Shown: piece by piece, positions 1 to 64,000 of the stretch | How the letters are laid out: every line of letters starts with the position of its first letter | Numbering within the stretch: the first letter of the stretch is position 1 | Origin: Oopsacas minuta | Lineage: Eukaryota > Animalia > Porifera | Length of the DNA: 64,000 nucleotides | NCBI GenBank assembly: GCA_024704765.1 | Contig: JAKMXF010000111.1 | Location: forward strand, 822,619-886,618 | Direction: 5' to 3' | Translations under genes and position numbers: made by a program | Notes under the pieces: generated by a model | Databases searched by the model: none | What the model saw: the letters and a program-made list of their open reading frames with translations, nothing else | Told to the model about the DNA's origin: nothing

Positions 1-1110
1 ACAAGACAAAAATATATCAAAATACCTTCTTATTAGATTTTATCAAGAAATCTGATTGTACTGTACTCTGAAACTCATTGCTAGCATCACCGAAAGTTAT
101 ATCACTAGAATTCTACAAAGGAAATACATTCGCAAATAATAGGGAAATTAACACAGGTTCAGAGTTCATTTGTGATAATTGCTCCCTTATCTCACTTTAC
201 AACGGAGTACATAATAATAACGGATAAGGCCAGAAGGGTTACAATTATGGATTCCATTTGATTGTCCCCACGTGTAAATATACAATATTTTCTAGTAAAT
301 TTAATACATACGTATTGAGATTATTCATTCTACATACATACATACCTGCAGGTTAGCATTCCATTGAGAAGAGGTAGAAACTACAGATGGTTCATGCTTC
401 TAGATCGAAAGTAAAAATTAATAACCACATAGATAGACATAAGGCAATGTCGAAGTATGATTGAACCTCAAATATTCGTTAATAATTAATCTTACAGGTG
501 GACACATCAGCAAATTATGAGAATTTTAGACAAGCACTCGATCACAATGACTGAGTAGAAATGGGAGATAGCCCGCATATAGAAAGCTCGTATAAGTGAA
601 TATTAGGGTATCGACCATATGACAAACTATTAATAAATATTATTTTGTACTAAATTATTAATTAAAGATTTGCTAAAAATACATTACTTGCTTTGTAATA
701 TAATTTATTGGTAGAATTCCATTCATTTTCTTCTCTCCCCCTGTCTTCTGGACGTAACACAGCAGAGCGACAAAGCAAATCTCGTAAAGCTGCATTGTCT
801 TTCTGTCTGCAACTCCCGTAATAGGCCTCGTACACAGGATTACGAGCTCCACTTAACATACTATATCGGATAGCTAAACCATCAAAATAGCCATTTGATG
901 AGATTTAATACGAATTAGGAAATGCATTAGGTAATGTATTTTGAATGGATATTTTAATAAAAAGAAATATACAGTGATAATGAAATAGAATGAGCGTATC
1001 TGTAATCTACCAGCTGAACTCCCAGAAAATGTCCAATAGCAGTCTGCAATATAGTGCAGAGTGTAAGCAGCTCTTTTCGTGTAATAAACTATTACAGATT
1101 TGCAATATTG

Positions 1111-4100
1111 TTAAACATCAGTAACAGGAGGAATAACTGCTAGTCCAGAGGCTGCTCTGCATGTGTGCATACCGGATACAAACTCCCAAGTATCAGTCCT
1201 AGGGTCGTATATTTCTGCTGTATTGAGGTAAGAAGGGCCGTTAATACCGCCTACAGCGATTAACCGAGACCCTAGCTCTGTGAGACACACGCCATCTCGG
1301 GGTGTTGACATTGGACTGATGGTCGTCCATTTTCCAGCAACAATATCAAAGCATTCCACTGAGCCAAGTCTACAGATACCGTCATTACCTCCAGAAATAT
1401 ATACACGACCTCCTAGCACTGCAACTCCTATTACACAATTGCAAATAAATACAGTAAAAGTGAAATTTAAGCAAATATCCAAACAATGTAGAAATGCAAG
1501 ATTTTATGTATAAAAAATCATAAAAAAAGGGTATTTTTAAGTATACGAGGTATTTAGTTGTATAATCAGTTCTTAACAGTGATAATAATACAAAGCTTAA
1601 ATGTATATAATACACATGGAAAAATTATATCACAACAAAATGAGAGAATTGCCTATTCTATTCTTAGCCCTGACTTGCTATATTGGTGTTCTACAAATGG
1701 GATTTGAGGGCGGTTATGTCTCTCCTACAGCAAACTCTCTCATTAAATACACTCCCTTAACAATCAATATTCTACCCATTTTCGCTGGATTCATATTCCT
1801 AGGTACCTTGGTAATGCTACCTCTACTGAGTTTCACTTCTCAAACAATTAACAGTAAGGCTCTGCTGATAGCGTCAATAGTACCAGGTTGTGTAGGTTGG
1901 TTCACAGTTGTCTTAAGCAATGACGTGTATACAATGTTGCTAGGAAGATTTCTGTTGGGCATACAGTCTTCTATTCTATTCCTTACTAGTATTTACCTTG
2001 GAGAGAGCTCTCCTTCTAACAGACGTAGATTCTATTGCAGTGGAATAGGTCTGTCTACGAGATTCGGTGCAGTTCTGATATATGTACTTGGCATATGGAT
2101 GTCATTTCGTTGGCTGGCAGTGACAGCTATCATCCTGGAATTAATCTTTGTCTGTATGCTGTTATTGAACCCTGTCTCAGCTAACTGGTTAGTGCAACAA
2201 GGATTGGAGGAGAGAGCCAAGAAATCTCTACGATATTTCAACGGAAATGGTTTCGATTCTGACAGTGAAATTTTCAACATGAAACAAAACAACATTACGA
2301 AACTATCTGTTAGAGAGAAAATAGGTCAACTATCTAAATGGAGAGTAGTTAAACCTATTCTCATCATTACTACACTCAATAATTTCAAACCCCTGAGTGG
2401 TTACCCATTTATCATTACATTCTCATCTCAAATTCTCTCCAAGCAACGAGGACTCCCTCCTAACATTGCAGCTCTCGTCCTTCCAATTATGATTCTGATC
2501 GGGAATATTTTAGGTCAACAAATTGTTTCTCATTTCAATCTTAAGAAAATACTCATATCTACAACTGTACTACTCTTATTATCTCATTTATCAATGACAA
2601 TATACTTTGCAATAGCTGACTATATGATGAATTGTTCTATCCATGATGATGTTGATGGCAGTTCTTTCTGTTATACTTCTAGTTTCTGGCCTATCCTCAG
2701 CACGGCCCTTTATGGTATTAGTTATGGTATGGGACTAGATTCTGTTAGTTATGCACTTGTTGGTGAGGCATTTGACGCTAACAACAGAGAACTCTCAATC
2801 TGTATTTTGCATACAGTAGGAACACTTATATCAATAATAGTGATTGTATTATTCCAATATATCTTCACGTATGTAGGAGGAACGCTTACATTTGGTATAT
2901 TCGCTCTATTCGTCATTTCTGCTCTGCCCTTTGAATACTATCTAATTAATTATTAATTCATTATATAAGCTGCTCGTATAAATGCTCTATTATGTGTATG
3001 TTGATATTCTATTGTTAGCTACCGTAAACTGGGGCTACTTTGGCCCACGGGGTTTGCTTTAGCCCAAATATTGAATTTCTTACTTATTGAATAGATATTT
3101 ATTTGCTTTCGAAATTGTCTACCGATATTTGAAAATTCGTTAAAAATTTGTCAAGTCATTTTCAAGTATAATGCTGAATCCAATCTAGTTTCTTTGGAGC
3201 TTGATATTTTGGGCTAATGCAAACCCGGTGGGCCAAAATAGCCCCAGTTTATGGTATCTATTTTCTACCTCGGTAAATGGGGAATTCTATGAAAATTCTT
3301 CTTGAATAATCGTTTTTGTGCTAAATTTGGAAAAAACACGTATTTACGCTATGATGAATTAAAATTTTTGGGTTTCTGAGAAGAAAATTTCTTAAAAATT
3401 GGTATAATCACCCAACAGCCTTAGAGAACATTATTTTAATCAAATATGATTGAAATAACTGTCGTTGTGGAAGTGACTATACTTATTCACTCAAAAAGCT
3501 CTGGTTAAAGGACATTTACATTTGAAATTATAAATAGGGATTGGGGGGCTCTCAGGAGATTCGCCGGCCGACCTAACCCACTTATAGAGGTTCTACTGTA
3601 TAGTAAGCTTTCCTTGTGTCAACAAATTTCACATACAACATACACATAATAGAGCATTTATACGAGCAGCTTATATAATGAATTAATAATTAATTAGATA
3701 GTATTCAAAGGGCAGAGCAGAAATGACGAATAGAGCGAATATACCAAATGTAAGCGTTCCTCCTACATACGTGAAGATATATTGGAATAATACAATCACT
3801 ATTATTGATATAAGTGTTCCTACTGTATGCAAAATACAGATTGAGAGTTCTCTGTTGTTAGCGTCAAATGCCTCACCAACAAGTGCATAACTAACAGAAT
3901 CTAGTCCCATACCATAACTAATACCATAAAGGGCCGTGCTGAGGATAGGCCAGAAACTAGAAGTATAACAGAAAGAACTGCCATCAACATCATCATGGAT
4001 AGAACAATTCATCATATAGTCAGCTATTGCAAAGTATATTGTCATTGATAAATGAGATAATAAGAGTAGTACAGTTGTAGATATGAGTATTTTCTTAAGA

Positions 4101-6953
4101 TTGAAATGAGAAACAATTTGTTGACCTAAAATATTCCCGATCAGAATCATAATTGGAAGGACGAGAGCTGCAATGTTAGGAGGGAGTCCTCGTTGCTTGG
4201 AGAGAATTTGAGATGAGAATGTAATGATAAATGGGTAACCACTCAGGGGTTTGAAATTATTGAGTGTAGTAATGATGAGAATAGGTTTAACTACTCTCCA
4301 TTTAGATAGTTGACCTATTTTCTCTCTAACAGATAGTTTCGTAATGTTGTTTTGTTTCATGTTGAAAATTTCACTGTCAGAATCGAAACCATTTCCGTTG
4401 AAATATCGTAGAGATTTCTTGGCTCTCTCCTCCAATCCTTGTTGCACTAACCAGTTAGCTGAGACAGGGTTCAATAACAGCATACAGACAAAGATTAATT
4501 CCAGGATGATAGCTGTCACTGCCAGCCAACGAAATGACATCCATATGCCAAGTACATATATCAGAACTGCACCGAATCTCGTAGACAGACCTATTCCACT
4601 GCAATAGAATCTACGTCTGTTAGAAGGAGAGCTCTCTCCAAGGTAAATACTAGTAAGGAATAGAATAGAAGACTGTATGCCCAACAGAAATCTTCCTAGC
4701 AACATTGTATACACGTCATTGCTTAAGACAACTGTGAACCAACCTACACAACCTGGTACTATTGACGCTATCAGCAGAGCCTTACTGTTAATTGTTTGAG
4801 AAGTGAAACTCAGTAGAGGTAGCATTACCAAGGTACCTAGGAATATGAATCCAGCGAAAATGGGTAGAATATTGATTGTTAAGGGAGTGTATTTAATGAG
4901 AGAGTTTGCTGTAGGAGAGACATAACCGCCCTCAAATCCCATTTGTAGAACACCAATATAGCAAGTCAGGGCTAAGAATAGAATAGGCAATTCTCTCATT
5001 TTTTTGTTTTGAGAATTTTTGTCAAATAAGTACATTTGTATTAAATACTTTCCTAGTATTCATGATCCTGGTTTCATATTCATCAAAAAATACACTACTA
5101 CTATCTTACTATACACGAGGTAGAGCAAGATAACAATTTAAATATTATTCTCTTTATTAATCCGTTAGATAATGAGATAAATAATACATGAACATACCTA
5201 CCTATTCCTGCTCTTGGTTTTGTCATAGGAGCTATAGTATGCCATCTATTTAGATGGGGATCATATGCTTCTACAATATCTAGAAACGCACTCCCATCAT
5301 TTCCTCCAAACACATACAGTCTCTTGCTGTGTACAGCAGCTCCAGGAAAGGAGCGGCGAGAGGACATAGATGCTACCTGGCTCCACAAGTTCATGTCGGG
5401 ATCAAAGCGTTCTACTGTCTGTAGACAGGCCCTGTAATAAATAATATAGAGATAGAGCTTTTAGAATAATATAACGTTGTGTGGATATTGATTGGAAGTG
5501 TATATAGTGGTGTTTGCCTATTAGCAATATTCGCCAAATAGCAAGTTTTTCAGGGACTTAGCCATTTTGTATTGAAATAGGTGATTCCTCTAATAAGTTC
5601 GAATACTAGCAAGGGAAATTCGTTGAAAATAGTTCTCGCTAATAGGCTAACTCCACTGTATATGTACTGACCTGCCATCATAACCTCCTACTGCATACAT
5701 AGCTCCCCCTAGTACCCCTACAGCTACTCCAGATCTGCATGTCTGCATGGGAGAGACGAAAGCCCAGCTGCCTGTATTCGGATCATAACATTCCACAGAG
5801 CTGAGTCTGAGTGATCCATCGGACCCTCCAACAGCTAGAACCTTCCTACCTACCATACCTACGCCTAACTGCTGTCTGCGGACTATCATGTCAGTACTTC
5901 TGCTCCAGCAGTCTTCCAAACAGTTGTAGCTCTCCACTGACCTGGATAGTTTGTAGAAATAAATAATTCTATAACCATGGCAACGACTAGCTTACCTTGT
6001 TATGTGCTCACTGGATTCCTTACCTCCCACTGCCATAAGAGTACCAATAGTAGCATGTCTAGGCACCATCCGAGGAGAGCGACTAGTCGGTTCATGAAAT
6101 AAATCTGGTACGAGTTGAAATCTCTTAGCCTCATCTACTAGGTCTCTACACTCTATACTTTCCCTTACCAATTCCTCCTGGTCAACTCGTGTCATTAGAA
6201 ACTTAGTTTCTAGCAGTGGGAGACGAACAGCTGATAGAAGAGTAGGCAGATTATGCTTCCTCAGATCTGGACTTGAATGTACCCATCGAATTAGCGAGTC
6301 AAACACCACTTCCTCTTTGGGAACATTAAGTTTATCTGAGAAGAGGAGAGAGTTGAGATGTTCAAATGGATGTTTAAGAAATTCCTCATTCTGACAAACC
6401 TCTTGGAAATTTTTCTCAGTAAATCTGTCAATAACCTAATTGATCATATAATATTAAACAATAACGTACAATGTATAAGAATCTATCAAATAGCAATCCT
6501 TACTTCTGTAAGAGAAGAACATCCATACTGTTCAGCAAAACCTCGTATTTCTAAGCAGTTGTGTGGGTCAAGTTGTTCCCGAAGATAATCACAACAAAGA
6601 TTCTGTACAGCATCCATTTGCAGTCGACTAGATGCAGAGAGAAGTTCTAACACGTTATCAGCTGTTAAATCAATGTCACCGGTGTAAGCAAAGTCAATGA
6701 GTCTCCCCAATACACTGGATTCCATCTCCTGTATGAGAATCTTCTCCTCTCTGCTTTCCAACATACCGGTAGAGAACATAGCCTCAAAGTACGAGGAACA
6801 AGCTGCTAGAATAGCTCGGTGTGCACAGATCTCTGTATCTCCAGCTATTAATATGACGTCACATAGCTTCCGGTTGTGTCGAAGAGCGTTTACACGGGCT
6901 AATACAATCTGACTGTGTATCACTAGCGAGTCACTCATACCTGGGCTCTCCAT
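1111..6953 (-). CDS. Kelch-like BTB-BACK-Kelch protein (KLHL8/KLHL20-like), spliced; last intron 1428-5201
   Basis: BTB (CDVILIAGDTEICAHRAILAACSSYF) at 6953-6500, BACK exon, kelch repeats (GG..DG...SVECYDP...W) in ORFs 5647-5937, 5101-5394 and 1111-1482. Donor GTAGGT at 5201 and acceptor AG at 1429-1428 join in frame as ...MTKPRAGI-G-VAVLGGRVY... Confidence 0.9.
1640..2956 (+). CDS. MFS sugar-porter transporter (Tret1/SLC2A8-like), copy A, intronless, 438 aa from MRELP
   Basis: About 12 hydrophobic segments; MLLGRFLLG and YLGESSP..RR sugar-porter motifs. ATG at 1640 is shared with the inverted copy. Confidence 0.85.
   Translation: MRELPILFLALTCYIGVLQMGFEGGYVSPTANSLIKYTPLTINILPIFAGFIFLGTLVMLPLLSFTSQTINSKALLIASIVPGCVGWFTVVLSNDVYTMLLGRFLLGIQSSILFLTSIYLGESSPSNRRRFYCSGIGLSTRFGAVLIYVLGIWMSFRWLAVTAIILELIFVCMLLLNPVSANWLVQQGLEERAKKSLRYFNGNGFDSDSEIFNMKQNNITKLSVREKIGQLSKWRVVKPILIITTLNNFKPLSGYPFIITFSSQILSKQRGLPPNIAALVLPIMILIGNILGQQIVSHFNLKKILISTTVLLLLSHLSMTIYFAIADYMMNCSIHDDVDGSSFCYTSSFWPILSTALYGISYGMGLDSVSYALVGEAFDANNRELSICILHTVGTLISIIVIVLFQYIFTYVGGTLTFGIFALFVISALPFEYYLINY
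3022..3254. mobile_element. MITE (Tc1/mariner-pogo-like, TA-flanked)
   Basis: Imperfect ~50-bp terminal inverted repeats CCGTAAACTGGGGCTACTTTGGCCCAC / GTGGGCCAAAATAGCCCCAGTTTATGG, with TA at 3020-3021 and 3255-3256. Confidence 0.75.
3585..3600 (-). mobile_element. Solo pogo/Tigger-like transposon end
   Basis: Reverse complement reads TA-CAGTAGAACCTC, a Tigger-type terminus. No partner end found in the window. Confidence 0.4.
3683..4999 (-). CDS. MFS sugar-porter transporter, copy B (protein identical to copy A)
   Basis: ORF-track translation is identical to copy A from MRELP to the stop. Confidence 0.85.
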   Translation of the reverse strand: MRELPILFLALTCYIGVLQMGFEGGYVSPTANSLIKYTPLTINILPIFAGFIFLGTLVMLPLLSFTSQTINSKALLIASIVPGCVGWFTVVLSNDVYTMLLGRFLLGIQSSILFLTSIYLGESSPSNRRRFYCSGIGLSTRFGAVLIYVLGIWMSFRWLAVTAIILELIFVCMLLLNPVSANWLVQQGLEERAKKSLRYFNGNGFDSDSEIFNMKQNNITKLSVREKIGQLSKWRVVKPILIITTLNNFKPLSGYPFIITFSSQILSKQRGLPPNIAALVLPIMILIGNILGQQIVSHFNLKKILISTTVLLLLSHLSMTIYFAIADYMMNCSIHDDVDGSSFCYTSSFWPILSTALYGISYGMGLDSVSYALVGEAFDANNRELSICILHTVGTLISIIVIVLFQYIFTYVGGTLTFGIFALFVISALPFEYYLINY

Positions 6954-7239
6954 AACAACTGTAAAACTAGTATCAGAACATTAATATAAATTATATAATC
7001 ACAGTAGAACACGGATACGAAAACTATAAATTAGTACGTACTAACCAAAGGAAGTCTTATCTAAATATTCTTCCTATACTATACACGAATAGAAAAACAG
7101 ATTTGGAGAAAAGTACGTACTAACTCAGTTCTATTGGATATCGCACAGTCACTCCCAGTAAACTAATAATTAAATTCTGAGAGATGAACCAATAATGAAT
7201 TATATATAGCAAAACATATCATCAACGTATCAACAGTAA

Positions 7240-7310
7240 TGCAATAATAATAAAGTTCAGTCAACAGGTACGCTAGTTTACCCTGGTGACGTCATAATGG
7301 AACATCACAC
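7240..7310 (-). promoter_or_regulatory. SECIS element 2 in MsrA 3'UTR
   Basis: AUGAC (7295) / UGAA (7259) quartet, helix II GUCAcCAGG:CCUGuUGAC, AAA at 7279-7277. Helix I is weaker. Confidence 0.75.
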
Positions 7311-7360
7311 TACTCTCATACGCTAAATATAATTAAAAACAGAAAGCTCAAGGCTACCTA

Positions 7361-7421
7361 CTAAAATCTGTTGAGATCAGTCAGAGAGAGAAATTTTATC
7401 TCAATGACGTCATATCGATTT
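7361..7421 (-). promoter_or_regulatory. SECIS element 1 in MsrA 3'UTR
   Basis: AUGAC (7413) / UGAU (7379) quartet, helix II GUCAuuGAGA:UCUCucUGAC, apical AAAA (7397-7394), helix I AAAUC:GAUUU. Confidence 0.85.
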
Positions 7422-7476
7422 ATTATAGGTTGCCATAAGAGTATTTATTAATATAACAATTTGAATAGCCAGTTAA

Positions 7477-9074
7477 TTAGTTCAAGGCTCCTTTAGATAC
7501 TTTCTTCTTTATCATGTCTACTATCTCTGGAGGTAAATTAGATCCTTCCAAGTCTTTATCAACGTTTTCCAAATCTCCATGTCCTCCAATATATCCATTT
7601 AATTTGGCTGCCACAGTACTCTCTATCAGCTGCTGGTTACTTAGACCGAGAGCCTTTAAAATCTTGCTTTGTTGACGTAGGAGATATTTCTGATGATAGC
7701 TACAGGAACGATCAGTAATGACCAAGTTTAATAACTAAATTAACAACCACTTAATCTTTCAAATATGGTAATACAGACGGATATATCGTAAAAACTTTAG
7801 GAATCAAGACAGTGATAATTAGTACCCAATTAATAATACATTCACATGTGAAAACTAGCTCTGTTAATGAATTGTTTCACCTCTAAAAGGTTTCAAAATA
7901 AGTAACACAATGATGAGATTGAGAACTTCATAATCGCTATTGACTTGTTATACCACTGCAGATGATATTACAATAAGAGATTGGTTTAATCGGTTTAATT
8001 AGCATTTTCAATATGAGATCCATGGACTCGTAATGTATTAGGGGTTCATGGTTAATTTTCGTGCGGGAATTTCGTGGTGGAGCTGGAACAAGTAAACAAT
8101 TCATGTTATATGATACTTACTCTTCAGCATTATAGAATACTTCGAATTGCTTGATCTTTGTCTGGATAGTTTGGCTAGTAACCTTTTGATGTTCATTTTT
8201 AGTTTCCTCAGCAGCTACTTGTTGATCCTCATTATGATAGAATATGGCAGACATGTACTGTCGAGACATACAGGCAGTAGAGTTGTGACTTACCCAGAAT
8301 ATTTTCAGTAAGTCTCTGTAGGTAACGAATTTGGGATTGTAGTCGATCTCTACTGTCTCAGTGTGATCACCCCTTACGGAGTAGATAAGTTATAATAAAT
8401 ATCATATATTGAGTTTATTAATTAACTTACAGACTGTAATAGGTTGGTCCTATCTTGGCCCCTCCTGTGTACCCAACACGGGTACGTAGGACCCCGGGGA
8501 CACAGCCGAACTGTGCCTCCGGAAACCAAAATCAGCTGAGAGCAAAGGTAGCTGTCTCAGCCTCCACACCCGAAGCGTCTACTCCTGTTGAGAGGTCAGC
8601 TTTAGTGGCTCCACCCACCGGCTTGGATTCGACTGTCACTCCTATAAGAGTAACATGGATAATAAAAAGTAATTAAGCAAATAACATAGAATCTGTACGT
8701 AGATATAATCCACAGGCCGAAACTATTCTACATTCTATTAATTATATATGTATAAGCCAGCTGATAGCTATATTAGTCAATTGTACAAGGATCGGAGAAT
8801 AACCAATAATTTGAGAGTACTCGTTAACAGGAGCAAAATGTTATCACAATTATCCTCGAAAATATAAACTTCACTAAACTGTCTACAAAGTAAAAGTACT
8901 ACATATGGAATGACAAATAAGCAGTAGTGGGGATCGGTACTAGCCGGATGGACGGTGAAATCTGGTCACAGTCCAAGGATCGCTGGTAACAATCAATATG
9001 ATAAACAAATTATACTAATATAACAGTAGGAATAATTACAAACCTTTATGTTTCTGGAAAACCCTTTTCAACAT
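7477..9074 (-). CDS. MSRA: Peptide methionine-S-sulfoxide reductase A, selenocysteine form
   Basis: Exon 8641-8431 reads ATFALS-TGA-FWFPEAQFGCVPGVLRTRVGYTGG (TGA at 8534-8532 replaces the catalytic Cys of GCFWG). Next exon GDHTETVEIDY...RQYMSAIFYH...FYNAE; last exon DYHQKYLLRQ to stop 7477. Short first exon 9074-9044 (MLKRVFQKHK) is inferred from phase. Confidence 0.92.
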
Positions 9075-9343
9075 AATATAATCTTGCGGAAATTTACAAA
9101 CAGCGCTAAAATAAACTAAAAATTCACATCAATTTATACAAATAACTTCACCGATGTGTACATTTGTACATAGACAAATTAATTGTCTGTCTGTCAGTGA
9201 TTAGACCATACAATACAGTGTTTGTTATTCATAAACTATCTTACATATCAATTACGTGTAGTCTATGATTCAGCAAATATGAATGATGAATTATAAAAAC
9301 AATTCAATGTTTGATACTATCCAAATGATCTAAATGACTAGAA

Positions 9344-9865
9344 ATGAACGCAATAAAGCTCAGAGATTCAGACATCGTTTCAGCATTCCTATACTTTGAT
9401 AAAAACCATGACAACCTAATCAACCTTCAAGAATGCAGAGAGGCACTGAAATATATCGGGTACAGTATGTCACTAGTGCATCTAAAGAAGTATATAAGTG
9501 AAAACTACAATAATTTAGACTCTGAGAGGATCAAACTTAGAGATTTCATTGAACTGGCAAGATGTGGTGAACTGCCAAGCGGGGAAGCTAGCAGGAGTGA
9601 GATAACTAAAGCATTTCAAGTCCTGGATAGAGATAAAGATGGACTAGTAACTGTAATGGAATTAAAGAAACTAGTAACTACACATGGAGAGGAGCCTATT
9701 AGTGAAGAAGAGTTTAGAACTATGATAAAGGGAATAGATGAAGATGAAGTAGTAATGTCTATAGAGGATTTCCAGAACCTAATGAAACCTCTGATACACC
9801 AATTAGTCGGTAGAGAGTGTTCCTTAACTACTTGTCAACTAATGCAAAAGTTAGATAAACCCTGA
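9344..9865 (+). CDS. Calmodulin-like EF-hand protein, intronless
   Basis: EF loops DKNHDNLINLQE and DRDKDGLVTVME plus degenerate EF hands; 173 aa. Confidence 0.8.
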   Translation: MNAIKLRDSDIVSAFLYFDKNHDNLINLQECREALKYIGYSMSLVHLKKYISENYNNLDSERIKLRDFIELARCGELPSGEASRSEITKAFQVLDRDKDGLVTVMELKKLVTTHGEEPISEEEFRTMIKGIDEDEVVMSIEDFQNLMKPLIHQLVGRECSLTTCQLMQKLDKP

Positions 9866-9934
9866 AGTAGTGTAAATTAATACAAATATATATACTGAAT
9901 CATATACTCATTTAAATACACAACGAAATTGTAT

Positions 9935-10177
9935 TCATTTCTCTTTCTTATACCAGTAGTTCTCTAACCAATGAGCAAGAATAACTTCTCCAGTTACGAA
10001 ACATGGGATTTGTGTCCTGAGAATATCCCCGTAAATTTTCTGTACATTCACTTCATGCTCCTTCCAAAACCTGGTGTAATTTCTATTATGAGAAATACCA
10101 GATTTATGTCTTATCCGTTGTCTATGAGTGCTCGCATAATACTTAGAGCAGTATTCACAAAAGGCTTTTTTACCCAT
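9935..10177 (-). CDS. Matrin/U1-type zinc-finger protein, ZMAT5 (U11/U12-20K)-like
   Basis: MGKKAFCEYCSKYY...RIRHKSGISH resembles the ZMAT5 N-terminus (MGKRYFCDYC...H...H). The second (CCCH) finger is degenerate. Confidence 0.6.
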   Translation of the reverse strand: MGKKAFCEYCSKYYASTHRQRIRHKSGISHNRNYTRFWKEHEVNVQKIYGDILRTQIPCFVTGEVILAHWLENYWYKKEK

Positions 10178-11572
10178 CTACAAATATAAAATTGCTTAAA
10201 GATAATTTATCGGTGCTTGAGAATTATCAGACATATCTATTACAAATACGCATATACAAAAGTCAATACGTATACTAGCTTTCTACCAATTTCATTTTAT
10301 TGAGAGATTGGAATGGACAAAAGTGAAAGTAACAATGAATTGTCCAAACTATAAATAGGCCCGATGATATATTGGTATAAAAGATATAAACTAATTATTG
10401 GCCAAATTACCTAACCTTTCAGGATATTAAATCGATATTTGTATGAACTTTATTAGAAGAAATATAGAAAGATAATTCAATTGAGTAAGTCCAATGTTTC
10501 ATTAGTAGGGGTAGATAAAATTCCTACAACCAGATCTGGTTATAGTGAAATTAGGGAATCTAATGTAAAATACATTAGCTATCCACATTTTCACAATTCC
10601 TGGATCCGCCCTTGATTAGTGAATAGCAATTCTTGTTGCCTTATCCTTCAAAATAGTTGACGAAACAGTAATTGTTAATATGATCACTCCTTATGTGTAG
10701 CCTAAACACTTTACTATTTTTAAGCAATTTCTATATCAGACTTTAATATAACGAAAGTTATTGTCCTTCCATTTGATTGCAATAATTGTAAATATTTTCA
10801 TGAATCTGATCTTTTGATAACAGGTAATCAGTGCAGAGGAGAGTGGTAATGGCAACACAGCAATATTGTCCAAGGAAGGTAAGTTATGACAATAGAGTTA
10901 TTGCAACATATGGATAATTATTCCGTGATTAATATAATTTTAACCTCCCACCGGTTGTGAACATAATTATACAGATATCTTATAGATATGAAAAGCATGT
11001 AGTGTCTTGCTGGCAATAAACAAATCCGAATTGAATATTCAGCAACCAGGTGGAAGCTAAATAGATAAATATCATCAATAAACAGTCAAAGCAGATGTAA
11101 ACAAAGTATCGTATTGCATTTATGGGAAATTATTTGTGTAAATTATTGTGCACCTGTTTCAGCCAGATATGGTAGCATTCTTTAATTTGTGCTACTTGGT
11201 GTTTGGGTATGTCTCACTAAATATAGACAATTTAGAAAGATAGGATCAGATTACCCAAATTATGAACCTTTTCAATTCTCTAAGTTACACCATATATACT
11301 TCAGTATATATAAACATATATTCTAATTTGAGTATTTAATACATTGCATTCTATAACAGAAGATGTATTATTACATCCAAGGTAATTATTTTTTAGAGAT
11401 GAATTCTTTTTCATAAAATTTTCCTCACACGAAAGTAGAATATTTTCTCGATCAGTGAAAACTCTCAGTATGTTATGGTCATGATCGCCACTCGGTTGTT
11501 ACAATCAATCGAAAATTTTCTTGCAAGAATATATCAATTAATGTCCATGGTTCACAATAATGTATACTGTAG

Positions 11573-11747
11573 AATTCTGAGATGTTACAACATATAGAAC
11601 TTGAAGATACAAGATTAACAAAGTCATACGACCAATCTAACTGCAAATCCGTATCAGAACAGGATTATCATACGCCAATCACAAACAGAACATCTTTCTC
11701 ATTCGAAAAGGAAGAGATTTTGAATTCAGGGCAAGAACATATCACAG
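11573..11747 (+). other. Isolated exon-like segment of an unidentified gene
   Basis: Open frame NSEMLQHIELED...GQEHIT bounded by TGTAG and GTATAT. No family recognised and flanking exons unresolved. Confidence 0.3.
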
Positions 11748-12574
11748 GTATATATTAATTAAACTAATGACCACTTACATCATTCCGAAATATTGCTTAA
11801 TTTTAATGTCAACAACAGATAAATGAACTTAGAGATTATCTCTTAAAACAGTACAGCAGATGTAATGAATATTTTTGAAACTTTAGCAGCATAGTAAGAA
11901 TAATTATTTGATGAAATCATGCAGAATAACCCTCAAATTGATTATCTTAATTATATCACCTGTATCGCAACCAATATTTCTCCGGAATAAAATATGATAA
12001 TTTTAAGGAAGATGTTCATTAAATACAAAAATCCACATAATTACATAAAAGAAATTATCATGTCAAAGTAATATCATCAATGCTATATTCGCAAGAGATT
12101 AGCTAGTAGAGTTTATAGTACAAATAAATACAAATGTGATAAGTACTTGCAATTATTACAGATCATATATATAAGAGTACATATTTATTAATTATCTTAT
12201 TGTGTGGGAAAGGTCTGCTCAGTTTCTCAATTATAGAAAAATCACATTTGAGGTTGTTTGCGTATTTTAAAATATATACTACCTGACTCAGATACCATAT
12301 CGGCTCTGTTATAATTATTATAAAACTCTCAACAACAATTTTATTGCGTACAAGTATTAATTAAACTACACAAACACATCTCACTGGTTGAACTCAAGAC
12401 ACATACTTGTTAATGCATTGCTTACAATAATGCAAAATACAATAATTGTATCAATGCAGATTGCTTTAAGTAAATGTGAATTATATTATACAAATTAAAG
12501 GTAACGACAACCAACGCAAGTATCCACAAAAACCACACAGTACACAAACTGAGACACGAGATCGAGTAAAGAAA

Positions 12575-15500
12575 ATGATTAGACAATCTTCAGAAGTTGG
12601 TATGCTACTGCTGGAATCTTCTACTGAACAAGTACATGTACCGAAGAGAGTGCAAGGAATGATTAAGAGAGGATCAGGCCGGATTGAGCATTTGCTACTT
12701 GATGGAGCACATAAAAATAGCCGAAAGGAACCTACAAAGGGATCAGATCACGTGATCAAGAGACATAAAAGCTCACTGCATAATCTCGTAGAACAGTCAC
12801 GCCTTGATACCATCCCCTCACCCTGTGTAGTACAAATAGAACAAGATGTAGAGGATGATATGATTTTCTCTCCAACCGAAAACTTCGGAGTAAGCAGCTT
12901 AGGAACTGTTCCTCTACTACCAGTACAAATATCAGTAACACAACCATCCACACCATCCCCACCATCTACACCAATACCATATAATACCAACAACTATAGC
13001 AAATTTTCTAATTCCAGTTTAACTGGAGATATGATGTCCATGAGTGCCAGTATGGGAAATCTGACAGAACTACCTGAGAGATTGATAGAATCAATCACAC
13101 TCAACCATCGTAAGTTACTATACAGCTACAGAGTCGGTACATCCGATACATCCGTACAGCAGGTCTGATCATTGTAGGAATTATTTTGACCATAGACTGC
13201 TTCCACCGGACCTGTAATATTGTAATTCAAAATAGGCATAATTATTTCTCTGTTTTCAGACAGATTCAGAATTAAATTAGTTGTGAAAGTAAAGTGTATC
13301 CAAATACTACATATGTATTGGTAATTTGGTATATATTTAATAATACTATTTTCATAGCTGAAGAGGTAACCAGACAGCTGGAGAACTTTGGGGAAAACGG
13401 ACCTCCGGAAGCTTTAATAAACCGCGGACTGTGGTACGCATGTGCACACGGGGCAGAGAAGTCAGCAGAAGTTATCATGAACGTATTCCATGGAAATCCA
13501 AATTATGTATACAGAAATGTTCCGTGTATTCAACTAGCTGCAAGACGAGGAAATGTTGCCTTACTAACTCTCATTCTAGATGAATTTCCAGATCTGGTTA
13601 GGAATGTAATGCCTAAAGATGCTTGCGTTAAATTAAATGTACCAAGTGAAACTAGCTATGGAACAAACAAACAATCAGATTCTCCCTCTAGTGATAATGT
13701 GAATTCATCTTCCAGACGGAGCAGTTGTTCATTAGGCGAAAGAAGAAGTAAAGACAAAAAAGGTAAAATGCGTTTTTCGCAGAAAAACACAAAGTTTCGG
13801 GGAGAGGAAGAAAGAAAAAACTCTATTGTAGTCAATTATACGCCCTTGAGTACTCCGCTACACCAAACTACACTCACAAATGATGTGGAAATGACCAAAA
13901 TCATTTTAGAAAAATACAAAGTAAGTACAAGTAAATATCAATAGTAGATACGTACAGTATTTTTAAGTGAAGTACATTAAATATAGGCAGACATAGAAGC
14001 TACAGATTGTGAGAGTAAAACACCTCTGATGTATGCTGCTGAGGAGGGAAGCGTAAATACACTACAATACCTGCTTGAATGTGAAGCCGATATTGAGGTG
14101 AGAGATGCAAATAGGCATACAGCGTTATTACTTGCAGTCAAAAACGGAAATAGACAATGTATACTGTTATTGCTTCAGAAAGGTTTGTATATTTACTTGT
14201 ATATATGTATGTATTTATATTGCGAATTTCTATGCTATAGGGTCAAACGAGAATGCAAAAGACAATAAAGGCAGAGGCCTGTTTGAAATCGCGAAAGATG
14301 AGACTGTGTGTATTTACGTAGCTAAACTACTCGTAAAAGATTCATTAACTGTTAGGCTTCCTCTACATGGATTGGTGAAGAAGGGGTATAGCCATTGCTT
14401 CCAACTTATAGTGGACAATACCATACATTACAGAGGAGATAGTTGTGAGTTTCATATAACAAAAGTACAAAATATAGAAAGCAAATTCACATAGAGTTGG
14501 GATAATACTAACACCTCTATTGCAAATATAATCAAATGTCTAGAACTCCCTACACATGATGATTTTAGCCTTTTGAATAACAGAGCAGAAATATTCTTTG
14601 TTGGTGCTACTACCCCTTGGGTTTAAATTGCAATAACACCAGACTAGAGCCCGCCTTATTTGGATTAATTAATAAGCACTTGACAACTCTAACTATGGAG
14701 TATACGCCAGATGTATTTAGTATTGATTGAGTTAGCTAATCATTGGATTAAGTTGGGAAATCTTGCTTATTAGCCATAACTGGTAAACCGAATATCCTAG
14801 TGATATTAATATGATGTTAGATGAATGCACTGAAATACTATAGCCTGTTGAAAAGTAATCCCTCAATAATAAATTTACACTATTTAAAACAAACAAATTC
14901 TTGAAATAATAGGCAAAATACGTATATTGAAATATTGAAATTAAAGGAATATGAGTCCAAATACACAAAAAAAAAATGGCTCTTATTATGTAGCTTATTG
15001 TCTTCGCGATTTCGGAAATTTAGTCGCAGATGTTAGCCGTGTTTATTTCATGGAATATTCCCACAATTCAGCGACAAACTCGGTACATCCGGTAGAGCAG
15101 GTCCGAAGTATAATCATGAATAAATTGGTATGTCCATTAGCAGGATATGAAAAATCATTAAAAGCAAGAAAATTGCAGCTTACACAAGTGGGAGGATAAA
15201 TAGCTTACAAATACATTCCGTGGTTAAGGAAACTTTGTTGCTTTTATTTGTCTAACATTATAAATATTAATGATTACTAATTGTTAATAAATAATTGATC
15301 ACGTACCTGCGACAATGAAAGTAAGAAATATTCTTTAGAATAAATTGCATAGATTTACATAATTGGAATTTCCAATGATTGGTATTTCCAAATATTATTA
15401 GATTAATGCAACCTGTGGATGAAAATGTCCTTTAATCAGAATATAATTATGCAAGATCTGCCCTAAACTGTGTGTGATAATGGAAAGAAATATGTTAATA

Positions 15501-17545
15501 TTTCAAGTATGTGGGTTTTACTAGGAATTAGCAGTGTAACTCTATTTAAACCATGTGAATATGATAATTGAATGGAAAGTTAAATATTCATCATTGAATT
15601 ATGCAAATTCTCCAAACATATTTGAGATTATTTACTTGTAATTAATATATTTATTAATTAGGATAATTTGCAAATTATTGATCAAACAACTTGTTACAAA
15701 TTCCAAAATAATATTCTACAATTTACACAAAATGATTTTAGGGGAATTCGACTTGAGAACCTTTCAAATGGATGATAACGGAGTACTGCCTGAAAATGAA
15801 TTGGATTATAAAGAGAAGAAACAATCGTTACTGCAGCTGATCAGTAGCAGCGAGAATATGGATTTTGTTGATTGTCTCCCTCTCCGTATTTTAGTATCTC
15901 ACTGGCTATCTAGATATGGGGTTTGGTACATTTTTCTAAAGTTATTCTATTTCATATTAAACATGACAGCTCTATCCTACCTATTCATAAACGCAGCTCA
16001 CGAATCAGCACCGAATAAACACTTCAACTTCAATGGTACCACAAACTCTATACAAGTTATCTGTTTGGTTATCGTACTGTTGGGCTGGTTGATGCATCTT
16101 ATATTTGAAGTTTGTGAGATGGGTCTCAGATGTAAAGCAAGATGGGATAGTATCCGTACAAGACGAAAAGAAACAGAAGGTATGATTGATAATATTAGGA
16201 AATTTCAATAAATATCATCCCTTCTTTGCATTTTTTAGGCAAGATATCTTTACAAATGGACACGATAAACTTATTCCAATCTATTAGCTATGGATTATTC
16301 GATTATCTAAGAAGTTTGCATAATCTAATTGATCTGGTTATAATATCAAGTTTGCCACTGTTTTTAATATTTTGTTATCATAACAGTCCAATACAATGGT
16401 ATTTTGCTTCATTTCTATATTTCAGCCGCTCACTAGAAGTTGTGAAGTTGCTTACAGTGTCTCCATTTGGAATTTACGTACACACAATATGGGCAACATT
16501 ATCAGGAGATCTACCGAAATTTATTTTCATCGTAGCTTTGTCTTTAATCGCATTCATAGGTAATTATTCTAAATAGTAAATAAAGAATATGACGTAATAT
16601 AATATATTTCTTGTTTCAAGGTGCATTATTTATTGCATTCAGAGCTCCTTCCAATGATTACGTAAACCAGACACTCACTATAACTGAGATGGATTTGTTA
16701 CGGCCAGATGGCGAAACGTCTGTGTGGTGGCTTATCATGACTAGTCTCAGATTACTGATCGAGCAGGGGAGTGTTGTTAAAGTCGATTACATCACACTAT
16801 TTAACTGGTTCGCAGTTATTATCTTCTTCCTAATGCTCGGATGGATTCTACTTATACTACGAGTAATATTTATAGCACATGTTTCAAATACTTATGCAGT
16901 TTCTAGGAACAGAGCAGAAAGATATGTTACAGCGTATAAACTTGATTTTCTATTAAAGATGAATGAAAACTCCTTCATTGCTCTCTTCATAGATTTGAAG
17001 AAACGGTTTTACAATCCTACTCTAAAGAAAACAAGAAAAGAAATAAGAAAATATTTTGAATCAGGTAAGTAGTTTGTAGCTATAGAAAACTAGAAAACTT
17101 GTTTTTAGCAATTTTAATATATATCCGTTTAGATAACAGTTATTCACAATGGAACAGCACTTGGGTGGAAAGAGTGGAAGATGCTTTAAATGCTAGAAAG
17201 AAGAGAAACAATATGAGGGTAGCATTGACAGACCCAATAGAGGGTAGACAAGATCATCAATTCGCGGAATATATTTCGGATGGGTCAAAGAAAAGATCAT
17301 GTTCGGTCCTTGATCCTTCTGAGGCAGAAATTGATATAATTTATCGACTACAGAGCAATTTGAAAAGTGAAATGAACATTATATTAGAAGAACATCAACG
17401 GAAAATAGAACAAAACATGATCAATGAACGAAGAGAGATAAATGAAAAAATCGACGATTTGAAGCAGACAACGATTCGAGAAATAGCCAAGCTGGCTAGT
17501 CAGTTTATTGCACACGGTCCTGTGATGTCTGATAGTGATGACTAG
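12575..17545 (+). CDS. Ankyrin-repeat TRP cation channel (TRPV/TRPA-like), spliced
   Basis: Ankyrin repeats (TPLHQTT, TPLMYAAEEG, TALLLAVKNG) in 13338-14446. Transmembrane exons 15742-17064 include S4-S5 linker FGIYVHTIWATLSGDLPKF, pore region and S6; coiled-coil tail to 17545. Linkage of the 12575-13162 exon is inferred. Confidence 0.8.
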
Positions 17546-18121
17546 CAGATCCTCAAAAAATGAGACAACAGACTCATCCCCAAATAGGTATCCAGTTTCA
17601 TTTTTGAAAATTCAGAATGCATTTTATTGAATTAAATATCACACATTATTTTAATGTATAATTATTTGCTTTTCTGTATAAAATCCACACAATTTTTGTA
17701 TGTTTCCAATTTGATGAAATATTAAGTTAATTAACCTTCTACAACTTATCTATTATTAATTTATCATAGTCAAGTTTGGTCGCTTAAGAGGTAAATATTA
17801 TTTATCTCTTCTAAAATATAAAAGTATTTGTATAAGCAAATCTTTATTGTGTTAGATAGGAAGGGGTGGATAGTTGAAGCTTGAAGTTTATACAAAAATG
17901 AATGGAGCACAGTACAATAACTGATGTAACCCAGGTAGGGAAATTGTAATTAGATAGAATGATATCCTCACTTTAGAATAAATAATTAAGATGTCTCAGT
18001 TAAACTCGAGGTTGTGCAATAACATAAGTTCCTTCCTTATAGGTATAATTGAAGTATAAATAGAGCCAAGAAATTCGATATTAGTTCATACAATAATACT
18101 CCAGCTACCGGACTTTTGAGA

Positions 18122-18364
18122 ATGTCTTCAATACCGAGATCCTCTTCTATGTCTTCTCAAAGTTCCCCACAATTCTACCATGATGTAGCTCTTGAATCAG
18201 GGGACTATTACATGCTCGAATTAGCAACTACATGTCTTCCAAAAGCGAGAAGAGCGAGCTCGAATAGTGCTGGGAGACCATCTCCTACTCTGTCAAGCTT
18301 ACAAGGAAAAGTAGAATCTATTCAGCAGAGAATAGAACTACTAAAGAGCCAAAATAATTCTTAA
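18122..18364 (+). CDS. Orphan 80-aa microprotein A (paralog of 21766-22023)
   Basis: Shares ALESGD[YF]YMLELATT and SPT[LM]SSLQ.KVES..QRI..LK blocks with the second copy. TATAAATA at 18055-18062. Confidence 0.75.
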   Translation: MSSIPRSSSMSSQSSPQFYHDVALESGDYYMLELATTCLPKARRASSNSAGRPSPTLSSLQGKVESIQQRIELLKSQNNS

Positions 18365-19570
18365 ACTAACTGGATGAACGCTAATTTCAATCAAACTACA
18401 TTTTCCCACTTTTCAGTTATTTCTATAAACAAAAATACAATGTGTTATATACTATTCTTGAAAAATTAAATCTTGCAATACCAAATATTCCCAAATTAAC
18501 TACGTATGTGTATGTTTAATGTAAATTAGGGAAATATTCATATCACATATTGTTTTTAGAAAAAACACGAAATTTTATTTTTGGCTAGGTGAATTGGTGA
18601 ATTAATTATTTAACAGATAATTATTATTATGAATAATTATGAATTAATAAAGGAAACATTGTATTGCAATTTGGTTTCCGAGGATTGAGTAAATTAGTGG
18701 AAATTGATTAGTAGGTTAATTAATCATATTTTTTCCTATGAAAGGTATTAATAATTAATAGTGCAAACATACATGCGCCATCTGAATTAGTAAGGACTAC
18801 AGTATCACAATTAATTCATTAAATTCAGCAAAATTTGTTTATTTGATTTCATAGTGTGTAGATCAAGTTTTTAGCTGAACTGAAATACAAAACACGCCAT
18901 TGAAGTCAATCGCAGAATGTACAAAAATCTTACATAGCATGTATCATATCATAGACTTAACGGACATTGAATTGTGCAGCCATATTACCTCAAATAATTA
19001 TAGATTTCATTATGAATAATGGCTCTAAATACCCTACATCCAAATAATCAGGAGAGAATATAGTTGGGTAGGTTGTGGTTCGTCGGCAGTTAGCACAAGC
19101 TGTTACTGCTACTTGACATAATGAAAACAAGAGGAATAACACGCAATGAAAAATATGTCAAATTCGAACGAATGGAAACTAATAAAATTATAGTAACATA
19201 TAAGGTGATGAATATATATTACAAGAACAATACTGGAAATCAATTCTCTGAAAATAATCACAATAAATAATCTAGAATTATCATTGACTCGTTACTTAGA
19301 CATTTATGTGAGAATCTCTATGTAATGAGTCTGTGGTCATTTATGTGTGGATTCAAAAGTAATTTGTAGTAAATTAAATCAGAGTAAATAATAGATTGAT
19401 AATTATAATGAGTCCATCAACAGAACAAACATTAGAGAGAGAACTAAGACAGGACTAAGAGGCAACAAAGTAGTTAAAATTATCCTAGATGCACTACTGG
19501 GTTTATGGGAGAGTGCTCATTTGGGAAACATTAGAACTTATTCCTCAAACTCCCATGAGCAAATACGTAT

Positions 19571-24438
<4,868 letters not shown>

Positions 24439-25547
24439 CTAATCACAAAAAGGAAATAAAATAAAATTTGGCGCACAATACAAACGAGTCAAATGAAAAG
24501 TTATTAACTAAAATAGATACTAACGTACTCAAAATTTTACATTATTAATCGATAAGCATAACCACAAAGTACTTGTGAAAGAAAAACGATATAGAAACTT
24601 ACTTTGAAAATATCTAAGCTGTAAAAAGAACTAGGTTTCAAGGTATAAGAATGATGAATTATTTACAAATAAATTTGTTCGTATATCCTCTCATATATAA
24701 AGCTGCGCATTTTCAATGTGTACTATAACAGCTGATAAAATACAAGTTGTAAGCTATGCAAGTCAATATTGTATAAATCTTGCTTCTATCTAAACTAGTT
24801 CTACTAGTTTATCCAGTTGTTCAAGCAAAGCTTGAATACACTAATCTATACATAGACGATTATTACTGAGTGTAAATTATATGAGCTAAGAAACTATGAG
24901 CTTTGATTCAGTGACTCATTCATGAGAGTAGACAATAAATTGTACTGAAGTATATTTATGAAACAATTTCCTGTTGAACAAGGGCATGTAAGCTATAGAG
25001 ATTATTAAATAATTAATAATTACTTCAAAATTGCACCAAATCGATGTAATCATTTGTGGAAAAAGTAGTCAGCATACAAACAGAACTGATTTTAGCGAGT
25101 AAGTGCTTACATAACAGAAGGAGTCGTTTCATGGATCTTAATAATAAATAGAAATTATTGTGTTTGGATCTTAATCTTGTTCACGAGCGTTACCGTATAT
25201 GGTGATAAAGTTTATTAAATTATTAATAATATAATATGTGAATAATATTTGAAATTGATCAGAGAGACAATATAGGGAATCATGTTAAGCAGAATCACAC
25301 TAGCGAGCACACACTATAGGGGTTAATATTCCATGCATTGCATGCACACTGGAATTATTTCCTAAAGTATTGTAACCTAAGAACAGTGATATACATAGAA
25401 ATATGGAAAATATGAGTTAAAAAGTGGGCTAAGGCCAACTATTCAAGAAGCTAGGTTGGAATAATTCCGACCGATCAACAGCCAATAAATGATGCGCTAG
25501 GGTTAATTAATGAGGATTAATTGTGTTTGAGCTTGAGAGAGTAGGAG

Positions 25548-28500
25548 TTATAGGTAAGAGCTAGAAGAAGCGACTGTGTTTTCCTCTACATAACTGTTCG
25601 TCACAACTCCAGGACCTGAATCTATAAAAATTACTGAATATATACACGGTCTGTGTGGAGATAGATATATCCACATGATAATTACATACCACCTAGAGCG
25701 TGATCTGTCATACTCCTGCACAATGATTCTATGTACACATCATTAGTCTGTACGTGATTGAAATCAGCGTTGGTACTATTAGGCAATCCACACTTTACTC
25801 TGTCTGCTAGCGGGACTGAACACAGCATTCCATTATCACAAGTAGACTCTACACAAATTAAACATATTGAAAATACAATAAATGCTTCTATTAATCAGCT
25901 ACTATGCTTTGAAGTATATACCATTAGTTGAATGCTGCTCTGTGAAATATTCTGCTGGATTTTGTTGGTATGGAGATGGAAATGATTTGGCTTTGTTGAT
26001 GTTTGTCTTTACTGGTATATACTATAGAGGTTAACAATATAAAACAACTTGTAAAAAATAACACCAATCTTACATTTGCATACTTTACACTGGGGAAAGA
26101 TCGAACAGCTGTTAGAGGTGGTTGTACTCCCGGGGTTACACAAGAGGGAGAAAGATATGCGTTATGTATAGCTACATGTGGTGGTGTGTGTTTGTTGGGA
26201 GGTCTCCATTGTTTCTGCCCCTTATTAAGAGTAGTAGTTTGTATTGGAGGCTGAGTACCAGCACTCCAGGAGCTAATAGGAATAAGCTGTAAACTGTAGC
26301 ATCATGTGTTATATGTTAATAAACTAACCTCCTTGTCCTTAACACTCTGTTGTCAATTTTCCTATTATTTGTCTTGTTCACGCGAAGTGCTTGTTCGCGA
26401 ATTAGAACTTGATCAAAGAGTTGAGTCTTCCACTCAGCGAATAATACTTTTTGAGGTTCTGAGAATGCCTAGAGTAGTAAGAAATATGAACATTTCCATT
26501 CAAAACACTTATACGCACACCGTTAATGTAAATCTATTCTACTAACCTCGTGGGATATCGCTTTGTCCAGTGTATGAATGAATGCAATCATTGAATCTTC
26601 TTCAAAGTCTGTAAGCATCATCAATTTTGTGTAAACTACAGTTGAGGGATAAATTAATACTGTAAGGGATACCAATAATAATTAATACACACCTTTAGAG
26701 CTGATAATGGTAATCATGGAAGCTAAATCTTCATTGTGAATATCAGATACTTTTGACTGTGACAAGAGACGAGTTCTCTCACTAACTACTATTTCCTCTC
26801 CAGTGCGAAGAGGCGAATCTTTTCTAGAAATGTGCTTTGTTATTTCTTCATCAGGGTTGATTGCTCCATTGAGTGAGGGAGACTCAGGTTCTATCAAGTG
26901 AACCATGGATAAAATATACCATCAATAATTAATTAAAAGAACTTGTCGATAACAAAACAGGTGAAAAACCTCATAGATACTGAAATAAAATCTCACCGTT
27001 TTTATCATTCCTACTTCTATCCAGGTTATACGTAATATCGAGTGGAGATTGAAAGGATAAGCCATTGTTAGAAGATAGACCAGGAGGAGGAGGAGGAGGT
27101 GAGACGGGCATGTAAGGAAGCATGGGTGAAATTACAACTGATCTCAAATCAGTAATTATAGCAGTTAGCTCCTGAGAGTCTGCACAGATGGATGACAAAT
27201 AATCCATATCCTAAAAATAATTATCTAGTTAATATTATGAACTCAAGCTTGCTATTGTATGACAGTACCTGATCTAACTTGTTTAATAACTGAGAACGAG
27301 TTGATAGCTTCTGAATACTCTGAATAATCTTATGCCTAGCACCAGTAGTTACATTCTAAATACACAAAATATTACAGTTATAGAAAATAATCAAAATATA
27401 TATTTCTACGTTAAGCGAGCAAATACCTCACACTCTAGCTTGCTCTCATCCATGTACAGCATTTCCTTGTATGAGAACTGTGAAAATAAGTCCTGATATT
27501 TGTGTAGGCGTAGGCTTTTGAGCCAATTAGGAACTTCTATAGATTATATCGTGAATATTGTGATTGTAGATTTGAATATAAATATCAACTAACCTTGCAT
27601 CCCTGGTACATTAACAAATGTGTCCTGCTTAGAGAACTCGTACTCTCCAGAAGATCCTGAGATAGAGCTACTGTTTGTATTGCCATTACAGACATCAAAG
27701 CTCATAACAATATCAGTAGACTTTTGTTGTGGTGGAGACTGAGAATCAAGGCATTTCTTGCTGAGTGGGTAGCTCAGAGACCGGAAAACAGGTTCAGCTA
27801 TTTGCATAAAATATAAATATTGAAATTAATTTATTATTCATGACTAACCTTTGCTGTCATTATCTTTGGGCCTATGTGGAGCACCATGAAACTGCGGAAC
27901 AATACCATTAGGTAGTCTGAATGCGTTTGGGTGAGAATACTCCCCTTCTGGTTGTTTATTAGGACTCCAAAGCATGTTACTCTGTCTCAGAGGCGTGATA
28001 GGAGGCCCACACCCTTGGTAATCACCTCCATGCTCTGTAACTACGATACCAGAGTCTGATTGTTGTACCGGGATGAGAGGATCATTAGCAGGGGGGGAGA
28101 CAGGTGGATGGGGGTGGGAGTGTGACATGGGAGTAACATTGAGGAGTGGGAAGAAGTTACCAGTCCCAGTAGTAGGACAGTTTGCATGTTGTGGCAGACC
28201 TGAGTGAGAGATAAAATAAAATATGTGACAATTCTAGGCAGTACAAGTACTAGAATTAGCTACCTGGAGAGGAGAGAGCTGGTTGTATTTGAGGGAAGTA
28301 GCTTCCATGGGGAGACATATGGTGTAATGGTCCGTGTGGATGGAACTCCTCCAAAGACTGCTGGGGAGGGATGGGAGGAGGTACACTACCACCCATAATC
28401 AGCATTTGTTGTTTATGCTCCACTGCTCTACTTTTCTCTCTGAGACGAATCAACCAATAGTTGAGTGAGTTCTTATCATCCGGAGGGAAGGCTGGATGTA

Positions 28501-29028
28501 GGACTGATAAACACAGAAGCTGCCAGCATTGATCCAAGTAGTGAGCATGTTCACAAGATCCCAATAATACCTGAAGAAAATACAATAATATCTGCTGTAA
28601 ACATACAGAACTTAATGAACAGTAGTTACCTTAGGTAAGAGATTCATGTATTCTCTACGAGCTAGATGAGAATCAACTTTGAGTAGAGGGAGATGAGATA
28701 ACAAGTGTGAGAGAACAACTTCATCAGGTTCTCTATGTAATCCACTCAAGAAATCTATACAATAAAAGATAACACATATAAACTGTAAGAAACATAATAA
28801 ACATTGAATGTACTGACTGGGTGAGTTAGCCTCTTGCTCTAGAATCTCTACGTCACGTGTATCAGCTGTAGCAGGATGAGACGCTAGGAAGAGAGATAAG
28901 AACTTGGCTTGTATCGAAGAGATGCGGGATAAGAGGTAGCAGAGAGTTATTATCTGTTCACAGCTGGTCCACTCTGAGTACCAGCCAAGTAATGCTCCCA
29001 ACCTTTCCCTGTAGAATGTACTGCACAT
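25548..29028 (-). CDS. SAMD4: Smaug/SAMD4 RNA-binding translational repressor, multi-exon
   Basis: N-terminal domain ([16 protein letters not shown]...HLPLLK...EYMNLLPK), SAM domain ([17 protein letters not shown]) near 27300-27530, C-terminal [13 protein letters not shown]. Stop at 25548 inferred from the last acceptor. Confidence 0.88.
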
Positions 29029-29320
29029 CTCTTCTAGTTACACTGCTACTAAATCTATATTATTTGTATATGAAAGGCTAAGAGCAAAGGGATCTAGCAA
29101 TACCCTCAAAATATTAGAGGGGCTCTTCGTTAAGAAGCAAAAATGGCGTGAGATTTTACATTCGGAGCCGGGAAAAACCGTGAGATTCACTGGGCCACAG
29201 GGGTAGCCCGTGAGAGCTAGCAGCTCTGAGATCGAAGAAGCATATGGACTATGCACTTATCCTTGACTCGCTAGTAAGTACACTAGTTATATGAAATAAT
29301 TACATAATTATTCATATAAT

Positions 29321-29655
29321 AAAAAGTCGAGTGTGCATGCTCAAAAATCAAAGTCGAGGGTGCATCCTGGACATCCAACATGCCTCCTGGAATATTGGAT
29401 GGTGTGTTTTGAGTGTCAATTACCGCAGGATATTGCTGTTTATGGCATTAGCTATAGGAGAAGAGTTACTATGTGTTGAATGAGTGCATTTATACTCACT
29501 ATAAGTGGAGAGAATTTGGCATTCTTTCTTGGATTCGTTACTGTATATGGAATTCTCCACAAACCTGTATGCATGTATCATGCATACTCGACCCACTCAA
29601 CACAACACAGGGTAGTGTGCATGCTAACTCTGCGACCATGCACACTCGACTTTTT
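29321..29655. mobile_element. MITE-like element with 19-bp terminal inverted repeats and internal subrepeats
   Basis: AAAAAGTCGAGTGTGCATG at 29321-29339 and its exact reverse complement at 29637-29655. Inner degenerate copies near 29349 and 29580. Confidence 0.6.
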
Positions 29656-30745
29656 GATACCACCATTATTAATTAATTATCTGTACTCTTTGATGTGGAG
29701 ATGCCAAACCTCACACGGTTTTGGTGAGACGCCAGCTTGGAATTTATTCAATTTCCGTTCAATATTGAATGTCAGGGTGGAAATAGATTAAGATTCATTG
29801 TCATATTGCAGAGATGAAACCTTGGCCTTTACATAAGTTGTTTTACAACAAAATATTACTGGTACAGTTATGGAATAGGTTAGGGAACCAATTTGCTGTT
29901 TTGACATGGTGCAGTTTTATAATTTATTATTTGACCAGTTCATGCCTCATTTTTCTTTACAAGTTATTTATATTTCATTTAACCTATCGCTTCACTCTAC
30001 TAGATCTAACTAAGTTACATAACAAACATCATTTGGGATCATTACTTTTAGGCCGAACCACTGAAAGAAAATAAATTGGGGAACCAAGCGTGTGTATTTG
30101 TAACTTTATTCTACTATTATTACGGTAATTATTTGAGTCTACTCAATACTGTTCATTGACTCACAGACTATGAATTCAGTTTAGACAACTTTGTTATACT
30201 ATTTGAAACTCTTATAATATAAGAAATTGTGACTACATTTACTGCCATCTCAAAGTGCTGTTATTGCAAGAATTGATTCCAGGGCCGCACAATTGAGGTT
30301 ATTTTGTCGATCTCTGTCATCAGTAATTATCTGAGCATAATATTAAGAAATTATATAACAAATCGGGAGTAGAGTCTACTAAATTTGGTTCCAAATTTTT
30401 ATCGCAGATTCCTTATATATAGCTCAACTATAGTACAGTACAGTTTTTTGTAATACCAAAACCCATATTCTCTATCCAAAAAGGTGATTTTCATTAGGCC
30501 TAACAAATGACCTTTCCTCGAACATAGAAAAGCTAATACACAAAAACTGTATTATAGTATAGTTGAGCTATACACAAGTTATTTGTTTTTATCGGTGCTA
30601 CTATATTGAAATGACTAATTTTTGGATCCTAATTTCTGTGATATATTATAACAAAATATTAAATTATATTGATACAAATTGTGTTACTAAACGCAGTTAT
30701 AGCTTGACAACTTACGTGTTTCTAGTTACTTAGAATACTGTGGAA

Positions 30746-32494
30746 ATGTGGAACCGTGTGGTAGGTCAGATCGGACAGGCATGGAACCCATCTCAAACAG
30801 ATGAACAGGAGGATACTGGTATCAATGGAGTTAGCTCTACTCAGAGCTCCAGTGTTGAGGAAGCTGATACATTAGGGAAATTAGAACAAGATTCTGAATC
30901 CTCAACTCAACAATACAAACAAGTTATAGCCTCTGTAGAGGTAACAATCAAATGCATTATATACTTTATACAGCTTATATTTATGTATTTACTATGTAGA
31001 ATGAACTCTCATCAGCTCGTGCGAAATATGACACACTACACACCAAATTCAAATCTCTCCAGTCCAGCTACGAGACAGACTTACAAGCAGAGAGAAGTGT
31101 CATAGAAGCACTCAAGGAGCAAATAATGCAGACAGACAAGGAACAGATAGAAGCTAATAAACAAGCTGACTCTAAGTTCGGTAGACTTAAACAACAAGCT
31201 CGTACCCGTATCAATGAGTTGAGTAAAGAGATTGATACTCTTAAGCTGGGACTGGGGGCTGACGCTAAAACTGGTGTTACTCAAGAGGTATTTCCCCTCT
31301 AATAACCTCTCACACATAACTAGATTGCTAAATAACTTATTAATGTTATTATGAATATTTTGTCATTTAGAAATTCGAGGAATCTCTGAATATGAGCCCT
31401 TCTTCTTCTCGAGCTAGTTCTCCTGACAGAATACAACAAGAAGTACATTATACTTATCTAATTTGTTTGTAGATATGACATATAATTATTACTTTTCCTT
31501 ACAGTTATGTGAGAAAGAGAAAGAGCTGGAATCTGTTCAAAATGAACTAACTACTCTCAGACAGAATAATATAGAATTAGACACTCAGTTATCACAGCTA
31601 CAATTACAGATAACTCAGCTAGAACCATTAAAGAATGAACTGAAAACAAGCTTAACTACTGTTGATAGAGTGGAGTTAGAAAACACACAATTATCAAACA
31701 CTATACAAGATCTTACACTCAAAAACTCTCTTCTTGACTCTAGAATTAATGTAATTACATATACCCTATCGAGGGTCCACTGATATAGCTATATAGGCTA
31801 ATTTAGAGAAGCGAGGGGACATTCTCCACCCATTTTAAATTTCTAACAATATTACTTAAAACCATTCCATAAAATTAATTATTACTTATTACAGGAAGTA
31901 ATCGAGGAAAGGAAACAATGTGAAGATAATCTAGATCAGTTTAAGAAATATAAACTTAAAGAATTCCAAGAGGTTATCCATAATAAATCAGATGAAATTG
32001 AGGCTCTGAACAACTCTCTATCACTTCTACGTATAGAGTATGCTGATGAGAAAGAGAGCAGGACCAAGCAAGATATACAGCTGTCATCTCTTAGGGAGGA
32101 TAAAGAGCTTTCAAGACAACGTTACCAGCAATTGGTCTTACAAGTAGAAGGATATACTAAAGAGATGGAGGAGTTAAAAACAGCTGGAAAAGAGAGGGAA
32201 GTACTCAAAGATAATCAGGAGGTAAATTCAAATCTGTCAACTAATGAGAAATATGTATTTATTTCAATTTATAGTTAACGAATACAGCTACTGACTCTGT
32301 AGATGATCACCTACAAGAAGTGAATAATTTGAAAGCTGAGCTTAGAGACTGTAGGAAAGAGATTGAGTTGAAAAGAGAAGAATTTCTGAGCAAAGGATCA
32401 GAGCTATGTAACCAGAAACAAGAGTTAGAAGATGTGTTATTGGAAAATGATAAGCTCACAAACGACGTAGAGAATTACACCAAACAAGTAAGTC

Positions 32495-32580
<86 letters not shown>

Positions 32581-35500
32581 ATTTTGACTGAGTTCGATCT
32601 CATAATTTCCAATTTATAGTTGAGTGAGCACACTACTAAGTTGGAACAGATGCTTTCTATCAATACAGAATTATCTGAAACAATAAGTAAGTTAAGAAAG
32701 GAAGTAGCAGATGCTGAGTTAGCAGTTAATTCCAGTCAAACAGACCTTACTGCTTCAAGGGACCAGGTAGAACAGGAAAAGCACACCGTTAATGAGTTAG
32801 AGATTTGTTATCAGAAGCTAACAAGAAAGAGACTGAGCTACAAGTACAAGTCTCTCAGTTAGAGAGTAATACTCGTGAATATGAGAATAATATGAATATA
32901 TTACAAGATACAGATATAGAAATTGAGATGGAAAGTCAGTTAAGGCAACTTGAGAAGGAAAATCAAACTCTAACTAATGAATTAGAACGTAGAACTAAAG
33001 AATTATTTGATGTTAGACAAGACAATTCTTCTCAAAGTAAACTCAACCAGAATCTAGATGAGGGTATGTCTATCCTACAGTTACAAGTAGAGACAGATTC
33101 TAAACAGATAGAAAATTTAAACAATTCTATTTCCAGTCTAACCAAAGATAAGTCTGACCAAGAATATCAGTTAGCTTTACAATCAGAGCAATTAACTTCT
33201 CTTAAACAACAACTAGCATTCGATTGTACAGAATTAGATAATCTTAATATATTAGTTAAGTCGTTAAGAGATGATAACGATATTATTTGTGATCATAATT
33301 CAAGTGTGCAATCTGAATTGGAGCAGATCGTAGATCAATTGAAAGATGCAAATAATAACAACAAACGCTTAAATGATCAACTGGCTGAGAGGGCTAGAGA
33401 TTTGTTGTTATCTCAACAGAATAATGCTACTCAGTTAGAGAAGATATCTCTCTTAGAAAGTGAGCTCCAGCAAAAGGAAAGATTGGAGGTAGAGAGTTTG
33501 AGAGAGGCCAGCTTCTCCTCTGAGAGAGTAGAGAAACAGCTATCTTCTGCTCGAAAAGATCGTGATCAATACAAATCAAAAGTAAATAAGTATTTACATA
33601 TTTATAAATTCTACAATTATTACAACTGTAATTAGATTTCTGAGCTAAAGTCCAGTATAGAAAGTTTGAATACAGAAAAGAACGATATACAATCTGCTCT
33701 CGACCTAGCTACTCAATCGGTTAATGACAGTAAACTGAATCTAGACTCAGCTAAAACTAATTATAATCAGCTCAAGTTGGAATTGGATAAAGTCTGCAGT
33801 GAGAAAGACAAACTGACCTCTAGGGTAATAACTTAAAATTAAAAACTATAGGGGTCTATACCATTTATTTATTATTTATTTATTCCACTAGTTAACCACA
33901 ATACAAGATGAATTATCTCAATTACGTCATCAACTCGATAGGAAGGACACAGAACTGAATTCTCTCCTGAAGACGACTGAGACAGCTTCCTCTGAAATGA
34001 ACCTCTTACATCAGGGAGTAACGAGTAAAGAGAATGAGTGTAGAGCTCTGAAGGAGCATAATATTATGTTAAAAGAAGATGCTAAGAGAATGCAGGGAGG
34101 ATTTGACTCTGCTTTAGAATTGATTCAGAATAAACTGGACAAATCTGAGCAGAGAGTATCAGAGTTAGAAGTTATTAACAAAGATAGAGAATCTGTAACG
34201 AATAATATCAGAGGAGAGAGAGCTATAACTGAGGCTAATAATACACAGCTCCAAGAACAGCTGAATGTGTTAAGAGAGAATCAACAGAATCAAATAGCTC
34301 TACAACCTGAAAATGAGAGGTTATTACAGTTTGATGCACTATTTGTCAGAAATGCCCTCCTCCTCCTCTTCCCTGCATTAGTTATTTAAATATGGGAGCG
34401 GATTTAGATGATCTTTTGTTGTATACATATACGAATCCGCCTCCAATCAAGCGAGGATACCCCAAAATGACCTAAACATCACGTCTAAATCCACCATCCA
34501 TGGTTACATAACTAATATCATATTGGGGGGTTCTGACAAAACAGCACTCCAAGTTTGAATCGATAATAACAATAACAATAATACATACTTATAGATTACA
34601 CAAACTAACATCAGAACAATCTGCCCAGTTAAACTCTACACAGAATGAACTTGAGAGATTACAACAAGAGAATATAGTATTAAGATCTTCTCAGGAGAAT
34701 ACACTCAGTGGGGTACAAGAACAAGAGGTCAAGAGCCTACAACTCAGTCAAGGCATGGCTCACTTGTCTAGAGAGAATGAAAAATCTAATAGAAAACTCT
34801 CAGAAGTAAGTTATATACACGCACTATGCATTTACACACAAATATTATTTGCTGTATCTCTAGGTTAATAGAATGTTAGAGGAAGTTGAGTTTGAGAGAG
34901 ATCAGCTGAAACAAGAAAATACTAACATTAATGATTATATAACCAAACTACAGACTCTACAGAGACGGCATGATGTAATAATGCAGTGCTATATCTGTTT
35001 ATTTATATTAATTATTCTTATTCTATGTAGCAAGTTGTATCAGAACTGAGTACTGTGAAAGATCACTTGTCAGTTGAAAGGTAATATTTACTTCATTTCA
35101 TTCCACAATTGTCTAGATGTTTTACACTATATTCATTTGAAAGAGAAAACTGGCAGAAAGAAAGAGCTGAACTTGTATCTCAACAGCCAGTAGAACCTCT
35201 CCTCGCTACTATACCAGTATCCCCAGAACATGTAGAAGTTCCAGCAGCTACTACATACTACATAACACAGTTAGAAGAGAGATTACAAAATGTGGGTTAT
35301 ACACATGGACAGGAGCTCCAGCGATTAAGAGTTAGTTTGTTAGATGCTCGAACTTAAGAACACAATTCACGATTCTATAGTGTCTAAGCAGATAGAAATA
35401 TACGTATTTTATTTAATTCAATTGTAAGATTACACAAATCATATTCTAGGATACTCTAGAGCAAGAGAAGCTTAAATCTAGTCAATTAGAAGTAGCACTG

Positions 35501-36032
35501 AATAAATCCTCTCCATCAGATGGGCTACCACTCCCTGCTACAGTATGTTATTCATATTAAGTATAGTTATATTTGATATTAACTGTGTTACTATTAGGCT
35601 ATTTCTGAAGACTTCTCCTGTCTAAACCAATCTACCTTAGGTAAGACACTAATACTATCATGATATTCTTGGTATATACTCCAAGCGAATTATATATGAG
35701 ATCTCAAATCACCGAACAGCAGAGCGAAAACATATATAAATACTAAATCAACCATTTTAGAACTGAGCCGCTTTGCTATGTAATAGTATTAGTCAGCACC
35801 GTAACAACCTTTATGTATTTAGGTGATTGTGTTACTGTCCTAAGAAATCAACTAATGAGATGGAAGGCTAATCCGAAGTAAGTTGTATATCTGTTTTAAC
35901 AACAAATTACTTTTATGCGTATTTCATAGGATCACCATGACTCGTTTCTTCAAGAGTAGGCCTCTCCCTCAGCTACTAGTAATGGTTTACTTTATCTGCT
36001 TACATTTCCTTGTTCTATTTTCTCTATTGTAA
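30746..36032 (+). CDS. Giantin/GOLGB1-like tail-anchored golgin, multi-exon
   Basis: Long heptad coiled coils; N-terminal ADSKFGRLKQQARTRINEL resembles giantin; final exon encodes a C-terminal TM anchor RPLPQLLVMVYFICLHFLVLFSLL-stop (36030-36032). Confidence 0.75.
32495..32578. repeat. (AAT)28 microsatellite in a golgin intron
   Basis: Pure AAT run read directly. Confidence 0.95.
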
Positions 36033-36170
36033 CTAATAGACTCTGATATTTGCATATTTGTTATTAGCTTGGAAATTCATATTAATTGTATATCTTAGAA
36101 TATTTATATAACAGGTAGAAATTCTCCTACAATTATCCTAATAATTTTGTCTATTGTATGATAATTAGAC

Positions 36171-38723
36171 ATGAGCTGTCCAGTATCAAGCACTACGAGT
36201 CGAACCTCATCACAAGAAGACACGATTATAGTATCAGTCCGTATCCGTCCAGAGAACGCACAAGAACATGGACTGGACTACCCTCTGGTTGTACAGATGA
36301 TAGATAGCAAGATGCTCTCTTTCGACCCCAAGCCTGAACAAGACCCTTATTTCGGTCCCCCTGTTGCTAAAAAACGCGTGAAAGGCAGACACAAACGCAA
36401 AGACTTGACATTTGGATTTGATAACGTGTTTGGAGAATCCAGCACTCAGAGAGAAGTATTCGAAGCTACCACAAAGAAGGTATTGCCCTGTGTTCTAGAT
36501 GGAATAAACTGTTCTATCTTCGCATACGGAGCAACCGGGGCAGGAAAGACACACACTATGTTAGGTACCCCTGAGCAGCCAGGGATAATATACCAAACTA
36601 TGAAGGAGCTCTATTTCCTGATAGATGAGAAGAAGAATGAAATTAGTTGTGATATAGCTGTTACGTATTTGGAGATTTATAATGAGAATATTTACGATCT
36701 ATTGAAAGATGAAAAACGCTGTCTTCCATTAAGAGAGGATTCTAACAAGAAATCTCCTATAATAACCGGTATTAGCTATACCAAACCTACAGATGCACAA
36801 GATCTACTGCATATCCTATCACAGGGCAACAAACGCCGTACACAGCACCCGACCGACGCTAATGCACAATCATCACGGTCTCACGCAGTATTCCAAGTAT
36901 ACATACACCAGAAACCACGAGCAGCTGGTACAGAGACAGAAGTAACAGTAGCTAAACTAAGTCTCATTGACCTAGCAGGTTCAGAGAGAGCTACCGTCAC
37001 TACTAACTCTGGTGTAAGGTTAAGAGAAGGTGCTAATATTAACAGATCTCTTCTTGCATTGGGTAATGTTATAAACGCTTTGGCTAGCAATAAAGGGATA
37101 AAATCTCACATCCCATACAGAGACAGTAAACTCACTCGATTACTCAAAGACAGTCTAGGTGGTAATTGCAGAACAGTTATGATAGCTAATATCAGTCCAT
37201 CCGGTTGTTCTTTCGAGGATACGTATAACACGCTTAGGTATGCTGATAGAGCTAAACAAATAAAAGTTAAAACTAATCGTAACGTAGTCAATGTACAGCT
37301 TCCAATGCACAAGTATACATCTATAATTGATGACCTGAGGCTACAGGTAAAACACCTACAAGAAGAGCTCAGGAAGCCTCAATCTCCCGCTATCCTCGCT
37401 CAGACCATTCTTAGAATGAATGGATTCAAAGGAACCATCTCTCAGCTGTTTCAGAGCAAGCTAGGTCTAGATCGCAAGCAAAGAGATGCTGATAACGAGA
37501 TTACTACATCCATGGTTTCTACTGCAGTTAGAGTAGAGGAGGCTGAATGGCTACAAATGATGAACTCACAAGATGTGAAGCAAAAAGTACAATTGATTAA
37601 TTATCAAGAAAAATCAAGAGAGAGAGAATCTGAACTCCAAAAGGAGATTGAAACTCTGGAGAAAAGTATCAACAACAATTCTTCTGAATTAGCAGTAAAG
37701 TATGCAGAGTTAACCAATGAGATTCCGAATGATGCACCGTGTAAAGAGATACTACACGAGAATTCTAAAATGTCTTACGAACTAGCTCACCTTAAATTTG
37801 AGAACGGATCATTGTATCATCAAAATAAACTGCTATATCGATCTCTCACTGAATCAGAAGCAGAGATTAATCATAAATCAGAGATGATCACTAACCAGCT
37901 GAATCTGATATCTAGTTGGTATACAGAGAAGAAAATACAAGGTACTGTCAGTGATAAAGACGATGAAGTAGTTGTTGCTATAATAAAAGGAATTACAAAA
38001 CAGAAGGAAGTGTCATGGGCTGACCAGGTATCTGATACTCCAGCTAGTAGGAAAAGAGCTATATTCTCAGCACTACAGAACTCACCATTAACTCCGAACA
38101 GTAACAGAAAGACTCTAAGCATTCTCTCCTCCAGCACTAAGCCAACTACACTATTGAAACCAGAGGCTCACATATCATCTACTCATTTGCCTTCTACTCC
38201 TGTACAGACAAGCTCTAAGGCTCTGGCCAAAACACCTCTAATTAACAACTTCTTCACAAAGCCTCTCTCTCTATTCCCTGGTACTTCTATGGATATTGAC
38301 CTAGATCCTCCACACATACAGAATTACACACTTCACCATGCTACACAATCAAATGACCAGGTGATAACCTCTGCTACTAAAAGACTGAAGATTAATTCTG
38401 AAGGTGTTGATCTGTTTAAACCATCTCAATTGTCTTCTTCATCTGATTCTAATATTAAAGAGAGTAACCTAGATTCTACATTTGATATTGGCAAGCCCAA
38501 AGCTATTAAGAGACATTTCTCAAATCTCTCTCCTACTCTACGTCCCAGAGCTACCAAGCGGTTTGCTTCTGAACCTCTTCCCTCCTCTCTATCCATTAAA
38601 ATGTCTGATTCTCTACGGCGCTCCAGAAAGGTTCCCACTTATGCTCAGCTTACTATTGCTGCTAAATCTAAGTATCGAAAACCGGTCACTTCAATAACTT
38701 CGAGGAATATAAAGAATTTATAA
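36171..38723 (+). CDS. KIF18A: Kinesin-8 family motor (KIF18A-like), intronless
   Basis: P-loop AYGATGAGKT, NAQSSRSHAVF, LIDLAGSER, GANINRSLLALGNVINAL; N-terminal motor plus coiled coil. Confidence 0.9.
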   Translation: MSCPVSSTTSRTSSQEDTIIVSVRIRPENAQEHGLDYPLVVQMIDSKMLSFDPKPEQDPYFGPPVAKKRVKGRHKRKDLTFGFDNVFGESSTQREVFEATTKKVLPCVLDGINCSIFAYGATGAGKTHTMLGTPEQPGIIYQTMKELYFLIDEKKNEISCDIAVTYLEIYNENIYDLLKDEKRCLPLREDSNKKSPIITGISYTKPTDAQDLLHILSQGNKRRTQHPTDANAQSSRSHAVFQVYIHQKPRAAGTETEVTVAKLSLIDLAGSERATVTTNSGVRLREGANINRSLLALGNVINALASNKGIKSHIPYRDSKLTRLLKDSLGGNCRTVMIANISPSGCSFEDTYNTLRYADRAKQIKVKTNRNVVNVQLPMHKYTSIIDDLRLQVKHLQEELRKPQSPAILAQTILRMNGFKGTISQLFQSKLGLDRKQRDADNEITTSMVSTAVRVEEAEWLQMMNSQDVKQKVQLINYQEKSRERESELQKEIETLEKSINNNSSELAVKYAELTNEIPNDAPCKEILHENSKMSYELAHLKFENGSLYHQNKLLYRSLTESEAEINHKSEMITNQLNLISSWYTEKKIQGTVSDKDDEVVVAIIKGITKQKEVSWADQVSDTPASRKRAIFSALQNSPLTPNSNRKTLSILSSSTKPTTLLKPEAHISSTHLPSTPVQTSSKALAKTPLINNFFTKPLSLFPGTSMDIDLDPPHIQNYTLHHATQSNDQVITSATKRLKINSEGVDLFKPSQLSSSSDSNIKESNLDSTFDIGKPKAIKRHFSNLSPTLRPRATKRFASEPLPSSLSIKMSDSLRRSRKVPTYAQLTIAAKSKYRKPVTSITSRNIKNL

Positions 38724-38883
38724 TTCTAATAGGCTCGTTTGTTTCACCTCTTTACAATGTTACTACACAGGTACTTTATTTAGTTGAGAATGATTCTCTG
38801 TCTATCTTGCTTAATTAACTCAATATTCCTCTATTAATATAATTCAAATTTATACGCTATTTGTTCGAATTCTAACTACAGTG

Positions 38884-39045
38884 CAATGGAACCTGTATAA
38901 ACCTACACTCGTAGGGACATAAAATTTTGTCGGATTATGCAAGGAATTTATATTGTCGGAAGCTAGGCTATTTCATATCAAAAACACTGTCGTATTATAG
39001 AGGTCTTCCAGATTATACCGGTGTCGGTTTATGCAGGTTCCCCTG
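38884..39045. mobile_element. Short Tigger/pogo-like MITE
   Basis: GGAACCTGTATAAACCTACAC (38888-38908) versus reverse complement of 39021-39041, 2 mismatches in 21. Confidence 0.6.
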
Positions 39046-39104
39046 GAGGAAATATACAAAACAATTGCCATGAAGAAATGCTAAATTTCAAAGTTTTCTC
39101 CAAA

Positions 39105-39280
39105 AAAATATAGTTTAGAATTAGCTATCTTTTCTATCAACTGCAATACCCTTAGGAGAACCCAAATGCGTCATCTCTATTATATGCAAGAGTCTAGGGC
39201 GTCCACTATGCAAAGTTCTGAACGACGGTTAGTTTATGGCTAACGTGGAGATAGCTAAAGTTATCAAAAACACAATTTAT
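39105..39280 (-). pseudogene. Internally deleted remnant of the adjacent NHL-repeat gene
   Basis: 39131-39207 matches 39514-39590 (NHL 3' coding) and 39227-39277 matches 40352-40403 (NHL upstream region). Confidence 0.7.
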
Positions 39281-39434
39281 ATTATACATGCCTTTGACTC
39301 GTCGCTTCGTATAAGTACGAGTAGCAAACTTCTACTTAACCTGGACACTCGATATTTTAAAATATACATTTCATTTTATTAGTTTGAATTCTAAATAACA
39401 GATGATATAAAGAAATAATTATTTTGAACCAGTG

Positions 39435-40304
39435 TTATGAATACATACTTATCGCTTTAGTATTTCCTTTAAAAAAATGAAGTTTAGAATCAGTTACACA
39501 AATTATTCTACCATTTCTATCAACTGCAATACCCATAGGAGAACCCACAAACGTCATCTTTATTATATGCAAGAGTGTAGGGCGTCCACTCGATGTTTCA
39601 TATATCAGAATCTGGTGTCCTTTCATATCGCTCATGAATATGTTGCCATTGGAGTCAAAATCTCCAAACCAGCAAAGCGTAGCCCAAATTCCTTCATATA
39701 TCATTTGGTTTGATTCAATAGCAGATGTTTTTTTACCATAGATTAAGTTCCCTTTACTACCAATAAATGATCCATCTTTCCGCAACACGATAGAGAGAGG
39801 AGATTGGTAATGAAAAGTTTGAATATGATTATTTGAATCATTCTCTAAAATTAATATACAATTTGCTCCAAACTCACACACGTATATGTCTCCTTTTTGG
39901 TTGATAGCTATACCCATAGGTTGTTGCATTTTTATTATCATCTTTTTATTTGTGGTAAAACCTTTCGCGAATACTGTTATTATGTCTCCATCCAGTGTGT
40001 ATAGAAATATCCTTCCACCTTGATAATCGGAGACATAGACTATACCGTCATTAATGCATATACCCCATAGATCTACACGCCCCCATTTTGCAAATTTTGG
40101 ATGTAAAATGAACTGATGAGATCCTTCAGGTGAGAATACCTGTATTCTAGTGTTACCTCCCTCCACTACGTATATCATCCCAGTCACAGGTTCAATACTT
40201 AGTCCTCTAGCATTCTTAAGGTGACCAAGACCTTTACCTTTCATGCATAACTCCTTATAAGGAGCTGTTATAGACGTGTAATCAATAGAGTGGTGTCCAG
40301 CCAT
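39435..40304 (-). CDS. NHL-repeat beta-propeller protein, intronless
   Basis: NHL motifs ARGLSIEPVTGMIYVVEGGNTRIQVF, QPMGIAINQKGDIYVCE, SPMGIAVDRNGRII. Confidence 0.85.
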   Translation of the reverse strand: MAGHHSIDYTSITAPYKELCMKGKGLGHLKNARGLSIEPVTGMIYVVEGGNTRIQVFSPEGSHQFILHPKFAKWGRVDLWGICINDGIVYVSDYQGGRIFLYTLDGDIITVFAKGFTTNKKMIIKMQQPMGIAINQKGDIYVCEFGANCILILENDSNNHIQTFHYQSPLSIVLRKDGSFIGSKGNLIYGKKTSAIESNQMIYEGIWATLCWFGDFDSNGNIFMSDMKGHQILIYETSSGRPTLLHIIKMTFVGSPMGIAVDRNGRIICVTDSKLHFFKGNTKAISMYS

Positions 40305-41090
40305 CTGTCTATCTAGTGTTTAGACGTTAAGTTATGTGAATATAAGGGTTTGGTTAGTTTATGGCTAACATCTAGATAGCTCGAGTTAGCAAAATAAACA
40401 ATTCAAAACACATTTTAATAATTGCTGAATTCACAGTGATTTAATTCGGGCAATTACATAATTTATAGGAATTCTGTAATGTAGCTCTCTAGCAATTCAA
40501 TTACTTGCTCTAGAAATGTTTACCTCCGTTGCTAAGTTCTCGCTTTGTTTATTCTCATCAATTTCCTGAGAATTGAATGATTATATATATGCAGAATTTC
40601 AATATTTTTGAAATCAAATCGTACATTCATCTTAATAATCTTTCAACTTGTGTTCTTTATTGGAATTTTTACCATCTTAAGCTTCGGTCTGTTAGCTTAC
40701 AAATCTTTTCAATGAATCTAACCACTCTAAACTGTTGAACTTTGTGGATGAATGCATTACTTGTTCTTGTGACCACTCAAGAACGTTATGTATTATTTGC
40801 AACAGCTAAGCATTGTATTAAAATTATCACCTGCCTATTGAATTTGAATTCGAATTCTATTTATGATAGACACTGTATTTGTTTAGAACTTTTACTTGTC
40901 TGACTACCGTCCATAAGATCAACTAATAATATTTTAGCGACCATTGGATAAATTGTCTAATATTTTCTTGTTTCTACTAAAGCCTATTCTCCTATCTAGT
41001 TACAAGTGGTTGATATATTAATACACTACTGCCATCCTCTACTGCACATCAATAAAGCTCTAAGCTCACATCTCATCAACTAGGATAATC

Positions 41091-43079
41091 ATGAGCAAGA
41101 ATAGAATCAAGGAAAAGGAGTTCTTGGACCCTGCTACGAATCATGTGTTTGCAGACTACACTAAGAATGAACCTACAGACTTCATGGATCGGATCCATCA
41201 GGTAAATCGTCTCTGTCCTGGACAAAGCAAGCAGAACATCAACTACCTACTTCAAAGCAATAACTACGATGTGGGTCTGACTATACAACGAATAAACGAG
41301 GAAGGAGCAAAGGAACTTATCGGTGAATGGAGTAAAAGTACTTCTAAAAAGTCCAAAAAGAAAAAAGCTAATGCTCAAAAAGAGCAGACGACTATAATAC
41401 CAAATTCTAAACCTCAGAACAATATGGAAATTAGACCTGCCTCTGACTCAAGAACTACAAAACTCCCAAACTCTATTAGCCACAAGCCTACGACTGCCCC
41501 TCCTATACCCACTAACTCTCAGATAAATCCAAAAAGCAATTCATATCAACCTGCGCTTCCTGATACATACAATGATTCTCATCTGCAACCATCTCACCAT
41601 TTCAATCCAGATAATCTACAATCTCATAATAGTGTAGTCAATCAACGAGTCAGTCCTAATCTATCAACTGGTGGCTCTAGCAATGTACAGATCTTACTGC
41701 TTCAGTTACAAACTCAGAATTCCCAGCTTGCCCAATGGCAGGAAATGTTACAACAGAGAATGGACAATTCTCTTCAAATACTTCAGTTTGTGTTTGAACA
41801 GCTACAGAGCTCTCTATCAGAAAGACATCAGCTGTTATTTAGTAATTTAGAAAGTGGTAAATGGAAAGCTCAAGAAATATTCGAGCAAAGACGTAAATTA
41901 GCACAGAAACTAATAGCTCAAGCTAAGAAGGCTCCTACTGAACAAGCAGCTGAGAATATCAAACAATTTTTAGCAGATAAACACTGTGATCAGCAATTGA
42001 ATGACGTATATACTTTAGAGATTGAGCATGAAGCTCTCTTAACTGGCGTTCAATCTCTAGGAGATATAGTAAACTCTATCCCAATATATTCTAACTGGAC
42101 TCCTGGGTTAGGATCAGAACATGTCCCCTCCCATATTCCTGCTGTATACACTCAACCAATTCAGCAACCTATCCCATCTAAGTACCCACCTAAACAAGTT
42201 CATCCAATATACACAGTTCCAGATACTCATGTACTTCCTGTTCATAATTCTACTCAACCTCAACATGTATCAATATCACATACCTACTCAGAACCTGATC
42301 CTGTTCTATTCGATGGATACTTAGAGCAAGAACCAGCTCCTGACGTAGTCAATCTGACGTCACGTGTTATGGAGGTTACACTGAAAGATCCCTACTCTTC
42401 AGAGGCTAAGGCAGTTGATCTTAAGTCTCTAGCTAGCAAGACTAGTAAGGAAGAGCTAGAGGCAGCTAAGCTCAGAATGCAGGGGGTCCTAGATAAGCAG
42501 GGAAGGAGTATGATAGTAGCAGAGGCTAGGGGGAGAGGACCTGGAGGCAGACGAGGGGGCGAGAAGAGAGGAGGGAGAGCTGGAACCGGGAATAAACCGA
42601 GAGGGAAGTACAAAGAGCAGAGAGGACCTCAAAGATATCAGGATCAGGGTGATGAGAGACAGGACCAGTGGACAGGGTCACGAGACAATGGTCACGTGTG
42701 GAGTGCAGAGTTCACTTCTTCCAATCCAGATGAACCTGATACTGAAGCGTTGGACTCACATCTGTTCGTGAAGAGTCTCGAGCTAGTGAACCACAACTAT
42801 TCAGACGGAGAGACCGATGCTATAGATTATAACCCTATAGTCCCGAGCACTGAGTTTAATTCCTCGCAGCAAGATTATTCTCCTGAACAGCCTCCGTTAC
42901 AATCTACTACCACTTTCTTACCAACTGAGACTAAACAGATTGAAGCCACTGATCAACTACATGAACGTGACCCAGACAATACTGATGAACAAACTTCTAC
43001 TACTGACCCAGCGATTAACTGCGATAAATCCCCCGTAGCTAAACCTGCCACTAACTGGGGATTGGATGGTGATTGGTAG
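41091..43079 (+). CDS. SPATS2: SPATS2/SPATS2L-like protein, intronless
   Basis: CUE/UBA-like N-terminus followed by EW...KKSKKKK, central helical block and RGG-rich segment typical of the family. Confidence 0.7.
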   Translation: MSKNRIKEKEFLDPATNHVFADYTKNEPTDFMDRIHQVNRLCPGQSKQNINYLLQSNNYDVGLTIQRINEEGAKELIGEWSKSTSKKSKKKKANAQKEQTTIIPNSKPQNNMEIRPASDSRTTKLPNSISHKPTTAPPIPTNSQINPKSNSYQPALPDTYNDSHLQPSHHFNPDNLQSHNSVVNQRVSPNLSTGGSSNVQILLLQLQTQNSQLAQWQEMLQQRMDNSLQILQFVFEQLQSSLSERHQLLFSNLESGKWKAQEIFEQRRKLAQKLIAQAKKAPTEQAAENIKQFLADKHCDQQLNDVYTLEIEHEALLTGVQSLGDIVNSIPIYSNWTPGLGSEHVPSHIPAVYTQPIQQPIPSKYPPKQVHPIYTVPDTHVLPVHNSTQPQHVSISHTYSEPDPVLFDGYLEQEPAPDVVNLTSRVMEVTLKDPYSSEAKAVDLKSLASKTSKEELEAAKLRMQGVLDKQGRSMIVAEARGRGPGGRRGGEKRGGRAGTGNKPRGKYKEQRGPQRYQDQGDERQDQWTGSRDNGHVWSAEFTSSNPDEPDTEALDSHLFVKSLELVNHNYSDGETDAIDYNPIVPSTEFNSSQQDYSPEQPPLQSTTTFLPTETKQIEATDQLHERDPDNTDEQTSTTDPAINCDKSPVAKPATNWGLDGDW

Positions 43080-43395
43080 ATACAATCTTGTGATTGATAA
43101 ACTGTATAAATCTCTCGCTTAGGATAATCATTAGTAGTCATACTGTATTTTAATTTACTACCCTAGTTATTATATTAGGTTATTCTAGTAGATTGAGTGG
43201 AATGTCGCATTCACGTAATTCACACCTCATTTATCTTATTATAATACTGATTACATGAATGTGTTGTGTATCTTTCCTTTTATTTATCTAGCTCTATCAC
43301 AATTATTTATTTATTTATAATTTAACGAATTTTCTAAAATTTTAATACTCTTCAAGTACAAATATATACGTATTTATCGTTGATAGAGCTTAGAT

Positions 43396-44100
43396 ATGAG
43401 GGGTGCTGCTAGGACTAAGAGCACTATAACTGAGAATGCTAGGAGTATAAATAAGGAAGAATGGCTCAAGAAGATGGATAACACATCTATTGATAAACAG
43501 TTCCTTGATTCTGTTGTAATGGACTATCTGGTAAAGGAGGGTTTCCAAGATGTAGCTGAGATATTTTCTCAGGAGACTAGCACTCCTCTCCCGCCTGATT
43601 CCATATCTTTCCAACCGATTAAGGTAGCTGTTGAGAAGGGGAATGTAGGAGAAGCGATCTGCAGAACAAATGACATAGATCCTTCTATATTAGAAACTCA
43701 CCATGAATTGTTCTGTCATCTACAACAGTTACAAGTAATTACAATGATTAATAACGGTAATATTGATGCAGCTCTAGACATGGCACAAAATGAATTGAGG
43801 TACAGAGCGGAGGAAGATCCATCTTTTCTACCAGAGTTGGAAAAAACTATTTGTTTGTTAGCTTTCCACGACAAAACTGACTCTCCTTTCCACTACTTGA
43901 ACTCTCCACTGCATCGTATTAAGATAGCACACGAATTGAACTCTGTACTCCTCAATTCACACGGAATAGAGGGAGACAGCAAGCTCCATCATGTGCTGAA
44001 GTTTATAGACTGGTGTGAGAGAGAACTCACCTCTCTCTCTATCCCGCATGCTAAAATGACTGATGTAATAAAGGGGAATATTGAATTCCCACCACTTTAG
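43396..44100 (+). CDS. GID8: GID8/TWA1 CTLH-complex subunit
   Basis: INKEEWLKKM N-terminus, LisH (VMDYLVKEGFQDVAEIF), CTLH and CRA domains. Confidence 0.85.
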   Translation: MRGAARTKSTITENARSINKEEWLKKMDNTSIDKQFLDSVVMDYLVKEGFQDVAEIFSQETSTPLPPDSISFQPIKVAVEKGNVGEAICRTNDIDPSILETHHELFCHLQQLQVITMINNGNIDAALDMAQNELRYRAEEDPSFLPELEKTICLLAFHDKTDSPFHYLNSPLHRIKIAHELNSVLLNSHGIEGDSKLHHVLKFIDWCERELTSLSIPHAKMTDVIKGNIEFPPL

Positions 44101-44242
44101 TTACTTTATATCTCAAATACTTATTTCACATTCTTCTAGTGTAAATTATTAATTGAATGACTTGAATATAAGGATACAGTATTACTCGTGAAATATTCTT
44201 AATAATCGATGTTATAGCATTACTTCTGGATGATAGGATAAA

Positions 44243-45460
44243 ATGATTAGATCGTTTCGCTTGTTCAGATCATTCCATATATCAAGAAGAAATCTTGTCT
44301 TCAATCGTCATGGAATATCTGACTTGTTGAAAACATTTCCTACCTATAGCTCCAAACAATACACTCATTCCTCTCCTCTCAATACTATGATAGAATCATT
44401 AGTAGATTCATATAAACCTCTACAGTTAGAAGGTAAAATCATATTTATGAAATCTCTAGTTGATAATATTCCTAAACATTCTGATACATTGAAAGATATC
44501 GCTACCACTCACGGTGATGATCCGTGTACACAGTTTATACACACAATAGCATTACATCCTAAAGGGTTAGAGCTTGTATTAGAACTTAGGACAGATTTGA
44601 AACAAATAAATACTTTTTTAAACAAAGAAATTGATTATATCACTGAGCTAACAAACTCTATCCACCAGGTGGTCAGCTTATGGTCACGTCGTGCATTTCT
44701 CACATTCAGACTGGTAACAACAGATAGTCCTGTTGAGCTAGTAGATAACATAATACAATCAGAAGCAGTACATCCATTATCTGGGAAAGAAGAATTCAAC
44801 AAACGTGTAACCAACGGTATGTGTTATGCAGTTACACATGATCAGCTGTCTCCTAATATACCTATATCCATGGCATATTGTGGCCTAATAGATTATTTCC
44901 CTACCCACATACAACCTGTACTAAATGGAGCGGGTTTCAAACCGAATATACTACAAAATCCTAGTACAGCTTGTTTCTATACAATATCAAATGCTCATGT
45001 AGGATTTAGTGGTACTGAAGTATCTCATCAGTTGATTAAATATGCTGTCAATTCTATCAGTACTAGATTTCCCTCTGTTTGTACATTCGTCACTCTATCC
45101 CCTATTCCACAATTCCGTAATTGGCTAGTTGATAATAACATATTATTCTGTGATCAACTTGAGGTGTATTCTGCGAATAAGCGCAGAGAATTACTGAGTG
45201 AATGTGCTAAATATCTAGTTAAGGCTAAGAGAGGGAAACGAGTATTTGATCCTGTTGCTAATTTCCATCTGAAGAATGGTGCTATTCTAAGGAAGATAAA
45301 TTGGCTAGCTAATCCTAATGAGAGAGGAATACAACAATCCTTTGGTATAATGGCTAATTATTTATACGAAGTAGATTATCAGGAGAAGAATCGTATCCGT
45401 TATTTACAAGATGGTATTGTAAGTATTTCTGAGGATATTAAACAACTCCTTCATAAGTAG
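44243..45460 (+). CDS. MLYCD: Malonyl-CoA decarboxylase with mitochondrial-type presequence
   Basis: EAVHP, ACFYTISN, FVTLSPIPQF, FDPVANFHLKNGA, QSFGIMANYLY motifs. Confidence 0.92.
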   Translation: MIRSFRLFRSFHISRRNLVFNRHGISDLLKTFPTYSSKQYTHSSPLNTMIESLVDSYKPLQLEGKIIFMKSLVDNIPKHSDTLKDIATTHGDDPCTQFIHTIALHPKGLELVLELRTDLKQINTFLNKEIDYITELTNSIHQVVSLWSRRAFLTFRLVTTDSPVELVDNIIQSEAVHPLSGKEEFNKRVTNGMCYAVTHDQLSPNIPISMAYCGLIDYFPTHIQPVLNGAGFKPNILQNPSTACFYTISNAHVGFSGTEVSHQLIKYAVNSISTRFPSVCTFVTLSPIPQFRNWLVDNNILFCDQLEVYSANKRRELLSECAKYLVKAKRGKRVFDPVANFHLKNGAILRKINWLANPNERGIQQSFGIMANYLYEVDYQEKNRIRYLQDGIVSISEDIKQLLHK

Positions 45461-45617
45461 TTATTATCTCAGCTGTGTTTAAATCAATTTTTTGATTGTT
45501 TGTTTAGCTAATTGATGCTCTACGAGTTAATACCTGTATGCTGTACTATTTGTATGAATTAATTATCGATAAATATTGATAATTATACGTATTTATCGAT
45601 ATTTATCACAATAGTTT

Positions 45618-46457
45618 ATGAGGTTACATAAGCTAGTAGTATCATCATACAAATTATTAGCTCTCTCTTTCCATCCCAGCCCTATGTCTGATACAGGAGA
45701 TTTTCTAGTTTTCATTCCACCCGATCTAACTTCTGCAAAACCTATTCGACTCTATTCGAATCCAATGTGTCCCTTCTCACAGCGTATACGTCTGTCCCTA
45801 CGTGCAAAACAAGTAGATTTCAGTCAGTACTTTGTCCACCTGGTTAGAAAACCAGAATGGTTCTTACAACTGAACCCTCATGGCACCACCCCTACTCTGG
45901 AGCATAAAGGACAGATAATTCCTGACTCTAAAATAGGCATGGAGTATATCGATGAGTGTTTCACTTGTGACAGACGTCTCTTGAGCGTAGATCCGATGGA
46001 GCGAGCACAACAGAAAATATATGTTGAGGAATTTGGTAGTAAATTCCTTCCCTCATTTTTCAAAGTATTGAAGGCAGGAGATCCTGATGGTTCAGGATTT
46101 CTTGGTATCAAAAATTATCTAATTTATTTCAATGAGTTCCTTAACAAGAGAGATCTGCCTCTTGTTTCTGGGGAGGAGCCTGGTTTCCCTGACTATGCAA
46201 TATACCCATTCTTTGAAAGGTTGGAAGGATTAGCAACTGTTTTCTCCAAAGATTTATTGGTCTGGCTACAAGATCAAGCCCACGAGAGTGTTCCATTATT
46301 CTTCGAGTTTATTTCTACTATGCAGAAGGACCCTCCTGTACAAGCTACAGCTCTAACCTCAGAACAACACGCTTCTCATTACAAGAGCTTTAAGCTGGGA
46401 GTACCCAAATACTGTGTAGATTCTACTACTCCTCTATACACAGCTCCACCTAAATAG
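45618..46457 (+). CDS. GSTO1: Glutathione S-transferase omega-like
   Basis: RLYSNPMCPFSQRIRL active site, KPEWFLQLNP.G..P, DS..MEYIDE, C-terminal PFFERL. Confidence 0.85.
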   Translation: MRLHKLVVSSYKLLALSFHPSPMSDTGDFLVFIPPDLTSAKPIRLYSNPMCPFSQRIRLSLRAKQVDFSQYFVHLVRKPEWFLQLNPHGTTPTLEHKGQIIPDSKIGMEYIDECFTCDRRLLSVDPMERAQQKIYVEEFGSKFLPSFFKVLKAGDPDGSGFLGIKNYLIYFNEFLNKRDLPLVSGEEPGFPDYAIYPFFERLEGLATVFSKDLLVWLQDQAHESVPLFFEFISTMQKDPPVQATALTSEQHASHYKSFKLGVPKYCVDSTTPLYTAPPK

Positions 46458-46632
46458 TCACATACACCTTATTCGAGAAAAAATGATTTTATCTTCCTTA
46501 ATCATTAGACTTAGATTTATAGAATACACCTTAATATAGTTTGAATTTATAAATTCTATTCTTTCTAAAAGGTGATAACTGTTTCCACTTTCAATGATTT
46601 ATTTTGATATTTCCCTTTCTTGTTAGTTAGAA

Positions 46633-48264
46633 ATGCCAAACATAGGATTTCATTTCGAGAAGATACCAATCCCTAGTTTGAGAGCTTACTCCTACTTCAG
46701 CTGTCTGAGTCTGTTAACTGCTCTCAGCTATTACTGTTGCTTCTCTAAGGAGAGTTTCACTCTAACATTCACAAATCAGCCCTGGTGCACAGCTGCTGTA
46801 CTTAACATGTGTTATTGTACCTGGTTCTTAATTCTAGCCAGCATCAAGGAGCATATATTCGGACCTATACGGAACCAGGAGATTGAAAATATCCAAGATA
46901 CTTTCTGGAATTTTGTATTCCACAAGTGTATTTTTGTATTCGGTGTTCTGAATGTACAGAACATGTTAAAATTCATATGCTGGATGGGTTGGTTAGGGGT
47001 ATTAGGCTCTCTGCATATTCTAACACAGCTGTGTATAGATCGTAGTGATGACATAAGTCTTAGGAGGAGACAGAGTGGGGAGACTCAAGTTAAGATTCTT
47101 CTTCTGCTGTTATGTATTCTATCTTGTTGCGGTTTGCTTGTGTATGCAGCCATGTCTATTGGCTACTTCCTGGGATTAAACTACATGGCTTTGTTAGCTG
47201 CTGAACTTATCATAGTAATATCTAAAGTACTACAGACTATTATAGAACAACAAATACACGTGTGGAACTTCAATCATCCTGAGCAGGTCTGGGAGAATAA
47301 GTTTGTGTATTTACACTACACAGAGATTGTCTTCTCACTACTTACCTTGTCTATAGACTTTGCACACCACATACATATGTTGCTGTGGGTGGACATGTTT
47401 TTGAGCATGGCTAGTTTAGTACTACTCATGAAACTACGGTTCTTATACCAAGAAATTTACCAGAAGCTGGAGAAGCATAGAAGTCATTGGACAATCACAC
47501 ATAACATACAGAACCTGTTGGATAGGGTGGAGCCTAGGCGTGAGAAGTGTACTATCTGTTGGGATAATATTAATCCAGGTCGTATTCTGCGGTGTGGTCA
47601 CGTGTTTCATACCCCGTGTCTTTATACATGGCTACGGGACCATCAGACATGTCCCGTGTGTAGAGAAGACTTGTTTTATTTATTTGGTACTAGTTTTCAG
47701 TTAGAGAACGCTCTTTCTCTCCTTACACGTCTAACTGGTACCGGTAGGGGAGCTCCACATAGGAGAAACTTATTTATTTTCGCAGGCTCCACTTTAGCCA
47801 GCTGGCTGCCTAATTTCTCAGTAGAGGTTGTAGATAATGAAGTGTTACATTCTGTACATGTGTTATCCACAAGAGATCTTCACATGATGGCATCACAGAT
47901 CCATCAAGTGTTCCCGAATATATCTACATACGTCATTCTATTAGACCTATCTCAGACTAATTCTATGTCTATGACTGTAGATAATATAGTACAGGGTAAC
48001 TTCTATTCTCCTGATCTGGGAGATTCGGCTAATAAAGGTAGTTTTGATAATGAAACACGTAAAAAGGAATGTCGAGAAGTTCTAGAACAAAATGTTGTAA
48101 CGATAGATGATGGAAATGAAACAACAGAGAGAGAATCTATACATCCTTGTCAATGGGCAGATCACACAGATGAGAGAGAGAACATGTTGGAACGAAAGAG
48201 AGACTGGCTAATTAGATTGAATAAGAATAGATTTCTAGATAAGTACCCTAATGAAAAACTTTAA
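46633..48264 (+). CDS. AMFR: gp78/AMFR ERAD E3 ubiquitin ligase, intronless
   Basis: Multi-TM N-terminus, RING-H2 CTICWD...CGHVFH..CL..W....TCPVCR, CUE domain (MASQIHQVFPNI...DL..T). Confidence 0.9.
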   Translation: MPNIGFHFEKIPIPSLRAYSYFSCLSLLTALSYYCCFSKESFTLTFTNQPWCTAAVLNMCYCTWFLILASIKEHIFGPIRNQEIENIQDTFWNFVFHKCIFVFGVLNVQNMLKFICWMGWLGVLGSLHILTQLCIDRSDDISLRRRQSGETQVKILLLLLCILSCCGLLVYAAMSIGYFLGLNYMALLAAELIIVISKVLQTIIEQQIHVWNFNHPEQVWENKFVYLHYTEIVFSLLTLSIDFAHHIHMLLWVDMFLSMASLVLLMKLRFLYQEIYQKLEKHRSHWTITHNIQNLLDRVEPRREKCTICWDNINPGRILRCGHVFHTPCLYTWLRDHQTCPVCREDLFYLFGTSFQLENALSLLTRLTGTGRGAPHRRNLFIFAGSTLASWLPNFSVEVVDNEVLHSVHVLSTRDLHMMASQIHQVFPNISTYVILLDLSQTNSMSMTVDNIVQGNFYSPDLGDSANKGSFDNETRKKECREVLEQNVVTIDDGNETTERESIHPCQWADHTDERENMLERKRDWLIRLNKNRFLDKYPNEKL

Positions 48265-50498
48265 CCTAGAGTCCCAGATATATATTCTCTAATAAATTCT
48301 ACTTTGAGTGCTGTGCAATTCTATCTTATACACATTTAATACCCTTTTATTTCCCGGAATATTTAAGTTATGAAGCCATAACGAATAGTATATTAAATTT
48401 ATATACGTAAAATACTATCACAAATATTTAAATATTTTATTACGTTTAGAGGTTCAGAACATAATTAACATGTATCAATTTTTGAATTCTTTTTACATAA
48501 GTATAAATAGGCAAATGTACAGACGCATTAATATAATTCAAACTCAAAACGAGAATATTCTTATACTCTAAATAACCAACAAATATGAGATTATAGCAAG
48601 CGGTTATAACAATATTACGATAATGGAATAGATCTTTGTTAACAGATATACCTCATACTAGTTGGTTTTGTGTTTGAGCGTGAGCCACCTTGAAAACCTA
48701 CAAAATGTAAATGATACGTTGTAATTAGTTGTATAGTACTCGTTGATGACAGCGAATCGCAACCAACTGTCAATGAAACTATATTTTTAATCTGTATAAA
48801 ATGGCTTATGTGAGGTTGCAAATAATTCATTTTCCATTGTGCATTGACTCTGGTAGCATACAATAATTATATATTCTAGTTGCTGTGGGAGACATTGGTA
48901 TACAGAAACTGTCAGGTATATAATAGTATGTATTTTTGCATGTAATCTCGTCATATTGATTCGGGTATTAGCGGTATTACGGCCGTATCTGTTTATATTT
49001 AAAACGGTGTGCATTTGTGATGGGAGGATGTCTATTTTTCAGGATTGTGTTTTATTACGTATGAACGGCTCCCTCGCTAACCTATCCAACATCCAATATA
49101 GTTAGCATCATTCTCAAATTGAAAACATATATAACTGATATCTCTAGAAACGATTAGACCTTATTTATCTTACTAACATTTACATGAGAACTCAAATCAC
49201 TTCCTAAAATTAATTGACAACAGATATTGGTCAGGTATTATCTAAATTAGATTAGATAGCGTCTCGAGAGAGCTTTCAATCCTAAGAATTAGATTCTGGT
49301 CCTTCAGATATCAATTGAAATTGATATCACAAAAGTACTACGTATATGACTCGATGGTATAGGGCCATATAATACATGTCAATACTGGTAATATTCACCA
49401 TAATATGTCTCAGGAATTCAAATTATAATTATTAAGTATCACCATTATGACTATAATGTAGAATATGTACGTGCTGTCTTATATCATTCTACTTCCGTTA
49501 GATTACCACACAAATCAGCGGAATAACCATTATTCAAGCTATTTCAATCCAAAATTGTTATAATATTAATGACGTATATTTATATGGACTAGAATCCGTC
49601 TCTCAAGTATTTGCTAGATCTCAAGAATACCAAATGAAATCAATTCATGCTAAACAGCTCTTTCAAAATACTATTCAGGCAAAAACACAATTTATGTAAC
49701 ATAAGTACCATCATGTGAGGTTATAACGTTACTAGTATAACCTGAGTAATAAATCCAAGATCATTTCCATCTTCATGAATATTTTGAATTATTCAAGTGT
49801 AGTATCTGTTTCCATCTTAATGATGGTTTAATGTATTTTATTGGCTTTTAAATCTCATCTGTATCAGTTAACGGACACATAAGAATTTTAATAATATCTA
49901 GCGATCATATCTGAATTATTCCTGAGATTTGGTGAAGATAATCAATACTTGTAGGATGTAGTTAGTGTAGTACAAATGCGTAATTTAGTTAATTGGAAGT
50001 TGATTTGATTTGGTATCGAAGCAGTTTTAAATTCGCATTCTGCAATTTCTCTTAATTAATATACAAATTAAAATACAAGAAATATTTGTGGCAGCCTTGC
50101 GTATTAATGAAAATACCGCAGTTTATTATTCCTATTCATAATAATCAATATGTTGTAAGCAGGTAGTTCACTCGTCGTTTTACATATAAAGATTATGCAT
50201 TCTGATCTGAAGACGAATATTTAGGTTATGAGACAAAACCAAAAATATTCTCAAGTTACAATATCCACGGCAAATTTAAAAATGCAATCTGTTGGTTACT
50301 GTATAAGGCCTTAGTTAGTCGTTACATCACTTATTAACTGGCACACTGTTATAATATAATATCAGGTCAGTACAGCGTACGAATTGTAGATATATATAAA
50401 GCAATAGGCCGTGTATGAATGAAGGTAATTAGGTAGAGCATTATAAACTGTGTCAATATTAAACATATTAAACTATTCTCGAGACAGGTGAGATACAA

Positions 50499-52685
50499 AT
50501 GAGCTATCAAAATATACAGGATTTCAATGGACAACCTGACGGAAGGAAGAACACAGACAAGAAACGAAAGCGTCGAGTTCGCTGCCACAAATGTCACGAA
50601 CCTTGCTCTGGAGAAGTACTAAAGGTTCAAGATAGACATTTCCATATAAATTGTTTTTATTGCAGTGTATGCAATCACAGACTTTTCAGTGGTGGCTTCT
50701 ACGTACGAGGTGAGGAGTATTATTGTACAGATGATTACCAGAATCTTTACGGTACTAAATGCTTCGTTTGTCATAAATATGTAGAAGGAGAAGTTGTGAC
50801 AGCTCTCAATAACACGTACCATAAGGAATGTTTTAGTTGTGATTCATGTAAGCTTACCTTCTCGCCTGGCTCCACTGTGACGTATGATGGACGTTCTTAT
50901 TTGTGTCAAAATTGTCTCGATTTGAACAGATCCCCTAGTACGGGATTTAACAGCACGGTACCAGATATAGGACTACCTCCTACAGTATTTCCAAACAATT
51001 TTGAAGCTCGCTCCTCTTACAACAATCATTTTCTTACTCCATACGAACCTCCCTCTCGCAGACAAGAAGAGAAGCGAGTAAAATGTTACAAATGTCACCA
51101 ATACATTAATCACAGCACACTAGTAGTAGCAATGGACAAGTTATGGCATCAATGGTGCTTTACTTGTTTAGTTTGTCAGCGGATGATGGCAGGAAAGTTT
51201 GTAGCGCGAGGTGATGATATATACTGTGAAAAACATTATTTTGAAACGTTTGGAGTACGATGCATTTCTTGTCACAAGTACATTACTGGAAAGGTACTGA
51301 TGGCTAACAAAGCATGTTATCATTACGAGTGTGCTGTGTGTGCATACTGTAATCTCAGTTTTAATAATGACCAGGATCTTTACAAGGAATCAGATGGAGC
51401 TAGGCTATGGCACCAGGAATGTGGTCTAACTTCAAGACAGCAGCTGATTAGTAGACCTGAAGATATAGCCAATGAGGAGAATAACCTTTCGTCAATAATG
51501 ATTTCAGATATCAGCACAGGTTCTCATCCCTTCTCTAGAGAAGAGATGAAGACACCAACTCCACAATCTGAAGATGTTTCTATCTCAATCGCCTCAGGAA
51601 TGCAATCCCCACCTAAAGTAACACATGTACGTGATTTCTCTCATGATAGCAACGATCTCAATTCTCAGAGGAGCAGGCACAACTCTTTGTTATCTCAGAA
51701 CACTCCAAACAGCCCAAATGGGATATCATCCCTGCAGTCTACAGCATCTGATAGTCAGCTGACTCAAATACAAGAGAAGAAGGATAAGAAGATATTCTCT
51801 CCCAAGAACGAGCCTCCTTTAGGCGGAGTTCTGCGTAACTCTACTAATACACACTTGAGCCAATCTAGACGGAGGGTAATGTCAGACACATATCATAGCA
51901 TTATCCATAGCAACAGTAATAGTAACAATAAAAACTTCAAACAAGCTCACGAGTTTTTCACTAGTAAAGGACTTTCCACTGAAACTCTACAGCTGCCTGG
52001 CAATGAGAATTCTCCTTCTAGTATTCGCCATAGACAGAATTCAGATATTTCTACAAACAGTAGTAATAGTGGTGACAAACAGCTGAATCCTATCTCTATC
52101 AGTCCTAAGCGTAGCCCTTTAATCACATCCTCTGAAACTTCTACACTGAAACGAACATTGAAGGAAACATATAACTATTTCGATAGTACAGTTGCTGAAC
52201 AAGTTGAAGATCCTTCTCCAGTGCTAGAGGAAATACCTACAGCTAGTTTTATATCCGTACAAAACTCTACAACAACTACTTCATCAAGCTCCAGTTTAAA
52301 CAGCAACGCTACACGCCTCGAGTGCTCAATATCTGATCATTCAAGTCCCTCATCTGACCCAACACGTAGAGTTGAAAGGAATATACAAAAGCATAATGTG
52401 GATAGTTACAACTCTCTTAATAAGAGTAAGAGAAAATCGCGAGTTAAATCTGCGGTTTTAAACACAAAATCAGCTTCTTATAACCCAACTATCTACCCCC
52501 TTGAGAGACTGCTAGTAACCGCGGGAGAATATCAAGTATTTCCTAAAGATGTAGACAGATACAAATTAGAACAACATTTGTCTGAAGAAGATTTTAGTTT
52601 AATTTTCTCAATGAGTAAAGTTGAGTTCTACGGCATGCCCCCTTGGAAACAAAGCGACTTGAAGAAGAGAGTAAAACTTTTTTAA
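50499..52685 (+). CDS. ABLIM: Actin-binding LIM protein (LIM domains plus villin headpiece), intronless
   Basis: Four LIM domains and C-terminal headpiece LEQHLSEEDF...F.MSKVEF..MPPWKQSDLKKRVKLF. Confidence 0.9.
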   Translation: MSYQNIQDFNGQPDGRKNTDKKRKRRVRCHKCHEPCSGEVLKVQDRHFHINCFYCSVCNHRLFSGGFYVRGEEYYCTDDYQNLYGTKCFVCHKYVEGEVVTALNNTYHKECFSCDSCKLTFSPGSTVTYDGRSYLCQNCLDLNRSPSTGFNSTVPDIGLPPTVFPNNFEARSSYNNHFLTPYEPPSRRQEEKRVKCYKCHQYINHSTLVVAMDKLWHQWCFTCLVCQRMMAGKFVARGDDIYCEKHYFETFGVRCISCHKYITGKVLMANKACYHYECAVCAYCNLSFNNDQDLYKESDGARLWHQECGLTSRQQLISRPEDIANEENNLSSIMISDISTGSHPFSREEMKTPTPQSEDVSISIASGMQSPPKVTHVRDFSHDSNDLNSQRSRHNSLLSQNTPNSPNGISSLQSTASDSQLTQIQEKKDKKIFSPKNEPPLGGVLRNSTNTHLSQSRRRVMSDTYHSIIHSNSNSNNKNFKQAHEFFTSKGLSTETLQLPGNENSPSSIRHRQNSDISTNSSNSGDKQLNPISISPKRSPLITSSETSTLKRTLKETYNYFDSTVAEQVEDPSPVLEEIPTASFISVQNSTTTTSSSSSLNSNATRLECSISDHSSPSSDPTRRVERNIQKHNVDSYNSLNKSKRKSRVKSAVLNTKSASYNPTIYPLERLLVTAGEYQVFPKDVDRYKLEQHLSEEDFSLIFSMSKVEFYGMPPWKQSDLKKRVKLF

Positions 52686-53530
52686 TCAATTCAACCCCCC
52701 TCGAGCGAATTCATAGAAATTTCCCAGATATAAGTTCTATTACTGTAATGTATTTAAACAAGTTATACGTTTTTACATTTTATCCAACTTAGAGTCTCCG
52801 TACACATACATAGATGCATCTACGTATTCAAATTATTGTTACAGATTGTATGAATAAATGATTTAGAGATAATCTCTTTTAGCTAAGGGATATTACATAA
52901 TAATAAATCGTAGTATAAGAACTTACCTTAATTTCTCCCTCACCACCAGCAGAGAACAGATACTCGTTCACTATAGCTAATGCATTCACTACTCCTTTAT
53001 GTCTCTGTAATTTCTGAAACGCCAGCATGATGGGAGTGTGCCAAACCTAATAACAAACATATTATATTCATGTTATGTATAACTGATTGTCTAGGGTCAA
53101 AATACATATGTCTACGTAGAAAATAACAGGCAATATATTATGCAAACATTCAATCACTATACGTAGAAATAATAATTGTACATGATGGGGGCTATTCCAG
53201 AGGAAATTGTATCATTAACAACGCCCACGCCCCCGACTGATAAAATCTATATATTAATTAGTAACAATTAAATACAGTTATAGGTTGACAGCTCACTAGC
53301 TTGAGTGGGCTACGTTGGTTTCTTTATTATCTACTGAGTATGATATCACCCCAATTATCTACATGCCATCTGTGCCATGATGTAACTATACATTCTACAC
53401 CATGCGCCACTGAACTTTATCCTAATTAAATTATAAGCAGAATATTATACACGTAGCTATTAAGGGATAATTGTGTTATTAAATTTATTTTACACATCTA
53501 ATATTATCTGTCAGATATCAGCATAGTTAA

Positions 53531-54124
53531 ATGGCATATGTAATAGATGGAGATAAATGTGATGCGAAGATAACCTGGCTGCCTGTATCGGGTAGTTTGA
53601 AGACAGGAGAATTGGTAGAGCTGATACAGTTAGTAGAAGAGGATGATAAGTTATCCAGAGAAGCTCTAGCACTGAAAGATATATTCAATGACATCATAGA
53701 AGAAGGATTGACATACCCACAATTAGGTTATCACGATGAATCTCGCTTTAAGAGCTATTATCTGAGCCATGCAGCGTTTGCTCTAAGGCTAGCAAACAGT
53801 GGGAAAGTTATAGGTGGATTCTATATAAAGCCTAATTTCCCAGGAAGATGTTCTCATATATGTAACGCAGGGTTTATAGTGGATATGGCCTGGAGAGGGA
53901 AAGGAGCAGGTAGGTTTATGGCTGAGCAGTATAAACTACTAGCTCCAGAGCTGGGGTATAGAGCATCGATGTTCAATCTCGTATTTGTATCAAACCAGGG
54001 ATCAATCCACCTGTGGGAGAGTTTAGGATTCAAGAAAATAGGTGTAGTCCCACAAGCTGGTAATCTGAAGGGTATAGGCTACCAGGATGCTCTACAGTTC
54101 TATTTCAGCTTTGTTAAAGAATAA
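53531..54124 (+). CDS. GNAT N-acetyltransferase, Mpr1/Spt10-N-like
   Basis: GFYIKPNFPGRCSHICNAGF, RGKGAG acetyl-CoA motif, MFNLVFVSN...W..LGF..IG. Confidence 0.85.
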   Translation: MAYVIDGDKCDAKITWLPVSGSLKTGELVELIQLVEEDDKLSREALALKDIFNDIIEEGLTYPQLGYHDESRFKSYYLSHAAFALRLANSGKVIGGFYIKPNFPGRCSHICNAGFIVDMAWRGKGAGRFMAEQYKLLAPELGYRASMFNLVFVSNQGSIHLWESLGFKKIGVVPQAGNLKGIGYQDALQFYFSFVKE

Positions 54125-54200
54125 TTTCAACATTGATTCTCTAAAATTATTACTCTTGTTTTATATTCAGAATATATTACATATAGGGAGGGGGTAATTA

Positions 54201-56417
54201 CTAGTAACAAACCACAACACTAGCATCTAGAGATCCTGAAATAACACAAGCCTCTCCTGGCCCTGTGATGAGAGCAGAAATACAACCAATGTGTGATTGA
54301 AGTATCTTAATTGTCTGGAATGTGTTCTTGTTAACCACATGGATACTCTGATTGTAGGTTCCTAGGGTGTAAGATATATTATTTATACACGATAAATCTA
54401 GTTATATTCTCCACTTAGAATAATCATTTCATTATTACCTACGAAGAGACATTCTTCAATTGATGTTATAGAGAAGATAGTTCCTAATTTCTTGGATTCA
54501 AATTTGCCTCCTAAGTGAAATGGGCTTGTGGTACTCCATCCATGTACAGAGTTATGTGCTCCACTGTACAGTATATTCTATGTAAACCAAATTAAATGAT
54601 AATAACTACCAATATACTCTCAAATACAGTACTCACCTGACATGAGTCATAATGCAATGCTCTGACATTGTGAGAGAGACCTGATATAGTGTGTTCGAAT
54701 GATATTTGAAACTTTTCTATATTCCATACCTGCGAGAATTATGCATCATCAATCTGAATAAATTCTAATAATTACATATACTACCAACCTTAATGCACTC
54801 TAGAGAAGATGTAAACAGATAATTGTCCACTATGCTCATCGCGAAAATTCCACCTCTATGTGCTTCCTAAGTGTAAATTTATGAATTATGTCCTAAATCA
54901 ATTGTAGATAATATTTATTATACTTACTTCTTGTAAACTAACTATCTTCATAGTGCTTAAATCGACCAAAAATATAGAACAAGCTTCGTTCGCTACGAAT
55001 AACAATTCTTGTGAGAGAGCCATACATGATATCTAATGTAAATATTATTCTGTAATTCAGTAGCATATAATAACCTCAGGTTGTAACTCACAGGATCTGA
55101 TGTGAATGTAGCGTGCATTACACACTTGAGTACTGTTGTGTCCCAAACTCTTATCTCTCCACTCGAGCTCCCGCTCATCAAATGGTTTTGATGGCTTACC
55201 AAACAAGTGACGGATGTGTCATGTCCACTGTATTCAATAAGATAAACAACAGGAAATATATAATACATAATAAATTCAATTTACCTAAATGTTCCTATAC
55301 AAGTGAAGCATGGTTTCTCCCATGGCTCTTCGACTACATTCTCTGGTTTTGATTTGCTCCTACTTGGCCGTCTCCTCAAACTCACTGTCTCTTCTACATG
55401 ACTCAATCTTCTGCTAAGTTCATCGAACCCTCTAAACGTGAGTAGCATGAATTCAAGGATACAGAACAGATTAATTAACATTAATATTAATAAACGCTCT
55501 AATGGCGGTCTATACATGCTCCTAGACTAAATTGGTTCTATCAATTTCCAGCGAAATCTTATAAAATTCAATTTGTACTTCTAGCCAGATTTTTAGAAAC
55601 TACCAGGAGAATACATTGGCTAATTACGTGTTTCTGAATGAGTTAAGCTCCGTACTGTTGATGGTTATGTACGAGTCTGCTCATGTCCTGATGCATTTGA
55701 ACTATTTTATCATTCAGTTCTTTCAACAGTTGTATCTGATTGAAATCATTCTCAGATGTTATATGCTTGTGCGTATTCCTGCTCACCTCTTCACGAATAG
55801 TCTCTACAATCGATAGTGTTTTATTCTGTTGTGACATGATTGAGTTGAGCTATATTATGATAAACTGATAATACAGAAATTTAGCATATGGGGAGATACG
55901 GTATATCCAAGTTACCTCAAATTTGATTTCAGCAATCTCCGTTTCTTCTGGAACTTGCAATGTTGGATATATTATCTTTGTTTTAGGAGGAATTGCACTA
56001 AATGTAATACATTGAATAGCTTGCTCATAGTGTTCATATAAAATAATGCGCACATCATTACCTAAATATTCTGTCAGGTTCAAATTCATTAGATTTTAAG
56101 CTACAGAACCTTCCTCCCATACTCTGGTCTAATTTACTCGGAGAGGTCAGAGACTCAAAACTAGCGTTACTTATAAAAGTTGGTTGGTATAGCACACTCA
56201 TCCTGTGATTGGGTACCTCTTCTTCGTCATTTATTTGACAGGTCATTATTTGATGCTCATTTAGGGAATTACCCAGGAAGCCTCTACCGTAACCAGCGAT
56301 ACTATCAGTTATAAGATTGGGGAAATCTCTAAAATTGTAGATCTGGACTTCTTGAAGACCTCCAGTGCCATTACTCATATATTCAGGTTCAGGATCAGTA
56401 TGCTTGTTGCTTGACAT
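54201..56417 (-). CDS. Coiled-coil plus WD40-repeat protein, multi-exon
   Basis: WD40 repeats GHDTSVTCLVSHQNHLMSGSSSGEIRVWD and HIGCISALIT...SGSLDASV; coiled-coil exon at 55643-55837; stop TAG 54203-54201. Exon joins only partly resolved. Confidence 0.6.
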
Positions 56418-56805
56418 TTAGCCTAGTACATAAAGTCTTGTGATATATTAAAAAATAGCTATTCTGATGGGTAAGATAGTTTGAGTATACAACTCAAAAT
56501 ACACAATAATGCATTTACCATCGTATATACCTTTCGATAAACAAGAATCGAATAAAGTATTAGTTACACTAGACATACTGGTAGGTAAGTACAAATTGAT
56601 TAATTATTGTAAATCGTTAATAATTATAATTAATCAACTGTAAGGACTTAATCCTTGAGCGGGATATTGATAAATTCTGGGCCACAATACTGCTAGTGTT
56701 ATACAGCCGGCGGGGTCTTATCGCTTATCACTGACAAATTAAGAGTAATGACCCACGTCAAGACAGTCCTGTCTAGGTATATTTTCATTTTGTTCCGTAA
56801 TATTC

Positions 56806-58845
56806 ATGTTTGATATGTTCGTTTGCATCTGTTGTGTAATTAGAAGTTGTAATGAGATGGAGACATTGCTATTCTCTCCCTGGCTAAAGTGTATATTTTG
56901 TTGGACTACTTTAGTGTATCTCAATTCGTTACGAAATAACTTTGTTTTCGATGACAGAGAAGCAATCCTGACAAACTCTGACATCATCCACAACAGGCCC
57001 ATCAGTAACATATTTATCAACGACTTCTGGGGTGTTCCTATGTCTCATCCTGAGTCTCATAAATCCTACCGTCCTCTCACCATACTAACTTTTAGAATAC
57101 AATTTGACACACACGGTCTGTCTCCAGTAGCTTTCCACTTAGTGAATATATTACTTCATTCTATCCTAGTGCTTCTCTTCACAGTCTTATGTTCCCTCAT
57201 AACTAAATCCCAATCTGTTGGCTTAATAGCCGGTCTGTTGTTTGGTGTACATCCGATACATACTGAAGCTGTGACAGGTATAGTAGGGAGAGCTGAAATA
57301 CTCTCTGGTCTCTTCTATATTACGAGTTTCCTCAGCTACCTCAAAACTGAGAGCTCTCATGTCCCTGTGGTTATGGGATGGGTTTATTTATTGCTCTCGA
57401 TAATATCTGTGTTCCTTAGTATGCTATGTAAGGAACAGGGGATCACTATACTTGGTTTGTTTCTTATTGATCAGTTATTGACACTGATGCGTGAGCGTTT
57501 TCTTACTTATCGTAACGCTCAGAGTCAAGGCTTTGTCAAGAGATTCAAATACATTATTACGATTCTATTGAGTGGGTTAATAATGTGTTACTGGCGTGTG
57601 TTCTATATTGGAGGGGGTGTACAGCCTAAATTCAAAGACTCAGATAATCCTACTGCATTCTCAAACAGTTCTCTCACTCGTACACTTACATATGCATATC
57701 TGGGCTCTCTTAACCTCTGGTTACTCCTATGTCCGTATTGGCTGTGTAGTGACTGGTCTATGGGTTCTATTGAACTGTTACACTCAATAACAGATGTTAG
57801 GGTAATGGGATTAATTGCTGCTATCTTGTTCATAGGTACAATCACCCTCTATTCACTTGTACGGGTTTATTTCTATAATGACAACATCACGCTATTATCT
57901 CTTCTCCTTATGTTACTGCCATACCTGCCTGCTTCTAATATGCTATTCCCAGTCGGATTCGTAATCGCAGAGAGGATATTATATCTGCCAAGTATGGGAT
58001 TCCATATTTTGGTTAGTATTGGATTCACTCGAATACTTAGATACTACAAGAATAAATATTTGAGGATTAGTATATACATTTTCTTATTGCAATTGGTTCT
58101 CCTACACTCAGTACAAACTATTCGTAGAAACAGTGAATGGTATTCTGAAGAAACGCTTGCCTTGTCTGGCATACGTATAAACCCAACCAATGCAAAACTA
58201 TTTCTGTCTGTCGGTAACGACTTCGCTCAGAAAGGAATGACTATTTGTGAAAAGTACTATAGAAAAGCATTAGAATTGAGACCCAACTACGAAGCTGCAT
58301 GGTCTAACATAGGATTTATACTATTTAATATGAACCGTTCTCAAGAAGCAGAGCATGCTTACTTGCAAGCAATAGGAATTAAAAGGGACCATGTGGATGC
58401 TAATATAAACTATGGTCACTTTCTTCGTATAAAAGAGCGCTGGTCAGAAGCTGCAGAGAAGTATCAAACAGTTTTGAATAGAAGGCCTGGTTATGGAATT
58501 ATAAGATATTACCAGGGTTTAGTACAGCTCAAATTGGGGAATATTTCGGGAGCTGAACAAGAATTTAGATTGTCGAATCAACTGCAACCCAATCACGTTC
58601 CTACTCTCATTTCATTAGGAGAGATATTAGTTAACTATACAACCACCGGAGAGAGAGTTAGTATAAAGAGGGTCAGACCTTCTCGGTTAAAAGAAGCATC
58701 TGTTATATTTATCAGGGCTATTGATATTGATCCTTCACAAGGTGATAAATATTGTAGTTTATTGGTACAGCTGATTAAGAATGAATCTCTACATACTACA
58801 CTCCCTAAGTCATGTAGGGAGAGAGTTACTAGTTCTGCAGGCTAA
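56806..58845 (+). CDS. TMTC-family protein O-mannosyltransferase with TPR repeats, intronless
   Basis: FVFDD..AI..N, NDFWG..M....SHKSYRPLT, CKEQGIT, GFVIAERILYLPS, C-terminal TPRs. True start is probably the downstream METLL. Confidence 0.92.
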   Translation: MFDMFVCICCVIRSCNEMETLLFSPWLKCIFCWTTLVYLNSLRNNFVFDDREAILTNSDIIHNRPISNIFINDFWGVPMSHPESHKSYRPLTILTFRIQFDTHGLSPVAFHLVNILLHSILVLLFTVLCSLITKSQSVGLIAGLLFGVHPIHTEAVTGIVGRAEILSGLFYITSFLSYLKTESSHVPVVMGWVYLLLSIISVFLSMLCKEQGITILGLFLIDQLLTLMRERFLTYRNAQSQGFVKRFKYIITILLSGLIMCYWRVFYIGGGVQPKFKDSDNPTAFSNSSLTRTLTYAYLGSLNLWLLLCPYWLCSDWSMGSIELLHSITDVRVMGLIAAILFIGTITLYSLVRVYFYNDNITLLSLLLMLLPYLPASNMLFPVGFVIAERILYLPSMGFHILVSIGFTRILRYYKNKYLRISIYIFLLQLVLLHSVQTIRRNSEWYSEETLALSGIRINPTNAKLFLSVGNDFAQKGMTICEKYYRKALELRPNYEAAWSNIGFILFNMNRSQEAEHAYLQAIGIKRDHVDANINYGHFLRIKERWSEAAEKYQTVLNRRPGYGIIRYYQGLVQLKLGNISGAEQEFRLSNQLQPNHVPTLISLGEILVNYTTTGERVSIKRVRPSRLKEASVIFIRAIDIDPSQGDKYCSLLVQLIKNESLHTTLPKSCRERVTSSAG

Positions 58846-59605
58846 TATTATGCAAGGTATGTTCTCTGTACTCTGTAGTATTCACTCGACTATTTTTTAC
58901 CAATCCAATGAATTATCATATTTTAGTTTACTTCAGTGTACGTGCATGCGTAGCCATTCTAATTATACTTATTACACATTCATACACATCTTATGGTCAA
59001 GATAACATAGCTTGCAAGATCCATATTCCACTATGTGTCAAAAACCAAATACCGACTCTTACCGAACTTGATCTAAAAACAAACTAGTGCATTTTACTAG
59101 CTCTTCCAGATATTGCATATATGCATTCCATTGAGTGACATGACATAGTTGAGCAACATTATTAATTTATTAAAAGTGGAGTTCGCCGCACCTGGTAATA
59201 GTCCCTGGGAATAATTGTTATTCTATTATTAGCAATCATCGATTATTCACCATCTTTAATATATATTGATAATTTGATACGATAGATTAATATTAAGTCC
59301 ATATTATACAGCTGCTTCTAAATTTAGAAATAATGATTTGATTATTACGTATGTTATCTGCAGAGATTCTCCGTATTTATACGTGTATGTGTCGTCCTGT
59401 ATAAAGCATTTACTTACCTACATTGATTGCTTATGTATGCATGCTACGTACTGGCAAATCAAGTTGCGGTTCAGTTTTCGCAAAATAATAATTGATGAAG
59501 TTGCAAAACTCTTTACATATATGTATTTCTATATTTCCTGCTCAACACATTTTCAATCACTCTTATTACGGTATATTTAGCTAATTACACTAGGCCAATA
59601 TAAAC

Positions 59606-61606
59606 ATGAGTCAACAACCATCACAATGGGGCCAGCAGCCTCACTCCCACCCTACTCCTAACCAACTAGCTGATAACTTACAAACATTCAATATGAACGC
59701 TCCTGAATTCACACCTGCTAATTTCGGTCTACCTGGTTCTTACTACCCTCAACAGAACCAGTATTGGAACCAACAGCAATATCGATTCAGTGGTTACTAC
59801 CCTTCTGGAGGGGGAGCTATGAATCCTTATGGATATCCTCCTAGTGCTGTTTATCAGGAACAGCAGGCACCTCCCAGATTCTCTAACCAGCATATGTCTA
59901 ATGCTTCATCACTCAATCAGGCTCCTGGCGGAGATTTGCACCAGCAGCCGGTTAGTCATGTAGTTATGAACAATACTCACTATCAAGCACCAGTTGAACC
60001 ACCAGCTCAGCTATTAAAACAGAAAGTTCCTGATTCTTGGGAAGCTGATTATACTGTAGAGTCATATCAACCAGCTGCTACAAATGTCATCCCTCCTTCT
60101 CCGGTTACTGAACCAAACCCTGTGAAAGCAGAGATACATATGGCTCCACCACCTCCCCAAAATAATGAGCCCAAACCTGTTCCTTCTCACATAGAAGCAA
60201 AACCAAAGAAAACACGAAAAGAACGAGATGACCAAGAAGTAAGACAGAAACCTCAAAGCAAATACACAGCATCTAAATTCCCTAAAGTTAAGCCAAGCAT
60301 AAAAGAGACTGATTCTAAGGAGAACGTTAATATCCTATTTATAGGACACGTAGATGCTGGTAAATCCACAATAGGGGGTCACCTTATGTATCTTACTGGA
60401 ATGGTAGATAAACGTACGTTAGAGAAGTATGAGAAGGAAGCGAAGGAGATCAGTAGGGAATCATGGGCATTCTCCTGGTCTCTGGACACAGACCAGAACG
60501 AGAGAGATAAGGGTAAAACGGTAGACGTAGGTAGAGCTGGTTTTGAAACTGATAAGAAACGATTCACTATCTTAGATGCTCCAGGACACGCTGGATTTGT
60601 TCCTAACATGATTACAGGGTCTGCACAGGCTGATATAGCTATTCTAGTGATTTCAGCTAAGAGAGGTGAATTTGAAGCTGGATTCGAGAAGAAAGGTCAA
60701 ACACGAGAACATGCTATCCTAGTTAAAACAGCTGGGATTAAACACATTGTAGTACTGGTGAATAAGATGGATGATATCACTGTATTATGGGAGAGAGATC
60801 GGTTTGATGAGATCCGTGAGAAATTAACTCCATTCCTCAAGAAAGTAGGCTACAGTCCTAAATCAGACATCATGTATATTCCTGTATCAGGTCTCGGTGG
60901 AGCTAATCTTAAAACAAACACAGGAGAATGCCCTTTCTATAAGGGCCCTGGGTTTATCGAGTACCTTGATTCACTACCCCCAGTAGCTCGCCTATTCGAG
61001 GGACCCTTTCGTCTCCCTATAGTCGACAAGATGAAAGACATGGGTACTGTAGTCCTGGGTAAGATAGAGTCTGGGTCTGTTACAGCAGGCCAGCAAATGA
61101 TGATGATGCCTAACAAGACGATCGTAGACGTTATGCACATTCTGTTTGAGAACGATGAGATGATGCCTAGAGGAGAATGTGGAGATAATGTACGATTACG
61201 TTTGAAAGGTATAGAGGAGGAAGATATACTTCCTGGATTCTTGTTGTGTGAACTATCTAGTATGTGTATGACTACTTGTCTGTTTGATGTTCAGATTGTT
61301 ATTCTAGACTACAAGAATATTATATGTGCTGGATACAATGCAGTCATGCATGTACATGCATGTGTAGAGGAAGTACAAGTTGTAGAACTGATGTATATGA
61401 TAGACAGGAAGACTGGAGATAGAAGCAAGAGGAAGCCGAGATTCGCACGAACTGATGACGTAGTTATTTGCCGTCTACAGTCCAGCGGTCCCATATGTAT
61501 CGAGACATTCAAAGACTTTCCACAAATGGGTCGTTTCACATTGAGGGACGAAGGCAAGACTGTTGCTGTTGGGAAGATTCTAAGAATTCCTCAAGTGGAA
61601 AAATAA
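59606..61606 (+). CDS. GSPT1: Peptide chain release factor eRF3 (Sup35 homolog), intronless
   Basis: GHVDAGKSTIGG, LDAPGH, NKMDD, FPQMGRFTLRDEGKTVAVGK; PAM2-like FNMNAPEFTP in the N-domain. Confidence 0.96.
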   Translation: MSQQPSQWGQQPHSHPTPNQLADNLQTFNMNAPEFTPANFGLPGSYYPQQNQYWNQQQYRFSGYYPSGGGAMNPYGYPPSAVYQEQQAPPRFSNQHMSNASSLNQAPGGDLHQQPVSHVVMNNTHYQAPVEPPAQLLKQKVPDSWEADYTVESYQPAATNVIPPSPVTEPNPVKAEIHMAPPPPQNNEPKPVPSHIEAKPKKTRKERDDQEVRQKPQSKYTASKFPKVKPSIKETDSKENVNILFIGHVDAGKSTIGGHLMYLTGMVDKRTLEKYEKEAKEISRESWAFSWSLDTDQNERDKGKTVDVGRAGFETDKKRFTILDAPGHAGFVPNMITGSAQADIAILVISAKRGEFEAGFEKKGQTREHAILVKTAGIKHIVVLVNKMDDITVLWERDRFDEIREKLTPFLKKVGYSPKSDIMYIPVSGLGGANLKTNTGECPFYKGPGFIEYLDSLPPVARLFEGPFRLPIVDKMKDMGTVVLGKIESGSVTAGQQMMMMPNKTIVDVMHILFENDEMMPRGECGDNVRLRLKGIEEEDILPGFLLCELSSMCMTTCLFDVQIVILDYKNIICAGYNAVMHVHACVEEVQVVELMYMIDRKTGDRSKRKPRFARTDDVVICRLQSSGPICIETFKDFPQMGRFTLRDEGKTVAVGKILRIPQVEK

Positions 61607-61840
61607 GAGCTTAGGAAAATTGGGTTGGAAAGACCCTTCCACTAGCCATGTTGTTTATGGCTAGTTGGATTTGATAGTTCAATTACTCTATAAGTATGGT
61701 CTTGTAATGCATTGCAATTGTAGGCTAAGTACTTACCCTGTTGTTCTTATTGATAGAGCTTGAGATTTTCTAGTTATTCTAATCAATGAATTATATTTAA
61801 TTTATTGTGCTTATTTAGTTTGTTTTCTAATTTTAGCATT

Positions 61841-61938
61841 CAGTGTAACCTCCACAAACAGGGTGCCATGGACGCCGAAAAATGCTACCCTGATTTCCCC
61901 TGTTTCTGCGAAATTCCACGTTTGTGGAGGTTTAACTG
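61841..61938. mobile_element. 98-bp Tigger/mariner-like MITE
   Basis: CAGTGTAACCTCCACAAAC / GTTTGTGGAGGTTTAACTG inverted termini (2 mismatches in 19), TA on the right flank. Confidence 0.6.
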
Positions 61939-62068
61939 TAGTATTCAGTTCCATCAGCTGTCCACCTACGTGTTCCCCTCATAACTACATTATAATATTA
62001 TAGACATCTTTGAATACACACCAGAGTTATATAAATTATAGTAATTCAAAACCGATCTAAATCTTCAG

Positions 62069-62638
62069 TTACGATTGTGGGCTGTCTGAGAAGTCTGGAT
62101 AGAGTGTACTATAGTCGGGAGGTAGATCTTGTAGATCTTCAGTAGCACATTGAGCAACTCTATCAATTTTAGGAACAGCCACTTGATTGACTTTTTCAAC
62201 ATTTGTAATTACCCCTTGATTGATCTCCGTATTCGTAATTACCCCCTGATCCTTTCTTGGGGTAAACTCTTTCACTCGTGGTATATCAGAACCTATGATC
62301 TTATCCTTCCTGCTGTAGAACTGCTTCACCTCTGAATAGCTATCTTGTTTTATTTTCGCTTCAGTAAGTGGGCGGTGTTGGGAATAATATACGTGTTTAT
62401 TATCTCTCTTCTTTTCAGGATCCATTTTTCCTGCTCCTCCGTAAAAAGTTGTGATAGGATCTGGTTTGCTTTTCAATTCATCTTCATAGTATTTCTTGTC
62501 ATTTTGTGAAATATTCCCAGCCTCTGCTTGAAGTGATGGCTCTTTTGATTTTGATTCCTTTTTATAAGATTTCATTCCAAACATATTACAAAATTGTAGT
62601 AAACTATAAAATATTTCTCTTTTATACAATCTACGCAT
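62069..62638 (-). CDS. Hypothetical hydrophilic protein with short internal repeat and C-terminal PPxY motif
   Basis: 189-aa ORF; QGVITN repeated; LPPDYSTLYP near the C-terminus. No family recognised. Confidence 0.45.
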   Translation of the reverse strand: MRRLYKREIFYSLLQFCNMFGMKSYKKESKSKEPSLQAEAGNISQNDKKYYEDELKSKPDPITTFYGGAGKMDPEKKRDNKHVYYSQHRPLTEAKIKQDSYSEVKQFYSRKDKIIGSDIPRVKEFTPRKDQGVITNTEINQGVITNVEKVNQVAVPKIDRVAQCATEDLQDLPPDYSTLYPDFSDSPQS

Positions 62639-62696
62639 ATCAATGATTGAATCAGTTTTTACCTTATCACTCGTGATCTCATATGTAGAGTAAATA

Positions 62697-64000
62697 ATGG
62701 AACATCGTCACAAGCCTGGGCCTCTCAAGCAGCAGAACAAACCACATAAGCTTGGTAAGCACCAGACAAAAGCTGGTCTGTCTAAGAGGGGAAGACCAAT
62801 CCGTATTCCTAGCACTAGCTCACTGAGAACAGACGTCACTCTTGGTAGGAAGGAGAGAAGGAACCGAGCTAATCAGATCAGGAAGAGCAAACGAGAACAG
62901 ATTATTTTTGAGAAGCGAGCACGAGGACTGTCAGGTACCCCACCCCATTCATTGTTACTCGTTCCTATGACACGTCACATCAACCTGACAGAGATACGTA
63001 CTCTATTACAGCCAGCTTCTACTGACTCTACTGCTACTACATTCTATTGTCCTCGTATAAAACAACGATTCACTCTATGCTCTGCTCCTTATGGAGAACT
63101 ATACACTCTACTCGATCTAGCTAAAGTATGTGATTCTATATTATTCCTGTTCTCAGTGGAAGATTCCATCAGCGAGTGGGCGGAGGAGGTGATAAGTGTT
63201 CTAATGGCTCAGGGTCTCCCCACCCCCCTACACGCAGTCACAGGACTACAGAGTGTTCCCTCTAAGGATAGAGCACAGACTCGTAGTGCAGTTAGCTCAG
63301 TAGTTACTCACCTCCTGCCTATTGATTCGAAACTGTTTAGTCTTGATACAGAGACAGAAGCATTCAATTTACTGAGATCTGTCTCTGAACAGAAGAGAAG
63401 ATCTCTCGGCTACAGAGATAATCATCCTTATATCTTGTGTGAAGAATCAGTTTATGATTCTAATTCTCTAACTCTTTCTCTAAGCGGGTATCTCAGAGGA
63501 AAGCCTCTCTCTCCTAACCAAATAGTACATCTACCAGGGATAGGTGACTTCCAGATATCTCTGATTGAGACACAATCTGATCCTTGTCCATTCAGAGGCA
63601 GTAGACATGGAGGGATGGAAATTGATACCAATAAGGTCAGACTAATCCCTGACCAGACTCTACAAGAATCTCTGATAACGGAAGCAGAAGTAGACCCTAT
63701 GGAAGGAGAGCAGACGTGGCCCAGTAAGGAAGAGTTGAAGTCCTCCTTGAAGAAGAATCCATCTTCTTGGATAGCAGATCCTACTCCAGGAGAAGACAGC
63801 ACTGAGAGTGAATCAGATGGAGAGAGGCCCGAACAAATATCGGGTAGTGACTCAGAGGATCATCTCTCTATTGGCAGTGAAAGAGAATCTGATTCTGCTA
63901 TTACAGAGACAGTATCTATGGATACGAATGATTACGATAAGACTTGTGATCCGAGAGAGGAGAAAGAACAGCTGGAGAGGATCAGAGCACAGGGAGAAGA
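62697..64000 (+). CDS. TSR1: Pre-rRNA-processing protein TSR1 (5' part, runs off the window)
   Basis: MEHRHKPGPLKQQNKPHK N-terminus, RKERRNRANQIRKSK, LDLAKVCDS, VHLPGIGDFQI, PDPMEGEQTWP-like motif; frame reads open to the window end where followed. Confidence 0.9.
   Translation, partial: MEHRHKPGPLKQQNKPHKLGKHQTKAGLSKRGRPIRIPSTSSLRTDVTLGRKERRNRANQIRKSKREQIIFEKRARGLSGTPPHSLLLVPMTRHINLTEIRTLLQPASTDSTATTFYCPRIKQRFTLCSAPYGELYTLLDLAKVCDSILFLFSVEDSISEWAEEVISVLMAQGLPTPLHAVTGLQSVPSKDRAQTRSAVSSVVTHLLPIDSKLFSLDTETEAFNLLRSVSEQKRRSLGYRDNHPYILCEESVYDSNSLTLSLSGYLRGKPLSPNQIVHLPGIGDFQISLIETQSDPCPFRGSRHGGMEIDTNKVRLIPDQTLQESLITEAEVDPMEGEQTWPSKEELKSSLKKNPSSWIADPTPGEDSTESESDGERPEQISGSDSEDHLSIGSERESDSAITETVSMDTNDYDKTCDPREEKEQLERIRAQGE

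Follow-up and report, generated by a model that had tools for sequence, protein, structure and literature searches.

How did one intron of a conserved gene in the glass sponge Oopsacas minuta come to hold two copies of a transporter gene in opposite orientations, and why do the copies not differ? The locus lies in a 64-kb stretch of DNA (hereafter the window, the whole stretch that was analysed). A preliminary description of it had reported two convergent MFS genes that form inverted arms free of differences (1637-3003 and 3636-5002). A base-by-base check of the assembled sequence bears this out: the arms are exact reverse complements over 1367 nt, with 0 differences. A repeat search had first returned slightly longer inverted arms (1632-3003 and 3636-5007; 1372 nt) displayed as 100% identical, and the base-by-base check located a single mismatch at 1636/5003 that limits the exact arms to 1367 nt. 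The arm pair is the only repeat of at least 150 nt in the window, which excludes chance as its source. The gene-bearing mini-palindrome is real.

Similarity between the arms ends abruptly at all four arm ends, and the sequences at the four junctions are all different. Besides the MFS coding sequence, each arm includes only 3 nt on its 5' side and 47 nt on its 3' side; the 5' flanks of the two copies are unrelated to each other. The left arm (1637-3003, plus strand) holds the copy that is antisense to the kelch host gene, and the right arm (3636-5002, minus strand) holds the copy oriented as the host. The locus combines two features of homogenised gene palindromes, near-complete identity between inverted arms around a nonrepeated spacer (0 differences in 1367 nt; 632-nt spacer) and an intact protein-coding gene in each arm (a 438-aa ORF).

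The nested gene is a single exon. Copy A (1640-2956, plus strand) begins with an ATG at 1640 and ends with a stop at 2954-2956, and copy B (3683-4999, minus strand) begins at 4999 and ends at 3683-3685. Both ORFs are intact, convergent, and arranged tail to tail, and they encode the same product of 438 aa. Profile searches match the product to Pfam Sugar_tr (PF00083; 1.8e-24) and MFS_1 (1e-16). The PF00083 match scores 86.9 bits against a gathering cut-off of 22.3 and covers profile positions 50-433 of 452, as expected of an MFS sugar porter. Its nearest language-model clusters are Tret1-like and SLC2-like, and a comparison with solved structures to name the transporter yielded one weak match (8pnl; E 9.4e-07). 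Values of dN/dS between species (0.18-0.31) indicate that the gene is under purifying selection.

Both arms and the spacer are contained in one intron (1428-5201; 3774 nt, phase 1) of a minus-strand BTB-BACK-kelch gene. The distances from the arms to the splice sites measure 199 and 209 nt, in agreement with the roughly 200 nt given in the preliminary description, which had also placed both arms in this 3774-nt intron. Intron boundaries are AG/GTAGGT and TAATAG/G (the slash marks the splice junction). The donor (ATAG/GTAGGTA) and acceptor (YAG/G) are the same in five other species, and the proteins encoded by the flanking kelch exons are 94-98% identical across species. The downstream exon (1111-1427, minus strand) encodes kelch repeats 5-6 (Kelch_1 at 2.7e-26), and its protein is 89-97% identical in other glass sponges. 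Because the stop codon of the kelch ORF (1111-1113) directly follows the sixth kelch repeat, this is the last coding exon and 1428-5201 is the last coding intron. The penultimate coding exon (5202-5431, minus strand; upper boundary placed by eye) encodes kelch repeat 4, and the upstream exons (5672-6953, minus strand; boundaries placed by eye) encode the BTB domain (~6504-6953), the BACK domain (~5996-6435), and kelch repeats 1-3 (~5672-5942). Matched to Pfam exon by exon, the gene has BTB, BACK, and six kelch repeats in the order of a KLHL gene, and it is listed publicly as Kelch-like protein 20.

The spacer (3004-3635; 632 nt) is not palindromic, and two dispersed repeats account for all but ~49 nt of it. 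The first is a MITE-like element (3016-3260; ~245 nt) with 53-nt terminal inverted repeats that are 91% complementary and with TA at both ends, a candidate target-site duplication recognized by eye only. At least 40 copies were scored, at 87-92% identity, among 342 candidates in the genome. The second repeat (3268-3605; ~335 nt) has 40 scored copies at 76-85% identity and 220 candidates. Most likely, these repeats were inserted later into the centre of the palindrome and would have widened a spacer that was initially short (~50 nt).

The nested position of the transporter gene is shared by related species. Seven other glass-sponge assemblies were compared (L011, L012, L013, L014, L015, L025, and L030), and their kelch exons on either side of the intron are collinear with those of O. 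minuta. In all seven, an MFS gene is nested in the same kelch intron, with RyR and kelch as neighbors and, where called, MsrA beyond kelch. A whole gene within one host intron has been kept across species, and comparison of these sequences suggests that nesting of the MFS gene in the kelch intron predates the divergence of the sampled glass sponges. Nested genes are known from another glass-sponge genome as well. In Aphrocallistes vastus, there are 2432 nested genes, many of them conserved, and microsynteny with O. minuta is extensive (PMC10282587). As with other nested genes of this group, the MFS gene is a single-exon gene wholly within a host intron, at a position conserved across hexactinellids. 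It differs from them in being an identical inverted pair in O. minuta and in varying among species in orientation and copy number.

L014 has one antisense copy, and L011 and L012 each have one antisense copy and a partial inverted copy (196 nt at 89% identity in L011; 317 and 40 nt at 99% and 95% in L012). L013, L025, and L030 have one sense copy, to which L030 adds a partial tandem copy (91%), and L015 has two tandem copies (92-95% identity). No inverted copy was found in the orthologous kelch intron of the other five assemblies (L013, L014, L015, L025, and L030). The host-gene tree is (L015,((Omin,(L013,L025)),(L011,(L012,L014)))), with its two main clades supported at 100/99. In the sister group of O. 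minuta, the sense copy stands alone, whereas the antisense copy is found in the other clade and in the outgroup; O. minuta has both. Local and global alignments of the 200-nt intron flanks between species, compared with shuffles, found nothing beyond the conserved splice-donor motif. Since the flanks cannot be aligned, positional homology of the sense copy between O. minuta and L013, L025, and L030 cannot be shown. A full sense arm in L012 is predicted to start 208 nt from the kelch exon (202 nt in O. minuta, 207 nt in L013). A hidden 5' remnant of a sense arm in L012 was considered and dropped, with 40 of 134 matches in a register test, as in random sequence.

Evidence for the age of the palindrome comes from elsewhere in the O. 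minuta genome. Three paralogues of the arm, on contigs C43 and C303, are 87-88% identical to it and are decayed pseudogenes with 16-32 in-frame stops. An origin of the MFS gene as a mobile element is rejected, because its extra copies bring a piece of kelch exon and flank with them and are segmental duplicates rather than transposed genes. In all three, the junction between spacer and right-arm tail (3614-3636) recurs, as does the junction of the right arm with its flank and the kelch exon (to 5302). The paralogues also carry pieces of the antisense arm in collinear order. One side of the sense copy has a piece that descends from 3003 to 2533, and its other side has a piece that descends from 2603 to 2213 and is joined to 5302. 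An order of this kind is the hallmark of a segment (2213-5302) that has been circularised or duplicated in tandem. A simple one-cut circular permutation of the segment had to be modified because the antisense pieces overlap at 2533-2603, and a tandem duplicate fits better. Since both arms are represented in paralogues that are 11-13% diverged, both arms existed before the paralogues split off.

Since that split, at least 19 substitutions have come to lie on both arms. Changes were called derived on the window side when all three paralogues match at least five of the seven outgroup copies; 19 substitutions are polarised in this way and all 19 are present on both arms. Of the other differences, 24 arose on the paralogue side and 96 could not be polarised. 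As a point against an old, homogenised palindrome, the middle antisense piece of the paralogues is 94% identical to the paralogue's own sense copy versus 88-90% to the window, which requires either conversion inside the paralogue or a later local origin of this piece. A search for GC-biased conversion in the arms gave no signal (8 W>S versus 8 S>W derived changes, a small sample), and GC3 (0.335) is the lowest among the orthologues.

Together, the paralogue pieces and the 19 shared substitutions point to a structure older than the divergence between its arms, the pattern of concerted evolution. The preliminary description had offered either a very recent event or conversion as the cause of arm identity. 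With paralogues diverged by 11-13% and arms that differ at 0 of 1367 sites, conversion is now favored and recency disfavored. We think it probable that the locus is an older gene palindrome of O. minuta with arms homogenised by arm-to-arm gene conversion. In the O. minuta lineage, the nested MFS gene would have been copied in inverted orientation, tail to tail, and the resulting palindrome would be considerably older than the zero divergence of its arms suggests. Identity would have been kept by intrachromosomal conversion from arm to arm or, to the same effect, by copying a whole arm anew time after time; the conversion tract is presumably bounded by the extent of homology. The functional outcome may be just two transporter copies, one oriented as the host gene and the other opposite to it. 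That the kelch pre-mRNA could fold this intron into a hairpin of 1367 bp would then be a by-product, perhaps tolerated or processed. Differences among glass sponges in sense versus antisense nesting could simply be explained by loss of either arm of the palindrome.

Most known palindromes maintained by conversion are in organelle genomes or on the sex chromosomes of mammals. On these sex chromosomes, the human Y palindromes P1-P8 and palindromes of the primate and mouse X keep more than 99% identity through arm-to-arm conversion (PMC8600007, PMC8327919, bioRxiv 10.1101/800185, PMC8981503). The palindrome in O. minuta resembles these in its inverted arms with intact protein-coding genes, its unique spacer, and an arm identity far above that expected from the age of the structure, with substitutions that seem to have spread to both arms. 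It differs in scale and setting. Mammalian palindromes have arms of more than 8-10 kb, and arms of at least 8 kb mark the large palindromes, whereas the arms in O. minuta are 1.37 kb and hold one coding sequence only. The palindrome in O. minuta also sits within an intron of a host gene, has no link to a sex chromosome or testis expression, and has arms in which no GC-biased signature was seen. It is a small relative in mechanism and not a member of the mammalian large-palindrome class.

A young duplication confined to the lineage is the strongest competitor of an old, homogenised palindrome, though we judge it rather unlikely. A sense-only O. minuta lineage would have recently made an inverted copy 632 nt downstream, and the arms would be identical without conversion. 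Between species, this requires the same number of events as an old palindrome. It accounts for 0 differences at 1367 sites, it agrees with a sister clade (L013, L025, and L030) that has the sense copy only, and new duplicates are found at the locus in L015 (tandem), L030 (partial tandem), and L011 and L012 (partial inverted). The paralogues count against it: in copies that are 11-13% diverged, the sense copy is already flanked on either side by collinear antisense pieces (2213-3003). These pieces would need to have arisen separately and later, mimicking a palindrome by chance, and the new copy in O. minuta would have landed in the ancestral antisense position beside the last kelch exon.

As a separate observation, new duplicates arise lineage by lineage at this locus (the tandem copy of L015 and the partial tandem copy of L030). 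This speaks against homogenisation, to the extent that a young inverted duplication is not far-fetched.

The long inverted repeat also raises the question of whether the RNA of the intron has a function. That the arms could fold into one duplex, as had been proposed, is supported by the predicted minimum-free-energy fold of the 3774-nt intron RNA (-2808.8 kcal/mol), in which all 1367 arm positions pair in register and 199 and 209 nt of single strand remain between the duplex and the splice sites. Genes whose products could process such a duplex are encoded in the genome: two ADAR-like loci in which a dsRNA-binding domain (dsrm) precedes an adenosine-deaminase domain (A_deamin), two Dicer-like ORFs (1562 and 1539 aa) with two RNase III domains each, and at least five full-length Piwi-domain ORFs (886-1030 aa; Argonaute/Piwi). 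Comparable hairpins include young plant MIRNA genes and pseudogene hairpins of mouse oocytes. In Drosophila, hpRNA loci that produce endo-siRNAs originated when the genes that they target were duplicated in inverted orientation (PMC10317233). The locus in O. minuta is like these in that a protein-coding gene has an inverted duplicate, that the pair could, as predicted, be transcribed as one long hairpin, and that the genome has Dicer and Argonaute genes. It is unlike them in that both arms are intact genes under selective constraint, the predicted hairpin would be intronic, and related species have not conserved the inverted repeat.

Conservation of the hairpin is the point at which a regulatory function falters. 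The orthologous intron had been put forward as a check, and it has no inverted copy in five of seven assemblies and a partial one of 200-360 nt in two (L011 and L012); a full hairpin is kept in none of the seven. Thus, a long hairpin is not a conserved requirement of either gene, and the intronic hairpin does not appear to be a conserved regulatory device. A functional hairpin would be the reason why the palindrome is kept: dsRNA folded from the kelch pre-mRNA would regulate the transporter through Dicer/Argonaute or ADAR, or would aid splicing by placing donor next to acceptor. The predicted fold and the gene content speak for it, but it seems improbable to us. Both genes are conserved, whereas the hairpin is not conserved among orthologous introns. 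Intact genes on both arms are unusual among known hairpin loci, and for a gene under purifying selection there is no obvious benefit in being silenced by a duplicate of itself. Such a function could nonetheless coexist with an old palindrome and conversion. If RNA data were to reveal small RNAs or editing on the arms, the sponge would have a hairpin locus built of intact genes.

A more far-reaching proposal, which we hold to be quite doubtful, joins age and function. The palindrome would descend from an ancestor shared with the sense-only sister group, would act as a self-targeting intronic hairpin whose dsRNA, arising with each transcription of kelch, couples transporter output to kelch activity through RNAi or editing, and would be the intermediate by which nested genes of glass sponges reverse orientation within host introns. 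If an ancestor was indeed shared with the sense-only sisters (synonymous divergence >1), the palindrome would rank with the longest-lived of all known small gene palindromes.

The palindrome is unlikely to be an artefact of assembly. For the O. minuta genome (PMC10280926), Illumina and PacBio data were assembled by SPAdes, with SSPACE used for scaffolding and Pilon for polishing, and polishing with multi-mapping reads could mask a few true differences between the arms. We give very little credence to a single MFS copy represented twice (a fold-back chimera or mis-join) or to real arms made identical by polishing: perfect identity across 1.37 kb is what collapse or over-polishing in a Pilon-polished hybrid of short and long reads would produce, and an exact-protein look-up (with a metagenome scan that returned no relatives) found no independent O. 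minuta assembly, but the palindrome is bounded and internal to a 1.9-Mb scaffold, its 632-nt spacer of repeat copies is asymmetric, its two outer flanks differ, kelch exons on both sides keep their conserved order and orientation where a fold-back chimera would invert everything past the centre, two 5' flanks adjoining the same gene end are inexplicable by one copy, the right-arm junctions recur at independent paralogous loci, and partial inverted copies exist in independent high-coverage assemblies of other species.

Recombination between inverted copies of a nested gene can have consequences for its host. The human factor VIII gene offers a parallel in F8A (int22h), an intronless gene nested in a host intron that recombines with inverted copies. 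The partner copies of F8A are outside the host gene, and recombination inverts and breaks the host. In O. minuta, by contrast, the two copies share one intron, and an exchange between them would merely flip or homogenise intronic sequence. A 1.4-kb intronic palindrome in an early-branching animal, its decayed copies, and the loci of seven related species form a compact natural series with both arms, one arm, a partial arm, or a tandem as outcomes. The series may be of use for understanding how inverted duplicates arise, persist, and disappear, and how a nested gene reverses orientation without harm to its host.

The anatomy of the palindrome also bears on gene models at the locus. Public annotation merges the kelch gene with one transporter copy, a fusion that is corrected here, and the sequence of public model P0011 passes through the kelch exon at 5202-5431. 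A conserved exon on the kelch strand at 665-859 is without kelch signature and probably belongs to a different gene.

The only long repeats in the 64-kb window are a pair of inverted arms at 1632-3003 and 3636-5007 (1372 nt), with 632 nt between them. Base-by-base comparison identified a sole mismatch, at 1636/5003, so the exact arms are 1637-3003 and 3636-5002; over these 1367 nt there are 0 differences, as the preliminary description had stated. Similarity is lost sharply at all four arm boundaries. Each arm comprises an intact MFS ORF of 438 aa (1640-2956 on the plus strand; 4999-3683 on the minus strand) along with 3 nt upstream and 47 nt downstream of the coding sequence, and in alignments the 5' flanks of the two copies have no relation to one another. 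The ORF matches the Pfam profile Sugar_tr (1.8e-24) and also MFS_1, its language-model features resemble those of Tret1/SLC2-type sugar porters, and the nearest solved structure is a weak match only.

Pfam profile search, run exon by exon, assigned exons of the minus-strand host gene to BTB, BACK, and the kelch repeats. Its intron at 1428-5201 has canonical boundaries and is in phase 1, reading across the splice yields a normal kelch blade, and in five other species the donor and acceptor motifs recur at the equivalent place. Because the kelch ORF has its stop at 1111-1113, this is the last coding intron. The proposed placement of the palindrome within this 3774-nt intron is confirmed, and the distances from the duplex to the splice sites, 199 and 209 nt, agree with the ∼200 nt first described. 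The public record KAI6657512.1 (892 aa; 3683-6953, minus strand), found by cluster look-up as "Kelch-like protein 20 [Oopsacas minuta]," runs from kelch exons 1-4 (to ...PRAGI) straight into the sense MFS copy, which it enters at residue 10 via an acceptor near 4972. Lacking the last kelch exon, this model is missing the last two kelch repeats. A genuine kelch-MFS fusion transcript is conceivable, but the 89-97% protein conservation of the last kelch exon between species makes it probable that the fusion is an error of annotation, brought about by the nested copy lying in sense orientation. Another conserved coding exon on the same strand lies downstream of the kelch stop (665-859; …PVYEAYYGS.RQKDNAALRDLLCRSAVLRPEDR…ENEWNSTNKLY…), with 69-81% protein identity in two other glass-sponge loci (L013 and L012) and no Pfam match; it probably belongs to a gene other than kelch.

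Nesting of the MFS gene is conserved. In all seven orthologous loci compared (L011, L012, L013, L014, L015, L025, and L030, from other glass-sponge assemblies), an MFS gene is within the same kelch intron, and all seven share the ryanodine receptor and kelch genes as neighbors, with MsrA beyond kelch where called. Protein relatives of the MFS gene in other assemblies are 57-67% identical, synonymous divergence between O. minuta and other species exceeds 1, and dN/dS is 0.18-0.31. Two other glass-sponge assemblies have a second conserved MFS paralogue of 409 aa adjoining an Rgp1-domain gene (L028:6001-7230 and L029:6001-7230).

The layout of the nested gene varies. In L014, L011, and L012, the intron has one antisense copy. 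It stands alone in L014; its tail is repeated in inverted orientation in L011 (196 nt, 89%), and its nt 135-547 are so repeated in L012 (317 nt at 99%, 40 nt at 95%). L013 and L025 have one sense copy, and L030 has one sense copy with a direct partial copy (121 nt, 91%). The latter (L030:7643-7763) corresponds to the MFS 5' end, lies between the sense gene and the last kelch exon, and looks like a remnant of a tandem duplication. L015, the most distant of the glass-sponge assemblies, has two tandem antisense copies (92-95%); here, the nested gene is in an ∼3.06-kb tandem direct duplication (4458-10366; 92-97% identity), and the host intron reaches 7.3 kb. The host-exon tree, (L015,((O. minuta,(L013,L025)),(L011,(L012,L014)))), with support of 100/99 for the two main clades, places O. 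minuta, with both orientations, sister to the sense-only group; in the other main clade and the outgroup the nested gene is antisense. These layouts are explained by a single inverted duplication in the common ancestor that O. minuta shares with its sister group, with the antisense arm then lost from the latter. They are explained equally by an inversion and then, recently, a new inverted duplication, and comparisons between species do not separate the two scenarios because intron sequence is not alignable.

Three further copies within O. minuta bear on the age of the arms. These copies (L003, C303:471463-475825; L004, C43:818-5179; L005, C303:246093-250404) share 87-88% identity with the arm and 97-99% with each other. 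All are pseudogenes: in-frame stops number 16-32, and insertions and a microsatellite (∼3070-3230 in L004, which also has an N at 808) break up the sequence. Each aligns unbroken to window positions 3615-5302, from the final 22 nt of the spacer through the entire right arm and its flank to 100 nt of kelch exon. Judged by this alignment, they are segmental copies of the palindrome locus, and an origin as transposed genes was ruled out. Past the tail of the sense copy, they hold collinear pieces of the antisense arm (3003-2813, 2776-2752, 2745-2711, and 2702-2533) with insertions between; on the opposite side, antisense pieces 2603/2581-2371 and 2241-2213 are directly joined to kelch position 5302. 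This layout, including the 2213|5302 junction, points to a tandemly duplicated or circularized segment 2213-5302, which requires a source in which 790 nt or more of the left arm already adjoined the right arm.

We therefore lean toward an older gene palindrome in which arm-to-arm conversion would keep the two MFS arms identical. Without homogenization, many tens of differences should separate the arms, and 0 were found. Since the paralogue split, 19 substitutions polarize as derived in the window gene versus 24 on the paralogue side (96 unpolarized), and all 19 are present on both arms. Within the paralogues, identity of the mid antisense piece is 94% with the sense copy of the paralogue itself versus 88-90% with the window, and the tail piece resembles both to about the same degree (77-78%). 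Such patchiness suggests conversion, although local events of later date are another possible cause. No signal of GC-biased conversion in the arms emerged when tested. The preliminary description had left identity to either a recent event or conversion. The paralogue pieces and shared changes favor conversion, and a young duplication is an unlikely account of the identity. Of the two closest known systems, mammalian sex-chromosome palindromes, which are maintained by conversion, share the proposed arm-to-arm homogenization, and conserved nested genes of glass sponges (PMC10282587) share nesting in a host intron.

A functional intronic hairpin would be compatible with an older palindrome, but we consider it improbable. 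The suggestion that the intron could fold into one duplex is upheld in the predicted fold of the 3774-nt RNA on the kelch strand (-2808.8 kcal/mol), which pairs 1367 of 1367 arm positions in register. Machinery for the proposed dsRNA role exists, as the O. minuta genome has two ADAR-like loci in which an adenosine-deaminase domain is closely preceded by a dsRNA-binding domain (C111:926471-928802, minus strand, ∼40 kb past the window end; C343:251080-253155, plus strand, with two in-frame stops in the match that are possibly introns), two large ORFs, both with a pair of RNase III domains, and at least five full-length Piwi-domain ORFs. Flies are known to have hairpin loci that arose from inverted duplicates of their target genes (PMC10317233). 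However, the orthologous introns, proposed earlier as a check, weigh against the idea: five of seven lack the long inverted repeat and two have it only in part. We thus regard the hairpin as a by-product, not the reason for the structure's existence. Although the assembly combined Illumina and PacBio reads with SPAdes, SSPACE scaffolding, and Pilon polishing (PMC10280926), an assembly artefact is very improbable given that the palindrome has definite bounds and sits inside a 1.9-Mb scaffold, kelch exons on either side retain conserved order and orientation, the spacer lacks symmetry, the 5' gene end is adjoined by two different flanks (impossible from a single copy), and the right-arm junctions are found again in independent paralogous loci.

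The spacer consists almost entirely of two dispersed repeats. The first, at 3016-3260, is a MITE-like element whose terminal inverted repeats are 53 nt long and which has, as judged by eye, TA at either end; it has 342 candidate copies in the genome, and at least 40 scored copies, on many contigs, are 87-92% identical. The second, at 3268-3605 (∼335 nt), has 220 candidates, with 40 scored copies at 76-85% identity. Because only ∼49 nt of the spacer are non-repeat, the center of the palindrome was probably short originally.

Follow-up and report, generated by a model that had tools for sequence, protein, structure and literature searches.

In the textbook account, a selenoprotein mRNA carries one SECIS element, and SELENOP is excepted because of its many UGA codons. 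The locus of the repair enzyme MsrA (methionine sulfoxide reductase A) in the glass sponge Oopsacas minuta raises the question of what a second such element could be doing behind a gene with only one UGA. The first-pass annotation of this locus, which lies in the 64-kb stretch of DNA analyzed here (64,000 nucleotides, hereafter the window), described two hairpins 118 nt apart and proposed that they are tandem SECIS elements, both under selection and both serving a single UGA. The hairpins are where that proposal placed them, with AUGA cores at 7413-7410 and 7295-7292 on the minus strand. Our analysis leads us to conclude that both probably function as SECIS elements in decoding the one UGA of MsrA, carried on the same mRNA, with selection keeping the two of them.

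MsrA is encoded on the minus strand in four coding exons, for which the splice sites and phases were read off the sequence and the Pfam searches were run exon by exon. Exon 0 (9044..9074) supplies the ATG and the residues MLKRVFQKHK plus 1 nt, followed by a GT donor. It was detected as a conserved ATG...G/GTTTGT block in the window and in two related genomes (L006 and L007); its phase is 1 in all three, its indels are multiples of 3, and the N-termini of distant MsrA orthologs are similar to it. Exon 1 (8431..8641) holds the sole in-frame UGA, at 8534-8532, which is codon 47 in the context ATFALS-U-FWFPEAQ. The 33 residues after this UGA match positions 9-40 of the Pfam PMSR profile, which resumes at position 9 directly after it. 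The UGA occupies the catalytic Cys site, and U is kept there in all 10 orthologous loci that include exon 1. Exon 2 (8121..8372) encodes the PMSR core (Pfam PF01625, E=7.5e-18, profile positions 48-137), and exon 3 (7477..7699), which ends in TAA at 7479-7477, encodes the helical domain of selenoprotein MsrA (Pfam PF20939, E=1.7e-8). The exon pieces thus carry the features that define a selenoprotein MsrA, namely a PMSR domain with a UGA at the catalytic Cys and an MsrA_helical domain. Exon lengths total 717 nt, or 239 codons with the stop, and the phases of the four exons add up. Apart from codon 47, every exon piece is open, and no second UGA near the N-terminus was found in exon 0, which was itself identified by conservation. 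The four-exon model therefore contains one in-frame UGA, as the first-pass annotation had claimed. Further downstream, the first exon of a BTB-kelch gene (6486..6953, minus strand; its orthologs are labelled Pfam BTB) bounds the MsrA transcript region on the 3′ side. The DNA that separates the MsrA 3′ region from the start of BTB-kelch contains an 11-bp perfect inverted repeat (UAGUACGUACU ... AGUACGUACUA; 7031-7122, minus strand). The window is AT-rich, with a GC content of about 0.31-0.41.

The two hairpins, both on the minus strand, have the anatomy of form 1 SECIS elements. Element 1 (7362..7427) has its AUGA at 7413-7410, 64 nt after the stop codon, an AAAA loop, and a 3′ GA ending at 7377; it reads AUGA-C-GUCA-UU-GAGA, the loop UAAAAUUUC, and UCUC-UC-UGAC-U-GAU. 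Element 2 (7243..7309) has its AUGA at 7295-7292, 182 nt after the stop codon, an AAA loop, and a 3′ GA ending at 7257; it reads AUGA-C-GUCA-C-CAGG, the 13-nt loop GUAAACUAGCGUA, which starts GUAAAC, and CCUG-U-UGAC-U-GAA. The poorly conserved spacer between the two model matches spans 7310..7361, or 7296-7376 when taken from core to core. Shared AUGAC-GUCA ... UGAC-UGA ends and an apical AAA, which had been noted at the outset, are present in both element sequences, and the stem interiors do differ and still pair (GAGA:UCUC versus CAGG:CCUG), with distal pairs that switch between A-U and G-C in the alignment described below. The helix II of 9-10 bp claimed for both elements stands in its span, which is 9-10 positions, but not as a continuous helix. 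In each element it consists of 4+4 = 8 Watson-Crick pairs set around a 2x2 or 1x1 internal mismatch. The AAA begins exactly 12 nt past the AUGA in both elements. The AUGA and the U-GA are in register in both as well as in all six orthologous copies, an arrangement in which a non-Watson-Crick core is possible. The apical mini-stem typical of form 2 is absent from both elements.

When folded in context, each element forms a helix I beneath the internal loop that holds the AUGA and GA. The helix I of element 2 reaches about 7232-7322 and comprises 10 bp, conserved in four species with compatible one-sided changes. That of element 1 is short; it can be formed in every species, its position shifts, and the four-species consensus fold does not recover it. 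Thermodynamic z-scores of the isolated hairpins were not significant and are uninformative, and unremarkable folding z-scores are usual for AT-rich SECIS elements. The helix II energies of the MsrA elements are -7.9 and -10.1 kcal/mol, compared with a native range of -4.5 to -14.3, and helix II is weaker in element 2 of L007 (-5.9 kcal/mol). The idea that two weak SECIS elements compensate for each other is unsupported, because the helix II energies of both are average for this genome.

Rfam is of little help with these hairpins. At its gathering threshold it gave no match in the whole 64-kb window, and a search of 801 nt at E<=10 returned no SECIS, only spurious sxy and snoRNA matches; the UAGUACGUACU ... 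AGUACGUACUA repeat gave the sxy match, at 26 bits. On a segment of 201 nt, the Rfam SECIS_1 model scored element 2 at 17.3 bits, against a gathering score of 35 bits, and left element 1 unreported. This model is insensitive in the O. minuta genome. Across the assembly (61.46 Mb, 365 contigs) it produces five matches, only one of which is over threshold; it passes one of the 15 gene-linked native SECIS elements examined, and it gives the TR and SelL SECIS of the genome just 23.7 and 20.4 bits. The rejection of the MsrA elements by Rfam says little, because these native TR and SelL SECIS also score only 20-24 bits.

Two covariance models were built from native SECIS elements, each with MsrA left out. 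The first, R1, used the five Rfam matches, four of which sit 3′ of Sec-UGA genes: MsrB (RFUIFS), TR (ending GCUS), a SelS/K-type gene (GGGUG), and SelL (UxxU), a two-Sec gene. For the fifth, the gene upstream was not recognized. At L017:1501-1571 (plus strand) there is a high-scoring GUGA-core SECIS (55.9-59.2 bits) for which the search for an upstream selenoprotein gene gave none; a look-alike with an AUUA core lies 600 nt from it on the opposite strand (L017:2143-2212, minus). R1 found five more SECIS elements in the genome, those of SelU, a SelW-like gene, a second SelS/K-type gene, SelN (SCUG), and SelT, and all ten went into the second model, R2. The 64-kb window was scanned with both models on both strands with filters off. 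Elements 1 and 2 took ranks 1 and 2 in the window each time, at 25.6 and 21.4 bits with R1 and at 29.1 and 27.8 bits with R2, for which the next match scored 19.7. SECIS elements outside the R2 training set provide a calibration at 24.4-30.5 bits (SelW paralogs, 30.5 and 24.4; GPx, 29.2 and 28.0; SelK, 26.8). On a genome-wide scale, 27-29 bits corresponds to an E of about 3-5, so these scores are convincing only in combination with a position behind a Sec gene. For element 2, whose rejection by SECIS models the first-pass annotation had named as counting against its proposal, the Rfam score of 17.3 bits falls short of the gathering score, and the models of the native genome accept it. Both elements show SECIS anatomy and score as SECIS by the native-genome model.

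Several details of the MsrA elements recur elsewhere in the genome. In nine of the ten training SECIS elements the AAA (AAU in one case) follows the core at a distance of exactly 12 nt, and in SelN this distance is 11 nt. SelK, SelT, and one SelW paralog have the same helix II of 4 bp, a mismatch, and 4-5 bp, and GPx has a similar one in which the lower stem is 3 bp. The AUGACGUCA...UGACUGAU ends of the MsrA elements are found again in the SelK SECIS, which lies on another contig, and because of this they are no proof that either MsrA element arose by duplication of the other. The pairing of two elements is a different matter. We surveyed 14 SECIS-bearing loci of about 3 kb each and found no other strong second SECIS, except in L022, where the extra strong matches come from tandem SelW genes; twin SECIS as a genome-wide habit is accordingly rejected. 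At L022:300-1900 (minus strand) there are three tandem SelW-like genes with the Sec-containing redox motifs GUG, CGSUG, and CVAUG, each with its own SECIS. A separate observation concerns the thioredoxin reductase SECIS, which is followed 730 nt downstream, on the same strand, by a SECIS-like hairpin with an AUGA, an 8-bp perfect helix, and an AAA (L018:2303-2381, plus strand). R2 gives this hairpin 21.2 bits; its 3′ side is irregular, with UGG ahead of the GA, and it is a candidate for a second SECIS or for the SECIS of another gene.

Comparison with related genomes provides an independent view of the two hairpins. A word search with exon 3 returned eight proteins, on contigs that include the syntenic L006 (92% identity in exon 3) and L007 (85%), and L031, which is more closely related, came from a search with exon 2. 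All three genomes have the gene order EF-hand / MsrA / BTB-kelch. Contigs derived from transcripts, of O. minuta or of near relatives, were absent from the matches in the protein index. Both elements are found at the same positions in all three related genomes, with R2 scores of 30.1 and 29.9 bits in L031. Invariant columns make up 79% of element 1 in the three-way alignment and 76% in the four-way alignment, and 78% and 70% of element 2, compared with 32% and 17% of the sequence upstream of element 1, 37% and 22% of the spacer, and 19% and 11% of the sequence far downstream. Sliding-window conservation has only two maxima, and both fall on the elements. Identity between the window and L031 is 88-89% in the elements and 44-47% in the flanks. 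The elements are conserved about as well as the whole MsrA coding sequence (79-80% nucleotide identity) and well above its third codon positions, where the window shows 60-65% identity to L006 or L007 at conserved residues. The elements of L007 still lie 85-205 nt after the MsrA stop, although its BTB gene is about 2.1 kb off.

As judged from these alignments, both elements are kept by purifying selection in four species, and the earlier suggestion of selection on both hairpins is borne out by two islands of conservation between diverged flanks and a diverged spacer. The extra hairpin is under selection and is no leftover, because four genomes keep both elements and an unconstrained relic would have decayed. 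What this conservation reports is constraint as such, and selenocysteine insertion is its predicted cause. Two features of the related contigs deserve mention in their own right. The enlarged intergenic region of L007 contains AGTACGTAC-type motifs, similar to the 11-bp inverted repeat of the window, many times (L007:3620-3800), possibly from a small repeat family. The 5.5-kb contig of L031 is a fold-back palindrome (BTB / MsrA / EF-hand / ... / MsrA / BTB) with mirror copies of both SECIS elements, and is probably a long-read assembly artifact with no real biology behind it.

The first-pass annotation had also called for a search for covariation in orthologous 3′ regions, and helix II shows it. 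The alignment comprised the eight orthologous elements and SelK. Pair 26-45 is AU in four rows, GC in four, and UA in one, and pair 27-44 is GC in four, AU in two, GU in two, and UA in one. Overall, 78.9% of cells are paired, versus <=55.6% when the partners are slid. Two-sided changes occur at four helix II pairs, two distal pairs switch between A-U and G-C, and the observed covariation score was reached by 0 of 500 shuffles. Because the rows are paralogs and orthologs, the number of independent covariation events is small. The compensatory pairs distinguish the two elements from each other, and the changes among orthologs are compatible ones: every copy keeps its helix II pairs, and where these vary, A-U becomes G-U in element 1 and U-A becomes U-G in element 2. 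In element 2 of L006 the lowest distal pair is lost and one is gained at the top, which leaves the distal stem at four pairs.

The catalytic U is present in all of the more distant Sec-MsrA orthologs (L008-L015; 48-57% identity in exon 3), which are organized differently downstream. In each of them a single form-2 SECIS follows the stop at 120-200 nt; it has an apical mini-stem, and its core is AUGA or UUGA. Because these orthologs have a single form-2 element, the twin form-1 pair is, on this distribution, a derived state of the clade formed by the window, L031, L006, and L007. Some of the distant genes have a peculiarity of their own. At L012:3001-3290 and L013:1695-1975 (and also in L014 and L015), the coding sequence ends in ...GSGW-UGA and the frame continues to KTSSKL-stop or NSKL-stop. 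The L012 and L013 genes thus have a peroxisomal-type -SKL tail past the UGA, together with one form-2 SECIS with a UUGA core, and this terminal UGA could be a second Sec codon or give rise to a read-through isoform.

The proposal that two SECIS elements serve a one-UGA gene draws its support from the native models, the conservation in four species, and the one UGA of the MsrA model. Its mechanism follows from established SECIS biology. Each element would fold into a helix I, an internal loop, an AUGA/GA non-Watson-Crick core, a helix II, and an apical loop with an unpaired AAA. The AUGA/GA core would form the binding platform for SBP2, which would in turn bring eEFSec and Sec-tRNA to the ribosome, and the single UGA, at codon 47 and the catalytic position of MsrA, would then be read as selenocysteine instead of stop. 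The UGA lies about 640-760 nt upstream of the elements, and two exon junctions follow it. We infer that the elements reside on one mRNA and that both act on codon 47, most likely as additive or partly redundant recruiters that would raise the efficiency or the robustness of recoding.

In this glass-sponge lineage the two form-1 elements might instead work together as a cooperative module that took the place of the lone form-2 SECIS seen in more distant orthologs, with both halves needed for efficient recoding of an early, distant UGA. We entertain this possibility only tentatively and think it rather unlikely. If it were true, MsrA would offer a natural minimal system, with one UGA and two SECIS elements, for the study of SECIS cooperation without the multi-UGA complication of SELENOP.

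Similarly unlikely, in our estimation, is that only one element directs Sec insertion, with the other kept for another role (binding of another kink-turn protein, mRNA stability, localization, or translation) or weakly active in the manner of the upstream element of Sep15. Passages in the literature lend weight to this alternative, in that one SECIS is described as sufficient per UGA and the upstream element of Sep15 as non-functional (PMC2874816; PMC5133445). The elements are also not equal in every respect, given the weak and variable helix I of element 1, the weakened helix II of element 2 in L007, and the reporting of element 2 only by Rfam. Against these asymmetries, both elements keep the AUGA, the AAA at +12, the GA, and a paired helix II in four species, and their native-model scores are alike. 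A role unrelated to SBP2 is disfavored, because it would not require all of these SECIS-specific features.

Another reading attributes the pair to alternative 3′ ends, which would yield mRNAs with one SECIS or both and so permit selenium- or tissue-dependent tuning, as in the human SELENOP variant without SECIS 2. For SELENOP there is a precedent, in that 10-25% of the human mRNA ends between its two SECIS elements (PMC5133445), and the window does contain two AAUAAA motifs just upstream of element 1 (7419-7447, minus strand), one of them 5 nt before its AUGA. This pair of motifs is absent from the three related genomes, however, and its use would remove both SECIS elements. Between the elements, AAUAAA and AUUAAA are absent in all four species, and the spacer is poorly conserved there, with 22-37% invariant columns. 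We accordingly regard this reading as improbable. Past element 2, too, we found no canonical poly(A) signal in the window, which counts against our main reading.

The shared palindromes suggest yet another origin, in which TGACGTCA represents cAMP-response-element-type transcription-factor sites that belong to the promoter of the downstream BTB-kelch gene, with the hairpins as a by-product. The motif does occur four times in the window versus 0.6 expected, and three copies fall within 560 nt, close to where BTB-kelch starts. Yet the third copy is BTB coding sequence (LCDVIL), and the SelK SECIS on another contig shares the motif. The position of the elements is not tied to the promoter either, for in L007 they adjoin the MsrA stop with the BTB start about 2.1 kb off, and a cAMP-response element would have no need of the conserved AAA loop, the 3′ UGAC-UGA arm, or helix I. 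The spacing in L007 and the extent of the conservation lead us to reject this highly improbable promoter reading. A last alternative is that AT-rich intergenic DNA yielded one hairpin or both by chance, or that the assembly duplicated the sequence. In its favor, 4 other places in the window fit a loose descriptor, and the folding z-scores lack significance. It is effectively refuted by the orthologous copies, both elements being present and conserved in four independent assemblies; the two also rank above all other model matches, about 8 bits clear of the next.

If both hairpins are working SECIS elements, as we think probable, their significance lies in the simplicity of the gene. Selection on both copies, amid untranslated sequence at 44-49% identity, argues that a second SECIS can pay even for one UGA. 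With the MsrA pair, questions of SECIS dosage, redundancy, or cooperation could be put to a simple test case supplied by nature, and the comparison with distant orthologs documents a switch from one form-2 element to two form-1 elements within one orthologous gene.

Among known elements, those of MsrA are closest to Rfam RF00031 (SECIS_1, form 1), with which they share the AUGA/GA core, helix II, the unpaired AAA in a simple apical loop, helix I, and a location 3′ of the stop codon of a Sec-UGA gene. They differ from this family in that they fall under its gathering score and in their short helix II of 4+4 bp, a feature of several SECIS elements of this genome. The gene itself resembles the selenoprotein MsrA of marine invertebrates and algae (PF01625 plus PF20939), with Sec in place of the catalytic Cys and a C-terminal helical domain, and a Sec-MsrA has already been described for the sponge Amphimedon, according to a passage in PMC3473315. 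Unlike the distant MsrA orthologs, with their single form-2 SECIS and AUGA or UUGA core, the clade of the window has two form-1 elements.

As an arrangement, a tandem SECIS pair in one 3′ region and under selection recalls vertebrate SELENOP and the MsrB of Metridium senile, which has four Sec residues and two SECIS elements. One account states that 'There is just one [SECIS] in each selenoprotein mRNA, except for Sepp1' (PMC5133445), and another lists SELENOP and the Metridium MsrB as having two (PMC4989117). In these genes there is more than one UGA codon, and the two SELENOP elements are of different forms, one form 2 and the other form 1 (PMC5133445, PMC4989117), whereas MsrA here has one UGA and both of its elements are form 1. 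The combination of one Sec codon with two downstream SECIS-like hairpins has its own precedents. Portions of the literature describe it for SelW1 of Ciona intestinalis, with a single Sec and two predicted SECIS elements (PMC2874816), for human Sep15, where the upstream SECIS-like element is reported to be non-functional (work cited in PMC2874816), and for Bf.DI_b of amphioxus and Nv.Gpx_a of Nematostella, each with one Sec and two predicted SECIS elements, the extra one of which was judged to 'serve no current function' (PMC3473315). As far as these passages go, the reports cover single genomes, consider the additional element likely to be redundant or without function, and do not show that it is conserved across species, whereas the MsrA pair is conserved in four species. 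Because two SECIS elements on single-Sec genes have been reported before, the MsrA pair is not unprecedented; it is an unusually well-conserved new case of a rare but known arrangement rather than a categorically new one.
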